From positions 1-64,000 of the forward strand of contig NW_021836178.1 in NCBI RefSeq assembly GCF_006345805.1: DNA of 64,000 nt, given 5' to 3'. Shown in pieces: positions 1-64,000 of the stretch (its first letter is position 1; every line of letters begins with the position of its first letter). The translations under genes and the position numbers were made by a program. The notes beneath the pieces are model-generated. The model worked only from the letters and a program-made list of their open reading frames with translations, ran no database searches and was not told the DNA's origin. This DNA comes from Octopus sinensis (taxonomy: Eukaryota).

Positions 1-202
1 ATTATTTCTTATTAAAATTTTTTGACAGGAAGGTTCTTAGAGGAATCAACCTTTTATTGTGCCTCATTATCGAATAACTACAAAGGGAAGGTTTTGACAA
101 TTTGATCTGGTTTGTAACAATTTGAATTGTGGGTGTGCACAGACAGACAGACAGACCACACAGAAGACAGACAGACACACACATACCATTTTATTATTAA
201 GA
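1..202 (-). mobile_element. Probable 5' end of a non-autonomous Helitron-like element with a (CTGT)n microsatellite
   Basis: The minus strand reads A|TCTTAATAATAAAATGGTATGTGTGTGTCTGTCTGTC. A TC start, AT-rich leader and CTGT repeat are typical of Lep1-type Helitron 5' ends. The 3' end lies outside the window. Confidence 0.45.
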
Positions 203-429
203 TGGAAATTCTGATCTAGGAATTTATTCAAACTATTATTAATTTTAATTTTTTAGAAGTAGTTTTGAGACATATGGAATATTGCAGGTACACCGAATTT
301 AGAAAATGTGTCAATTAAAGTTACAATTAAAAAACATCGTGCGAACTAATTTTACAGAATCAAAATGATTTAAAATGTACAAGATCTAATCGAATTAATA
401 TATGTTGGTTCCAGCTTCCTTATCTTTTG

Positions 430-1080
430 CTACCGATCAGGGCGGAATACAGCGTCGGTATCCTTGACAGGTTCCTTGTGGGTGGCTGCTTCCTTTATTT
501 GTTTGTTCTCGTTGTAGGGAAGAGTTGTACTCCAGCGCATGCTCTCCGGTGTTTTTTTGATCACGATTGTCTGAACATATGCACGCGTTGAGTCATGGAC
601 TTGTAGGGAGTTTTGGTAGTGCTGTAAAATTTGGATGTTATTCCATCCCACGTGCGAACCAACAGTACGACATTCACTTTTGCATTATGGATTAACCTCA
701 ATTCGCTTGCCAAAAGGTTATATTTATGTAATTTCTCAACTTCCACATGCTTCAAAGATTGTTGAGAATTAATCCCAACTTTAATCAGCCTAATGAACTT
801 TGTCGTAGACAAAAATATCTGGTTTACTATTATTGACTATCGTATCCGTCTTGATCGTCGTGTCCACCCGTATTTCGACCACCTCATTAGAGACAGTCGA
901 CTGTACGGAGTGGGTCTTCAACTTCCAAGACAGTTTTATCCCGTATTTTCGGCAGATGTGCAAGTGCATGCACCTTACCACCTCATTGTGGCGACGCAGG
1001 TAATCGCTGTTCAACATTCTGCCACATCTTGTAACAAGATGATCCACAGTCTTTTTGGCCGGCGTTGCAATGCCTGCAAC
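430..1080 (-). mobile_element. Degenerate 3' part of an R4/Dong-like RLE retrotransposon (zinc knuckle and PD-(D/E)xK endonuclease)
   Basis: Frameshifted peptides KTVDHLVTRCGRMLNSDYLRRHNEVVRC, KPDIFVYDK, EVEKLHKYNLLA and RAYVQTIVIKKT align with the C-terminus of ORF 51168-52871. Confidence 0.9.
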
Positions 1081-1269
1081 TACTACTACCGTTGTCAAAG
1101 ACAAGTTGCGGTCTGAACCATGCACAGCATTCCCTCCGACGTTGGAGAGTTGTTCCCATGAGATAACCACCAGGACGTTCTTTCAGATCAACGTCAAAAT
1201 CATCATAGCAATTAAACAAATCAAGTGAAATGCCTTATTCATAAACATTAAAAAAATTCATTGTACACA

Positions 1270-1620
1270 AATCCACGAACAAAATGAGAAATGATAAATT
1301 CTGAAAAACATATCAAAAAACTCGGCTCCCTGCTACTGACGCCAAAGACATTTGTCAAAGGAAAATGCTAATACTTCAAAAATGTTTTTATTTAGATAGC
1401 AAAAACTTGTATCACGAAAACTTCATGTCAGATTATACTACATGTTTGCAAGCCACCACTGTTATATAATTCCGGAACATGGAAATCTATAAAAACACAA
1501 TCTAAAAAACTAATACTTCACCGAAACCAACTTTGGCATATGATTGTAATCCACTGGCCAATCAAATCTCGAACCAAAAGTTATATTTTCTCTGAAATCC
1601 AGACTGGTGAGTAAATCCAA
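1270..1620 (+). mobile_element. RTE-like LINE relic (post-RT region)
   Basis: Frameshifted LYNSGTW...HRNQLWHMIVIHWP..ISNQKLY, similar to the relic at 58240-59100. Confidence 0.55.
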
Positions 1621-1932
1621 AGCAAGGAACAAGCTGACGTAGGTGTTGATGCTGCGGAAAATGGCTCAAGCGAACCCCTTTAGAGCCGTGCGAAAAATTT
1701 CGTAAAACTACTACAATGTAAGAGAAATTTCGACTGAAATTATTGACAATAAACACATTTAGAAGTCATAGTTCTTAGTGGTGTAACAGCATAAAGAGCA
1801 ATAGTCATTTATCTCTAAATTTTCAAAAATTATGAAACTTAGTTACTGTGCTGAATATAGGAAAATATTAATTTTATTATTGGTTACAGAAGATAATTAA
1901 ATTTGTTTTTAAATAGTAGTTAGTATATTGAC

Positions 1933-2158
1933 ATGGCCGATCTTGTGGGTGGGTGCAGATACTTTTGAATGTAATAAGTCAATAATGTGTATTTCTATTA
2001 GTGTTATTTGAACTCTCAGAACTTTTAAACACAGGATTGGACAGAGATCACATAAAAGGTTGTACTCAGTTATTGGATTCCGGGTTAACCCAGAAGCTCT
2101 GGGAGAAGTATCTGCGAAATACGAGAAAGAAATACAAAACGAAAATCAAGATGATTAA
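1933..2158 (+). CDS. MZT1: Mitotic spindle organizing protein 1 (MOZART1)
   Basis: A 31-nt GT-AG intron (1971-2001) gives spliced DTFELLFELSELLNTGLDRDHIKGCTQLLDSG(V)NPEALGEV, matching the MZT1 signature LNTGLD...GxNPEAL. Needs 1-bp indel corrections in G-runs. Confidence 0.85.
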
Positions 2159-2787
2159 GTTTGAGTTTATTCTATTTTAATAAATGAAATAAATTATTAT
2201 TACATTTTCTCAGCGGTTGAACATTTAGTAATAAATAGCACATCCTCAACAATAATAATCTTTTTGTTCCTTGTCCCATAACCTGGACAATTCTAATTTG
2301 TTTGTGCCGATCAACATACGCCTCCAAATTCTTCATTACAGATTTCCGTATCCAACGAAAGGTGGGAAAATTTTAGAATGCTCCCATTTGGAAGCCTTTA
2401 CATCGCTGATCATACTTCATTTTTTTCTGGAAGGTTTTTGCATAATGGAGATTTGTCATTGTAATGTGATCAAGGAAGGTAAAACCCTTTCTACAATCGT
2501 ATTGTCCTAGAAGGACTCGTTGCCTTTACGGGTGGGGAACTACTAAGTCTTCTAAGCTGTTGCTAGATATTGTAAAGAGGGTATTTGCAGGATACTGACA
2601 AAAAGGAAGGGTTGACAATTCTCAACAAAAAGACTACAAACTAACTTTGCTAACCATTTAAGCTCTGAATAAACTAGATAAAGATAATTACCTTTGATCC
2701 TATGAATGAATAATTAAATACTTACGACCTTACATTCTAATCATAGTGAAATAATGATACCAATTTTTCCACTATGAAGTCCAATAA

Positions 2788-3320
2788 AGAGAACGCGAGG
2801 GTGGGAAGTGCAGTCAAGTGGGAGTTCTTGGCGATGATTGATGGTCACTAGTGTGTGGTCATTTCAGGCATTCCTCCGGGGTCTGAGGATCCAAATATGA
2901 TGGTCATGTTTTTGAGTGCCACCAAACTGTCCCTGGAATATCGACGATGCGATGAGAAGACAGTTTGAGAACAGGATTTATATTCCCCTGCCATCGCTGA
3001 GTGATCGGATTGCCATTTTATTCCAATTTGAGTGGGGTTACTTGGCTGAGGATGTCGACATTGAGGCTTATGCTGCTCTGATGGATGGCTATTCCGGCTC
3101 GAATATCAGAATTGTGTGCCGAGACGCTGCCATGATGGAAATAAGGAGGAGATTGGTGATTTGACTGGGGAGAGATTAAAATCATTTCAAAGGACGAATG
3201 TTTGAATGTCCGATGGTGATGGACGATCTCCACAGTGCCATTAAAAATGTAAACAAAACTGTCTCGTCAGCTGAGTTGGTCAAGTTCAAGAACGGATCAA
3301 TGAATATGGTTCCTGTAGAT
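2788..3320 (+). pseudogene. KATNA1: 3' fragment of a katanin p60-type AAA ATPase gene
   Basis: VKWEFLAMIDG, then a 24-nt intron (2844-2867), then [31 protein letters not shown]...GYSGSNIRIVCRDAAMM...NKTVSSAELVKF...EYGSC. No Walker A/B exons upstream, and the Arg-finger motif is altered. Confidence 0.75.
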
Positions 3321-3629
3321 TATTATTAGTTATTGAGTATTTTTGACTTTCTTTCTCTTTTATGATAGCTGAAGTTGCAGAATTGGATTCCCCTGTGGAA
3401 TTGGATTGTGTGTTTGAAAAGCTGCCTAAAAAAGCTGCCTAAAGCTGCCTTTCCAAGAGACACGAAACATGAGATTCCATAAAATAGCTAATGTCAACAT
3501 GGCGTTCAAATTTATCGAGAACAAGGGGTTTAAACATGATTTTAATTGGCGCAGAAGATGTACAAATCCTTTAAATTCTCCAGAAATTGTGGACGGAAAT
3601 ATTAAAATGACATTGGAGATGATTTAGAG

Positions 3630-4541
3630 CGGGGGGGTCAAAGATACGGCCCGCGGGCCAGCTCTAGGCCGCGGACGATCTCAAATGGCCCGCGGTAAAA
3701 GTTTAAAAGTGTATTTAAAATCTAAAATTATTATTTAACACCCGAATAAAATAAAGAATCTATAATCTAGAATATAAATAAAAATAAAAAATTATTACTT
3801 AAAAATAATTAATGTTTTTGGATTTATATTATTCTAATTGTTTTTCTTGTCTTGTGCTGATGCCTTTTTCAACTAAACGCAAAGTTAATACAGAATGCAG
3901 ATCTTTCAAAAAAGGGGAAACTGGAGTATTTCTTTGCCGATTTAAATCGGAAACCTACTTGTTTGGTCTGTAGACAAGAAATTTCTGTAAAGAATATAAC
4001 ATTCGACGACACTACCAACCCATCATGCTCATGAATACAATAATTTGATGGGAAAAATTAGAAAAGAGAAGAAATTGATTTGAAATGTGACTCAGATCTG
4101 AAGAATAAATATTCCATGGTGGGCTTAGACACCTTTTATAAATATCTCTTGCCGAAGTATCCCAACTTAACAGCCTTAGCTGCGAAAATCTTGTCAATGT
4201 TTGGAAGTACATATCTATGTGAACAACTTTTTTCTTTAATTAACATAAACAAAATTTCGATCAAGGCTCACCCACACTCATCTAAGTGAGATTCTAAGAT
4301 TGACGGTAACTCAGGATTTCACTCCAGATATTGACACTATTATGAAGAAAAAAAGATGTCAAGTTTCTGGAACTATTTTAATTATAAAAATTAATAAATG
4401 TGTTGTTAAATGATTTTAAATTAAAATTATAAATTAAAAATCATAGTACGAATTTTGTTAAATCAAAAATAAATAGTCTGGCCCGCGGAGCCTAAAATTT
4501 TTTTAATCCGGCCCGCGGAAGAAATGAGTTTGACACCCCTG
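3630..4541 (+). mobile_element. Internally deleted hAT (Buster/SPIN/GTF2IRD2-like) element
   Basis: TIRs CGGGGGGGTCAAA and TTTGACACCCCTG. Perfect 8-bp TSD ATTTAGAG (3622-3629, 4542-4549). Relics of the N-terminal zinc finger (PTCLVCRQEISV) and dimerisation domain (SMFGSTYLCEQLFS). Confidence 0.92.
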
Positions 4542-4699
4542 ATTTAGAGTCTAGTCTAAATTTTAGACTATCATTCTCCGTTTTGCAATTCAGGACATAA
4601 AAACAGAAGGTTCTTGTGGTGTCAAAGGAAGACGGCGGGTTATGGGGATGTGGATGTTCAGAATTTCCATTTCCAATTACTATTAAACCACCAGTTTTA

Positions 4700-5260
4700 A
4701 AAACGGACTGGACAGGATTGACGTAGAATACGAAGAATGGATATTTGGTGTGTATAACAGATTGTGACATTCCAGACCGCAGCAGTGGTCATCCTTGACT
4801 GAGAAGTACTATCGTCTATGTGAGGGATACAAATTGTGGTTGGATATGAGGGAGAGTGAACTGCCCTGGATTGAGGACTTTCAATGGAAAGAAGGGCCAT
4901 TCATGTTGAATAAAGTGGAGACAGTCCTCGCGTGTCTGACGGGTGAATTGAACGATCAGACGAATGCAGTGGCAAAAAATGGCTGGATTCGGTGATTGAG
5001 AACGTTGATAGTCAGGGCGGGGGATGATGCTCGGTATTTAATTGACCGATTAGACCAGTTCGAAGATAACCTGAGTGACGCGGCTAGTCAGCTAAATGGG
5101 ATTCGTTTGTTGAGGGATGAGATGAGGAAAGCAGAGTGGATGAGTGTTGTTGATTACACGTGTGTGTCATTCGATGTTGTGAGTGAGTGTAATGTGTAGT
5201 CCATTGAGGAGTCGTGGGAACGTATGATCAAATCGAAGGAAGACGGGGTGTGTTGATGAA
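4700..5260 (+). pseudogene. Coding-like decayed fragment, weakly spectrin-repeat-like
   Basis: A GC-richer, mostly single-frame stretch interrupted by TGA codons. The helical pattern QWSSLTEKYYRLCEGYKLWLDMRESEL is suggestive, but family assignment is weak. Confidence 0.3.
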
Positions 5261-5699
5261 GGACGCACTCAAGAATGACAAGATTGAGCAAATGAAGGAG
5301 ACCAACTTTTTAGAAAACTGTTCCTTCATAAAAGAGACTACATTCTCGACTTGTCGTACCTAGAATTGGCCAAAAAGGTCAGGACGTGAGTAGTCTTCAT
5401 CATTCCCTGTTCAAATATATTGATTTTGCGCTGATTTCCGCGGTCTCTTCAATCTGCCTAATTTTACATTTTCACTAAAATTTTCTAATAATGACATAAC
5501 CCAAGAAAATCACTTTTAACACCGGGAATAGAAATTTATAACTTAGCAATGTGTAGGATACACTATTATTTAGGGTAAGAGGAGAAGCTAACCCAAATAG
5601 GCTGGAATATTTGTCCAATGACCCGTCAATGCTTTCCCGACTCAATAATTAATGAAAATTAAACAAGGAAATAATTATTAAACCACGAAAGTTAATCCA

Positions 5700-6850
5700 A
5701 ATAATAATTCATTAGTTACTAATTAATTACATTACACAGAAAATTGGTAGGATCCGTACAATATTGACGGCAGTTTTGATTTACACTATCGTCTTCAAAG
5801 TGCAAGTGTGATTTTTTATCAAATTTTATGCAGAAAAATTTCTAAACACATTTTCAAAAATAATACTGTCTGACATCAGCCAAAAAATCATCTTCAGCTA
5901 AAATCAAACTATAATAAGTCAACTTACACAATACGCTTTCTGCTCGAAAATGGTGTGTGTACAAAATATATTTGATGTTTGAAATCTAAAAGATTCAAAT
6001 GTAACTATTAAAAAATTAATTGATTCGGGACTATATGAGAATGGAACAAAGTATTTTTCCTTTAGCATGGTTCGATTAGTGATAAATGTGTCATCACAAC
6101 ACAGTTGTCAACGATGAAGATTTCCCAAAGTGTTACATGGATGTATGTTAGATGAGTGCAGTCTTTCATATTTCTACAGTAATTATAGTCATTTACTCAC
6201 AAAGTTTCTAGTGGGATAAAGCTACCGCTATTCCCAAAACTAACATCAAGTTTAATCAAATTTGGAGTTTCACAAGTTCTAGAAACAATAAACAGGTTAT
6301 CTACAAATCTTTGAGATTTTTGTGCATATCAAATTTGGTAAAATCGCCGTCAAACAATGTAATGCTCTTTAGAATCATACTTTCAAGTGTCGAAGGAATA
6401 GAATTTTTATAATCACAATTAGTCACCATCCATTTTCACTTCAATAATCTCTTTTTGATAAGAGGGGACTGTGCAAATCAGAATATCGTATCCTCGGAGG
6501 ACTTCGAGCTAGCATAAACAATTTCTTTAGTCCAAATCTTCATAACTAATAAACTCAAGTCTTGCTGCGTGTTAGTCTGTTATTCTAAAAAACTCAAATG
6601 TTACTTTCTGGATAGTTTTAAAAATAATTAACAGCTTAATGGAAGCCAGGACCCCAAGATACTAGGCTTGACCTATGCCTAATATGTTGGCTGTATATAC
6701 ATCAAAGTCCCAGCTCTCTTTATTTGCTACAGAATGCTTGGCAAAATCGATCTCTTATAAAATAATGATTTCACCAAATTGTCGATCATAAGATCAAATT
6801 GGCAATTATTTTTTGGTAAGTGAACAAAATATACTTAGTTATGCCCTCAT
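5700..6850 (-). CDS. Putative orphan multi-exon gene, head-to-head with PUM3
   Basis: Several 21-28 nt GT-AG introns (e.g. GTATATACAGCCAACATATTAGGCATAG, GTGAGTAAATGACTATAATTACTGTAG) separate short open segments such as IDFAKHSVANKESWDFD and PNLIKLDVSFGNSGSFIPLETL. The full frame could not be reconstructed. Confidence 0.4.
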
Positions 6851-6960
6851 GTTTTTACTGATTAAAATAAAATTAATTTATATATTTAAATAGATAAATT
6901 TATTATATTAATAAACTTATTAAAATCACGTTTCACTTTTTGTGGTCTCACACTGTGATA

Positions 6961-9007
6961 ATGGCTCGAATACAAACAGGAGCAAAAAGAAAGAAAAGCA
7001 TTGACGATATGAACATCAAAAAACCAAAAAAGGCTAAAATTGAAAATATCAAAACAACTAAACAAAGTCAAAACAATCCTCTGATTCAACAAAAAGAAAA
7101 AAAGCTCTCTCCTCGTGTTAAAAAACAGGAAATGATCAAAAAACTGAAGATCATGTGGGAGTCCCTTCGTCGGTATAAAAAACTAATATTTTCAGAAAAA
7201 AGCTCTCTCCATCCGAACGACAGAACCTCATTTCCAAGATAATAAACACTGCCAAGTCATCCCTCGCCGATGTACAATTCCTCGGTCATTTTTAGTACAT
7301 TTTGTGTGCAAGTGCCAGCAGAATAGTTCAAACTGTGATTAAATTTGGAGACAGACATCAAAGGCTGCTGCTTTTTGACATGCTTAAAGGTTTTTATTTC
7401 CTCTTATTGCTCGTAGAGAGAGTTCCTGATATGTTGCTCTCGAAATATGGGAAACATATACTTCTTAAATTTTTAAAATATGGGTTTTAATTATTATTTA
7501 TTTTTTAGTGGTAAACCAGAAAAGCTATCAATATTTAAATTCATGAGCGGAAAATTCCGCAATTAATAAAACACGCGGTTGTTTAGTGAGTGATTAAATT
7601 AGTAGGAAGCCTCCGTGATTGTAGAACAGTTTTACAGCGAAGAAGCCACTAAACAACAACAGAATGAAATGCTGTGCGAGTTCTTTGGCCCTAACTACAC
7701 CCTTCATAGAGTATATTCACATTTCTACTACTACAGACCAGTCCCTTCACAGTCCTTGACTGACTTTATTACCAACACGACCCAGTCCCATAGGAGTCAG
7801 TGCTTAATCACATCAAAGAGATTGTCATTCCTTTGATCGACCGGTACATCACTCAGTATACCCCCAGGGCCTCATTTCAGTCATCTCTCGTACACCGCCT
7901 GATCTATGACTACATCAACTGCTGTGCTATGTCGGATAAAAATGTGGGAACATGTGATTAATAAATAGGAGTTGATAGAATGTCTATGTGAGCGTCTTCC
8001 TCATATAATGCACACTTTATATGGAAGTAAGGTGGCGATTAAATGCATTAAAGAGGGGTCATCCAAGGTATACTCCTCCATTGATGTTGTAGGATCATGA
8101 GACAGTCCTCACACAACTAAAGACCTTTGTTTGTAGAGCTGCAGTAGATGATCATGGCCACCTTGTGTTGGTGGCACTACTCTCACACGTGCACGACACT
8201 CAACTGCTATTTATATTTAAGGTTAATCCACTTGAGATATATTTAAATTAATTAACTTTATTTAAATTATAGGAATTAATGAGTTCGGTTGATGTATTGA
8301 TGGAGGACAAATATGGATTTAGAGTATTGGCATTTATCCTCCTCCCTACTGACGAACGACTGGTCCCCGGGTCTCTCAGAACGATTTCAGTCAGATTGTG
8401 TGTTTATATTCCACAGGGATGTGAGAATGAACTCCCCAAAGGATTGTTCTCTTATTGTAGAATCGGCATATTTGAGTACATCGAGACACACATTCGAAAG
8501 TTATGTACAAGCAAGAGTAGATTGTGGTTTCTAGTCGCGGCCTTGACCATTGTTGATTTGGGGAATGATGATATTGGTGGAGTATGTAGAGGTGAGATGT
8601 ATTGGGACATATTCGTAGATATTCGAATTAAAATATTTTCGGTTGTGGCTGAATTGGCCACACAGGATGATTTATTTGAACATCCAACTGGTCATTTATT
8701 ACTCAAACATTTAATATGTGCATCACATGGTTTGTTTTAACAATAATTATTTATTATAGGTGGGTTTGCTGAGATTTTGATGGACAAAATGAGCGAATCA
8801 GTCGTGGAGAAATGGATTGCTTGTAATCGAGGATGTTTTGTGATTGTCAGGTGGGTAGTCACACTCATGCTTAGTCTATTTTCATGTAATGTGGGAGAGA
8901 GGCTTGTTGGTATGTTGAGGTCGTTTATTCCTGCTCTCAAAAAGATGGATTGTAGTGGTGCTAAGGTCTTGTTGTCTACTGTTGATAAAGCTGTTCATTC
9001 TTGCTAA
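6961..9007 (+). CDS. PUM3: Pumilio homolog 3 / Puf6-like nucleolar RNA-binding protein, multi-exon
   Basis: Basic N-terminus, WESLRR, ASRIVQTVIKFG, SKYGKHILLKFLKYG, HIMHTLYGSKVA, DDHGHLVLVALL, HPTGHLLLKHLI and C-terminal WIACNRGCFVI. Many mini-introns, e.g. 7173-7195 (23 nt). Confidence 0.88.
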
Positions 9008-9929
9008 ATAAAATCTTAATTGTTTTTTGTTCGAACTTTACTGGCGTGAGTTTCTATGATAGTTCTGTCTTTTGAAATAAGTGTGTCAAAGAGGGATTAA
9101 AATAGACATTTTCATCACGGCTGACAAAAAAACACTTCGTAAAAATGAATAATATTTTGACTTGATTTTCAATAGTGATGCATCAACTTGGATCGAAAAA
9201 CTTTGGAAGATTGGGTATTTAGAACTATCTTTCGGTTAGAACAGTTGTTCTTAACTCAGCGCCTCCTTTTGACAGAATTTTGATGCTTCAAAATTTCGGC
9301 ATTTTCTTATGATTAAAAATATTCATAAACAAAACTTTATTTAAAAATTTTAATGACTGCCTTGTGTCTGATGAGAATTTGTTAGTTTCATTATGTCAGC
9401 TTTACTATTTGACAGATGAAGTCTCAAATCTCCTCTATTCACAATTTGCAATTTATTTCTTTGTTTGGTCAAAATATTGGAGACTGCACAAAATATTCTT
9501 TCAACTAGATATGTTGTAGGAAATGCGTTTCAACTTCATTCCACAATTGAGGATATTTATTCCTATATGTAATCAAGAATTGTTGATATCCATGTTTGTT
9601 GACTTTAGCTTCAAAATCATAATTCAGATTTAATAAATTTTCTGTTATTTTTTGAGATAAATTACGTTTCAAATAAATTTATGGACCGAACAAAAAATTT
9701 TTAATTTGGTGAATTTTCAAAGCGAATTTCATGTCTTTTCTTAATTTTTTTAGATGCAAATAAAAGCATGCGGGCTCAAAAAGTCATGGTGCCATTTAAT
9801 AAATTTTAATATTCTGTAATACCCATGAATTAAAAAGTATTTTTAAGTTTAAAAAATTAAGGGAATCAGCTCAGAGCCTATAAGAACAGTCGACAGAAAC
9901 GGCATTAATTTGTTTTCTAATCATTAATG

Positions 9930-10230
9930 TATTTTAGAGATGCCTACATAAATAATATCACTGATCGAGGGAAATAAGAGCAGTCAGTGGAGTTTTTTTA
10001 TTAGTCACGGTTTATATAGATCCGATTGTCTGAATAAGTTAACTTTATATTGCTGTAATGATAATCCGATCCAGTTCTACAGGAGCAAGTGCTGGCTATG
10101 GTTTTGTGGAGTTTCAGAGGTTTGAAACTACAAATTTAACTTTAGGACGCCGTGGCCAGTATAAGCAGGATGAACGGAGTGAAAATAAAAGGAATAGGAG
10201 AAAGATAAGGCTTCGTAAAGTTTGTAAATA
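9930..10230 (+). CDS. RRM-domain gene fragment (TRNAU1AP/NAM8-like?)
   Basis: MIIRSSSTGASAGYGFVEFQ carries an RNP1 motif. After a short GT-AG intron comes DAVASISRMNGVKIKG. Rest of the model unclear; may be a pseudogene. Confidence 0.5.
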
Positions 10231-10855
10231 TTGATTTTTGTTAGTTTTTATAACCACATGTCGAGAGCAAATGCAATATTCAGTATGCAAAACAAACAAG
10301 AATTGAACTGTAAATGGGGACATTAACTCTTCTCATTCAATAATATTGTGGTTTTTTGAGTTTCTTAATATATATTCTGGATTTTGGTGTCTGTCGCCTA
10401 CGATGTACGAATTTATAAACAATTTTCAGAATGATGCTTCAATGTGATAGCTATTTTGTAATTATAAAAAGTATTTTTATTGAATTTTTTTATTTTGCGT
10501 TCGACAAAATCATTAAATGTTTTGAATTAACTTTAATTTATGTAATTTTGAAAACTCGTGAATAGTATTGAATAACTGGATTAATTTTGTTCAGAATAAT
10601 GTCTTGATGTTATAGTTATTTTTAAGTATAAAAAAGTATTTTTATCAAAGTGGTTGTGTAATAACTGTAGTGCATCGAATTGTTATGTTATGTTATTAAA
10701 GAAATTAGAGAAACTTTATGTTCATTCTTAACATTTGGTATAAGTTTCCTCTTTATTGCAGTTAATCTAACTTTAATATCTATTTTGTTTAATCTAACTA
10801 ACTTTAAAGCTAGCTAGTCCTCCTCCCTCGTTAGTTTTCGTTGAAATTTTCCTTC

Positions 10856-11343
10856 AATGTCAGAAAGAAATTGAGTCGCAGCTTTTTTGACAATTCCGGG
10901 TTTTAAATGTAAGGGGAACAAACTTGAAGGTGTCCGAAATGCATACATATTTTCTCCTCTTTAACTCCTCAGCCTGAACAGTTGGGTATTTTATTCTATT
11001 AGTGAAAAAGAGGACATTTCTGTGTTACATTAAGCTGACTTTTTTTTGAAAACCGTCGCAGAAAACGAGTCAACAAATGGGACGTTGGTGATTGTATTGA
11101 GGAAGATGTAGAAAGTGATGGGAGGGAGACAGATATATGTACAGCATAAGGTAAAGTCAGTGGAGGCGTCAGACACCCATTTCGTATAAAGTAACGAGGA
11201 TTGCTCTTTATAGGTCTTCCCGATTAGAAATTACTTGATCGCCTCTTTGATCTTTATGTAGGTTTAAAAGCCATAGTGGGTTCTTTGAAATCACCATTTG
11301 CGGACGTAAAAAAGAAAAGCTGTGTAATTTTGCAATAAAATAA
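10856..11343 (+). CDS. Possible small orphan multi-exon gene, convergent with CCDC51
   Basis: GC-richer stretch with candidate mini-introns (GTAGAAAGTGATGGGAGGGAGACAG; GTATAAAGTAACGAGGATTGCTCTTTATAG). No recognisable family. Confidence 0.25.
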
Positions 11344-11380
11344 AGAAATGTGAAAATATATTTGTGTATATTTAAGACAA

Positions 11381-12211
11381 TTATTTTATAAACGAAAAGC
11401 ACAAATGTGCAGCCATATATAATAGTGATGAAAATAATGCAATCGACTCAACAGTAATTTCGGAAGAAGGCTCATAGAAAATAGTCTCCTCTAATACCCC
11501 GACAGGGTCTGTCTCCCCCACATCACTTTCTACCCCTCCCTCAATACAATCCTTTTCCAACTGACTCGACAATCGACCTTCCAGTGATTCCAATCTCTCC
11601 ACAACTCCTTCCATCAAACACTCAAAATGATTACAAGCTAACGAAAGAGAAGAAACAAGTTTATTTGTTCGATAGTTGTTGTTTATTGAGGATGCAAATA
11701 ACCCAATCAGGGCACCAACAATCGAGCCAATCAAAGATATATATTTTGTGCTCTCGGCACGTAGTCGTTCCTTTTCGTGGTTACTCCGAAGAGCTGCAGA
11801 AAATGAATTAAATTCGTTTCTTTCTTTTTGATCACTGTCCTCGAGTTGTTGCTTTATTTTACGTTCATTTAACAATAATTCGTGTTCCTATTATTGTTTT
11901 AATATATTTTACTTTGGTTATTAGATTGACGTATTCTGGATTTGAACGGTCTATTCGGTCGAGTTGGTGTCGAAGGTGAGTCAAAGATTCTTGTTTTTGT
12001 TGCCATTTTTTTTTGTAAATCATACCGCACGTGCTGCAGTGCAATCAAGTTTTTTTCAACCTGAATTTTTAAAATTGTGATTTACTTGATTGATATAATC
12101 CTGAGTGTGTTTTATTTCTGTTATACCAAACTTGTCCTCAAATGATTGGTATATTTTAGTGGGGATTCTCTTAATTTTTTGCCCGATTTTTGATAGTTGA
12201 ATACGACTCAT
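11381..12211 (-). CDS. CCDC51: CCDC51 (MITOK / She9-Mdm33 family mitochondrial inner-membrane protein)
   Basis: Spliced through two 25-nt introns (one likely A-run indel): FEDKFGITEIKHTQDYINQ|VEKNL...LDRIDRSNPEYVNLITK|EHELLLNE...FSAALRSNHEKERLRAESTKYISLIGSIVGALIG, the CCDC51 signature. Confidence 0.88.
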
Positions 12212-12497
12212 TAAGTCTCCACTAGGCAGGTATGACTAAAATGAAATTAAAGTTTTTGAATATATGATTTTTACGTATTTTTTATGTAGAAAAATTGTAC
12301 AATAAGACCGGTTTCAGTAGCATGTTGTATAATTTGATTTTTAGAGAGGTCGAAATTTGTTTGTACTATGTCCGCTGTATCTTCTAAAAGAGTGCAAGTT
12401 TTGTTTTATTTCTCCATTTTCCTCATGTTCTTGTTTTCATCGCCTAACTATTGTATATTCTGTTTTCTCAAATTTAATTTTAGGAATGATTTTTCAG

Positions 12498-13518
12498 ATG
12501 TGTTGGCCAATTTATCGACAAATACCTTCTAATTGGTGGGCACTTAAAAGCCAAAGAAATAGCAAACTTTTACTACACCGGAAATATTTGTATAATACAG
12601 ATAGAAAAAAAGACGGTCTTACCTATTGGAGGTGCAGAAATCGAGAATGCAGGGCGAGGTGCACGGTGGATGCTCAAAACAAGTTGAGCACAAAAATGCT
12701 CATAACCATGGCCCTTTGAGGATCATGAAATAAAAAGCATGAAACTAGTTTCTGACCTGAAAGATGCCGCAAAGGCGTCAGAAGACAGAACTATGAATGT
12801 GGTGTCAAGAAGCCTCATTGGAGCCAATGTTGACGTCATTAAAATATTGCCAAAGGAACGTTCATTGACTCGTCTCGTTCAACGGGAAAGAGAAACACTG
12901 ATACCAAATTTGTTCCGACCATTCCTAAAATTCCTGAAAGTTTGCGATACAGAAAATGCCTACTGTGCATTATTTGAAGGAATAAAGACACTTGTTGTTA
13001 CTTCACCAGCAATTATTTTAATTGATTTTGAAAAGGGGTTAATTAACTCCACAAAATCAGTTTTTTCGTCGTCTAATGTATTTGGCTGCAATTTCCATTT
13101 CGGCCAAATGATATGGCGGAAAATACAATGTCTTGGTCTTGTGGGAGCCTACAAAGACGTTTCATCGTGGGAACGAAAATTATTGAGGAAATGCTACCAT
13201 TTAGCTTTCATCACTGTGGAAAATGTTTTATTGAAATTTGAAAAAATTTTCTTGATGCGACAGGAATGGAGTGTCTGCGACAGACTGCAAAAGGAACTTG
13301 AACTGAGAATAGCATGTGAAAATTTGCATGAATTGAAGTAGATTGCTATTTTAAGCTAATTGATGGTTGATTTGCTTTAAAAGTTCAGAATAAAAAGTAA
13401 TTGTTTTAAAATTTTATTTTATTTACCCTTAAAATATTTTTCTTCGTAGACGAGTTGTCGCCAAATAAATTTAGGCGAGTTAGGCGACAACTCGCCTTAG
13501 ACGAGTTGTCGCTCAACG
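12498..13518 (+). mobile_element. Deleted Mutator-like (FLYWCH-MULE) transposon
   Basis: FLYWCH motif YLYNTDRKKDGLTYWRCRNRECRARC and MULE motifs IDFEKGLINS and GCNFHFGQMIWRKIQ. Right end carries repeated TAGACGAGTTGTCG (13447-13517). Confidence 0.85.
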
Positions 13519-13644
13519 TGTTCTGTTCACAATTACATCGAGTAAATCTGACAGCATTGGTTACAATCGAAAAATAGCCACTGAACGTTAAGTGTGTCGA
13601 TTGAAGCTATGGTTCGTGACTATATCCCAAATCTTTTATAGCTC
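13519..13644. repeat. About 125-bp direct repeat, copy 1
   Basis: TGTTCTGTTCACAATTACATCGAG...TTTTATAGCTC recurs with a few substitutions at 15805-15930. Confidence 0.9.
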
Positions 13645-13685
13645 CTATTCTTTGAGATTTCAGTGGGTAGTTAAAAGTCTAAGTT

Positions 13686-13869
13686 TTTTTTTATTTCTTA
13701 AAAGAAAACAGAGAGAAAAGAGAGTTAACAAGAGGACTTCCCCGCCTCGTAGATGGAGAAACAGAAACAGTTTCCACGTACAATGGCAAGGGAAATCCTC
13801 TGTAGGAGCTATCCACACTCACGTGTGTCGTTTCTCTTGCAAGAAATCAGACGACCCAGCTTTTTGAGG
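13686..13869 (-). mobile_element. Short 5'-truncated CRE-clade insertion with A-tail and 12-bp TSD
   Basis: Encodes LLQRISLAIVRGNC. The T-run at 13684-13692 is the tail. TSD AAAGTCTAAGTT at 13674-13685 and 13870-13881. Confidence 0.8.
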
Positions 13870-13945
13870 AAAGTCTAAGTTGACAAATTCTTTCTCTGTA
13901 CGTGATTATCGACTAGTTTATTCATGAAGGATATGAACACTAAAT

Positions 13946-14528
13946 AGAAATTTATAACATTTATTTCTTTTAACCGAAAAAAATCAAAATGAAACTAAAG
14001 TTAGTTAGAGGACTTCCCCGCTTCGTAGATGGAGAAACAGTTTCCTCGTACGATGGCAAGGGAAATCTTCTGAAGGAGCCAGCCCGTCTCGCGTGTGTCA
14101 TTTCTCTTCAGAGAGATCAGACGTCCGAGCTTATAGAGGAAAGTCAAAGAATTTTCCCCAATAACCCCTGAAGTCTCGACAGCAACAGGGGCGAATAGAT
14201 ATCGCTCCGAGAGTCTCTATATTTCGCAATCTTAAGCTTTTCTGTTCTAAGGGACACCGAACCGGCTGCGACGGCTGACAAGGGAAGATTAGGTTCAGAG
14301 AAAGTATCTGAACATGTCGCGTCCCAAAGACGCAGTGCTGGGCGGCACCACGCCACACAGCCTTAAATAACGTTGTCTTGAGGGGTCTCAATGCTGCCGG
14401 TATTTCATCAATCCTAGAACCGGCTGGGCTTGCTAGGGGAGACGGAAAAAGACCTGCCGGTCTATCCAACTTCCCTTTGAGTTCGGCAAGTCGCTGATTT
14501 GGGACGCGACATGTTCAGATACTTTCTC
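13946..14528 (-). mobile_element. CRE-clade insertion with inverted 5' segment and 12-bp TSD
   Basis: The minus-strand part 13946-14328 encodes [11 protein letters not shown]...RISLAIVRGN. The plus-strand part 14329-14533 encodes RSAGR...[13 protein letters not shown]...[26 protein letters not shown] at 13934-13945 and 14529-14540. Confidence 0.88.
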
Positions 14529-14779
14529 TGAACACTAAATTGTTTGCATGATTGTCGTTTAAATTACATTTTACAGGAATGCCACATTTATTAAAGCAGG
14601 GGAATATTGTATTTTATTTCACGTCCATCCAAGCTGTGCTAATCCATGAATAGCATCTAAAAAAGAATTTTTGACAAGTGGTGTCGCAAAAGAGGAACAA
14701 GGAAATATTAGAATGAATAATCAAGTTAGTTAATTAATGACATCCGAATATTTAATTAAATGCAATCCTTCCAGCATAG

Positions 14780-15555
14780 AAGATTGCTTGAGAAAGGGTG
14801 GCGGCAGAGGTTGCAATCTACTGTGAGTAAACTAACACACCATATGCTCCCCCAGTGATTAGTGCTGGCTCTTGTAATGTACCTGCATTTATTTCTACGC
14901 TTTTGTCAGTTAGAATAATATTTAGATTATTCTTTACTACCGTAATCCTTATATGTGAATATATAACTATACATTATGGGTTGGGACTCATTTGTGAATA
15001 TGCACATTTTCTGGCTTTTATCAATACTACAAAGTCAGTAAGTTAAAATACGCAATTTGGAGGGGACGACTGATTCTTGGCTTCTGGAAAATGGCATTTA
15101 ATGGCATGTAACTTTAATGTTAGAATAAGATTGTACAGAGATGATAATGCGACTAAACGTGCAAGGCATCTATATTCAGGTAACGAAGGCCACTACAGCG
15201 ATATAGTGATCTAATGATTCAAAATATTTAAATGTACATATAGTTTAGGTGAATCAACCCATCAAACGAGGTTGTTAGTATTCTCTTCAGTGAGTCTTCA
15301 TTACATTGACTAGTGTTAATAAAATGTTGATTACAATCGGTTCAAGTTTGTTAAATTCGAGAATATTTCTCCATTTGGAAATGTAACGTTTCTAGAAATT
15401 AAAATTGATGTTGTATGTCCCGCAGCATTTTTCTCCATTGAATTTACAGTTTTCCAAAAGTCTAATTCAAATAAGCAATTTTTCAAAAACCGTTGTGTTA
15501 AGTCACAATTGCTTTGGATCACTAAGTGAATTAAAAGTAGAACAAGTAGAAACAT
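14780..15555 (-). CDS. Putative secreted or membrane leucine-rich-repeat protein, multi-exon; 3' end uncertain
   Basis: Signal-peptide-like MFLLVLLLIHLVIQSNC, then IFSNLTNLNRL, SLKRILTTSFDGLIHLNYI and SLYRCSGLRYLNIDA separated by ~25-27 nt GT-AG introns, roughly one LRR per exon as in glycoprotein-hormone-receptor-type ectodomains. Confidence 0.5.
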
Positions 15556-15804
15556 TCTAATCAAAGCCAATATTTATTGTGAATAACTCATTGGTTAGAC
15601 ATCAAATAAATTAAAAACTTTATTAACTAAACCCAAAACCGAAAATGATAAGAAATTGACTAATTATTGATTCTACTTTTTGGAAATTTTTCTCCTCTTG
15701 AGGGGACTCCATCTAGGAATTGGATGAGATACAAAAATTTTTTTGAGCCGGAATACACTTCAAAACGAGAACTCCGTTACTCGTGATCATGGATAAAACA
15801 TTGA

Positions 15805-15930
15805 TGTTCTGTTCACAATTACATCGAGAAAATCTAACAGCATTGGTTACAATCTAAAAATAGCCACTGAACGTTAAGTGTGTCGATTGAAGCCATAGTT
15901 TGTGACTATATCACAAACTTTTTATAGCTC
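15805..15930. repeat. About 125-bp direct repeat, copy 2
   Basis: Near-identical to 13519-13644. Confidence 0.9.
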
Positions 15931-16284
15931 TAAATATTGTTGGTTGCGCTACAAAGATATCTAGACAACTACGTTCATTTAGATTTCATAAAGTGTTGTT
16001 TCATTACTTACCAAGAAGATGGCTTGCACTGTATGCTCTTGGTTAATAATAATCAATTTATAGTTATTTAAAAGTTAATAGAGTCATTTATGTACGGAAA
16101 TTCTCAGACTATTCTCGAGAATGGCAATAGAAACTCTTTGTTGAAACGAAACGGTTGATTTTGGTTTTTTATGTGTTTTCGGCAGTTCTGATAATAATAT
16201 GCAACGTTAAGTCGACCAAGAAGGCACGAGTTTCTCGCCGACAGTCGGAAGAGTTACTACTAAATTTCAAAGTTTCAAAATGAA

Positions 16285-16625
16285 TTAAAGGCGATCCTGT
16301 TTCCCTCACTATTGCTTGGGACACGTTCTGAGGAGCCATCTCGTCTCCAGAGGATTGTGTGTTCTCAAGGTCTTGAGACGTCCAATACACTTGAGGAAGC
16401 ACAACGACTCCTTCCCAATCGATCCCATGTTCGACAGCAATCGGCCGGAAAACTTAACGATCGGTGAGCCCATCATATTTCTTCTTGATGTCCTCTGCTT
16501 TATTTGCAGCTGTGCCAGCATTGCAGGCACTTTCCAACATGTTGTCTTGGACAGGAGTCGGAACATGTTGAATCCCATACGAGAGGCTTTCCTTCCAAAA
16601 ACAGAAAGATAGTCATCCCGTCCTC
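16285..16625 (-). mobile_element. Degenerate CRE-clade endonuclease fragment
   Basis: Frameshifted DGMTIF..GKPLVWDSTCSD...AANKAEDIKKKY...FRPIAVE...SQAIVR-GN. Confidence 0.8.
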
Positions 16626-16769
16626 TCTAAAATGTTTCTCCCTATATATATAAATAATAGGTTTTGTGAAAAAGATCGTAGAATATCAATCTATAGTGAG
16701 TATCTTAGATGGCGAAAGATTTCAAAAGCACAAATTAGTAAGAAAACAAATGAGCGAAAATGATTATCA

Positions 16770-17575
16770 TTTATTTATTTATTTATTTATTTACCCCCGG
16801 CCCCTTCAATTGAAGGAAGCCGGTTGGCTAACAGAAACGTTAGGGCCAATGTCGGACGCGCTCCCAAAGATCCCCGATCGTGATCGGTGTTTCCGAGGAA
16901 GTAGTAGAAGGCGGGGCCTGGACAGGAGAAAAGGTCGGTGAGGGAATAGGAAGGGGTTATTTCACCAAGACCGATTTTTATGCGATAATCGTGTAGGCCA
17001 GTATGGTGGCCACAGCGGAGACGAGCCAAGTTCACTCGGGCTTCTCTTGAGAGGGAGGATTCGATCTTATTAATTGGCGGCGGAAGGCGTCCCAGAAGCT
17101 TGTTTATTCCAAGACATCTGATTGCCCTCGTAGCCACCAGGTCGTGAATCCCCTTCTGGTTAATGTCCGGAGGGGATCGTATAAGCTTGCGGACTTTGTC
17201 GCGAGGGTCGGAACTATTCTCCTGTTGTTAGTGGAGTGCCAGAGGAAGTAGCCAGGGTGATTTAGGGTTCGGCATTTGTCAAGAAATTGCAGCCCGAGCA
17301 TTTCAAAATGGTCACTGATTGGAAGGATTTTCGATTCCCAATGTAGGTGGTTCGGTAGGTGTCGTTTTAGACAGCCGGTAATAATTCGTAATGCTGAGTT
17401 TTGAGTTCTCTGAAGTTTTTCAAGGTTTTTGTATTAGTAAGGCAGGAACCCCAAGCAGGGATGGCGTAGTTCATAGTTTCTAATAAAGGCTTGTATACAG
17501 TTGTTAGACTTTCCTATCTGCCCAAATGAAGTCCTCGCAAATAGATCGGGCACATTGAGTTTTTTCTGGATTTTC
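16770..17575 (-). mobile_element. 3' part of an APE-type (I/Jockey-like) LINE with a (TAAA)n tail
   Basis: QRTQNSALRIITGC, ESKILPISDHFEMLGLQF and PPPINKIESSLSREARVNLARLRCG. (ATTT)n at 16770-16792 is the tail. Confidence 0.8.
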
Positions 17576-17598
17576 CACAGATATATGAAACATGTTTA

Positions 17599-19460
17599 TC
17601 ATAATCTTAAGCTGCTGATGATCGAGAAGACGTTGCCCCTCAGGATCGCAATGGATATTCTTTGGAACAACCATTGCTTCTCCAGAGGCTCTCTCCGTCT
17701 TCTCGAGATCAGATTCCCGATTTTCACAACGAGTTCAAACGATTTTTGGCTCATGGCCCCGGAGGTTTCTACAGATATTGGGGAGAAGATAAAGTTGTCC
17801 AGCAGGTTGGAATATTTCTGAGCTTTATGTACCTCAGCCTTCTCAGCGGCTGAGCCTGGACTGATCGCGGAGTCAACTATATTGGTCTTTGAGAAGGTGT
17901 CTGTGCACGTGGAGTCCAACGCGAGGCATTTCCCATTACTCCACGGGAAAATGGTGACTCCATCTGGGCGTTTACCGTCTCCACGGTCAAGCCCGACGGG
18001 TTCCAGTTCTGTCGGGAATCCAGCTGCTTGTAAAGCAGCCGAAATAGTCTCGTTGATAGCGGAGTGTCTGGGAGCACGGCCAGCACTCCTTCTGCATGAC
18101 AGGGGATGTAGTCCTTTGGTATCGACTTTACTCCCACATCGGCATTGGCCCCCCGAACAGACATTAAGTCCCAAGCGCATTGCTACGCCAATCTTCACAC
18201 AGTCATTATCGAGAAGGGTTCCAGATTGGGAGCAAGGGAGGGCATTAAGCCACGCCCCACTTTCAGGTCTGGCAGCGGCACCGAAACAAGCGAGGCGATG
18301 CTGATCCAATGTAGGTCTGATTGCTTCCATTTTAGCTTGCTGGAGATATCATCCCATTCCCATTGGCGTGAAATGTTAGATGGAATGGCCAATCCAGATC
18401 CCTTCCAGAATTCGCAAGCTCCAGAGAAAACTCGGTCCTCTTCCAATCCGCGAGAGTTACGTAGGATTTGGGTTATGAGGGCTTGGGAGCTCGCACGTGA
18501 GGAGAGGAATGCAGGAAGAGCCATGTCCAGAGGTGAACGGAGTCCAACTCCGCCAAGGCGTAGAGTAATTTGCAGCAAGTCCAACCAGCGTCGTCAAAGG
18601 ATATGTTTAGGATTTTTTCAGCGGCCAACTTCAGAGAAGTATCGAGCGATTGAAGCATGTCGGATTGTATTGAGCAGTTTGAAGTTCGCAGCAAATATAG
18701 AAGCCTTGGCAACATGAGGTTTGCTCTGAGCACGAAAAATCCGTAGTGAGAATCAAGCAACATGAGCTTATTGTGAAATCAGTGACCCATTGGCTTTCTC
18801 AGATAGCGACTTCTTAAGTGGATTTGGCCCATGGGCGCGCCGAGGAAAGAACATCATCAATGGGTGTGGTTGTCAGCCCCGGCAGGCGAAGTTGCAGCTT
18901 GTTTAGTGCGGAACCGAATTCTTCGTGCGAGCAAGAGATATTTATAAGCTCGCACTTGCTGACGTTTACTTCCAGTCCAATTTCACGGAGGGTGGGAATT
19001 ATGTTGAAAATATCCTCAATCACAGTATCAGAGGGGCCCCCGATGGTTGCATCATCGAGGTACCACAGGTTGAAAAAAGAATCGACTTTCCGTACGACAG
19101 AGTCAATGCCGAGGGCGAACAGCAGTGGACCGATAGGGTCGCCCTGCTGAACTCCTGTGCACGATTTGATAATTTCATCTCCAAAAAGAAGAGAGCTGTC
19201 TGACCCATATGCCAAGTGAACCAAGCCGATAATATCAGGAGCCCTTTCTAAGCAGGTTTCGAGAATCACATCTCTCCTCAGGCTGTTGAATGCATTCTTA
19301 ATGTCCAGTTTTATAGCTAGAACTCCGGGACCATTTGAGTTCCCTTTTTGCGAGGAGAATTCTCTGGTTGCATGCACTGCAGCTTCGCAGCCATTTGGGA
19401 TTCCCACACCCAGCTGAAGTGGCGAAAGTTCGCAGCTGAGTCTCTGTGATGCCCTTCGTG
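17599..19460 (-). mobile_element. CRE-clade RLE retrotransposon, RT and endonuclease, 5'-truncated
   Basis: RT motifs QLGVG, KLDIKNAFNS, GVQQGDPIGPLLF and WYLDDATIGG. Also GGVGLRS, SGAWLNALP, CRCG..HPLSC..RH, KRPDG, EVHKAQKY and QRISIAILRGN. Confidence 0.93.
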
Positions 19461-19493
19461 CTTAACTAGTCACGATACAAATTAGTTATTTGC

Positions 19494-20400
19494 ATGGATA
19501 GTGAAAGTGAAATGCAAACTATTCCAGATTCTATTCATCGGAATAGCCATTCTGGAATTCGTAAACTGCAACAGGAATGTTTACACTCTTATTTTACAAT
19601 AAGGCGGAAAATTATAGAACTAGTTGTCAAAAATGCTCAATTTGCAAGTTTTCTATTCTTAAAGTATAAAATTAATAGCAGGTTTCTGATTCTAAATTCC
19701 ATGTGATTGCCAAAAGACCAAATGAACGATTCCAAGCAGACCTTGTAGACGTTAAAAAATTTAACGATTCCAATGATAGTTACAAATGGATATTTACAGT
19801 CATTGATGTTTACAGTAGGTATGCCATCTGTAAAGAAGTTAAAAATAAATCTCAATAGGAATATTTAAATCTAATATTGAAATTTAGATATTTGTGAAGC
19901 ATTTGAAGAAATTTGTTTTGAAATCGGCTTTTGTGAGATTCTAAAAACAGATAATGGAACGGAGTTTAAGAATAATTATCTAGATTTTTTCTGCCTTTAA
20001 AACAAAATCAAACATATTATGGAAGACGAAATCATCTTCAATCACAAGTAATAATACAATATTTATCTGTTTCAGGGTATCGTGGAAGGTTTAATCAAAC
20101 TTTGACACGAAATCTTTCAAAGCTGATGAGTGAAGAATCAACTAAAAATTGGATCCAATTTATTAAACGAGGCACTTTTATATATAACACAACTATTCAT
20201 TCTTCTATAAACGAAACACCATTTAAAAAACTGAGAGGAGTTTCTGGTATAAACACCGTCATTCATGAGTATAAGTTTTTTAATTTTTTAAATTTTACAG
20301 AAAATGAGAGTTTGGATGATTTTTATCCACTATCATCTAAGGATTTAAACGTAGAAAATATTTCAGATGTTTCAGCTAAATTTTGTATAAAGTATGGTTG
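19494..20400 (+). mobile_element. Ginger/TDD-like (Gypsy-integrase-type) transposase relic with mini-introns
   Basis: HRNSHSG, ERFQADLVD, IFTVIDVYSRY, LKTDNGTEFKN, QSQ|GIVE and YNTTIHSSINETPF. A 28-nt GT-AG intron (20048-20075) splits the QSQG motif. Confidence 0.78.
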
Positions 20401-21282
20401 AAAACTTGGATCATAATGATTTTGTATTGATTAGAAACCAATGAAATTAATTTTGACAGTCACTGTGACAGACATTATGATAAATTAACAGGTGACATTA
20501 GCCACCATGATGGGACGCAACATAATACCCTTGGATGGAGAAATAAGAAGTAATATATCTGGCTTGTTTACGAATTGACAGGAACATTCCCTCTAATCTC
20601 GCGATGGAATACTTCTACAGTTCTCATCCTACTATGACAGAGCACATTAAACAGAAAATAATATGTGAGATTTTATTCTTTATATTACGAGTCAAGAGGA
20701 GATTTTAACAAACCACTTTAAGTCATCAGCAGCGACGTTGATGAATATGCACGTGGGTCTTTCATAGGTCTCTGGTTTCTCATATCTTTAATGCTACAAA
20801 GAGACTTGACAAATTTCAAAAGATTTTTGAAAACTTATTGCGTGCCAGTAAAACATAAGACAGAACATTAATCTGTTTGATTTCAAGAAACGTGTGAATT
20901 CAAAGGAGGACGATACACTAGAAAGATTAACCAACATCAATGAATAGACTGCTAATTATCGAGAAGACGCAATGAAGATTCTTTGAAAGACATTATGGTA
21001 GCGTCAGAATCTAAATCAGCTTTATAAAATAGAATGCGAAAGCTTTAGGAAACATGCAAAAATCTCCACTTTATACTAATCTTCTCAAAATGTAATATTC
21101 ATTTTTAAAGAACTTAACTTATCCGTGGAACTCAAAATTGTCTCATTATTTCCTTGCATGCTTACATTCACATCATTCAATATCATAACTATGTCTGTTA
21201 AATATGCTAATTTTAATTCCAAATCTGATCAATTCATGAAATTGATAGCATTGTTCTCTCGTAAAAAACTCAGCAATAACAT

Positions 21283-21604
21283 CTTTTACTGGGCACGCTT
21301 CGAGGCAGGCCGAGGAGCGAAAGATTCTCAAGTACGGGCACCTCTCCAACTCGCTGTTCTTTACTCCAATTGCCGTGGGAGTCCTCCGGGATCTTCGGCC
21401 CCAAGACACTCCGCTTCCTTCGCTCGCTCGGTCGACGGATTTCAAGGACTAGTCACGATCCAAGAGAGTTTTCTTGGCTCCTGGAACGTCTGTCGATTGC
21501 TGTGATCCGAGGGAACGGCTTCGCCATTCGCGATGCTGGCCAGGTGTCTCGTGAAGGCTTTAATTAACTTAGCTATCTTTATTTCTTTCTTGTTAAAAAA
21601 AAAA
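21283..21604 (+). mobile_element. CRE-clade 3' fragment with poly(A) tail
   Basis: AEERKILKY...ESSGIFGPKTLRFLRSLGRRI...WLLERLSIAVIRGN, followed by an A-run at 21595-21604. Confidence 0.85.
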
Positions 21605-22519
21605 CATAACAAATAGGAACGTGATTATAATTGTTTTATAATAAGTAATTTTCAAGTTAAAAATTAAAAAAATAAGTAAATATAAATCTGAAAACCTCTT
21701 CTATAAAACAATGACTAATTAGATTGAAAAAAATTAAAAGCTTAATGGATTATCAAAAATAGTGAAAAGCTATTTTAACCAAACATCCTTGCCACCTGGA
21801 AAGTAAAAAAACATGGATTTGGTTAAGGCTATTAAAAATACAAGACATTTGGGACTATCGGCAACTATCTAAAATCCAGTCATTGGTAGTAACTAATTTG
21901 CGTCAACTTTCAGACTGTTCAAATTCACTTTGTCTAATTTCCCATATCAGCTTTAGAGTCGAACTCCAGTAATTCCGGCCTTAATGTATCAAAACCATCT
22001 CTACTTGGCATGAACGTGTCAAAATTGGCTGTAAAAATCACAATATGCTGATTTACCCAATGAATCAAACATTTTTTGTGGGTGATTTAAAACATGTACA
22101 AAAAAGAAACAATTGTTGAAATTATGAAAATAAGTAAGCAATTTTTCAAACTGTTGCTTTGAAAATAAATCCTCAAAAATCTGTTAGCAATTCGGATTAT
22201 CTACCGTTTTCTAAGATTCTCGATGGAGTGAAAACATACCATATTTGGAAATGTTAGAAGACAATGTAAGTAATGTCCTCAATGTGAAAGTTATTAAGTC
22301 AGATTACTGAAAGTTAAGAAGAAATAATTCAACTTTCGCGAAACAAAACTCTGCAAATTTGTTACATAAGATAAATATGCAATTTCGATAGAAAATTATA
22401 ATTTTGGATTTTGATCTGATTTGAGAGGGTTGCTTGTTTTTCTCAGAATATACACTTAAAGCCAGCAAACAAAGATAGTCTTTATTTATGTAGAAAAAAT
22501 CTTGGAAAGGATGGTAAAC

Positions 22520-23000
22520 CAGGCAGCAATGAAATCCAGATGAGATTGTAAGTAGTTGGTGGCCGTTGATAAATCGCTATCTTTTGATAGAATGATTATG
22601 TTGTCTGCGTATGAGAGCAGTAATGTATTCTGGAAACCGGTGCGTCACTTAAATGGGGTAAAGAAAACTAGCGATAACACTGAGCCCTGAAGACTCTATT
22701 CGGTAGGTATCAAAAGCGGGACTTGTATTCTTTGATCACTGTTTGGCTTAAGCGGCCCAATATAAAGGTTGTTAGTCAACGTTTCAAGGTTGTTGGAATA
22801 TCGGTCATAGCAATTGTATTACTCAGAACAGATCTCGAAGTGTGATCAAAGGGCTTAATGAGATCGACCGACACAAGTATATTCTTTAAGGAAGTTTACA
22901 AATATTGCCGACACATCTCAGCAAATGCTTAATTTGCAGTTATAGTTGGATGAGGAGTTTGAATCAGTGAATTGTATTACAGTAAAGGCTCTCATGTCAG
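22520..23000 (-). mobile_element. APE-type LINE RT relic
   Basis: Degenerate VSVDLIKPFD, QGSVLSL and LSYADN motifs. Confidence 0.65.
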
Positions 23001-23101
23001 CCAATTCTGAAAATGTGGCGATTATTGAAAAATGGCGAATAACAGAATCCATAAAAATTATCTAAATAATATAGTTTTTAGTTTTCCTAGAAGGCCTAGA
23101 G

Positions 23102-23886
23102 CAGGGGTTCTCAACCTTTTTAGCTCAAGGGCCAAATCGATAATTAAGATTAGCTTCGCGGCCGCACAAAAAAATATTTTAATATATTTTTATATTTTCC
23201 AAGCCGGTAACTCGCTTGCAATCCGAAGTGCAGCCACTGCTGATGCGTAATGAGTTTTAGACTCTTTTTTTCTTTTTTTAATTTCCATTTTTTTATAAAG
23301 AATAAAAGCTAAAAAAATCTACAAAAGGCGTTGTATCTAAAAAGAAAGTACTATTTGTTTATTAAGTTTTGAAATCGGAATAAGTAAAGTCGAAGAAGTT
23401 CGTAAAAGCTGACTCAAGTGAGTGAGTTGTTACGATATTTATTTTTTATTCGAATCATTTTACTAAATATTGATTCGCATAAATATGTAGATTTAAACAT
23501 TGATATATTCATATATGCATTGTGTGTTATATTTTGAATTTGTCTTGAGGAATTAATTCGTAAAAATTATAATAGACGCATTTTGAACAATGCCGCCAGT
23601 AAATTAATGAGTTCTAGTTGAATTTTGCAGGCGCATCCTTAATTTCCACGCTGAATAAAGTTGCGAATATTTCATTAAAGGAAGGAATTCTTTAAAATTC
23701 TAAAAATTAAATTTATAAAATGTACCCCAAAACGTGCTTCAAATTGATTAATGAAATCACCAATTATGGATATGTTTAACCTTAAGAATGAATAATTAAA
23801 TTTAAACATTATTAAAAAATTAAAAAAGTTAGTTACTCTAGAGGGGCCGCAAAAAAAATCCTGGGGGCCGCATTTGAGAACCGCTG
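23102..23886 (-). mobile_element. Non-autonomous hAT (Buster/Charlie-like) element
   Basis: TIRs CAGGGGTTCTCAA and TTGAGAACCGCTG. Perfect TSD GCCTAGAG (23094-23101, 23887-23894). Internal relic SMFKSTYLCESIFS on the minus strand. Confidence 0.9.
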
Positions 23887-23944
23887 GCCTAGAGTATTTC
23901 ATTTAAACCTATTTTGAATAAATTATTATAATAAACAACAACCG

Positions 23945-24215
23945 GTCGCATCAGAGTTGGAACCGGTCGGCCTGGTTCGGGAGGATGGTAAACGTCTTGA
24001 CGGCCTAACAACATTCCCCTTCGAAAATGGCAAGTCACTCATCTGATACGCAAATTGCACGAACATTTTCTCCGCCGAAAACATCTTTACGTCAGCCGTC
24101 AACTAACTCGGCCAAAACGCTAAAAATCGAGAAATACAGTGGATTATCTCACCGTCATATCATTGCTCCGATCGCAGTGGAGACGTCGGGAGTCTTCGGT
24201 CACAGAACTAAAGAT
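23945..24215 (+). mobile_element. CRE-clade endonuclease fragment
   Basis: [29 protein letters not shown]...EKYSGL...IAPIAVETSGVFG. Confidence 0.85.
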
Positions 24216-24257
24216 TATTAATTTATATGTTCTTAATGAATGAAAGACAAATAACAA

Positions 24258-24330
24258 GGTCCTGTGGCCCAATGGATAAGGCGTGTGCCTCCTAAGTACA
24301 AGATTCCGGGTTCGAGTCCCGGCAGGACCT
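24258..24330 (+). tRNA. tRNA-Arg(CCT)
   Basis: Acceptor stem GGTCCTG/CAGGACC, D-arm GCCC-AATGGATAA-GGC, anticodon stem TGTGC/GTACA with loop CT-CCT-AA, T-arm CCGGG-TTCGAGT-CCCGG. Followed by a T-run Pol III terminator. Confidence 0.95.
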
Positions 24331-24418
24331 TTTTTACAATTTTTTATTTTTATTATTCACATAAAGAACAATAATCAAAAGTCCAGCTAAAATTGATTTT
24401 TAATTTTTGCGTCCGCTT

Positions 24419-24712
24419 TCAGTCAATTCTCCTCCTTTTGAGAATTGAGCCTGAGCTAATGTCTTTGACGGGTACATTTATCCATTTTACAGGGCAGGCC
24501 ACTTTTTTGGTTGTTGTTCTCGAGTCCGATTCTATGGTCTCACTCGGGAATGCAATAATCGCATGCTTCATCATTGTAGACAGGAGTTTGTACTCCCGGC
24601 GCATGCTCTCCAGTGTTTTCTTGATTACGATTGTCTGGACATATGCACGCGTAGAGTCATGGAATTGTAGGGAGTTTTGGTAGTGCTTATAGAATTTGGA
24701 TGTTATTCATCC
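24419..24712 (-). mobile_element. R4/Dong-like 3' relic
   Basis: Nucleotide-similar to about 530-650 (GATTACGATTGTCTGGACATATGCACGCGTAGAGTCATGG). Encodes HDSTRAYVQTIVIKKTLESMR. Confidence 0.85.
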
Positions 24713-25619
24713 CATCCATATGGCCATGCGGCCGCCCTTTAGGTGAAATTTAAAAACTACTTTCTGTGGGTACTTTCTTAAATTTGGTTAGCACTGCTTT
24801 TTTATTTTAATAAAGAGATCTTTACACGATGATTAGTAATCAACAACTTGCTATCCAAATCAACTCTGAAGATCATTTTTATAACAGCATTAACATTCTG
24901 TTATTCAATCATGATGGCTAAATCCTATTCTGAGGAAACTCTTTGGAACTTTTTCCAAAGATTTAGTGTCCGTAGGGAACTCTTTATGGTAAAACCATTG
25001 ACGCTGCATATGCAATTTTGGATTTTTGAATATGCAACAAAGATTTGCAAAATCGGATCATTCGGATGATTGAAGCTTTTCAATGGATTCGAAATTTTCG
25101 ACATCAAATAATTCTTCTTGATTATAGAATTTGTTTAATTTATTTAAAACTTAAAAAGCCTCTTTAAAAGTTACACTTTTCTGACTCTCCTCTAGAGGTT
25201 CTTCACTATTAATTTCTTACTTCCTGCAAAATCATTAAATCCTCGCTTTGAAGCAAATATTTTGGGTTTCTCAGCAATATTTTCATTGTTCAAATGGTTC
25301 CTTTACCATTCATTGAATTAATCCAAGAAATCGTATCATTATCGATTTCACCAAACTTTAAATATTATTCACAATAAATATTAGATTTTAAGTTATTCAA
25401 CAAAATTCCTTTTATTTCTCAGATCATCAATAGATCTACGAGTAATTTTCTGGAAAAAATTTCCGAAATTTTTATAGAAGGTAATTCAACATTTGATTCA
25501 ATGAACTTTAAAATGACAATTTTTTTGTTTTTTATCGTGTAAAGCTACGTTTCATGAAAACAATGAAAACGTGTAAATAATTACCTGTAAAATTAATTAA
25601 AAAAATATTTAAAATTGAG

Positions 25620-25746
25620 ACATAGCGGATTCGTAACAAAAATCTGGCGGATTCGAGAATTTGGCAGATTCGAAAAATTTTCTTAGAGAAAATGGCCTAT
25701 TGGAGAATTTATTAGTTATAATTGGCAGATTCGAGAGACTGTAGTG
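25620..25746. repeat. DNA-transposon end with repeated GGC(A/G)GATTCGA units
   Basis: Four copies of a GC(A/G)GATTCG unit ending ...GAGACTGTAGTG. Partner end not identified. Confidence 0.5.
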
Positions 25747-26612
25747 ATTGTATTTAATAAATATTGCCTTCTTTTAATATTGAAAAATATAATCGATCAG
25801 AAATCCATTCTCAAAATCATGTGTGACATCAACTTACTTTAACCGAAGACAAAATCGATATTACCGTACTTGTAAAATTAGATTGCTGAATTTTTTTTGA
25901 AATGAATTTTTGATAAAAAACAAAGAAAAGAAGAGAAAAGCGTTAAGTGCCAGCGGCAAGGACGCAGTGTGCGTTGCCGTGAAAATGGCCAGACCGATGG
26001 GCTGGCGAATATGTTAAGGATTTTTATAAAGAATTTTTATTTTCAATTTTTAATAAAGTAATAAAAATATATTTTAATTAATATGTGCCGCAAGAAAAAA
26101 ACCCTGGTTTTAAGTACGCGAGCACGAAAAAGTAGGAAAGCTAGTCTAGACAGTTTAAAACATATTTAGCAATCTTATTTTAACACTACAGTATTAGAAT
26201 CGATTGACGGCGACAGAACATTTCATCAACCGACAAAAATTTGAAAATATACGCATATTCACTTCAAAAAAACACTAAGAACCCACAACGGATTGAAATC
26301 TCTATTGCTAGTGACAACCAATCTTCTTTGTGATTGCCCAAATCAAATATTCGGATGTTGCTGATCAACCAACATGATGGTTACTCATAATATTTCCTAG
26401 TTTACTTTTATCTTCAATAATGTCAATTATTGTATGAAGCAGTCACAATCAAAGCAGTTTTCATTGTTCTGCACTGTGAGAATATAACTATTATTTTCTA
26501 CAATAGTTGTCATTTATTAAATTTTTTACAAAAAATATATTTTAATTTATAGTTTAACTATTTATATTAAATAAAAATAAATTCAATTTAAATATAGTCT
26601 CGTGACACTCAC

Positions 26613-27480
26613 ATGTCGGCTAAATTACTACGATCAAATCCAGTACCAACTGATGGGATGAGATGGCTTAAACACTATATTACAGAGTAGCCTATGAACC
26701 ATTCAGGAAATGCTATGTCCGACCAATCAGGGGACAAATTCAGACTGGGGGAAACGCTTTTTTATTACAGCAATTGCCGACCATGGACAAGTGAATTTGT
26801 GAATAACAACAAAAATTTGACGTTTAAATTTAGTCATTAAACCTATTAAATGGAGTATCTTCAGAGGAGATATAGTCAGATATAGCAATACTAAGTTCAA
26901 TAGGTTGAAAATATTGGTAGGAAAAGACAAGGGAAAGCAGGGGACAGTGACTACGATATTTCAGAAAGAAATTGGTGTTTGTTCGTGGACTCCACCTGGT
27001 AAACTATTAAATAAATTTATTAATTAAATATATATAAATTAAAACCAATTTAATATAGAAATATGAAATAATTGGTTCTTCGGATAAATCCCCCGGATAT
27101 TGTCATGCCAGAGAAATGCCTCTTTCAGTAGTGGAGGACATACAGCTGGTGGATCCAATTGAAAAGTATTCCAACGATGGTAAATACCAGGAAAGGGACC
27201 GCGGTGACGTGGAGATACACGGAAGACGGAGACCTCATCCGAGTCTCCTCCACGACCGGAGCCCACATCCCAATCCCGGCATCAGCCTGGGACATATTGG
27301 ACCCCTCCTATGGCTATATTGTGCCGGAGGAGTACAAGGAGGGGGCTAAGGACTGTGATCCCCGGACGGTCACTTTTGTGAGCTACAAGCCAACACTGAA
27401 TTTGGTGGAGGATGATATTAAGGATTCTCTGGAGAGTGCCTAAGGATGAGACTGTTAGGAAAAAAACTTATTGGTATTAA
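26613..27480 (+). CDS. MRPL24: Mitochondrial ribosomal protein uL24m
   Basis: WSIFRGDI|VEILVGKDKGKQGTV (KOW motif), IQLVDP, WRYTEDGDLIRVSSTTGAHIPIP and C-terminal KKTYWY*. Mini-introns and several homopolymer indels. Confidence 0.9.
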
Positions 27481-27567
27481 AATTTGGAATTGATTAATTT
27501 AATTATAAATTTAATTTGTTTTTTAATAGATTTTATTGTTTTATTTTTGTTGTTGTGTGGTTAGATA

Positions 27568-28203
27568 ATGTCAGTGTTCGACAATTTAGCTCATCCGGAT
27601 AATCCAGTGTGTTTTTGATATAAAAATCGGCTCATATGTAATCTCCCACATTTAATATCGACAGGAAGCAGGTCGTATCAAATTCGAACTTTATGCCCAC
27701 AAAACACCAAAAACAGCCGAAAATTTTAGGTCTATATTATACAAATAAAAGACAATTTGTGTACAGGAGAGTTCAAAAAGGACGGGGTCCTGTCGCGTCT
27801 ACAAGGACTCGACCTTCCACAGGGTCATGAAGGACTTTATGGTCCAGGGAGGGGACTTATAAAGGGGGACGGAACGGGAGTCTTTTCTATTTATGGAGGG
27901 GAGTTTCAACGATGAAGACTTTGGGGGTGGTCACATTCGTCGGCGGGGGTGTTGTCGATGGTCTTGTTTTGGGGGAGGTTTGTAGGCCAACAGTGGAAAG
28001 GATTCGAATGGGTGTCAATTTTTTATTACTTGTGCTGATTGCACTTATTGGATAAGAAAACATGTCGTTTTGGTATTTTTGTTGTTTTATTTAAAGGGCG
28101 TATTCTTGAGGGTATTCTGGTTCTCAAAAAGTGGAGAATATGCCAGTTGGGCCTATAATAAGCCCAAGACTAATGTCGCATTTCACAGTGGGGACAGCTT
28201 TGA
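27568..28203 (+). CDS. PPIH: Cyclophilin H-type peptidyl-prolyl isomerase
   Basis: HPDNPV.FDIKIG, GRIKFELYAHKTPKTAENFR|QF.TGEFKKDG, FHRVMKDFMVQGGD, GDGTG, ANSGKDSNGCQFFITC and KHVVFG. Introns include 27730-27751 (22 nt). Indels in homopolymers. Confidence 0.85.
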
Positions 28204-28859
28204 TTTTTCCTATTTTAGTTATGATTATTTTTGTTTTTCACTTTCTTATTTCTAGTTATGATTATATTATACATGACAAATCTTATTTGCAATCATTCTT
28301 ATGATTCTGGGACATTGAGAGTTGTAAAGGAAGATCACACTGCTTAATCAACCGGGAAATATTCTTTTGAAAAAAGAAGAAAATGGAATAAAGATATACT
28401 CGTGTTTTAATGTTGATTAATCCATGTCTAGGTTGAAACACAGTATTTTTGTAATTTTTTTAAACAGAACTTTGAGAATTGAGAAAGTTTAGATGCTAGC
28501 TAGCGTAGATGGTTGAAAAGTAGTCAGGAGACTAAGGGTTGGCTTAACGATGCCGGACTGCATATTGAATGGCGGTTTCCGCGGAGCACCGAGATTCGCT
28601 GAAAAAGTTTTAATAAAACGTTCAGTCAAATTTTTATTATGATGGGTTTAATTAAGTTATTGAAATACATCGTTTATGATTCTTGCTATGTTATAGAAAT
28701 GCTCAGCAGGGGTCGGAGAATTTCCCACTTCACGAGCCGGATTATAAAAAAATTATTGGTCTGCGGGGCGGATAATTTTGTTTACTTATTTAAGGCTAAT
28801 ATTAATTAATTGAATAAAAAATTTTATTTTAACATCGATCCCCTGCTTTGAACAATACG

Positions 28860-31560
28860 TTAGATCTCCGTATTCGAATTCTATACCCAACAAAAACTGA
28901 TGAAACTGACGTGATAAAATTTAGAAAATTGCGCTAACATCGGATGCCACAAGGAGACCAATCAAAAATCTAGAATAGACTTAACATATGAAAATCACCA
29001 AATGATCTTTCTACCCTCCGACTGCAGACATTATAGACAAGGATTTGTGATTAACAAAAGACTTTAGTCAGGGTTGTTAAAAATCATGATTTTTTCAAAA
29101 AAATCAAAAAAATCTGATTTTTTTGATTTAATCACGATTTTTTTGATTTAATCAGATTTTTTTGAATTAAATGATCTTTATTTCAAAACGACCCTTTCCA
29201 CTGGCTTATCAGAGAACCTCTCTCTTTGTACATAAACACTGAAAAACGGCCACGCAGAACGATCTATCGTAGTTCCTTATGTCCACCGGGATCACTTAAC
29301 TAGTTTGCATTACGCTTCTTTCTTGTGGTTTCGGGTTATAAATAAAAAAATATTTCAAAGCGAACTAAAATAAAAAACAAAAACAATGGAAATCGTTTTT
29401 ATTTATTTAAAGCTTGTAAATGGAAACAAGTTTGGCTGCTTTTTCGATCCCCAGCCTATTGCGTACATTTGAATGTAGAAATCCGAATGTTGAAAAGATT
29501 CTTTCTATTCCACCTGTCGAAGCAACTGCTCCAGAATTTTTTGCATAGTGAAATTACTTGTGAAGGTAACTGGTATGAATTCGACTCCCACCAAGCTATA
29601 GGTGATACTTTACTCAATAAATCGGAGCAAACATGTATTGTTTAAATGGATCAGCTTTTGCTCTGAAATTAATCAGAGTCGGAAGTGCATATTCATAATT
29701 TTGAGCACAATAACTCAATGCAATGTCAATCTCAACATTTGAAAGAGATTTCCCACTACATGTCGGGTCGATCAAATTCGCAAGTAAGTGGAAAGGTGTT
29801 AATGCTTGTTTTGCTCGAATTCTCACTTTTCCTAAAATATTCGTACATCCATTGTCAATATATGTCTGTTCAAGTTCTTTCCAAATTTCTACAGCATGAC
29901 TAATCGTGGTAGAATCATTCTGAATTTATCTAAAGCGACAGCAATTGTTTAATAAGCATCAGATATTTTCAACGCGTCGTTTAGGGAAATATTTTGGACC
30001 TGGAAAAAATCTCTGTATCAATATCCGTTCTGTGTTCCTCACAAGTTCTCAAAATAATAGACCAATTATCCAGATTAAGATTGAAAACAGTCTGATAAGT
30101 GTTCCACCGTACATCAATCGGAAGAACGAGTTTTTTTCCTCCATTAGATTTGTACAATGCAGCTGGAAGATGGACGTTTCGGAAATATTTATTGATTGTT
30201 ACAATAGTTCCTTTAACGTCCGCTACCTCGACATCCTCACAAGAAGGTTGAGATAATGTGCGAGCAACCATAAGTAATTATTTCATTGCCATCTTCCATC
30301 ATTATCCGTCTCATTTTAGTCATGTTGGCAGCATTATCCGTTACAAGACTGCCGATTTTACATCCAAACCGTTGTTCAGCCAATTGTGCGGAGGCTAAAG
30401 CAACAGATTGAAGATATTCCGCAGTGTGGCTATATCCAGAAGTGTCCACAGTGTCAATGAGATAATTTTCCCCATCTGATGTCACAACCGAGACACAAAT
30501 AACGGGTTCATTATGAATGTTGCTCCACCCGTCCAACATCATAGACACTGTTTTGTCCTGGAGTCTTTGTCGACAGTCTTCATGTATTTGGTCGTACACA
30601 TGATCAAGTAATGTACCACCAATTTGATAACGAGAGGGTAAACGATACCCAGGAAGAAGCATTTGGACGATTTGACAAATTCGGGATGTTCTACAGCAGC
30701 AAACGGAGTGTTTGTAGAAAATATGTATCTAGCGAGTTGCAGATCCATCAAATCTTTCTTAGATGAAGTCGTCGTAGTTACGAAATTGATTAATGAATGG
30801 TCCTTCATCCTTGGAGGAAATTCGCTTTCAGGTCTCGGCATATTTTCAGGGATTATCAATATTACTTCGACATAATAAATGATGCTGCCTCATCCGAGAT
30901 ACAAGACCTTGTATGTCCTTCCCACAATTACGACATCTGGCACGGCTTCCGGTCTTTCCAGGAATAATACGTTTATCAAAATAAGCCCACAAAGAATCAC
31001 GCTTTCTTCCAGACATTTAAAAAAATTTAAATGATTTTTTTGATTTTTTTAATGATTTAAATCATTGATTTTTATTGTTGATTAAAATCAAATGATTTAA
31101 ATCTAACAACCCTGACTTTAGTGTTGACTCAATGGCGGAGAGTAATAAAATGAATTTTAGTACTAAAAGTGCAAATTAGCAATAAAAAAGATTAAATGGG
31201 GTTCTATCAGTTATCAACGTATTTGCAGAATGGCAGAATTTTCAATGCTCCTTATGATAAAACGAATTCTACAAAGTGCTGACTCCACATTTACCTGTCC
31301 TCATCTACACTCCTTCTCATCACCGGAGATTGGAACGCAGAAACTAGTATTCTTCGTGGTACAGAAACTTTATAGGGCAACGTAAAAAAGGATATAGAAA
31401 CCTGCCGGAAAACATTGGGGAATTTCTGTAAAGCCCTCGGGCTAGTCTTATGCAACAACTACCTGAACGGGGAGAAAACGTAATAAAAACGAGAAATACC
31501 AACAAAAAATTGAGTAAATTATCTGCCCCACAAAAGATATACGTCTTCTAAAAGACCTTC
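28860..31560 (+). mobile_element. RTE-like APE endonuclease relic split by the hAT insertion (segments about 28860-29068 and 31123-31560)
   Basis: HYRQGFVINK lies before the hAT TSD; LSVINVFA and LLITGDWNAE (APE GDxNA motif) lie after it. Confidence 0.6.
29069..31114 (-). mobile_element. Full-length hAT transposon (BED zinc finger, DUF659, dimerisation domain)
   Basis: TIRs CAGGGTTGTTA and TAACAACCCTG. TSD ACTTTAGT (29061-29068, 31115-31122). Transposase from ATG 31016: MSGRKRDSLWAYF..CRNC..RMRQH; MLDGWSN; VTDNAANM; YGCSH; IDVRWN; GIERIFSTFG..RNRLG. Several frameshifts. Confidence 0.93.
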
Positions 31561-33057
31561 GTTTATATGAAAGGTCACTCTTTGACAGCGATCCCAAAAT
31601 TTGCCATTTTTGTGTCTATTATATTTCAAACAGCAAAATTTGTCTGTTTAATTTCGGAATATCCATTTTAAGTATAGAGCCAAAAGAAAGAAAACATAAA
31701 AATTTGCAAACGAAACAATACCAAAGGAAAGATTACAACCTATTTAAAACGTGGTAATATATTGTTTTTAATTCGATAAATTAAGAACATCTAAAAATAA
31801 AATAATTAAAATTTAATATCATTGGTCTATTTGTATTCAGCTAGTATCTTAGTTCCAGTCGATTTACAGTAATTAAAACTTGAATCTCTGAATATTGCTA
31901 ACTTTTAGGCTCTGCTGGTCTCCGTGCGTCTCGCTCGCATTCCTTGAGAATTTTCAACGAATCCAGAATCCTGAACTCAGAAAAATAACCAGATGTTTAA
32001 AATCTTTTTTATTGACTATTTCCATTTGGAAACAATAATCCTGCTTATTGTTAATCATCTTGAATTTTCCAAGCTCCAATTTTTGATGACTTTTCGGCTG
32101 ATTACTAACAAAAGGAAAACACGTGCTACTTGTGCTGATCTGGAAAAAATTGTATTGAAAATTATATTTGGAAGCTGAGGACAAAAATCAGCATTAATAC
32201 ATGACTTTGCTTCCACAAGTGTCATTAGGAGACAATCACCAAACAAAATATTCAAAAATCCCTCCGAAAATCGATAAATCAAAATTATTATTGCCAAAAA
32301 AGAAATTCTCAGAACAATTTGCCACGGGCATCATTTTCGCTTTGGACACGATTTCACAAAAAAACATCAGAAAGAAAACCCTGCCACGTGTGTTACTCCA
32401 ATCCGATCTCCCTCCACCATTTGTCTTCTGTCCTAGACCACCCGCAATGTAATTTTCACGAGATTTCTGAAAACGACCGGCTTTCCCAATGTCAAGGAGT
32501 TTGAGGCTACTAACTAATTAACTTCGAGAAATATGTTCATTTTTCTTACTTTTTATTTTTGTGACTCATCGAATGTAAAACAAAAAAATAGTGTGATTAT
32601 TATTTATCAAGACGTGACCACTTTCTACATAACCAATACAGTACTGATGCTATCGTAGACTATTGAGAATTACAGTTCTCTGACAGTTCCAATAATTTTG
32701 TTGGTCGGTTTTGTTTACTTATTTAAGGCAAATATTAATTAATATTTAAGTCTGTGAATAGGTTGTAATAGTGCTCACTAAAATTTATGCCAGAGAATAG
32801 TTGACTAATTTGAGTTTTGCATAGAGTTAGCTCTGTTTCTATTTTCCTTAAACTGTAATTAGTCACTCTGTAGTCAATGCTGTAGTTATGAGTATTTAAA
32901 ATACTAATAGATAACTTTAAATACTATGACTATCCACATAGCGTTATCATTTTCAAGAAAATTTTGGTCATTATTCAGTTAATGTATACGTTTAATATTT
33001 TATTTCATTTAGGTTATCATAAACTAAGAGTTGCTCCATTTCCAATACCCACAAATA

Positions 33058-33739
33058 CAGGGTGTCCTAAAAAATGAATACATGTGAAAAATAACGGTAA
33101 ATGTAGTCTTTAATTAAAATTTTACTTTTTTTAAAAGTATAAATTTATTTAAAATGTTACAATATTTATGTGAAATATCGTTTTTTTGTACTTTAATGCA
33201 TTTTGGAAACTTTATTTCGAATAATTGTAAATAACTCATAAATTCACGATTTCTTTCACAACCACACCCCCTCAAGACAGGAATGATGAGCAGACTTTAC
33301 TTCGAAGAAAGAAAATTCATTCTAAAATATTACTGGAAATGTGAAAACGCAGTTGAAGTGCAAAAACAACTTAGAAAAGAATTTCAAAAAAATCTGCAAC
33401 ACGAGTGACTATCTTTCGAATTAAAGATAAGTTTGAAGCCTATGGAACTGTTCAGAACGTACATAAAAAGCGTTTCAGAAAATCAAGAACATCAATTTCT
33501 TCTCAGCAAGAAAGAGAAACCATATACCCAGATACCAAGTGAATAATTTCATAAGTGTAATTCTATTGCTTGAAGTTGTTAGCGGTGCTTGGATCAAGGT
33601 GGGCGCCACTTTTGAGATAAATGGTAAAAACCGGAAAATGATACTATTAAATATATTTATATTTTTGAAACAGTAAAATTTAATTAAAGGCTATCTTTAC
33701 AGTTATTTTTTTATGTATATACAGTTTTTTGGACATCTG
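33058..33739 (+). mobile_element. Internally deleted Tc1/mariner (rosa/DD41D-like) element
   Basis: TA-flanked imperfect TIRs CAGGGTGTCC...TTTAATTAAAATTTTAC and GTAAAATTTTAATTAAAG...GGACATCTG. DUF4817-like N-terminus EERKFILKYYWKCENAVEVQKQ...DKFEAYGTVQNVHK joined to C-terminal CLDQGGRHFE. Confidence 0.85.
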
Positions 33740-33869
33740 TACATAAAATGGGATTTTTTGTCGAAGAATGATAGTATTGTTGTAATCATAAACGATGTTC
33801 TTTGTGCATTTAAAATCTTGACGTTTGTCGATGTGGATCATCTTCTCGTGGTGGCAAGTTTTTCGTAGG

Positions 33870-35700
33870 ATTAACTAACAAAAAACCCACTCCGTCGCTG
33901 GCTACAGCTTTCAGCCAAAAACCGTCTGCCCGATTTCCTGGGTTGCTCATACATCTGCCAAGACAGAGCGGACTCTATAAATGACGGCGGCCTTTAACCT
34001 TGATCAGAAAATCAATTCATTTTACTAACTGTACACCACAAGCCTACTCGCTAATCGACAATGACTCAGTGATTGAGCTGACAGTTATAAGGATTTCTAC
34101 AGGGACTTCAACCAGAAAACTGATTAATATGTACAGTTCTCATGTCAAGAAAAGGCGAAGCAGTTTTCTCTCACGACATCTCACTGTGTACTCCGATTCT
34201 GGCCTCTGTTTTTTCTTGGAAGGTCGTTGATGACCTAATCACTGACCACAACCCAATCTTAACTGAGAATGCTTTTACACTAACTAAAAAAAAGATTCTT
34301 TGGACATCAACAACTTTCGCAGTGAATTACTTAAATGCTTGCATTATTTACAATTCCAAAATAATCCACCCTTCAAGGAAGAATTGAACAGTTCCGACCT
34401 ATTTAAACTTCCTTATAAGACTCGCGACAAACTGAAACAGATAACAGGGCACTCTTCCGAGTCCTCTATCGAACTGAATAACTTAAACAAGGAATCATTG
34501 CTGCCATAAATGTGCACGTGAATTCCAAGTGGACTGAATTTATCGCCTCAATCGACTAAAAATCAAACAGCTTCCAAATCTGGAAGACCCCTAAGGACAT
34601 GAATGGTCTGATGTATGAAAATCTAAAATTCCACAAATCTATAATTCTCATTCAAACACCCCACTCAATCCACTTCAGGAGACAAATACGCTAATGAAAT
34701 ATACGCTTCATTAAGTCACAAGACATCTAACAAAAATGATCAGAAGGTTTCCAAATGTCCGAGAAGTCTCTCAATGTATTAAAAACTCGAAAAAAATCTC
34801 CCACTACGGGTCCTGACAACATTTTAATTCACCATCTTAAGAAATTTGGCTCCAACAATTTCATAGTCTCTATTTACAACGATTCCGCTGCAAAAAACAA
34901 ATTCCGTCTGCCTGGAAGAAATCACGTATCATTATATTGATCAATTCAAACAAACCGACTGGCATTCAAAGCTCAATCCGCTTAATCCCTCTTTTTTTCA
35001 CAGCAACTAAAATACTCCAAAGACTAATCCTTTTACAAGTATCCAATCACTTACTAAGCTCCCACACCCAACATGATTTCAACCAGTGCACTCAACAACT
35101 ACTCACTTACAACACTTTCCCAATTCGTTCTAGACGGGTTCAACGAGAAGAGACCGCCAAAACGAACAGTCCTAGCTTCTATCGACATATCTAAGTTTTT
35201 TGACAGCGTTTCTCGATGCGGTCTTATCTTTTGACAGGAAACAATCCCAAGCTATCTCTCTTTGATTCTGACCTACCGCTATGCAAGCACCCCACTGTTT
35301 TCGGACTTACTTTTGACGCAACCATGTCCTTCAACAAACATGTCTCGAACATCTTTGATGAGGCAAATATGCGTATAAATATTCTAAAAGCAATAAATGA
35401 TTACATCAAGAGTGCCCAGAACCATTCCTCAAACGAGTCTACAAACAATTCATCAGCCCTGTTTTAAGCTATGCAAATCAGAGGTGGGTTCCATGTTTAT
35501 CTACAACCTTCGCCTTGAAATTCCAATCAGCCAAAAACAAAACAATGCACATTATATCCGGGTGTATGAAATTAACGCCCATCAATGTCTGAAATACAAG
35601 CAAGCAAATAAAAGCAAAGTATACGGATGAACTATCTTTGAATGCAAGAGGCTTCAAACCGACCTGGAAACAGCAAGCACTATACAGTATAACCCCCATT
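33870..35700 (+). mobile_element. Decayed APE-type LINE (endonuclease and RT relics)
   Basis: ITDHNPI (APE), TGPDNI, IRLIPL, LASIDISKFFDSVS and FGLTFDATMSFNKHV. Confidence 0.75.
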
Positions 35701-36079
35701 TGGGGCAGGCCTCTAGCTTGAGGAACCTCTATTTTTGGGGTAGATTGAAAAAGATGTAATTTTTAAATTTAGAAATTACCGGAACCTTTAAGTAAGGCAC
35801 AGGATTTTTAATTTATATACATACACTCAACCATTTTTGTTTCCTTCAATTTTGTTGGCCAATTTAAGAGGGTTGAATGTATTTGCTATTAAAATTAATT
35901 ATATAAAATTTTATTTGAAATTTTGGAAAATACCATCGTTTAATTAAATGACGCTAAACCCTTTTTATAATAAACTCTAGTTGCCAGCTATGGACGCGAT
36001 AAAATATTAAAAAATAATTATCCGGATAACCATAAATCTGTAATTTTAGGAAGAAGAAAAAAATTAAGTTAGGAATGTA

Positions 36080-36350
36080 CAGAGGGGAAATTCTGGGTGG
36101 CTAAAACTCGCACCCTCCTGCGGAAAGTACCGCATGTGTGTTGCCACGGAGAATGGCGATGGATATCCGCTGCAATAGCCACGAAACCTCGCGTGGCTCT
36201 TTCGTCCTGTGGGCCAATTTCCTTCCGATGTCGCTGATGAAGGCCGAGGTTAGAGGCCCTGCGACGCCCGATGTCTCCAAAGCGATTGGTGCGAATATAA
36301 AACGGCGTCCAAGTTCTTGGTATTTTTTAATTTTGGCCGTCTCAGCCTTG
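36080..36350 (-). mobile_element. CRE-clade 3' fragment
   Basis: KAETAKIKKYQELGRRFIFAPIALETSGVAGP...WLLQRISIAILRGN. Confidence 0.85.
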
Positions 36351-36569
36351 TGGAAATCACGAATTAGTAGCTCAAACGAATCGACTCGATTGCTTTTTTG
36401 TCCAAAGAACAGAAATTGGAGTTTATTAGGTTTGAAAACTTCATGACTTGTATTTAAATTTGTCGGTCGCTGCCCTTAACTACCGGTGCTACGGCACTTG
36501 GGAAAAATGGTTTTTGTATGGCTGAAAATAAGAACATCAATCAATCCAAACAGCAACTCTCGAGCAATA

Positions 36570-37110
36570 CGAGATATGAGACCCGGGCTCTGCTTCAGTC
36601 GAATAGCTCTTTTCAGCACAACTGTGGGGGTAGAAGAGAACTACTACTTTCCTGGCACTGTCCCAAGCAATACATATCGATGACCACGTGACTGGAATCG
36701 CACGTGGGAGAGGCGACGAAGGCTCTCCAATATTTCACAACATAATACTTTCGAGAATACGAATAATCCCAAAGACTTTCTGAGAAGGTTGAAGGCAGAA
36801 TAAAAATATGGTCGACTGGTGGACTGGGAGTGAGAGGACAGGTCTACTCGTAGGATTTGAGATGACAAAGAAGCAGACAGGCTGCGTTGATGGACCACAA
36901 ACAGACGTTGATACTCATTTGGACAATTCACTGTCAGTCATTTCTCTGCTTATAAGTGCACGTGCTAACATGGAAGACTCGCCGACCAATGACTGACTCC
37001 ACTTGAAGGGAATAGAACTTATCAGTTTGCTGTTGGAGACTGACGATGGGCGGTCGGGTTTAGAAGCAATAATAATGTCAGCTGCGTAAGATAATGACAT
37101 TGGTAGGAGA
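36570..37110 (-). mobile_element. APE-type LINE RT relic
   Basis: LSYAADIIIAS (degenerate YADD) and downstream thumb-region relics. Confidence 0.5.
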
Positions 37111-37884
37111 ATCTACTTGAAAATATAAATAAAATTTATATTTATTAAAATTATTACCCTATGGTTAACCTATTTTTAACGGTAAGCCTAATAAATTATA
37201 ACACGCTGATACACGTGGTTGGCTTAGTTGGTTAGTAGTTTATGTGTTGTTACTACATTCTTATTTAATTTGATTTGTAAGGAATAAATCATTATGAACT
37301 TTCATTTCCTGATTTCAGAATTTGAAATTTTATCATTTGTATCATTTATTTTGATTTTATTCCTTCAAACTCAATCTCTTATTATTTTGACATTTTTATA
37401 TTGTTTTTTGTATACCTTTGTGAATTTGTTTACTCCATCTTTATTTCGATTTATCTATCAACAAGAAATCTATTAAAAATCACGAAGAATCGAAAAAGGA
37501 TCAAATAAAACAAAAATTTATCAGTGGCACTCTCTGTTTTGCTGCGTGTCTACTCTCTGGCTATATCGCAGTACACCAAAATTATAAAAAGTGGATTTTT
37601 ACAAGTTAATGCATTTTTTCTGGCATCGAGAACTATCTTTTTGATGTTTGGAAAATTTGACATTTGTTTCAAAATTGATGTCACAGTTCTGACGTGAGCC
37701 ACTTTTCAAAAATTTATAACAATAATTAATTAACTAAATGTCATTTTTTCGGTGAAAGTTCATATTTTTCATCCAGAAAAAACAAACATAACGCATTTTT
37801 CACCTGACTTGCGTTTATCGTTTAACTTGAATTTTAACACTAGTTTTATTTTAAACGATTATGGGTTTTAATTAGACAATGCAG

Positions 37885-38150
37885 TTATTTTGAACTGCCG
37901 GCGCATAAGATGGCCTGGCAGTTCCCTCGGACGATCGCCAACGAGACTCTTTGGAAAAGATGACGAGTTTCGTTGGGATCCTTGTTTCGTCTGGCAATCT
38001 TCGACCCCAGCCGACGAAGGAAAGAAAGCGATTCTGGGCCGATGACCCCGGATGTCTCCATGGCTACTGGCACAAAATGTGGTTTCTGGCCAGGTACGAG
38101 TATTTTCTTGTTTTTGTGACCTCCGCATGTCTTGCCGCTGAGCCGGGCTC
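37885..38150 (-). mobile_element. CRE-clade 3' fragment
   Basis: HFVPVAMETSGVIGPESLSFLRRLG...LFQRVSLAIVRGNC. Confidence 0.85.
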
Positions 38151-39199
38151 TTGTATTTAGAAACAATTTTAAAATTATTTTTTCAATTTCTTTAGTCGAC
38201 TAAAATGTACTTTTTCAATAATTTCCGCTACTTCATTCTCGTGTTTTCATTCATATCTTGATCCATCCCTAAAAGAGCGTAATCTCCAACTGATATTTCT
38301 TCTTTAAACACGCCGTTAATGAAACGCCAACATCAAATTGACAAAAAATTATCGAAAAAAGATAAATTAATACAAATCGTCATTGGAAATGATTAATTAG
38401 TTATAAATGTGCCCGTCCATAGAATGGACACGCCGTTAAATGGACACTAGGTGATTTGAATAGGGTAACAAGCTAAAGTAAAAAAATATTTATAAAATGA
38501 TTTTAAATTTTAACATAATTTAAAATTAAAATTGAAATAACTTAAATTTTCCATTGAATCCCATAAAATAATTTATAAGTAGACCTTAATAGAAAAAGTA
38601 AAATCAATGAATACTGAACGCTAATTTGGTTTAGGTTGTGAGGGGGGTAATAATTTGACAGATCTCATTGCTATTTTTTCGTTTTAATCTCTAAAATTAG
38701 GTCTTCTAATCAAAAATGAACTGTGCAGACAGCTTGCTCCTTCAGAAGATTCTTGTTTTGACATTTTAATAAATTATGAAGCATTAGATTTTTTTCATTA
38801 TTCTAAAATATCAATTATAATTTAAAATATTATTTTTATTTATGAAATCGGTTTTAAAGCTCATTCTGCTTTGGCATCGATTTTAATTTTTGTTATCGAA
38901 TAGCCGATGACGTCGGAAGTCTCGACGGCGAACTCCAAAAGCCCGGAATGCCCGATTCCCCCATGGCTTGAGGCTAAAACGCCCACGGTGGGGAAATCGT
39001 TGAAAAAGGCATCAAAAACTACAAACTTTGGTCAACAGTCACTGGGACTTACCTGCAAAGGTAATTCTATACTGAGACGTTGGGGTCCCTCTTTCTTTTT
39101 GTTTTCGCGGAAGAAGTCGGTAAGCAAGCCTTACGTTTCATTAATTATTACCCCACATACTATTCGTTGTTACCTAAATAAAGTTGTTACCTTACCTTA

Positions 39200-39801
39200 C
39201 CTACCTCGACGGCGAACAGATACCGTTCAGAGAGCTCCTTGTACTTTCCAATCTTCATCTTCTCGGCTTTGCAAGAGACTGAGCCAGGCTCGACAGCTGA
39301 AGAAGGAAGGTTGAGCTCCGAGAAAGTGTCTGAACACGTCGCATCCCATAACAGAGACTTGCCGAACTCAAACGGGAAAGTCGATAGGCCGTCGGGTCTT
39401 TTTCCGTCTCCCTTTGCAAGCCCAACGGGTTCAAGGATTGATGGAATTCCAGCGGCCGTGAGCCCCCTCTGAATAACGTCGTCGAGTGCTGCATGGCGTG
39501 GTGCGCGCCCTGCACTGCGACGACAGGAAAGGGGATGTAGACCAAAACGGTCAATGACAGCACCACAACGACATTTGTGTATTTCGCAAATTTCCAATCC
39601 GAGACGCAATGATAATCCAATTCGAAGGCAATCTTTGTCTAATAGGTTACCGGTGGCAGGGACAGGGAGAGCATCCAGCCAGGCCCCACTCCCTGTGCAG
39701 CAGCCTGCGCGGAGACATGCAAGTCGAAATTTTTGCGTAGATGTACGTCAAGAGCTTCACATGAGATGGCATCCCATTGAGCTTGGATACACGGGTCACT
39801 G
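39200..39801 (-). mobile_element. CRE-clade fragment (zinc knuckle and endonuclease)
   Basis: SGAWLDALPVP, CRCG..HPLSCRRSAGRAPRH, EPVGLAKGDGKRPDG and [11 protein letters not shown]. Same subfamily as 13946-14528. Confidence 0.9.
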
Positions 39802-40239
39802 AATCACTAGAATTTTATGGATCTGAAAATGACTCTCAATTATATGATAGATGTAATTCTGAAATTGTTAATTATAACATCAAAGAAACAATGAATATTT
39901 TAGAAAATTCATTATTCAATGTATGTCCCAAAGCATTTGGTGAATATTATGTTTTTAAAAAAGCTAGCAAAACTGTTTTTATTTACGATCTGGATTTTAG
40001 AACAATATTTTTTAGGTTACTCTTTTGTTACGTTGTGATCGTCCATTTAAAAAAAACAAAAGAAACACAAACACAAAAGAAACTACAACAGGAACTTTTA
40101 GCAGCAAGAAAATTTTGGAAACAAAATTTTGTATGGTTTTTATTTTTGATAGATATTAAAATTTTCTTAATTTTTAGTTATCCAATTATTAATAGAAAAT
40201 TTAATAAATTTTCTAAATGTGAGCACGTGGGTGACATAC

Positions 40240-41160
40240 TTTGTTGTCATGCTACAGTAGATCTTTATTTTTATTTAATTGGATTCAGAAGGAATATTTC
40301 ACGATGTAGTTTCATTTAATGGTTAAATTATTTGAAATTTCATAATTTTGTAATGTTTGTGAGTTTATTTCTTCAATCTGTCTATTCCACTTATTTTTAA
40401 ATTTGAAAAATTATTATTTTTGATCTCTATTTATTAAATTCCATCTTATTTTTTAATGAAAAGTTCTATTCTGTATAATTTTATGGAACAATTTTATTAT
40501 TTGTGGCTGGATTTTTTTAAAGCATGAGCTGTTTTTAAAATTTTGAGAATATTTTTTCATTTCTATGGTAATTTCGATCCTCCCGTACTTGAACTTCTAG
40601 CTGCAGTAATCTCTAGGCATTCATGTCGGAAATTGACTGCAGCTGTGAAGAATCGGTTTTTATTTTTGGGCATCTAGAGAATAAAATAACGAATGTATAC
40701 TTGTCTAAATGGTTCATCACATATTCGCCATCAGTTGTTGTTTTTTACCTAAAACTAATGCTTCTATAATTTTTAACTACCCGTTTGAGTGATTCTAAAC
40801 ATTTAAATAAATATTTGAAACATTTATTAAAAAACCAAGAGTAAAGTAATTACATTTCTTTTTTATTTTTGTTTTGGAGTAATGTAATAGTTCCCTTTTG
40901 TTCCCAACCATAAATGGAGCCCCATCTGTTGTAATTCCAACTAATTTTGAAAGCGGGAGATTTGATTCTGTTAAAAATTACATTAAATGCAGGAAAACGT
41001 CGGTTCCTGTCACTGTACTCATCAGTGAATATTTTCATAAATTCTTTAAAAATTTGGAATGTTTCGGTTATTCTTCGAACAAATACGACAATTTGAGTTT
41101 CTGTCAGTACTGGTATCCAATGCGATGGAAAAATATTTGAAATTCCCAAAAACTTTTTTT
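40240..41160 (-). mobile_element. hAT (GTF2IRD2-like) transposase relic
   Basis: FKYFSIALDTSTD, TQIVVFVR and LVGITTDGAPFMVG motifs. Confidence 0.7.
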
Positions 41161-41632
41161 AAAGACGGCTGAAGTCGTGAGGCTGAGAGGGATGTTTTCC
41201 TCTGAGAGAATTCCGAACGGCGGGTGTCGATGGCAAAAGGGAACTCGACGAGGCGACAAGCCTGACAGCACCGCGAACATCGCCGTCCATGATTTTGCAA
41301 TTTACTTTTCTGTAAAGGTAGTCGTCATCATACGGGGGTGCAGTCAAATTTGGGCAGTTTGAGTCGAAAGGAGGCTCTGAGCTGGCGAGATAGGCCTGGA
41401 GTCAGCGATGAGAAAAACAGTTCCTGTCGTACGAGGACAGTTCATGTTTGACGGTCGAAGCAAGCGAGGGGGAGGTTTTGTTACTCGATGGGAGAAAGCT
41501 GAGGCCGGAAGAGGCAAAGCAGAACAATCCAAGCCAATGAGATTGCCCGTCGGAGGCCAAAGCGTCATCAATTGCAGTGGACAAAGAGGAAGCAGCTAGG
41601 ATACGAGCAGCTTTTGGGAATAATTTAAACAT
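41160..41632 (-). mobile_element. CRE-clade N-terminal fragment
   Basis: PKAARILAASSL...RKVNCKIMDGDVRGAVRLVASS...LRGKHP, paralogous to 44400-44560. Confidence 0.85.
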
Positions 41633-42394
41633 TAAAAGAAACTACATCGTAAAAATGCCATTTTCCAAAAAAACTGGCGAGCAATAGTCGGTAAACTGTA
41701 TTTGGCAGCTACGGCTTCACGTTCTTAGACAAATTTGAATATTAAATGAATAAATAATTTTTTCTTTTTCTATTGTTTCTTGCTGTTTATCCTCATATTC
41801 ATATGGAAAATGACTTCGATAAGATGAGCGAGAAGGATTCAGTTCAAACTTTCACGGATCCGGACATAAAACATTGTCATGTTCTGCATTATCTTGCCAA
41901 TTAGTCGGGTCTCCGTTTATTAAATATCAATGTCTATTAAATATGCTTGTCCACGTTCGACGTAATTTTCCGTTGTTTCGAGTGGATGGTGACTCAGCAG
42001 GAAGTCAAACTGCACTTTTCAAGTCAGTTGAATGTATCCATTGCCAGTAGATTTTATTCGAGTCACAGGGTTGCAGTCGACTGCCATTTTGTCTTTTTGT
42101 GGCAGTCTTAGCCAGGTTTATACAGCGAGTAATCCGACAGAGCATTTATATTATTGTCAACTGAAATTTGACAGACTACATATCGAGAAAAGCAGTGAGA
42201 CAAGAGTTGACCTGCTCATCACAATTGTCGAGAGTCGGGGATTACTTTTAGTATAGGGGAATAAAAAGAGGTTTATGTTTGCGTTTAGAAGAGTGATCGG
42301 GAAGATGTTTGAAAATGTTCTGAAACAGCTGAAAGAGAAATATGAATGAAATATTATTTAACCTTTCAATTGAAACATTGGATAGTAACCGTTC

Positions 42395-42930
42395 AAATAA
42401 ACTATTTGTCCGCCTGATGTTTTGCTAAAGGACTTAGCCAGACTAATTCCGGCTTTATCCGACATTGGTCTGGTTATTAATTCAAGCAAGTCCGAGATTG
42501 TCAATCTCTCTATTGAGCCATCCCTGTTTAAGAATTCCTTCTCTCTTTTTTGCAAACTCCTTCCTGAGTTGAGACAGACACCTCTGTCTGATCTGGAAAT
42601 TCTGGGGTCACCGATTCTCACCGACTCAGCTACTCGAATCCTCCTTGCCAAGAAAAATCTTATTGCATCTCTTTGTGAAAAACTTTCTGTCATTGATCCT
42701 CATCCTTCATTTTACATTCTCAAGAACTATCTTTTGATCCCAAAAATTGTTTATATCCTGAGGAGCTCACCTTGTTTTTATGCAACCCAAATGCTGGAAT
42801 CTTATGATTCCTTGGTTCGGAGGTCTGCGGAGAAAATTCTCAATGTGCATTTCGACGATATTGCCTGGTGTCAGGCTAAACTTCCTGTGAGTCACGGGGG
42901 TCTGGGCCTCCGTTCTAGTATGGATTTGGA
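42395..42930 (+). mobile_element. CRE-clade RT C-terminal fragment
   Basis: IGLVINSSKSE, ILGSPI, PKIVYILRSSP and LPVSHGGLGLRS. Confidence 0.88.
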
Positions 42931-42932
42931 TT

Positions 42933-44655
42933 TGTACGTCAAGAGCTTCACAAGAAATGGCATCCCATTGAGCTTGGATACACGGGTCACTGGGTCTTTT
43001 GTTGTACAATGAATCCCACAGGTCCAAAGCGGCCACGTGATCAACTGACATTTTTCGTTCAGGTAGGTTTCTGAGAACAATGTCAGTGAGGACACGGGAT
43101 GATGCCGTTGACGAAAGGAAAGCAGGAAGCGCGATAGACACGGGAGAACGGAGTCCAATCCCACCGCGGCTTACAGGCAGGGTGGATTGAATCCAACCCA
43201 GAGGGTCGAAACGTACGTAGCATAGCGACTCTGCTCAGGACTTCAGAATATTTTCAATAACGGAAAGGAGATTTTGTTCGTGAAAACACGGAGAGCTTCT
43301 TAATGTATATAGGAGCTTCGGAGTTGAAAAGTAATTACGGAGAAGAAAGAACCCGACATGAGCGTCGATGAGAGAGAGTCTTTGAATAATGCATGACAGA
43401 ACAGCTGCCTTGTCAATAAGAGTTTGAGACAAAGCCTCGCGACCAATTGGGGAGCCAAGGATGAGGAGGTTTTTTTATCGGTGATCCGCACGCCTTTTAA
43501 AATATCTTCCAGAACGGCCATAGTTTCGACAAAAATTCCGTGTGGGATATTGAGATTTATAACTTCGGATTTGGCAGAGTTTATCTCAAGACCAATAGAT
43601 GAAAGGGCAGGGATAATTACGCGAAGGTCCTCTAGGACAGAGCATGGTGGTCCACATATTGTGGCGTCATCAAGATACCAGATGTTTATAGGGGAAAGGA
43701 CAGAGTGGGCGATGGAATTGACGCAGATTGCAAACAACAGAGGACCAAGAGGATCTCCCTGTTGTACACCGGTCGAAGATACGATAACGGAATCACCGAA
43801 CAAGAGGAGACTTGGTTGAGAGTAAGATAGATGGACCAGACGATAAGCCGAGGGGGCAAGAGCATAGCAGGACTCCAACAGGAAATCTCTTCTGACTGAA
43901 TTAAATGCGTTGGAGATGTCCAGTTTAACCAAAATAAATTCTTCTGGAGTCTCCATTAGTTCCCTTACAGCATGGGCGGCCGACTCACAACCTCCGCTGA
44001 TTCCAACTCCTAATTGCGCGGGCAAAAATTTTTGGGCCAGCTCGGGGACTACTGCGTGGCAGACAAGCTTTCCGGCCAATCTGCGAAAAATATTGCCGAC
44101 GGCGATCGGTCTAACACCATTATCTTTCTTCCCCAGGGCGGTGAGATTAGCAGAAAAAAAAATCGTCCGTGCAAAGTCAGGTAAATCACCCCCGATAAGG
44201 CGGTTGCATAGATCCGTAATAGAAGACAATAGTTGGCGACCAGCCTCAGCAGTTAGGGGAGAAATCAGATCTTTAATGTGTCCTGGTTTTAAACCATCGA
44301 TGCCCCCACTGCTGCTTGGGGAGAAACTTTTGAGTGCCTTCACAACTTGTTTCGCAGAAACTAGTAGTTGTGGAAATGCAATCGAATCAATAGCAGGTGG
44401 TGTGCGGTAATTAACGGGATGCGGAGGGTGTTTAGACCTCAGATTAGACAAAACCGATGGAGAGGGAGATAACAGTCGGTTCGAAGAGGCAACAAGTCTG
44501 ACCGCTCCACGGACATCACCATCCATTAATTTACTAATTACCCTGCGGCGAAAGTAGTTGTCAGGGGAAGTTTCACTGTCCACGGGAGAAGGGGCATCAC
44601 TTTTGTGAGAGTCAGAACGGGAGGAGTCTGAGCGAAGAGAGTCAAACTCTGAATC
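42933..44655 (-). mobile_element. CRE-clade RT region
   Basis: GGIDGLKPGHIKDL, KKDNGVRPIAVGNIFRRL, KLDISNAFNS, GVQQGDPLGPLLF, WYLDDATICG, PKLLYTLRSSP and GGIGLRS. Confidence 0.93.
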
Positions 44656-44789
44656 ACTTATATTTGAAAATTGAGTTATATTCAACAAAAGAACTCGTCT
44701 AAAATTGCGTTTTTCAAAAAATGAAATGGAACTGAAGCTATAATTTATTGAAGTAAAATTTATTATAGGCTGAGTGTAGACGCACTGCT

Positions 44790-45300
44790 GACCATATCCC
44801 GCGGCACACACCTCTAAATGACCTTATCAGAAGGGCTTTGGAAGTTGCCGGTATATCCCCTCCATACCTGAACCCACGGAAATCCATCGGGGAAATGTGA
44901 AGAGACCAGACAGGATCAATGTGTTTCCCTTCAACAGAAGAAAACCACTCACCTGGGACGTAACGTGTGTGGACTCGTTCTCGCCTCAGAACCTGCTGAT
45001 GCCCTCATCCATTCCAGGATCAATTGTCCCAACTGCTGAATGCAAAAAGATGCGGAAGTACTTTTCGCTCGCGGAGAAGTACCATTTTTTTCCTTTCGCA
45101 CTTGAGACTTCCGGTTCCATGGGAGGAAAGGCAATCAGGTTCGTTTAGAAGATCTAGATGTGTACATTCACAGGCGACGCCAGCGAATCAAGATGGTTTT
45201 ATGCGCGAAAATCCATTGTGAAAGTACGGTCTAACTCTTTCTCGACCGTGTCAGCCTCTCGCTTGGCAAGATACGCACGTTTATTAACTTAATGTTGCAT
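44790..45300 (+). mobile_element. CRE-clade endonuclease fragment
   Basis: PRHTPLNDLIRRALEVAGIPSI.EP...KRPDRINVFPF..WDVTCVDSF...AECKKMRKY..FPFALETSG. Confidence 0.85.
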
Positions 45301-46641
45301 CTTAATTTTTTTCCCGAAGAAAGTTGGAATTAAAAAAAATATTATACAAAATTTTTTTTAATAGGACGACTTACAATCATGCTTAAGTCTCCAATTACAA
45401 GGTCAGAACAGAAAGTCGACTTTTCCTGATTTTTATAATCATTCACTTGGCGAATAATACAGTCGTGATTTCCTATTTAAATACGAAATCGGAACGAGGT
45501 ACAGTATCGTATCAAGAATGAACTGTTTAGAGACGAGAATGATGTCAAATCAACAAATATTTGAAACAGAGAACATGTTCCGTCGCAGCAGCTCTAGAGG
45601 TCTTGATGTGCTAAGACAAGGCCGCGAGGAAAAATAATACTGGTTTTCTTGAAAAGATCTTCGAAATTTGTAAAATGATAATATCCGGCCCATTTGCGAG
45701 AAAAATTATCTTTTCCTTATGCATGGCGGCAATAAAGACAACGCTGAATGCACAACAACCTGAACAGAAAACATTCTAACATCTTTATGATATACAGGCA
45801 TGGAGACAAGCTATTCTGCCAACTTCTTTCAGAGGATAGGTCCGGCCACTTAAGTTAACTAAGTAAATGTAGCATATTTCCTCTCGGTTTTCTACTGCAG
45901 AGAGATTGACGCTGTTTTTTCTCAATAAAATAAACATGGGATATCCTTTAGTAAGGCTTGGAAAAAATTGGGAATACATATTCAATCTAATACAAAACAC
46001 CAATCGAAATGGAAATTACGAATTTACATCAAAAAAATTAAATAAGTCTATAGATAAAAGCCAACTGGCCTGATTAAGAATAAGTAACTAGCCACTGAGT
46101 AAAGAAATTGAACTATTCATTAAACATAGTGAATTACAATAATGCAATAAAATATGAGCTACAAATAGAATTCGGAAATTTAAAAGCCGACAATTTTGAC
46201 ATTTTTTGGCCAGACTTTAGTGACACTAACAGAATTTGACGCCCACAGACAGACCCTGGAGAATTAGTGGCGTTTGATATTGATTCGATTTGAAAGATAA
46301 CAAAATAAAATTTGTGGGAAATGTCTAACAGACAAGTAATATCTAATAATATGTTTGCGGGTATATTTTTTTGAGGGAAATTGAAATTTTTCATAACAAG
46401 TAAAATTAATAAACTATTTATTCATAATTGATTAAGACTATCTAAAAACATGAGATAAAATTCCCATTAATTAGCATTTCTTCGATTTCTGACAACATCC
46501 TATCATCAAGAAAAAGCCATGAAAAATTTATATTTTTTAAAATTATATTTTAAGAGGAATATAATCCACTTGATACCAGAAGCGTGTAATAAGTATCGCA
46601 AAAATACGTTATTTAATGAAATTGGCGGCTGATATATTGTG

Positions 46642-49600
46642 ATGGGAATTTTTCTATTTTGTTTATTTCAAAATATTCTGTCAATCATCAGAAGAGATTA
46701 TTGTTTTTCCAATCTGAGTTGTGAAAATGGCGGGACATGTATACAAACACAAGAAGGATTTTCCTACTGCAGGTCATTATGGGAATAAACATTAACATGA
46801 ATAATAGGAATCTTATATTTATTGCTAAAATAATCAAGTAGTATATAGATTATCCACTTGTCAACTTATTGTCACATTTTAGGTGCTTGAATGGCTATTA
46901 TGGGAGTACTTGTGAATTATCGAATCCCTGCAGACCAGAGTTCTGTGGAAATGGCACATGTCTATCCACAGGAGGAGGTCACTACCACTGCATCTGCAAC
47001 ACAGGTACATTAAGATTAATAAGGCGATAATGGACTGGTTCATTATGAGAATGCTTAATTAACTGCTTTGATGTGACGTGAATTTTCTTTAGTTTTCTCA
47101 CACTAATGTGCCATTAAACTACATCCTTGGTGATTCTATCGTTTCTAGGCTTTTATGGGACTGACTGTCAATTTGATGAGAAACACAAGTCATGTGCAGA
47201 TTTGGAATGCTACCACGGCGACTGTATACTCTCAGAAAAAGCCACATGCAAATGCCATGATGGATATATCGGTATGACCTGAAATATCATTTTTAGGAAC
47301 TAACTGTAAATATCACCAAAAATGCTTTTCTGGCGAAATATGCAAAAATGGAGGATTTTGCATTGACAATACAAACCTGTGCCTGTGTCCCCCAGGCTTT
47401 ACAGGTCCTCAATGTCAAAATGACATCAACGAATGTTCTCACGTGGTACCACGCTGCAAGAATAATGGGATTTGCCATAATACTCACGGAGGCTTTACCT
47501 GTGAATGTCAAAATGGATTCCATGGAACATTATGTGAAATTCCAAAATCATTGTGCCACGAAAACTACTGTCTTTTCAATGGGTTATGTACAGAACAAGA
47601 TCAAGTTCCGGTTTGTCACTGCCAGCCAGGCCGAATTGGGCATCGCTGCCAAAATATAGACACATGTTCGGAATCAAAGAGCCATTGCCCTATAAATACA
47701 ATCTGCTCTTTAAATTTGAGTGAAAATAAGGTCGAGTGTCTTCCATTGGTTAAAAATCAACTCGAAGGAAACCAACTAGTCCCAACCACGACGGTCCCTT
47801 GCCTTGACTGTAAAAACGGAATCTGTTTGAACGGAAAATGTCTTTGCAACTCGAATTATTACGGCAAGAGCTGTGAATACAGTCAGGACCTGTCCAAAAC
47901 TCGTTGTGAGAATGGAGGGGTATTCCTGACTACAAGAAATAGATGTCTATGCCCTATAGGATTTGTAGGTTTGTTTATTTTGGGAAAAATTTATTTAAGG
48001 CATAAAATGCGAGAAAAGACTTGATTTTTGCGTTACAAAAAAGTGTTCCATCGACGGAGCTAAATGTGTGGTTGTTCGAGGGAGAGAAATGTGTATTTGT
48101 CAGAACAACAGTCTTCAAAATACATGTGGAAATACGGGTAGCCATGTCTTGTTATAAATCAGCACAAATCAACAAATCTGATCGGATTTGTATGAAAGGC
48201 TATAAAGGAGAGGATTGCTCAGTACAAATCGACAACTGCAGCCCCAATCCTTGTCAAAATAACGGAACATGCATAAATCATGTCAATTCCTTTACTTGTC
48301 AATGTCTCTCTCAGTATACTGGTCTTCACTGCGAACAAATAGAACAAAAATACTCAAAAAGTTCATTTCCCATAGGATTCAGAGGAGAAAACTACAAAAA
48401 ATCCATTTTGGGGAAATGTCTGGTCAACCCCTGCGAGAACGGGGGAGTGTGTATTTCCCAAAATTTGTCACATTTTGGAAATTTGGCCATAAAAAACAAA
48501 TTCCACTGTTTTTGTGTTCCCGGAACACGTGGAATATTATGTGAACAATTCGCTTTTGATCTGTGTCTGTCCAATCCTTGCAAAAACGAAGGAACTTGTG
48601 TCCAAATATCACCTACAAAAACCGTCTGCAAATGTCGACCCTTTTTCTTTGGACGATACTGCGAGGCCTCCACAGTCGACTGTCGATTTGCTGACTGTTT
48701 CATGCCATGGACAGAAAAATGTGTTTTTACATCAAATTCAAAAAAAACTACGTGTATTTGTCATGAAGGATATTCTGGAAATCAGTGTTCTTTCCGTAAC
48801 CAAGATTGTCCGACGGGGAGTTGTGATTTTTGTCCTCTTCACTGTCAAAATAGGGGGAAATGTCGGACAAATTTCGATGGACATTCGTTTTGTGACTGCC
48901 CCCAAAATTATTATGGAGAATTGTATTAATGCTAATTATTATGTTAAAGTTGTGAAATATCAGTAAAAAATCAATGCAAGGAAGGCTTCTGTTCAAACAA
49001 CGCAATTTGTTTGGAAGGAAAGTCTTCCGTGATCTGTGTCTGTCAGCCTGGGTTTTTTGGTCCCACGTGCTCAATCGTTGGTAAAAAAATTCCACAAAAT
49101 CAAATTATTCCTCAAAAAAGTGCAGACTACTGTGCTAATGCTGTACTGATAATGTGACCAATGGCTAGATTTGTGATAAAAAATGTGACTCTGGCTGTTT
49201 ACTCAAGCTGTCGATATACACTCAGGAAGACTGCCAAGTTGCACCAATTTTAGATAAGCTGGAATGTACGCAGACCAAACACTGCTTGTCTGTACTGTCG
49301 GACGGCCACTGTGATCAAGACTGTAATACGAAGGAATATTTTTACGACGGTCTTGACTGCAGTCTGGTGACTTAGTATTTCAAAATAAGACAGAGTGATA
49401 AGACCCAATGTCTAAACCTTCCCGAATGTATAAACGACTATGGAAATGGGATCTGCAACACAAATTGTGCTACTCACCAATGTTCCTTCGACGGCTTTGA
49501 TTGTCTCAGTACATCTTATACCGGAACCTTTACAATTGTGCTTGTGATTCCTCCAGGGAATTTAAACAATCAAATAGGTTTGTAAATACGGAAATCTTAG

Positions 49601-51044
49601 TAATCAAGTTATTTAAAAACGTGGAGCATAGTCACAGGGACTGTTCTCAGTCTTAGAGATGAACCCCAACCACAAGAAATAAAAATGGACAATTACAGTC
49701 TAACTGGGTGGTATAATTAATAAACAAATCAAATAGAACCAAATTGAATGTTGATGTGAAATTGGCTCCATCAAACAAAACATTTGAAAATGCAGAACAA
49801 GTTGCTGGCTTTTTCTCTTTGATGGGGAAAAGAGGCTTATCTACAGGAAGAAAACAAAGGAACGAATTCTCAGTTATCTATCAAGCATATGAAGGTAATA
49901 TGTCCTCATGCTCAATTTTATAGCTAAAGAAGAGAAGAACAATAAAAAAATCAAGATATTACTTCCTCTCATTATATGTTTTGTTGCAATGATTACGGTT
50001 ATACTGAAAACACGTGTCATTCAGTCAAAAATTGTTATGCCTGGTCCTGCAAAAAAAGGCAATCAGGAAAAACACGTGATCCCCAAAAGACGGTTGAAGA
50101 TTTTATATAAAGGTGATTTTGAACGTAAAAAAATATTTATAGAAACTCCACCAAAAAATATCATTTCAAAAAGAAAGATTTATTTATCTGGAATACGCTG
50201 GGACTGTGCCCTTTCTGAGGACCTCCGAGAATCAATCCACGACGTCCTCACCAGGACCGGCGACAGAGGAACTGAGACACTTCTCGAGTCGGCCTGTCGT
50301 CACAACATGAAAAAACAAGTCAAAGTGTTCCTTTCAGCATTTTCCCCAAAATTGTCAGATTGTGACGAAAATGGGCAAAATGTAGTACATTTGGCTGCCA
50401 TTGCCAATGCCTATGAGACTCTACAAGTATTTAAGACCCTCCAATACATATTAGTTATTACTTGATCACGACAGGAGTATGATTGATGTCAAAACATACG
50501 ACGGATCTACTGCAATGATGCTTGCCACAAGATTTCAAGCCACAGAATCTGCAGTTTTGCTAATAGAACGGAAATGTTTGGTGAATCTTACAAATAAAAA
50601 TGGTTTAAATTATTTTTATACATATTTAGGCGACACTGCTGTCCACATGGCTGCCAGATTGAACAATGTTCGTATTTTACAAGTCATTTACAGCACTGGA
50701 ACTCATTTTTTGTATTCTCTCGACAAATATGTAATAAGTTAATATTCAACCTTTGATAGAAAAACAGTCCTTTGCATTGCGCTGCCCAGGAAGGAGCATT
50801 TGAGTCGTGTAAATATCTCATCTCTGTCGGACTGGACTTTGAGTCGGTAAATGGATTAAATAAGAGTTCTTTTGACATTGCAACCGAAATGGGACACGCA
50901 GAAATTTGCCAATATTTCAATTCGTTCAAAAGAGTTTACCAAACGTGCAGTCAATATGACCAACGAGGGAAGAAAAGGAAACTTTCCGTCGGAGAGGCGA
51001 AATTCCATATTAATGACCTGTTTTATGATAAAGTCAAAACTTAA
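46642..51044 (+). CDS. Notch: Notch-family receptor, reduced: about 17 EGF, 3 LNR, NOD/NODP, TM, 6 ANK
   Basis: Signal MGIFLFCLFQNILS; EGF repeats (DINEC..., IDNCSPNPCQNNGTC); LNRs DGHCDQDCNTKEYFYDGLDC and GNGICNTNCATHQCSFDGFDC; NODP FENAEQVAGFF; TM ILLPLIICFVAMITVIL; ANK DGSTAMMLA, GDTAVHMAA and SPLHCAAQEG. Many GT-AG mini-introns. Confidence 0.92.
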
Positions 51045-51167
51045 CTAAAATGACGATAAATTTAGTTTATTCAACTTTTTGTGTTTTTAGACCTCTAATT
51101 ACTAAAAATCAGTTTCAATGATTAACAGATACTAATCGTAAAAATCCATGTTAAAGTAATTAATTAA

Positions 51168-54100
51168 TTAGCTTAATCTTCTCTTTTTGGGCCCATAATC
51201 CAGTGACCGTATGGGTGTGTTCTCGTCGAAGCACACTCCACATTCTAAGGCTGCCCTTGGTTGACATTCCGTTTCAGCTTTCTCCTCACTAGGTATCGAT
51301 ATACCATGCCTCTCTTCAGCCTGCATGCTCTCCAATGTCTTCCTCAGAACCACTGTCTGAATATATGCTCTCACTCTTTCTTCCAGCTTGAGGACATCAA
51401 GATGACCCTTGAAAAATCTTGAGACAATTCCATCCCAGGTCATTACAACAGGGATTACTTTCACTTTTGCGCGATGAATTGCTTCAAGTTCATTTGCCAA
51501 TAAGTCATATTTGTGGAACTTCTCAACTTCGACCTGCTTTAGGCAATTTTGCGAAGTAACCCCAACTTCGATAAGGGTGATTGTATTCCTCACTTTATCA
51601 TGGACAAATATATCAGGTTTGTTATTCGCCACAGCTGTATCCGTACTAATCGTAGTATCCACACGAATCTCCACAAATTCATTGCTAACAACAGATTGAA
51701 CTGAGTGTGTCTTTAGTCTCTTAGTTTTCCTTATTCCATATTGACGACAGAGATGTAAGTGAATACATCTGACTACTTCGTTATGCCGTCTGAGATATGA
51801 GCTATTCAGCATTCTCCCGCACCTAGTTGCAAGGTGATCAACTGTTTTTCTTGCCGAGTTACAATGCGTGCACTTATTTTCTCCATTATCAAAAAACATG
51901 TTGCGGTCCTGAAGTAGACACAGTCTCCCTTCAGTCATGGGGGAATGATTTCCATTAACCAACCATCCAGAAGATTCACAAACATTTACTTCCGTGTCTT
52001 TCAGACATTGAAATAAGATAGAGTGCATCTGCTTCTTTTCAATTTCTTTAAGCAGATATTCATGCTGTATTTCCATCAATGTCGACATTGTCAAATCCTT
52101 TGCAATCTCAATGTTGTACTTTCTGGAAATGAATTCTACGATAGTGGCCATGTGGGTTTTCTTTGAATTAATGACCCGTAGAATTCCTTCTCTTCTCAGG
52201 CAGTAATTTGCCTTATGTTCTAAGTCATTATAAAATTGGAGGAGCATCCGTTCAGCTTTATTACTGACAGACTCCAGGCTTCTTCCAAATTTATTTCTTG
52301 GTAGATACAATCTTTCTTTGTTTGCGTGTTGGAAATGTATACGTCTGTCCATAAGAATTCGGCGAATATTTTTATCAATCTGCTCAAATTCTCCAGGCTC
52401 CACATCAATCAATCCAATGTAATAGTTATAAAGTGAGAGTGCATATTCATTTATCCCTTTAAACAGGTTAACTGAGTTTAAATCAGTTTTTGTCAAATTT
52501 TCAATACGAGTAGATGCTTCTTTATAGATTTTATTCATAATTTCTTCTTTAAGGACATTACTGTTCTTATCCTCAAGGACTCCCAAATATTGATATCCAT
52601 CCAATCCATCAAGGAACCAGGCTTTGCCAGACAATAACTTCACATTTGTTGCGGATTTTTCAAAATTTCTCTCCAGCCCAGCTGCATCAAAAAACAAATC
52701 CACTTCTTTTATCATCATAACTATAGAATCACTATGGTGAGAGAACAGTTTTATATCATCAATAAAGAGGAGGTGATTAGTTGCATAAGTGGGTTCCCCA
52801 TTTCCTGGAGTCCCCATCGTTATTTTCGGAAACTTTCCATTCAGCAATCGACTTAGAGGGTCCATTAACAAAGCAAAGATCTGCGGTGAAAGAGAATCTC
52901 CCTGTAGAATTCCTCGCTTTATTTTAATTTCTCCCAGAGTATTATTGTTTAAATTAAGCCTTATCTTCCATTTTGTGATAAGATTATTAATAAATCTAAT
53001 AATCCAGAAGGGTGACCAGAATTTTGCAATACTTGGCCCAAAAATTCATGATCGACCGAATCAAAGGCTTTTTTAACATCAATCCACGTAGAACATAAAT
53101 TGTTTCCATTTTTTTGATTTAAACATTGATTGACAATAGCTTGTTCTTTTGCCCCTTGACACATTCTCCTTGTTCCCAGCTGATTTTCAGTTATTAAATC
53201 ATATGAATCAACATATTCTGACAATTTCCTGTTCACACATTTTGTCAATAATTTATATAGATTCGGCATGCTCGTGATCGGCCTTAAATCCTTTGGGGAA
53301 TTACATACATCCACTTTTGGAATGAGATAGGTCACCCCAGTGTAAAACCACTCCTCAGGTGAATATTCATCATTAATAATCTTTTGAATTTCGGCACAAA
53401 GGTGTTCATGGATTGAAGTAAAGTTTTTGATAAAAAAGTTGTACACTCCATCACAACCAGACGCTTTCCAATTTGGAAGCATCTTGATAGTATCAATAAT
53501 TGCCTCTTCCGTAAAATTAGCATAAGAATTCTCAGATCCAGTTACTCTTTTGCTAACCAGAAAATTCTTCTCCCTTCGCTCAACCTTATCCCAAATACTA
53601 GTCCAAAAAGAAAGGCACTCATCTTCGTCGAAATTAATCATCCCCTTCTTGTTATCTCCACTAATATTTCTATAGAATCGCCTTCTATTAAGTTCGAAAC
53701 ACCAATTTGCCTTTCTAAATCCTTTTCTCGATTCATAAATTCTCAACTTTTTCTCAATAATCTTGATTTGGTCACAAAAAACGGAAATAACTCTTTCGAA
53801 TTCTCCCTTCTTTGACTTCTTAAACCCATAAGCACATAAGGTATTGCGTGTATCTTCGTCAAACTGATTCTTCCCTTTCATTTGACTAGCCATTCGAATT
53901 TGCTCAAGTTGCTCTTTAAGTTTGGTAAGTTTGCCTTTCATGTTGTCTTCCCAATTACTTTTAATACTATCCCTCTTGGTAAGGTTCTCATAAGTGCACT
54001 GTCCTGCATATATGATGTCCGTGATAACATTAATATCCACAATAGGCAATGTACTCCCTTATTGCTGCATTAATACCATTTAAAATTTCCATTTTAAGCA

Positions 54101-54604
54101 ACTGCCTTGGAATTTTCCTCGTAGGGATACGAACGTTCCTTCCCATTGTAATTACTTTCCCAATTTGGCAACGAAACTCCTCAAAGCATTTTTAAAATTT
54201 GCTACTTCAGCCTTCTGTACCTCCTCTCCCGGAAGGCCACAGAGTGATTCACTCGACTTGGTAGACAGCAAGCGCTTAAAATTAGCAATTGACTTCGATG
54301 TCCAGAATTTTGAGTTAAACACGTTTGTAATCAGAGGCCAACCACCACGAGGCATCCTCTTGAATCTGGATTTTGTAGCCTCAACGACTTCCACTGCCCA
54401 TTGTTTCTTATCCACAGCGTGAACAGTGTCAACAATACACTGAACAGAGAGAAGGTGTTCTTTAGGATCAGTTTTAAAAACTTCTTGTGCCTTGGACATG
54501 TCATCGACCACATTCTCCACGCTCCGTTTGTTTTTTCTTTTAGTAACTTTCGTAGATAAGTCAATTGAAACATGTTTTATTCTTTTCTTACAAGAAACCA
54601 CCAT
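51168..54604 (-). mobile_element. Near-full-length R4/Dong-like RLE non-LTR retrotransposon; probably one ORF broken by a few indels
   Basis: NWKASGCDG, LRPITSMPNLYK, WIDVKKAFDSV, QGDSLSP, NHLLFIDDIK, YQYLGV, RLYLPR..GR, CTHC..TVDHLATRC, RHN, KPDI, IEVG and EKFHKY. Confidence 0.93.
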
Positions 54605-55339
54605 GTCTACAACAACGTTTCAATGATTATAAAAAGGAAGAATAATTAATAAAAGAATTATCAATTTATCATCGAAATTAGTTCAATTTGCCACAAGAAA
54701 GACAAACCTAAAGTTCAATAAACCTCGTATAACATGAGCAATTAAAGAATGGCACTCAGTCCATATGTGGCCATCTTAATGTAGCCCTCCCGAATTGCAT
54801 AACTGCTGATGTCATTGTTCATCACTGTTACGTAATCATATAACCCATATCCGGACATTTGGGGTCTTTTTAGATATCTGTTTGTAATATATAATCATTT
54901 TAAACCTCCAAATATTATAAGCCGAGATTGCTATATTGAAGGCAGTGAAAGTAATGACTCCTGTAAATAGCCAAAATATGGTTACGAGAAATTGAGCAAT
55001 ATATTCAAAAATAAGAAGCTAAATGTAAAAAATGTAGAAAATATACTTTATTTGTAAAGTTACAATGATCGATTACATTCGTGTAGTTCTGCAGGAGGTC
55101 TTCAAAGTTGCTGGCCTTAAAAATGTTATTTGTGGTCCTACTTGGAGTAAGGATAAAACGGCAATGAGAATTGAACTTAAAAAAGATGAAAAACTAATGA
55201 TTGCTGTATAGTCCATAAATACTGCACCACAAACAAATAAACGAAATTTATTTATTTATTATTTATAAATAATAAAAAATAAAAATAATTTTAAATTATT
55301 TTATTTATGGAGTTATTCATAATTAATATAACTGAAACA

Positions 55340-55870
55340 AAAAATCTGTGAATCCGACATTCTCCATAAAATCAAAATATAGCCAACTATCTTCCTCTCA
55401 TGGAGACTTGGTCGTGCAAAATACGCTAACAAAAAATCTCGATTCTGCTACCTGCCAATAGGCGTACTGCATAACTCTTTAACCTCTATTCAAGCGATAT
55501 GCCCACTAACAACGCAACACTACTCTCAAGTTACGCAGACGATATTGCCTCAAACACCGAAGGTACAGTCAGGCTCCAAACAAATCTAAAATATCTCACT
55601 AATCGACTAAGACTTAACCATGTGATGTTTTTGTCAAAATCATCTATGATTTTATTTACCCGACCGACGATAGTTTAACGTCAGCCCCGATATACACAGG
55701 AAAAAATACTCGTCCTCAAACATCCAGTTTTTGGGTCATCTTGACCAAGCTTTTCATCTTGACCCAAGTCACGGTCATTGACCAAAAAAAAAGCAAACTA
55801 TATAGAAAGAGGCGACATTAGAATTACATTACGAAGAAGTACATTTACTTGATTTCATCAACCACAAGGA
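55340..55870 (+). mobile_element. APE-type LINE RT relic
   Basis: LFNLYSSD...LSSYADDI and downstream relics. Confidence 0.65.
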
Positions 55871-56549
55871 CTCATTAAAAAACTCTTATTTAACATAAAA
55901 ATTTTCACTAATGAAATAAGGGGGTTATTTGGAGGGCAAAAAAAACCAATTTTCGATACAAAAAAAAGGTTGAGAACCCAGCTATAGATAATGGATCTGG
56001 ACAGTCGTGGTTCGAACGAAGGAGGCTAGTTTTCTAGTTGGGGTTAATTCTCGTTATCGTTCCTTGCTCACGAGGCGACGAGTCCTTCTGGCACGACACA
56101 GTTGAAAAATGGGGATCTCTCACCTTCCTTCCGGTTTAGCGTTATGTGTTCTCTGCCAAGAAATAAAAGTCAAATTATCGTAATTCTTGGGAAAAAATTA
56201 AGACCCCTCTTAAAAATACCTTCCCGAAAAAAGATCAACTATGTTCAGACTACTACATAACCAAATTTCAACTTAGGCTATCAGTTCACTCGAACACAAT
56301 AAAACTACTAGACTTCGCACCTCCACAAGATCTTTTTCAAATTTTTTTGATTCAAAAATATCTTGGTATTGCAATGAATATGTGATTGGCCGAAAATGAG
56401 AAACCCAATGTTTTTGACAGCGGTCATAAGTATTGTCTCTTTTTTAGTTGTCTCATTTGGCAGCCTCAGCAGCTATTGTCAACATTATGTCAATGTTAAA
56501 ACTAATGAGAAAGGTGCATTTTAAAACGTCTTAAAAATAATTAACAATA

Positions 56550-56750
56550 ATGGTTTGGGACTTGTGTATTTCAGACGTTTTTGAGTTTGCCCCCCTTGTA
56601 TTCGGAACCTCAGGAATTGTCGGCGAGGCCGCGTCTCAACTCCTCACTGACATTGTTAGAAGAATTTCCTTAAAAACAAACAACGGAAGGAGACGAACTG
56701 GCTCTTTTAGCAAATCTCGGTCGCCGTGCTCCGCGGAAACTGCGGCGTAG
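56550..56750 (+). mobile_element. CRE-clade 3' relic
   Basis: VWDLC, FAPLVFGTSGIVGE and ISVAVLRGNC. Confidence 0.75.
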
Positions 56751-57495
56751 TTGTGTTGGTTTTTAGGCTCTTTACTACTCTTTCAGCACCTACTCCTGCT
56801 AGCATTAACAGATTATTCATAAGCATCCATTAACAATAATTGATAACGATTAACATTTTTTAAAAAACAAGTTAGTTTATGGACAGTTAAAAAGGGAGAA
56901 AGATGTTTAACATTGATTTCAATTGTCATAGTTTTAACCTTCGGCACGGTTTCATTCTCGGCTCGTGGCATAATTTTTATTTAGTTTTCGTAATTTTTTA
57001 CACCAATTTCACCCTCTTACGTTCTGTCACGGAAGGGCAGATTTATCTAAGCGAACAGTCTAGATTCAGAGGCTACTTCTTGGACAGACATCACGGATTT
57101 TTCTTTAATGGAATTTTTGAATTTTTCTAAAAAGCCGCATTTTTGATTAAATCTTTATTTATTTCTTTGTTGAATAAAATTTTATAAATTATAGTTATAT
57201 ATTTCCAAAACTTCCAAAAAATTAAAAAAATTCAAAATATTTGTAGAATCATATTTGCAAAAAAAAATGATTAAATTCTCATTATTCATTAAAGGACACA
57301 TACCAGATTTTAAAAAAATAAATAACATAAATAAATATATTTTAATACTCATTTTACTGATCTGGCTATGTATTAAGTTGAAAACAGTACGCTATTGAAA
57401 TGATAGACCATGAGAAAAAACGAAATTTATGTACTAAATCTGGCTAATTTTTAAAGAAATATTATATTGACAAGAATGTGGTTTTGCATTTCAGA

Positions 57496-57735
57496 TATTT
57501 CTCATGATCACACACATAATAATATAATACGCTGAAAGAGGGGATTGACGTTCCAATTTTTTGATTTTTATCTTAAATAAAAAAATCTCTTCAAAACCAC
57601 ACATTATTTCTTCACATATTTCTCATGATAAGACTTGTAAAATCACACACATAATCATCGAATATGCTGAAGGAGATTGGCATTCGAACTTTTTGATTGC
57701 TTATCTTAAATAAAAATATCTCTTCAAAACCACAT
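57496..57735. repeat. Two-copy degenerate tandem repeat, unit about 120-135 bp
   Basis: ATATTTCTCATGAT...CACACACATAAT...TATCTTAAATAAAAA...TCTCTTCAAAACCACA occurs twice. Confidence 0.75.
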
Positions 57736-58239
57736 TTCGATTTAACCACCTTATCTCAAAATTACATGGTAATGCGTGGATAAAACCAAAATCGCTGAAA
57801 AAATATGATAAAGGAATATGTTTATGGCATTGAAAATAAAAATATAATAATAAATAGACAGAAAATAAATGTGTGCAAAAATCCAAAAAGTATATAAAGC
57901 GTTAAAATGGAAAAAATGATTAAATTATTGTAAGAATAAGGCCAATTTGATTACAGAATGTCGAATATTATAAGAAATTCTGTAAGTCAACAATATATTT
58001 AACCAATTTTAATTATATAAATAGAATAAAATTTAATCAAATTAAGAAAACAACAAACAACAAAAAATTTCTCACAAAGAAATTTCTCACTGGTTATATA
58101 TTTACATTTGGTTTCCCAGATAAAATTAACTATAATAAAATAAATATATTATAATGTAATTTCAATTATTCATTTCTGAATTTGTAGTTAGATTCTAAAT
58201 TTTTATTGGTATTAAATTATTATTATTTCAACCACATAC

Positions 58240-59100
58240 ATTTGAAACTCACTGTTCGCCTTGGAACATCATCGTCCAGACCTTTCCTGACAAATGTGGT
58301 GACCCCTCAAGGTAACTCTCCCTTGCCTCTGCTGTTTGTGATCTACCTCTAGTCTGGCTTGCGAGAGCTGATAAGCTTATATGAGGGGCTAATCACTGAA
58401 GTAATTTACGCTAATCAAATCCGCGCTCCTCAGACAATTGGAAATTGCACCGGGAAAACTCGGAGAATGGTCCCTAATTATGAATACTGACAAGTCCAAC
58501 GTTGTCGATGTATTACGTTGAGATATCCAGCTTATGGAGACTGTTGAAAAAGCATGGCTCACTGTTGGAGACCGGGAGGACATAACGCGCACAAAAACTC
58601 TGGCCGCTGCTGCTCTAAAAACCGTCATGAAAATCTGGCTACGAGATTGTTTTTTGCACCCCTCTCTACCCTCTAGAATCTACAATGCTTTTGTAAAACC
58701 CTTTCATCTACATAAAGCATTTTCGATACCGAAACAAGGAATTTTGATTCCTTTCACAGAAAACAGCTTCGTGTCTTAAATGGGTTACACTGGCCTCAGA
58801 AAATCAACAAGTCAACCCTCTACAGGCTTAACAACTCGGCGCTATGACATTATAGACGCCCGCTGGAGATTATTTGGACACATCTTAAGAATGGACTCAA
58901 CTGCCCCTATTTATCAAGCCATAGAAAAACACTTCCTGTCAAATGGGCCAAAATTTCGTAAACGATTCCAAACAACACTGCCGGCCGTTCTGCAACACGA
59001 CCTTACTTGCGCGAGAAAAACCCTAAACAACTGCGACGACCTGGACAAACTCTGCAGACAGGCCCAAAACCGCGGAAGCTGGAAAACAATAATTATAGAA
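58240..59100 (+). mobile_element. RTE-like LINE RT/thumb relic
   Basis: PQGNSPLPLLFVIYL, RIYNAFVKP, DSFHRKQLR..HWPQKI and RWRLFGHILRM. Confidence 0.8.
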
Positions 59101-59219
59101 AGGTCGTATTGTGTGCGGCACGCGTGGGAATATGACTTATTCTGTTCATGTTACTACGGGAAGTGCTATAATAATTATTATTCAGCCAAGACCACCATTT
59201 AAAAACACAAAAAAACTAA

Positions 59220-60170
59220 TCAGGTAATCCCAGCTTCTCTAAGGAGGATCCTCATTTTTTCCTGACGTTCTTCCCTTGTTCCCGAATTTTCTGTAGGGGC
59301 GCGGCGGGGGTGTCATTGGGTATGTCGTTCCCACGTTTCTTTGCAAGATCTCCTCAAAAGTAGCAACATTTAGTTGTTCGTTAGGTTTTTTAGAGTTGTG
59401 CAGATTCTTGATTGAATTTTCAAAATTTTTTCCCGATGGTGTAGCTGATCGTATTTCCCCACGATGCGCATGCGTAACTAATTGTGGGTTCAATGTGCTG
59501 CTTATATACGGTTTGGCAAATGGCGAGGCTCATCCACTGCCTGCATTTTTGAAGAAAAACTCTGAGTATGTTGAATTTCTTTAAACATCTCGTGATCACA
59601 TCATTCACTTGCTACGAGAAAGACATATGGTGTTGTATGTTACTTGTAAAATATTTTGCAATTTTTAGAATGGTATCTCCACATCGTTTACTCCTGCTTT
59701 TTCGAGTCTTTTTGCTGAGGTAAGGATGGCAGTAATCGACTTTCCTGGACTTGTTTATAGTCGGTTTATTAATAACCACCCTTCAAGACCGTAGAAATAA
59801 TTTTGCAGCTTTATTGCTTATTTTGCGACCTCTCGGTTGGAGAAAGGGAACCACAAATCTTCAGCTTTTGGCATCAGGAGATCCGTTGAAAAGAGCTGGT
59901 GTTCTATTTGGAAAATACTCCGAGCTCGATTTTGTACTTTTTGTATTAAATCTTCCTCTTCGCTTAGTAAGGAAATTAGCTATCGACTTTTTTTGATGGA
60001 GGGGATATTGCTGAGAAATATTTTCCTAGTCAGTATTTTCCTAGACACGGAGTCAAAAGCCTTATGAATATTCTCCGAGCATATAATCGTCTTTTTGGTG
60101 CAAGGTTTAATCATTAGTCCTTTAGAGATAAAGTTAGTCAGCGTTGCAATGACAGCATTAAAAAATCCAA
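59220..60170 (-). mobile_element. APE-type LINE relic
   Basis: NIHKAFDSVSRK and VYKQHIEPTISYACASW. Related to 61080-62480. Confidence 0.7.
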
Positions 60171-60699
60171 ACATTTAAATGTGACTTTTCCATTACGTGA
60201 GATCGGAATTGACAAAAGTTACCGCAAATTTAACGTTATTTTAAACAAATCTCAAAAAAATTAACCTTGATTTGTTATTCTGGGGGAGGAAACTGCATAT
60301 TAGAGTGCATATCCTTAGAATTAGTTTTACACTTGACGGTTACATTTTTGTTTCAGAGGAAGCAAATCTATGGTTTTATTTGATGAACTAAATATTAAGA
60401 AAATTTTAAAATACAGTAAACATCTGATAATTGTATAACATTTGTTTACGTATAATCTTATGCCATTAGCCGATATATTGAATCATCCAATAATTTAATA
60501 CAGAATATTTATGATAGCAATTCTTCGTTTTTCTTGTCCCTCCAAATTTGCTTGAAGCGAAGTAAAATGGATTTCCTCGTCTTCATTTTGGACGTCAAAA
60601 TCTAATAGTGCTTCCAATTCCCTTTTTTAAATATTTTTTAGAAAGATCTACATTGAAAAAAATTTCGAATTGTTTTTGGTTTGTTTTATCGTGGATAAC

Positions 60700-60992
60700 A
60701 TAGTTGTAATCACAAACAATGTCTTTTATCAATATTGATAATTTCTACCAATAAAAAGTTTTCTGAAAAAAATGTTTTTTTTGAGATTTTGAGCATTACC
60801 TCACGGCCCCTGCATCTCGCAGGTCTGGACTGTGACATTTCCAATCTCACCATCTCGTCTTCTTTTGCGACTAAAATTGGTCCAATTAGATTCACCCAAT
60901 AACATATTTTTTTCTCTATTCTTCAAAATCATGAAACTTGAGAGTGAGAACAGTGGATCTTGCAGATAGAACTGTCTGAGTTTGACCTCCAT
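60700..60992 (-). mobile_element. Possible FLYWCH/MULE relic
   Basis: Frameshifted KRRRDGEI-WKC-S..ARCRGR resembles FLYWCH. Weak. Confidence 0.25.
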
Positions 60993-61079
60993 AATAATTT
61001 TTGAGAAAGTTTATGATGAGGAAGTAACGAAGATTATTATTAAACCCCGAGAACAAAGGAAAGGGAAATAGTAATCGTC

Positions 61080-62480
61080 TAATTAAGTGATCCCGGTGTC
61101 AGTGCGTCTCTTTTTATCTCTTCCTTGTCTCGAATTCTTAATAACGTCCAAAAAGGGGATGGTTTTTTTAATTTCCTAACACACTTCTCATAGGCAAGAT
61201 AGTCCTCTTCAAGGGGACCTCCGGTAGATCTTGCCATCGTTAAGAAGATGTGCTGTCTTCCTGTAAGATGGTCCATTAATTTTTTGACATTGAATGTATT
61301 TCTCAATTCCGAAGCGGCGTCATTTTATCACGTTTCAGTAAAATCCGTAAGCACTGGTTCTGTACGACTTCCAGTTTGTTTTGTGCGGATATTGACAGTG
61401 GCGTGATCCACAACGCACATACGTGTTCAATTGTAGACAGTATATATTGTTTGTATAATAATTCAAAATGAGGAATAGAAGATATTGGTTGATCCAGCAA
61501 AAGCTTTGAGAATTCCGATCTTCTTTTGGATTCGTGAAACCACTGACTCCACTTGATTTTTGAACGTCATTAATGGGTCAAATGTAACTCCAAGGATTGA
61601 AAGTTTCCTTTTAATTGGGATTAGTTGTCCATTCCAAGTTATTTTTTGATCCAGTGCTGTATATTTCCTGTATGAAGAGATAATCGTAGTGCTTGATTTC
61701 CCAGGTGATATCTTCATTTGCTTTTTGAGAAACCATGGCTTCATAAGATTAATGGTATCTTGAGTTTCTTTGTAATCTTTATGTTTTGCTGCGATAATTA
61801 GATCGTTAGCGTATGATAAAAGGATTGTATCTTCGTCGTTTGGATTTGGGAGGTCTCTTGTAAATAAATTGAACAGGATTGGTGATAAGGGGATCCTTGT
61901 GGGATCCCGTTTGGGAGGTATCGTTGTTTTGATTTTCGGTTATTCATTATAACCTTTCCACTTCTGCCATTAACGAAGTTCGCCAGCCATATCTTGATCT
62001 TCGTATGGATACCGGTGGAGAAAATTTTTGATGTTAAAGTTTTCCTCGATATTGAATCGAATGCTTTTTCAATATCCAGAGCGACTAACACCGTTCTTTG
62101 ATGTGGTTTTGAGCTGTTCAGTCCATCTGAGATAAACTGAGTCAACTTCGTAAGATATGTAGAAATTGAACGGTCTCTCCTGAATCCATGTTGAAAACTG
62201 GATAATTCTAACGAAAGAGTAATTTTGTTGAGAATTAACTTTTCCAGTGTTCTTGAGAGTCCACAAAGAATTGATACAGGACGATAACTCCGTGGATCGT
62301 TCAGAGATTTGTCCTTTTTCGGTATCATGTGTATGAGTGATTTTTTCCATAATGAGGGAATTTCATTTTTGTTTACTGAGTAATTGAAAAATTGGGTAAG
62401 GGGTTCGATTCCCACCGACCCTAAGTGTTTTAATTCATCAATTGAAATATCGTCAGCTAGTCTTGACTTTGTATTTTTCA
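61080..62480 (-). mobile_element. APE-type LINE RT region, decayed
   Basis: SYRPVSILC, QHGFRRDRS, VALDIEKAFDSI, GIPQGS, LSYANDL, ILGVTFD and LEVVQNQCLR. Confidence 0.85.
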
Positions 62481-62589
62481 TGTAACGAAGATGACATGTG
62501 TGATAATAATTAACTTTTAAATTACAAATTATAATTATGAAATTATGCGAAAATTTTTTAAAGAAAAAATAGTAAATGTTTCGAATGAG

Positions 62590-62707
62590 AGTATGCAATT
62601 AACCGATATATTTTGAATGGAAAGCATATAAATTATGGTTTTAAACATAAATTTATGTCATTAACCGATTTATGAAATTTACCGATATGCAATTGACTGT
62701 TTACTGT
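62590..62707. repeat. pogo/Tigger-like terminal repeat remnant
   Basis: Repeated (T)TAACCGAT/TTACCGAT units ending ...TTTACTG|TA. Confidence 0.5.
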
Positions 62708-64000
62708 ATATAATTTACGGCAGGCTATTTATGGAACTTTGGTTGAAAATAATGCAGAATATTGGGGGCTTAATAATCACAAAATATAGCAATTAATAAA
62801 AATGAAAAGGCAAAACTGACTTGGTGTCTGCTACTACTGCTTCTAGTTAAATTTACTGATAATCAAATTTACTGACCAGTATTTATTAAAAAAGGCCATT
62901 TAAATGCTCACTGTTTGATTATTTTCTCGATATTTTTACAATAATACATCCGTCTTTAAATTATTTTGTTTTTATCGAAAAATAAATGTTTTTTTATCAA
63001 GACGGGGAACAAAAATCAACCAAAGAGACTAGAAGATATCGTGAAAGAAAACGGTGGAGACCTCAGGAAAAAAATTTATTTTCGGGACCCCCGACAGTGT
63101 TTTTGATCCTAATAAATAAGACATATAAGCTACCAAAAAATATCTAAGACTTAGGAATTCAATCCAAATTATATAAAAGCTTATCTTCTGGGGGCAAATG
63201 AAAAAACTAAAATTTAAAAAATTCTTTAAAGACTACAAAAAGTGTTGGAAATCGATCTAAACTTCCTCTCAGAAGAAATGTTGAATTCCCGTCTGATTAA
63301 AACCAGGATTGAGTAGTTAAAAACGTAAAAAATAGGTTGGTAGGCCTGAATTATGTTGACCAAGGTAAAGGAATTTTGGAATATGATTTGAAACCCAAAA
63401 TATACAAAGTACGCCCAAGATGAATTACTTAAACTGTTTCATGTTTTAATCTGGAACTGATGAAAATTTTCGTTTTTTGATTTAGAGTTTTTAAATTTAA
63501 ACTTTTATTTTAAATTCAAAATTTCTGTTTAGAGATGATATTTTAGTCAAATAAAATCATTAAATATTACTTTCTAAAAAACGTTCAATGAACAGAAACG
63601 AAAATCAGAGATAAATGTGCATTTGATTCTTTTGAATATATCTTTCGTTCTTCTAGTAAATAACAGTTTCTTTAATTTAGAACTCAATTTTTCGTTCCTA
63701 GATTTTCAGTATTAAAGACTAGTTTATCAAAACATATTTTAAATGTAAGAAGTATCGAAATTCGGGAAGAGTATATGGCATTGTCCTGGTGACTGAAGGC
63801 AGGAGAATTCTCACGTGGCTGTTCCCTTTCCTTTGTAGTTTAACTAATCAGTTAGCAAAAAGGTAAAATTCTCGTGGAACAGGCAATCGTCCATGTTTCG
63901 GGGACAGTCAATATTTTTACAGGCAACAGAAACATAACCAATTTAGACTTAATGATTTAAAATGAAATTATCTTTTACTAAAATTTTATTGTGAGTAAAA

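Follow-up and report, generated by a model that had tools for sequence, protein, structure and literature searches.

Structure of the inverted insertion

The window, which is the whole 64,000-nt stretch of Octopus sinensis contig NW_021836178.1 that we analysed, contains a retrotransposon insertion bounded by two copies of a 12-nt TSD, TGAACACTAAAT, and embedded in a dispersed host repeat (Table 1). Between the TSD copies lie a 3′ segment of the element (segment A) and an inverted segment from further upstream (segment B). In intact family copies found by a genome search, the two segments follow on from each other on one strand, with an overlap, whereas in the window they are opposed. The stretch common to both segments forms an inverted pair of 36 nt that is 100% complementary; the right TSD begins with the outer 5 nt of this pair (TGAAC), which leaves 31 nt of unambiguous element sequence on that side. 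Microhomology amounts to 1 nt at the inner junction; at the outer one it comprises 5 nt, a bulge and 4 nt more. The TSD at both ends, the minus-strand 3′ segment with its inverted upstream partner and the perfect 36-bp duplication had all been named in a preliminary description of the window, and each was recovered as it had been described.

Table 1. Features of the inverted insertion and its flanks (window positions)
Feature	Position	Strand	Remarks
Host dispersed repeat, left flank	about 13870..13933		
TSD copy at the element's 3′ end	13934..13945		single in 11 exact paralogous empty sites
Segment A, whole	13946..14328	-	reference position 2855 to 3′ end
3′ UTR and A/T-rich tail	13946..14000	-	first part common to copy L067; pure poly-A absent
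Segment A coding part: C-terminal end of RLE domain to stop codon	14001..14328	-	98-99% to family copies; tblastn match to full ORF
Overlap copy 1, 5′ end of segment A	14293..14328	-	inverted pair
Segment B, inverted upstream part; RLE region RH..E..KRP[D]	14329..14533	+	205 nt; reference 2683-2890; 95-98% to family copies; 3′-most point at outer TSD
Overlap copy 2, 3′-most end of segment B	14498..14533	+	inverted pair
TSD copy at inverted end, putative second primer	14529..14540		14529-14533 common with element
Host dispersed repeat, right flank	14541..15100		~85% identity to many paralogues

The overlap stretch is identical in both arms and contains no diagnostic variants, and each arm has its near relatives among the same subfamily copies. 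Three frameshifts (about 14213, 14343 and 14472) probably reflect sequence errors in the window contig. About 50 bp away, in the same host repeat, lies an independent minus-strand 3′-end insertion of a related family, F2, at 13674-13881 with its own 12-nt TSD (13674-13685 and 13870-13881); host-repeat paralogues have neither insertion. At 13441-13517, nested short inverted and direct repeats lie at the border of a small repeat, which is found again at 15805-15930.

A second contig and empty paralogous sites

The insertion and its inverted upstream part are real. A second contig, C12463 (L002), has identical junctions, and its insert differs from the window's only by 1-nt homopolymer indels. 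Because its flanks are 27 substitutions in 5.6 kb (~0.5%) from those of the window, with larger indels besides, C12463 is likely the other haplotype of the window locus. The preliminary description had proposed a search for an empty allele with a single 12-mer. Among 13 paralogues of the host repeat, the exact single 12-mer stands between the flanks in 11 and a 1-nt variant in one, while the site is not covered in the thirteenth. The single 12-mer was thus found in paralogues but not in a true empty allele, as a pattern search of the genome returned two exact matches that were both filled sites.

An assembly or fold-back read chimera is an extremely improbable source of the inversion. In its favor, the assembly has homopolymer errors, and no junction-spanning read was obtained from three public contig sets of one sample; these sets contain the joints of the intact element and of the empty site and leave the inversion junctions unspanned, which is no evidence either way because the best set contains only 0.30 of the words. 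A chimera would, however, have to recur with the same junctions in two contigs whose flanks differ by ~0.5% in substitutions, and it is at odds with the intact TSDs, the empty paralogues and five further inverted copies in the genome, each of which is present in one contig.

A young family of single-ORF RLE elements

The inserted sequence is the 3′ end of a ~3.2-kb LINE with a single ORF, from a young family. A full copy of ~3.2 kb (L046) has one intact ORF of 978 aa, in which Pfam finds an RT (RVT_1, E 6e-16) and a weak PHD finger only, and no APE domain. The protein has YLDD at residues 488-491, and R2 proteins are its best matches in a PDB sequence search (E 5e-8). Its C terminus carries a CCHC motif (C796-C798-H808-C812) followed by R821-H822, E843, RPD at 854-856, D872 and K902; the CCHC and PD-(D/E)xK residues are at least 90% conserved in an alignment of 86 proteins (the query and 85 of at least 120 homologues). 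Among the matches listed, the homologues carrying names come from various invertebrates, and atlas searches with the protein led to PHD/RT clusters. With a non-LTR RT, a single ORF without APE and a conserved C-terminal CCHC and endonuclease motif, the predicted protein identifies the element as an RLE-type non-LTR retrotransposon, in agreement with the preliminary description. From motif resemblance, it may belong to the CRE clade.

The accessible text of PMC12857005 gives the RLE motif for CRE1/2, SLACS, MoTeR and FoTeR. As excerpted there, CRE-group elements share with the octopus element a single ORF with the order RT, CCHC, RH, E, RPD and D/E..K, and the octopus spacers are 1-2 residues off the published motif; the octopus element differs by its N-terminal PHD finger. 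According to the available part of PMC4640811, it is RT phylogeny that delimits the CRE clade, and CRE-clade elements are mostly target-specific, whereas the octopus element occupies dispersed sites and a fixed target was not found. The called TSDs of the census copies start with AAT in 28 of 61 cases and with AAT, ATT or AAA in 45 of 61. We also considered TGACA as a target motif and rejected it, as it was not enriched (12/61 versus 11/57).

The window is rich in fragments of such elements. A minus-strand copy of F3/F4 type (42933-44648 and 39214-39801, within 39214-44648) is interrupted by ~3 kb of other sequence that contains another RLE-LINE fragment (41169-41619). Fragments of distant RLE-LINE families lie at 17620-19460, 21379-21552, 23945-24218, 36116-36349, 37891-38076, 42401-42916, 44772-45262 and 56568-56743. 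F3 has its 5′ part in common with the insert's family, F1, and a different 3′ end, and F4-like copies are unlike F3 upstream; this mosaic look, seen in L105/L104 versus L046 and in L169, L196 and L225, suggests inter-family recombination or template switching. Past the stop codon, the 3′ tails of F1 copies (L053-L072) vary by subgroup, often with extra sequence before or instead of poly-A that resembles read-through or 3′ transduction.

Inverted copies across the genome

We conducted a census of 3′-anchored copies of F1 and its relatives F2 and F3/F4 in the window's genome. The census drew on the 100 listed of 105 pattern matches, and four copies without a 3′ anchor (L084, L085, L093 and L104) stand outside the count. 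The 185 anchor matches correspond to ~143 distinct insertions (17 in F1, 30 in F2 and 96 in F3/F4), an approximate total inasmuch as a second de-duplication again gave 143 with different groupings and de-duplication by 3′ flank alone merges independent insertions that share one host repeat. Neighboring independent insertions, separated by between a few and some tens of bases in paralogues of the same host repeats, were seen for L138/L140 and L195, L148 and L197, and L117 and L167. The 5′ junction is visible in 137 copies; in the other six, the 5′ end lies beyond the fetched stretch.

Six of the 137 assessable copies (about 143 in total), the window copy included, are inverted, a share of ~4% (95% interval 1.6-8.9%; Table 2). 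All six have a TSD of about 11-14 nt, and in all six the inverted arm holds upstream sequence that is missing from segment A. The two arms overlap in five of the six, and the inversion points fall 174-626 nt from the reference 3′ end. The absence of inversions from F2 (0/30 versus 6/113 elsewhere) is not a significant difference (P 0.34). The preliminary description had recognized a twin-priming geometry in the window copy and had suggested a scan of related copies for 5′ inversions; with six TSD-flanked cases, this geometry is now more strongly founded than was visible from the window alone.

Table 2. The six inverted copies
Copy	TSD (nt)	Inverted arm	Overlap (nt)	Other junction features
Window copy	12	205 nt	36	
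L058	14	223 nt	64	microhomology 3 nt
L106	13	1.8 kb, versus 0.2-kb segment A	~37	
L195	13	~2.85 kb, stops at family 5′ terminus + 2 A	11	
L163	12, beyond nested insertion	136 nt	79	9 extra bases; no microhomology
L183	~11	35 nt	gap ~375	25 extra bases

At the 131 non-inverted junctions, the longest antisense matches followed the distribution in control flanks, with the exception of L050, and we found no sign of hidden short inversions. The exception, at about 4430-4465 in L050, is a 16-nt antisense match to element position ~440, situated just upstream of the 5′ junction of this near-full-length F1 copy; it may be a snap-back junction or a chance match.

The census also bears on the explanation that a normal insertion was inverted at a later time through staggered breaks. 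Such breaks leave inverted duplications as well, and the 36-nt inverted duplication at both ends of the inverted block is what they would produce. Against this, one breakpoint coincides exactly with the TSD edge in 6/6 copies, flank DNA is inverted in none, and the copies are 95-100% identical to family members, by which measure they are young. We consider a later inversion very unlikely.

Primer complementarity and TSD length

Of all element positions, 0.06% match the target 3′ end exactly over 5 nt. The preliminary description had noted that the target, TGAAC-A-CTAA, matches the element's TGAAC-CTAA with one bulge; this 9/10 pairing stands, and it is reached at 3 of the 3191 positions of the element (at 1 of 580 within the 3′-most 600 nt). 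In the window copy and L106, the target-to-antisense pairing at the inversion point is the best in the element's last 600 nt, with 9 of 11 positions of the L106 target matching the antisense strand. Across the six copies, complementarity between target and RNA is strong in two (window copy and L106), weak in three (L058, L195 and L183) and absent in one (L163). The proposal that inversion points would show primer-RNA complementarity therefore holds strongly for two of the six and is not established as the rule. The outer pairing scores give a combined P of 0.001 with the window copy excluded; the window was selected for its features, and the samples are small.

TSDs are longer in the inverted copies than in the non-inverted ones, of which 56 have a called TSD (P 0.011 in small samples, with TSD calls below 9 nt excluded). 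This agrees with the requirement for a long overhang that is proposed in the available text of PMC4245944.

Probable twin priming on element RNA

We conclude that the window copy is a 5′-truncated, 5′-inverted RLE LINE insertion, probably made by twin priming on a single element RNA. The endonuclease would nick the bottom strand, and the RT would copy ~380 nt starting at the RNA's 3′ end to yield the first cDNA, which we infer to be segment A. The top strand would be nicked 12 nt downstream (11-14 nt across the cases), and the freed 3′ overhang would anneal ~350 nt from the RNA 3′ end through 5 bp, a bulge and 4 bp. The annealed overhang would then prime a second cDNA toward the RNA 5′ end, giving the 205 nt of what would be segment B. 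As the first cDNA would already extend 36 nt beyond the second priming point, these 36 nt would be copied twice, with strand displacement or fraying of the first hybrid needed. The two cDNA ends would be joined via 1 nt of microhomology, with fill-in by host repair. In copies without complementarity, such as L163, second-strand priming may begin at a cleaved end of the RNA.

The most telling case is L195, in which the second arm stops where the RNA would stop: its end at the family 5′ terminus plus two A residues fits RT run-off at the RNA 5′ end. Priming was probably sequential and not simultaneous. Because the first cDNA passes the second priming point in five of six copies, the second nick need only precede the loss of the 5′ part of the RNA, and the view in the preliminary description that both nicks are made early is not required. 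Sequential priming has also been proposed for L1 in the accessible sections of bioRxiv 2024.08.27.596794.

In the available part of PMC12180492, an RT-dead R2 protein nicks the second strand in vitro, and early nicking is therefore possible. The same text places the nicked 3′ end away from the RT site in a post-nicking R2 structure, and its authors consider a bound R2 protein unlikely to extend that end, a view that counts against twin priming by an RLE protein. The modelling of second-strand cleavage by R2Bm as a late event (PMC6895275) counts against it as well, as do the extra, partly templated bases at the inner junctions of L163 (9) and L183 (25), which point to the work of a repair polymerase.

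These extra bases, found in two of six copies, and the overlaps in five of six would also fit a cDNA snap-back (hairpin self-priming) with a one-sided deletion through the palindrome center, or templated synthesis of polymerase-theta type. Snap-back would be expected to leave identical outer microhomology, R2 proteins yield antisense 5′ junctions that are read as snap-back in the accessible text of PMC11371274, and L050 has its 16-nt antisense match at a 5′ junction. A pure snap-back, however, inverts only sequence that lies within the first cDNA, and the inverted arms extend outside it in 6/6 copies. To rescue the explanation, a second deletion on the same side would have to occur six times, in L195 with 2.8 kb starting exactly at the 5′ terminus. 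We regard snap-back as unlikely.

Alternatively, twin priming or RNA-templated repair could have been the work, in trans, of an APE-type LINE protein or of a host enzyme that acted on the element RNA. In the cell assays described in the available sections of PMC4245944, 5′ inversions came from L1 in human cells and once from Nimb, both APE types, with none from ZfL2-1, and sequence of another RT-type LINE adjoins one octopus copy (L048). On the other hand, inverted and non-inverted copies are alike in tail type and in the A-rich start of their TSDs (AAT, as above), and the family has an intact ORF of its own; action in trans is distinctly unlikely. Each of the four competing explanations (snap-back, action in trans, later inversion and artefact) needs extra coincidences, and twin priming on the element's RNA, presumably by its own protein, remains our preferred reading.

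Implications for RLE elements

In its wider form, twin priming would be a regular pathway (~1/25 insertions) of an early-branching RLE LINE. Rather than a speciality of L1, it would be an ancestral feature of TPRT in which the 3′ overhang measures 12-14 nt. After nicking the second strand, the RLE protein would use RNA that is still present to extend it, sometimes without base pairing, while displacing 10-80 nt of first cDNA. We find the arguments for and against this wider proposal evenly balanced. Twin-primed inserts bear on two questions about RLE LINEs, when the second nick is made and which enzyme extends it. Work on R2 favors late nicking and completion by the host; twin-primed inserts demand that the second strand be nicked before the RNA loses its integrity and that an RT act on the nicked end. 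A young family with a compact, intact ORF of 978 aa offers a direct test system. For R2-based gene writers, the octopus copies also suggest that some of the antisense junctions which junction reads have classed as snap-back merit a recheck with long reads.

Comparison with L1 and R2

Twin priming of mammalian L1 was reportedly proposed by Ostertag and Kazazian in 2001, and Kojima and Okada are said to have treated 5′ inversion as typical of mammalian L1 in 2009. The available texts of PMC2912911, PMC12016303 and bioRxiv 2024.08.27.596794 describe the process for L1. In the literature searched, with subscription papers and Repbase Reports outside its scope, we came upon no account of twin priming for an RLE element: the R2 four-way-junction paper (PMC6895275) mentions it for L1 only, it occurs solely in the reference lists of PMC2718515, PMC6007223 and PMC5389967, it is missing from PMC7367193 and PMC13580325, the MoTeR paper among them, and the FoTeR paper does not mention inversion. 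The best explanation of the octopus copies is thus a known mechanism, recurrent here in an element class for which we found no description of it.

The likeness to L1, as far as the accessible sections of these sources describe it, is close. L1 shows the same TSD-flanked 5′ inversion, with the inverted arm derived from upstream RNA and its 3′-most point at the outer TSD, the same microhomology at the outer junction, a deletion or overlap at the inner junction, TSDs of 10-20 nt and the same clustering of breakpoints toward the 3′ end (bioRxiv 2024.08.27.596794). The octopus element differs in having a C-terminal RLE, no APE and one ORF, and in its inversion rate of ~4% (6/137-143), compared to 18-22% for L1 in the part of PMC12016303 available. 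Of L1 inversions, 42% of the germline and 15% of the somatic ones have overlaps, with a median of 12 nt (PMC12016303, in excerpt), as do 17% of those in tumours, with a median of 22 nt (bioRxiv 2024.08.27.596794, likewise). An excess of overlap junctions in the octopus element was considered and dropped, with P 0.004 against somatic L1 (17%) but P 0.10 against germline L1 (42%); with the window copy excluded, the octopus share (4/5) is not significantly higher than that of germline L1 (44/106, P 0.10). The share of overlaps is therefore not unusual, and only their lengths look long (11, 36, 37, 64 and 79 nt, compared to the L1 medians).

Comparable junctions are those that R2 leaves in PRINT (PMC11371274, in the sections accessible), where a protein of the same RLE type joins the target to antisense element sequence. 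The inverted piece in PRINT is interpreted as having been copied from the first cDNA, whereas the octopus arms cover RNA that the first cDNA did not reach. The R2 tests took place in human cells with a site-specific element; the octopus insertions are natural and dispersed.
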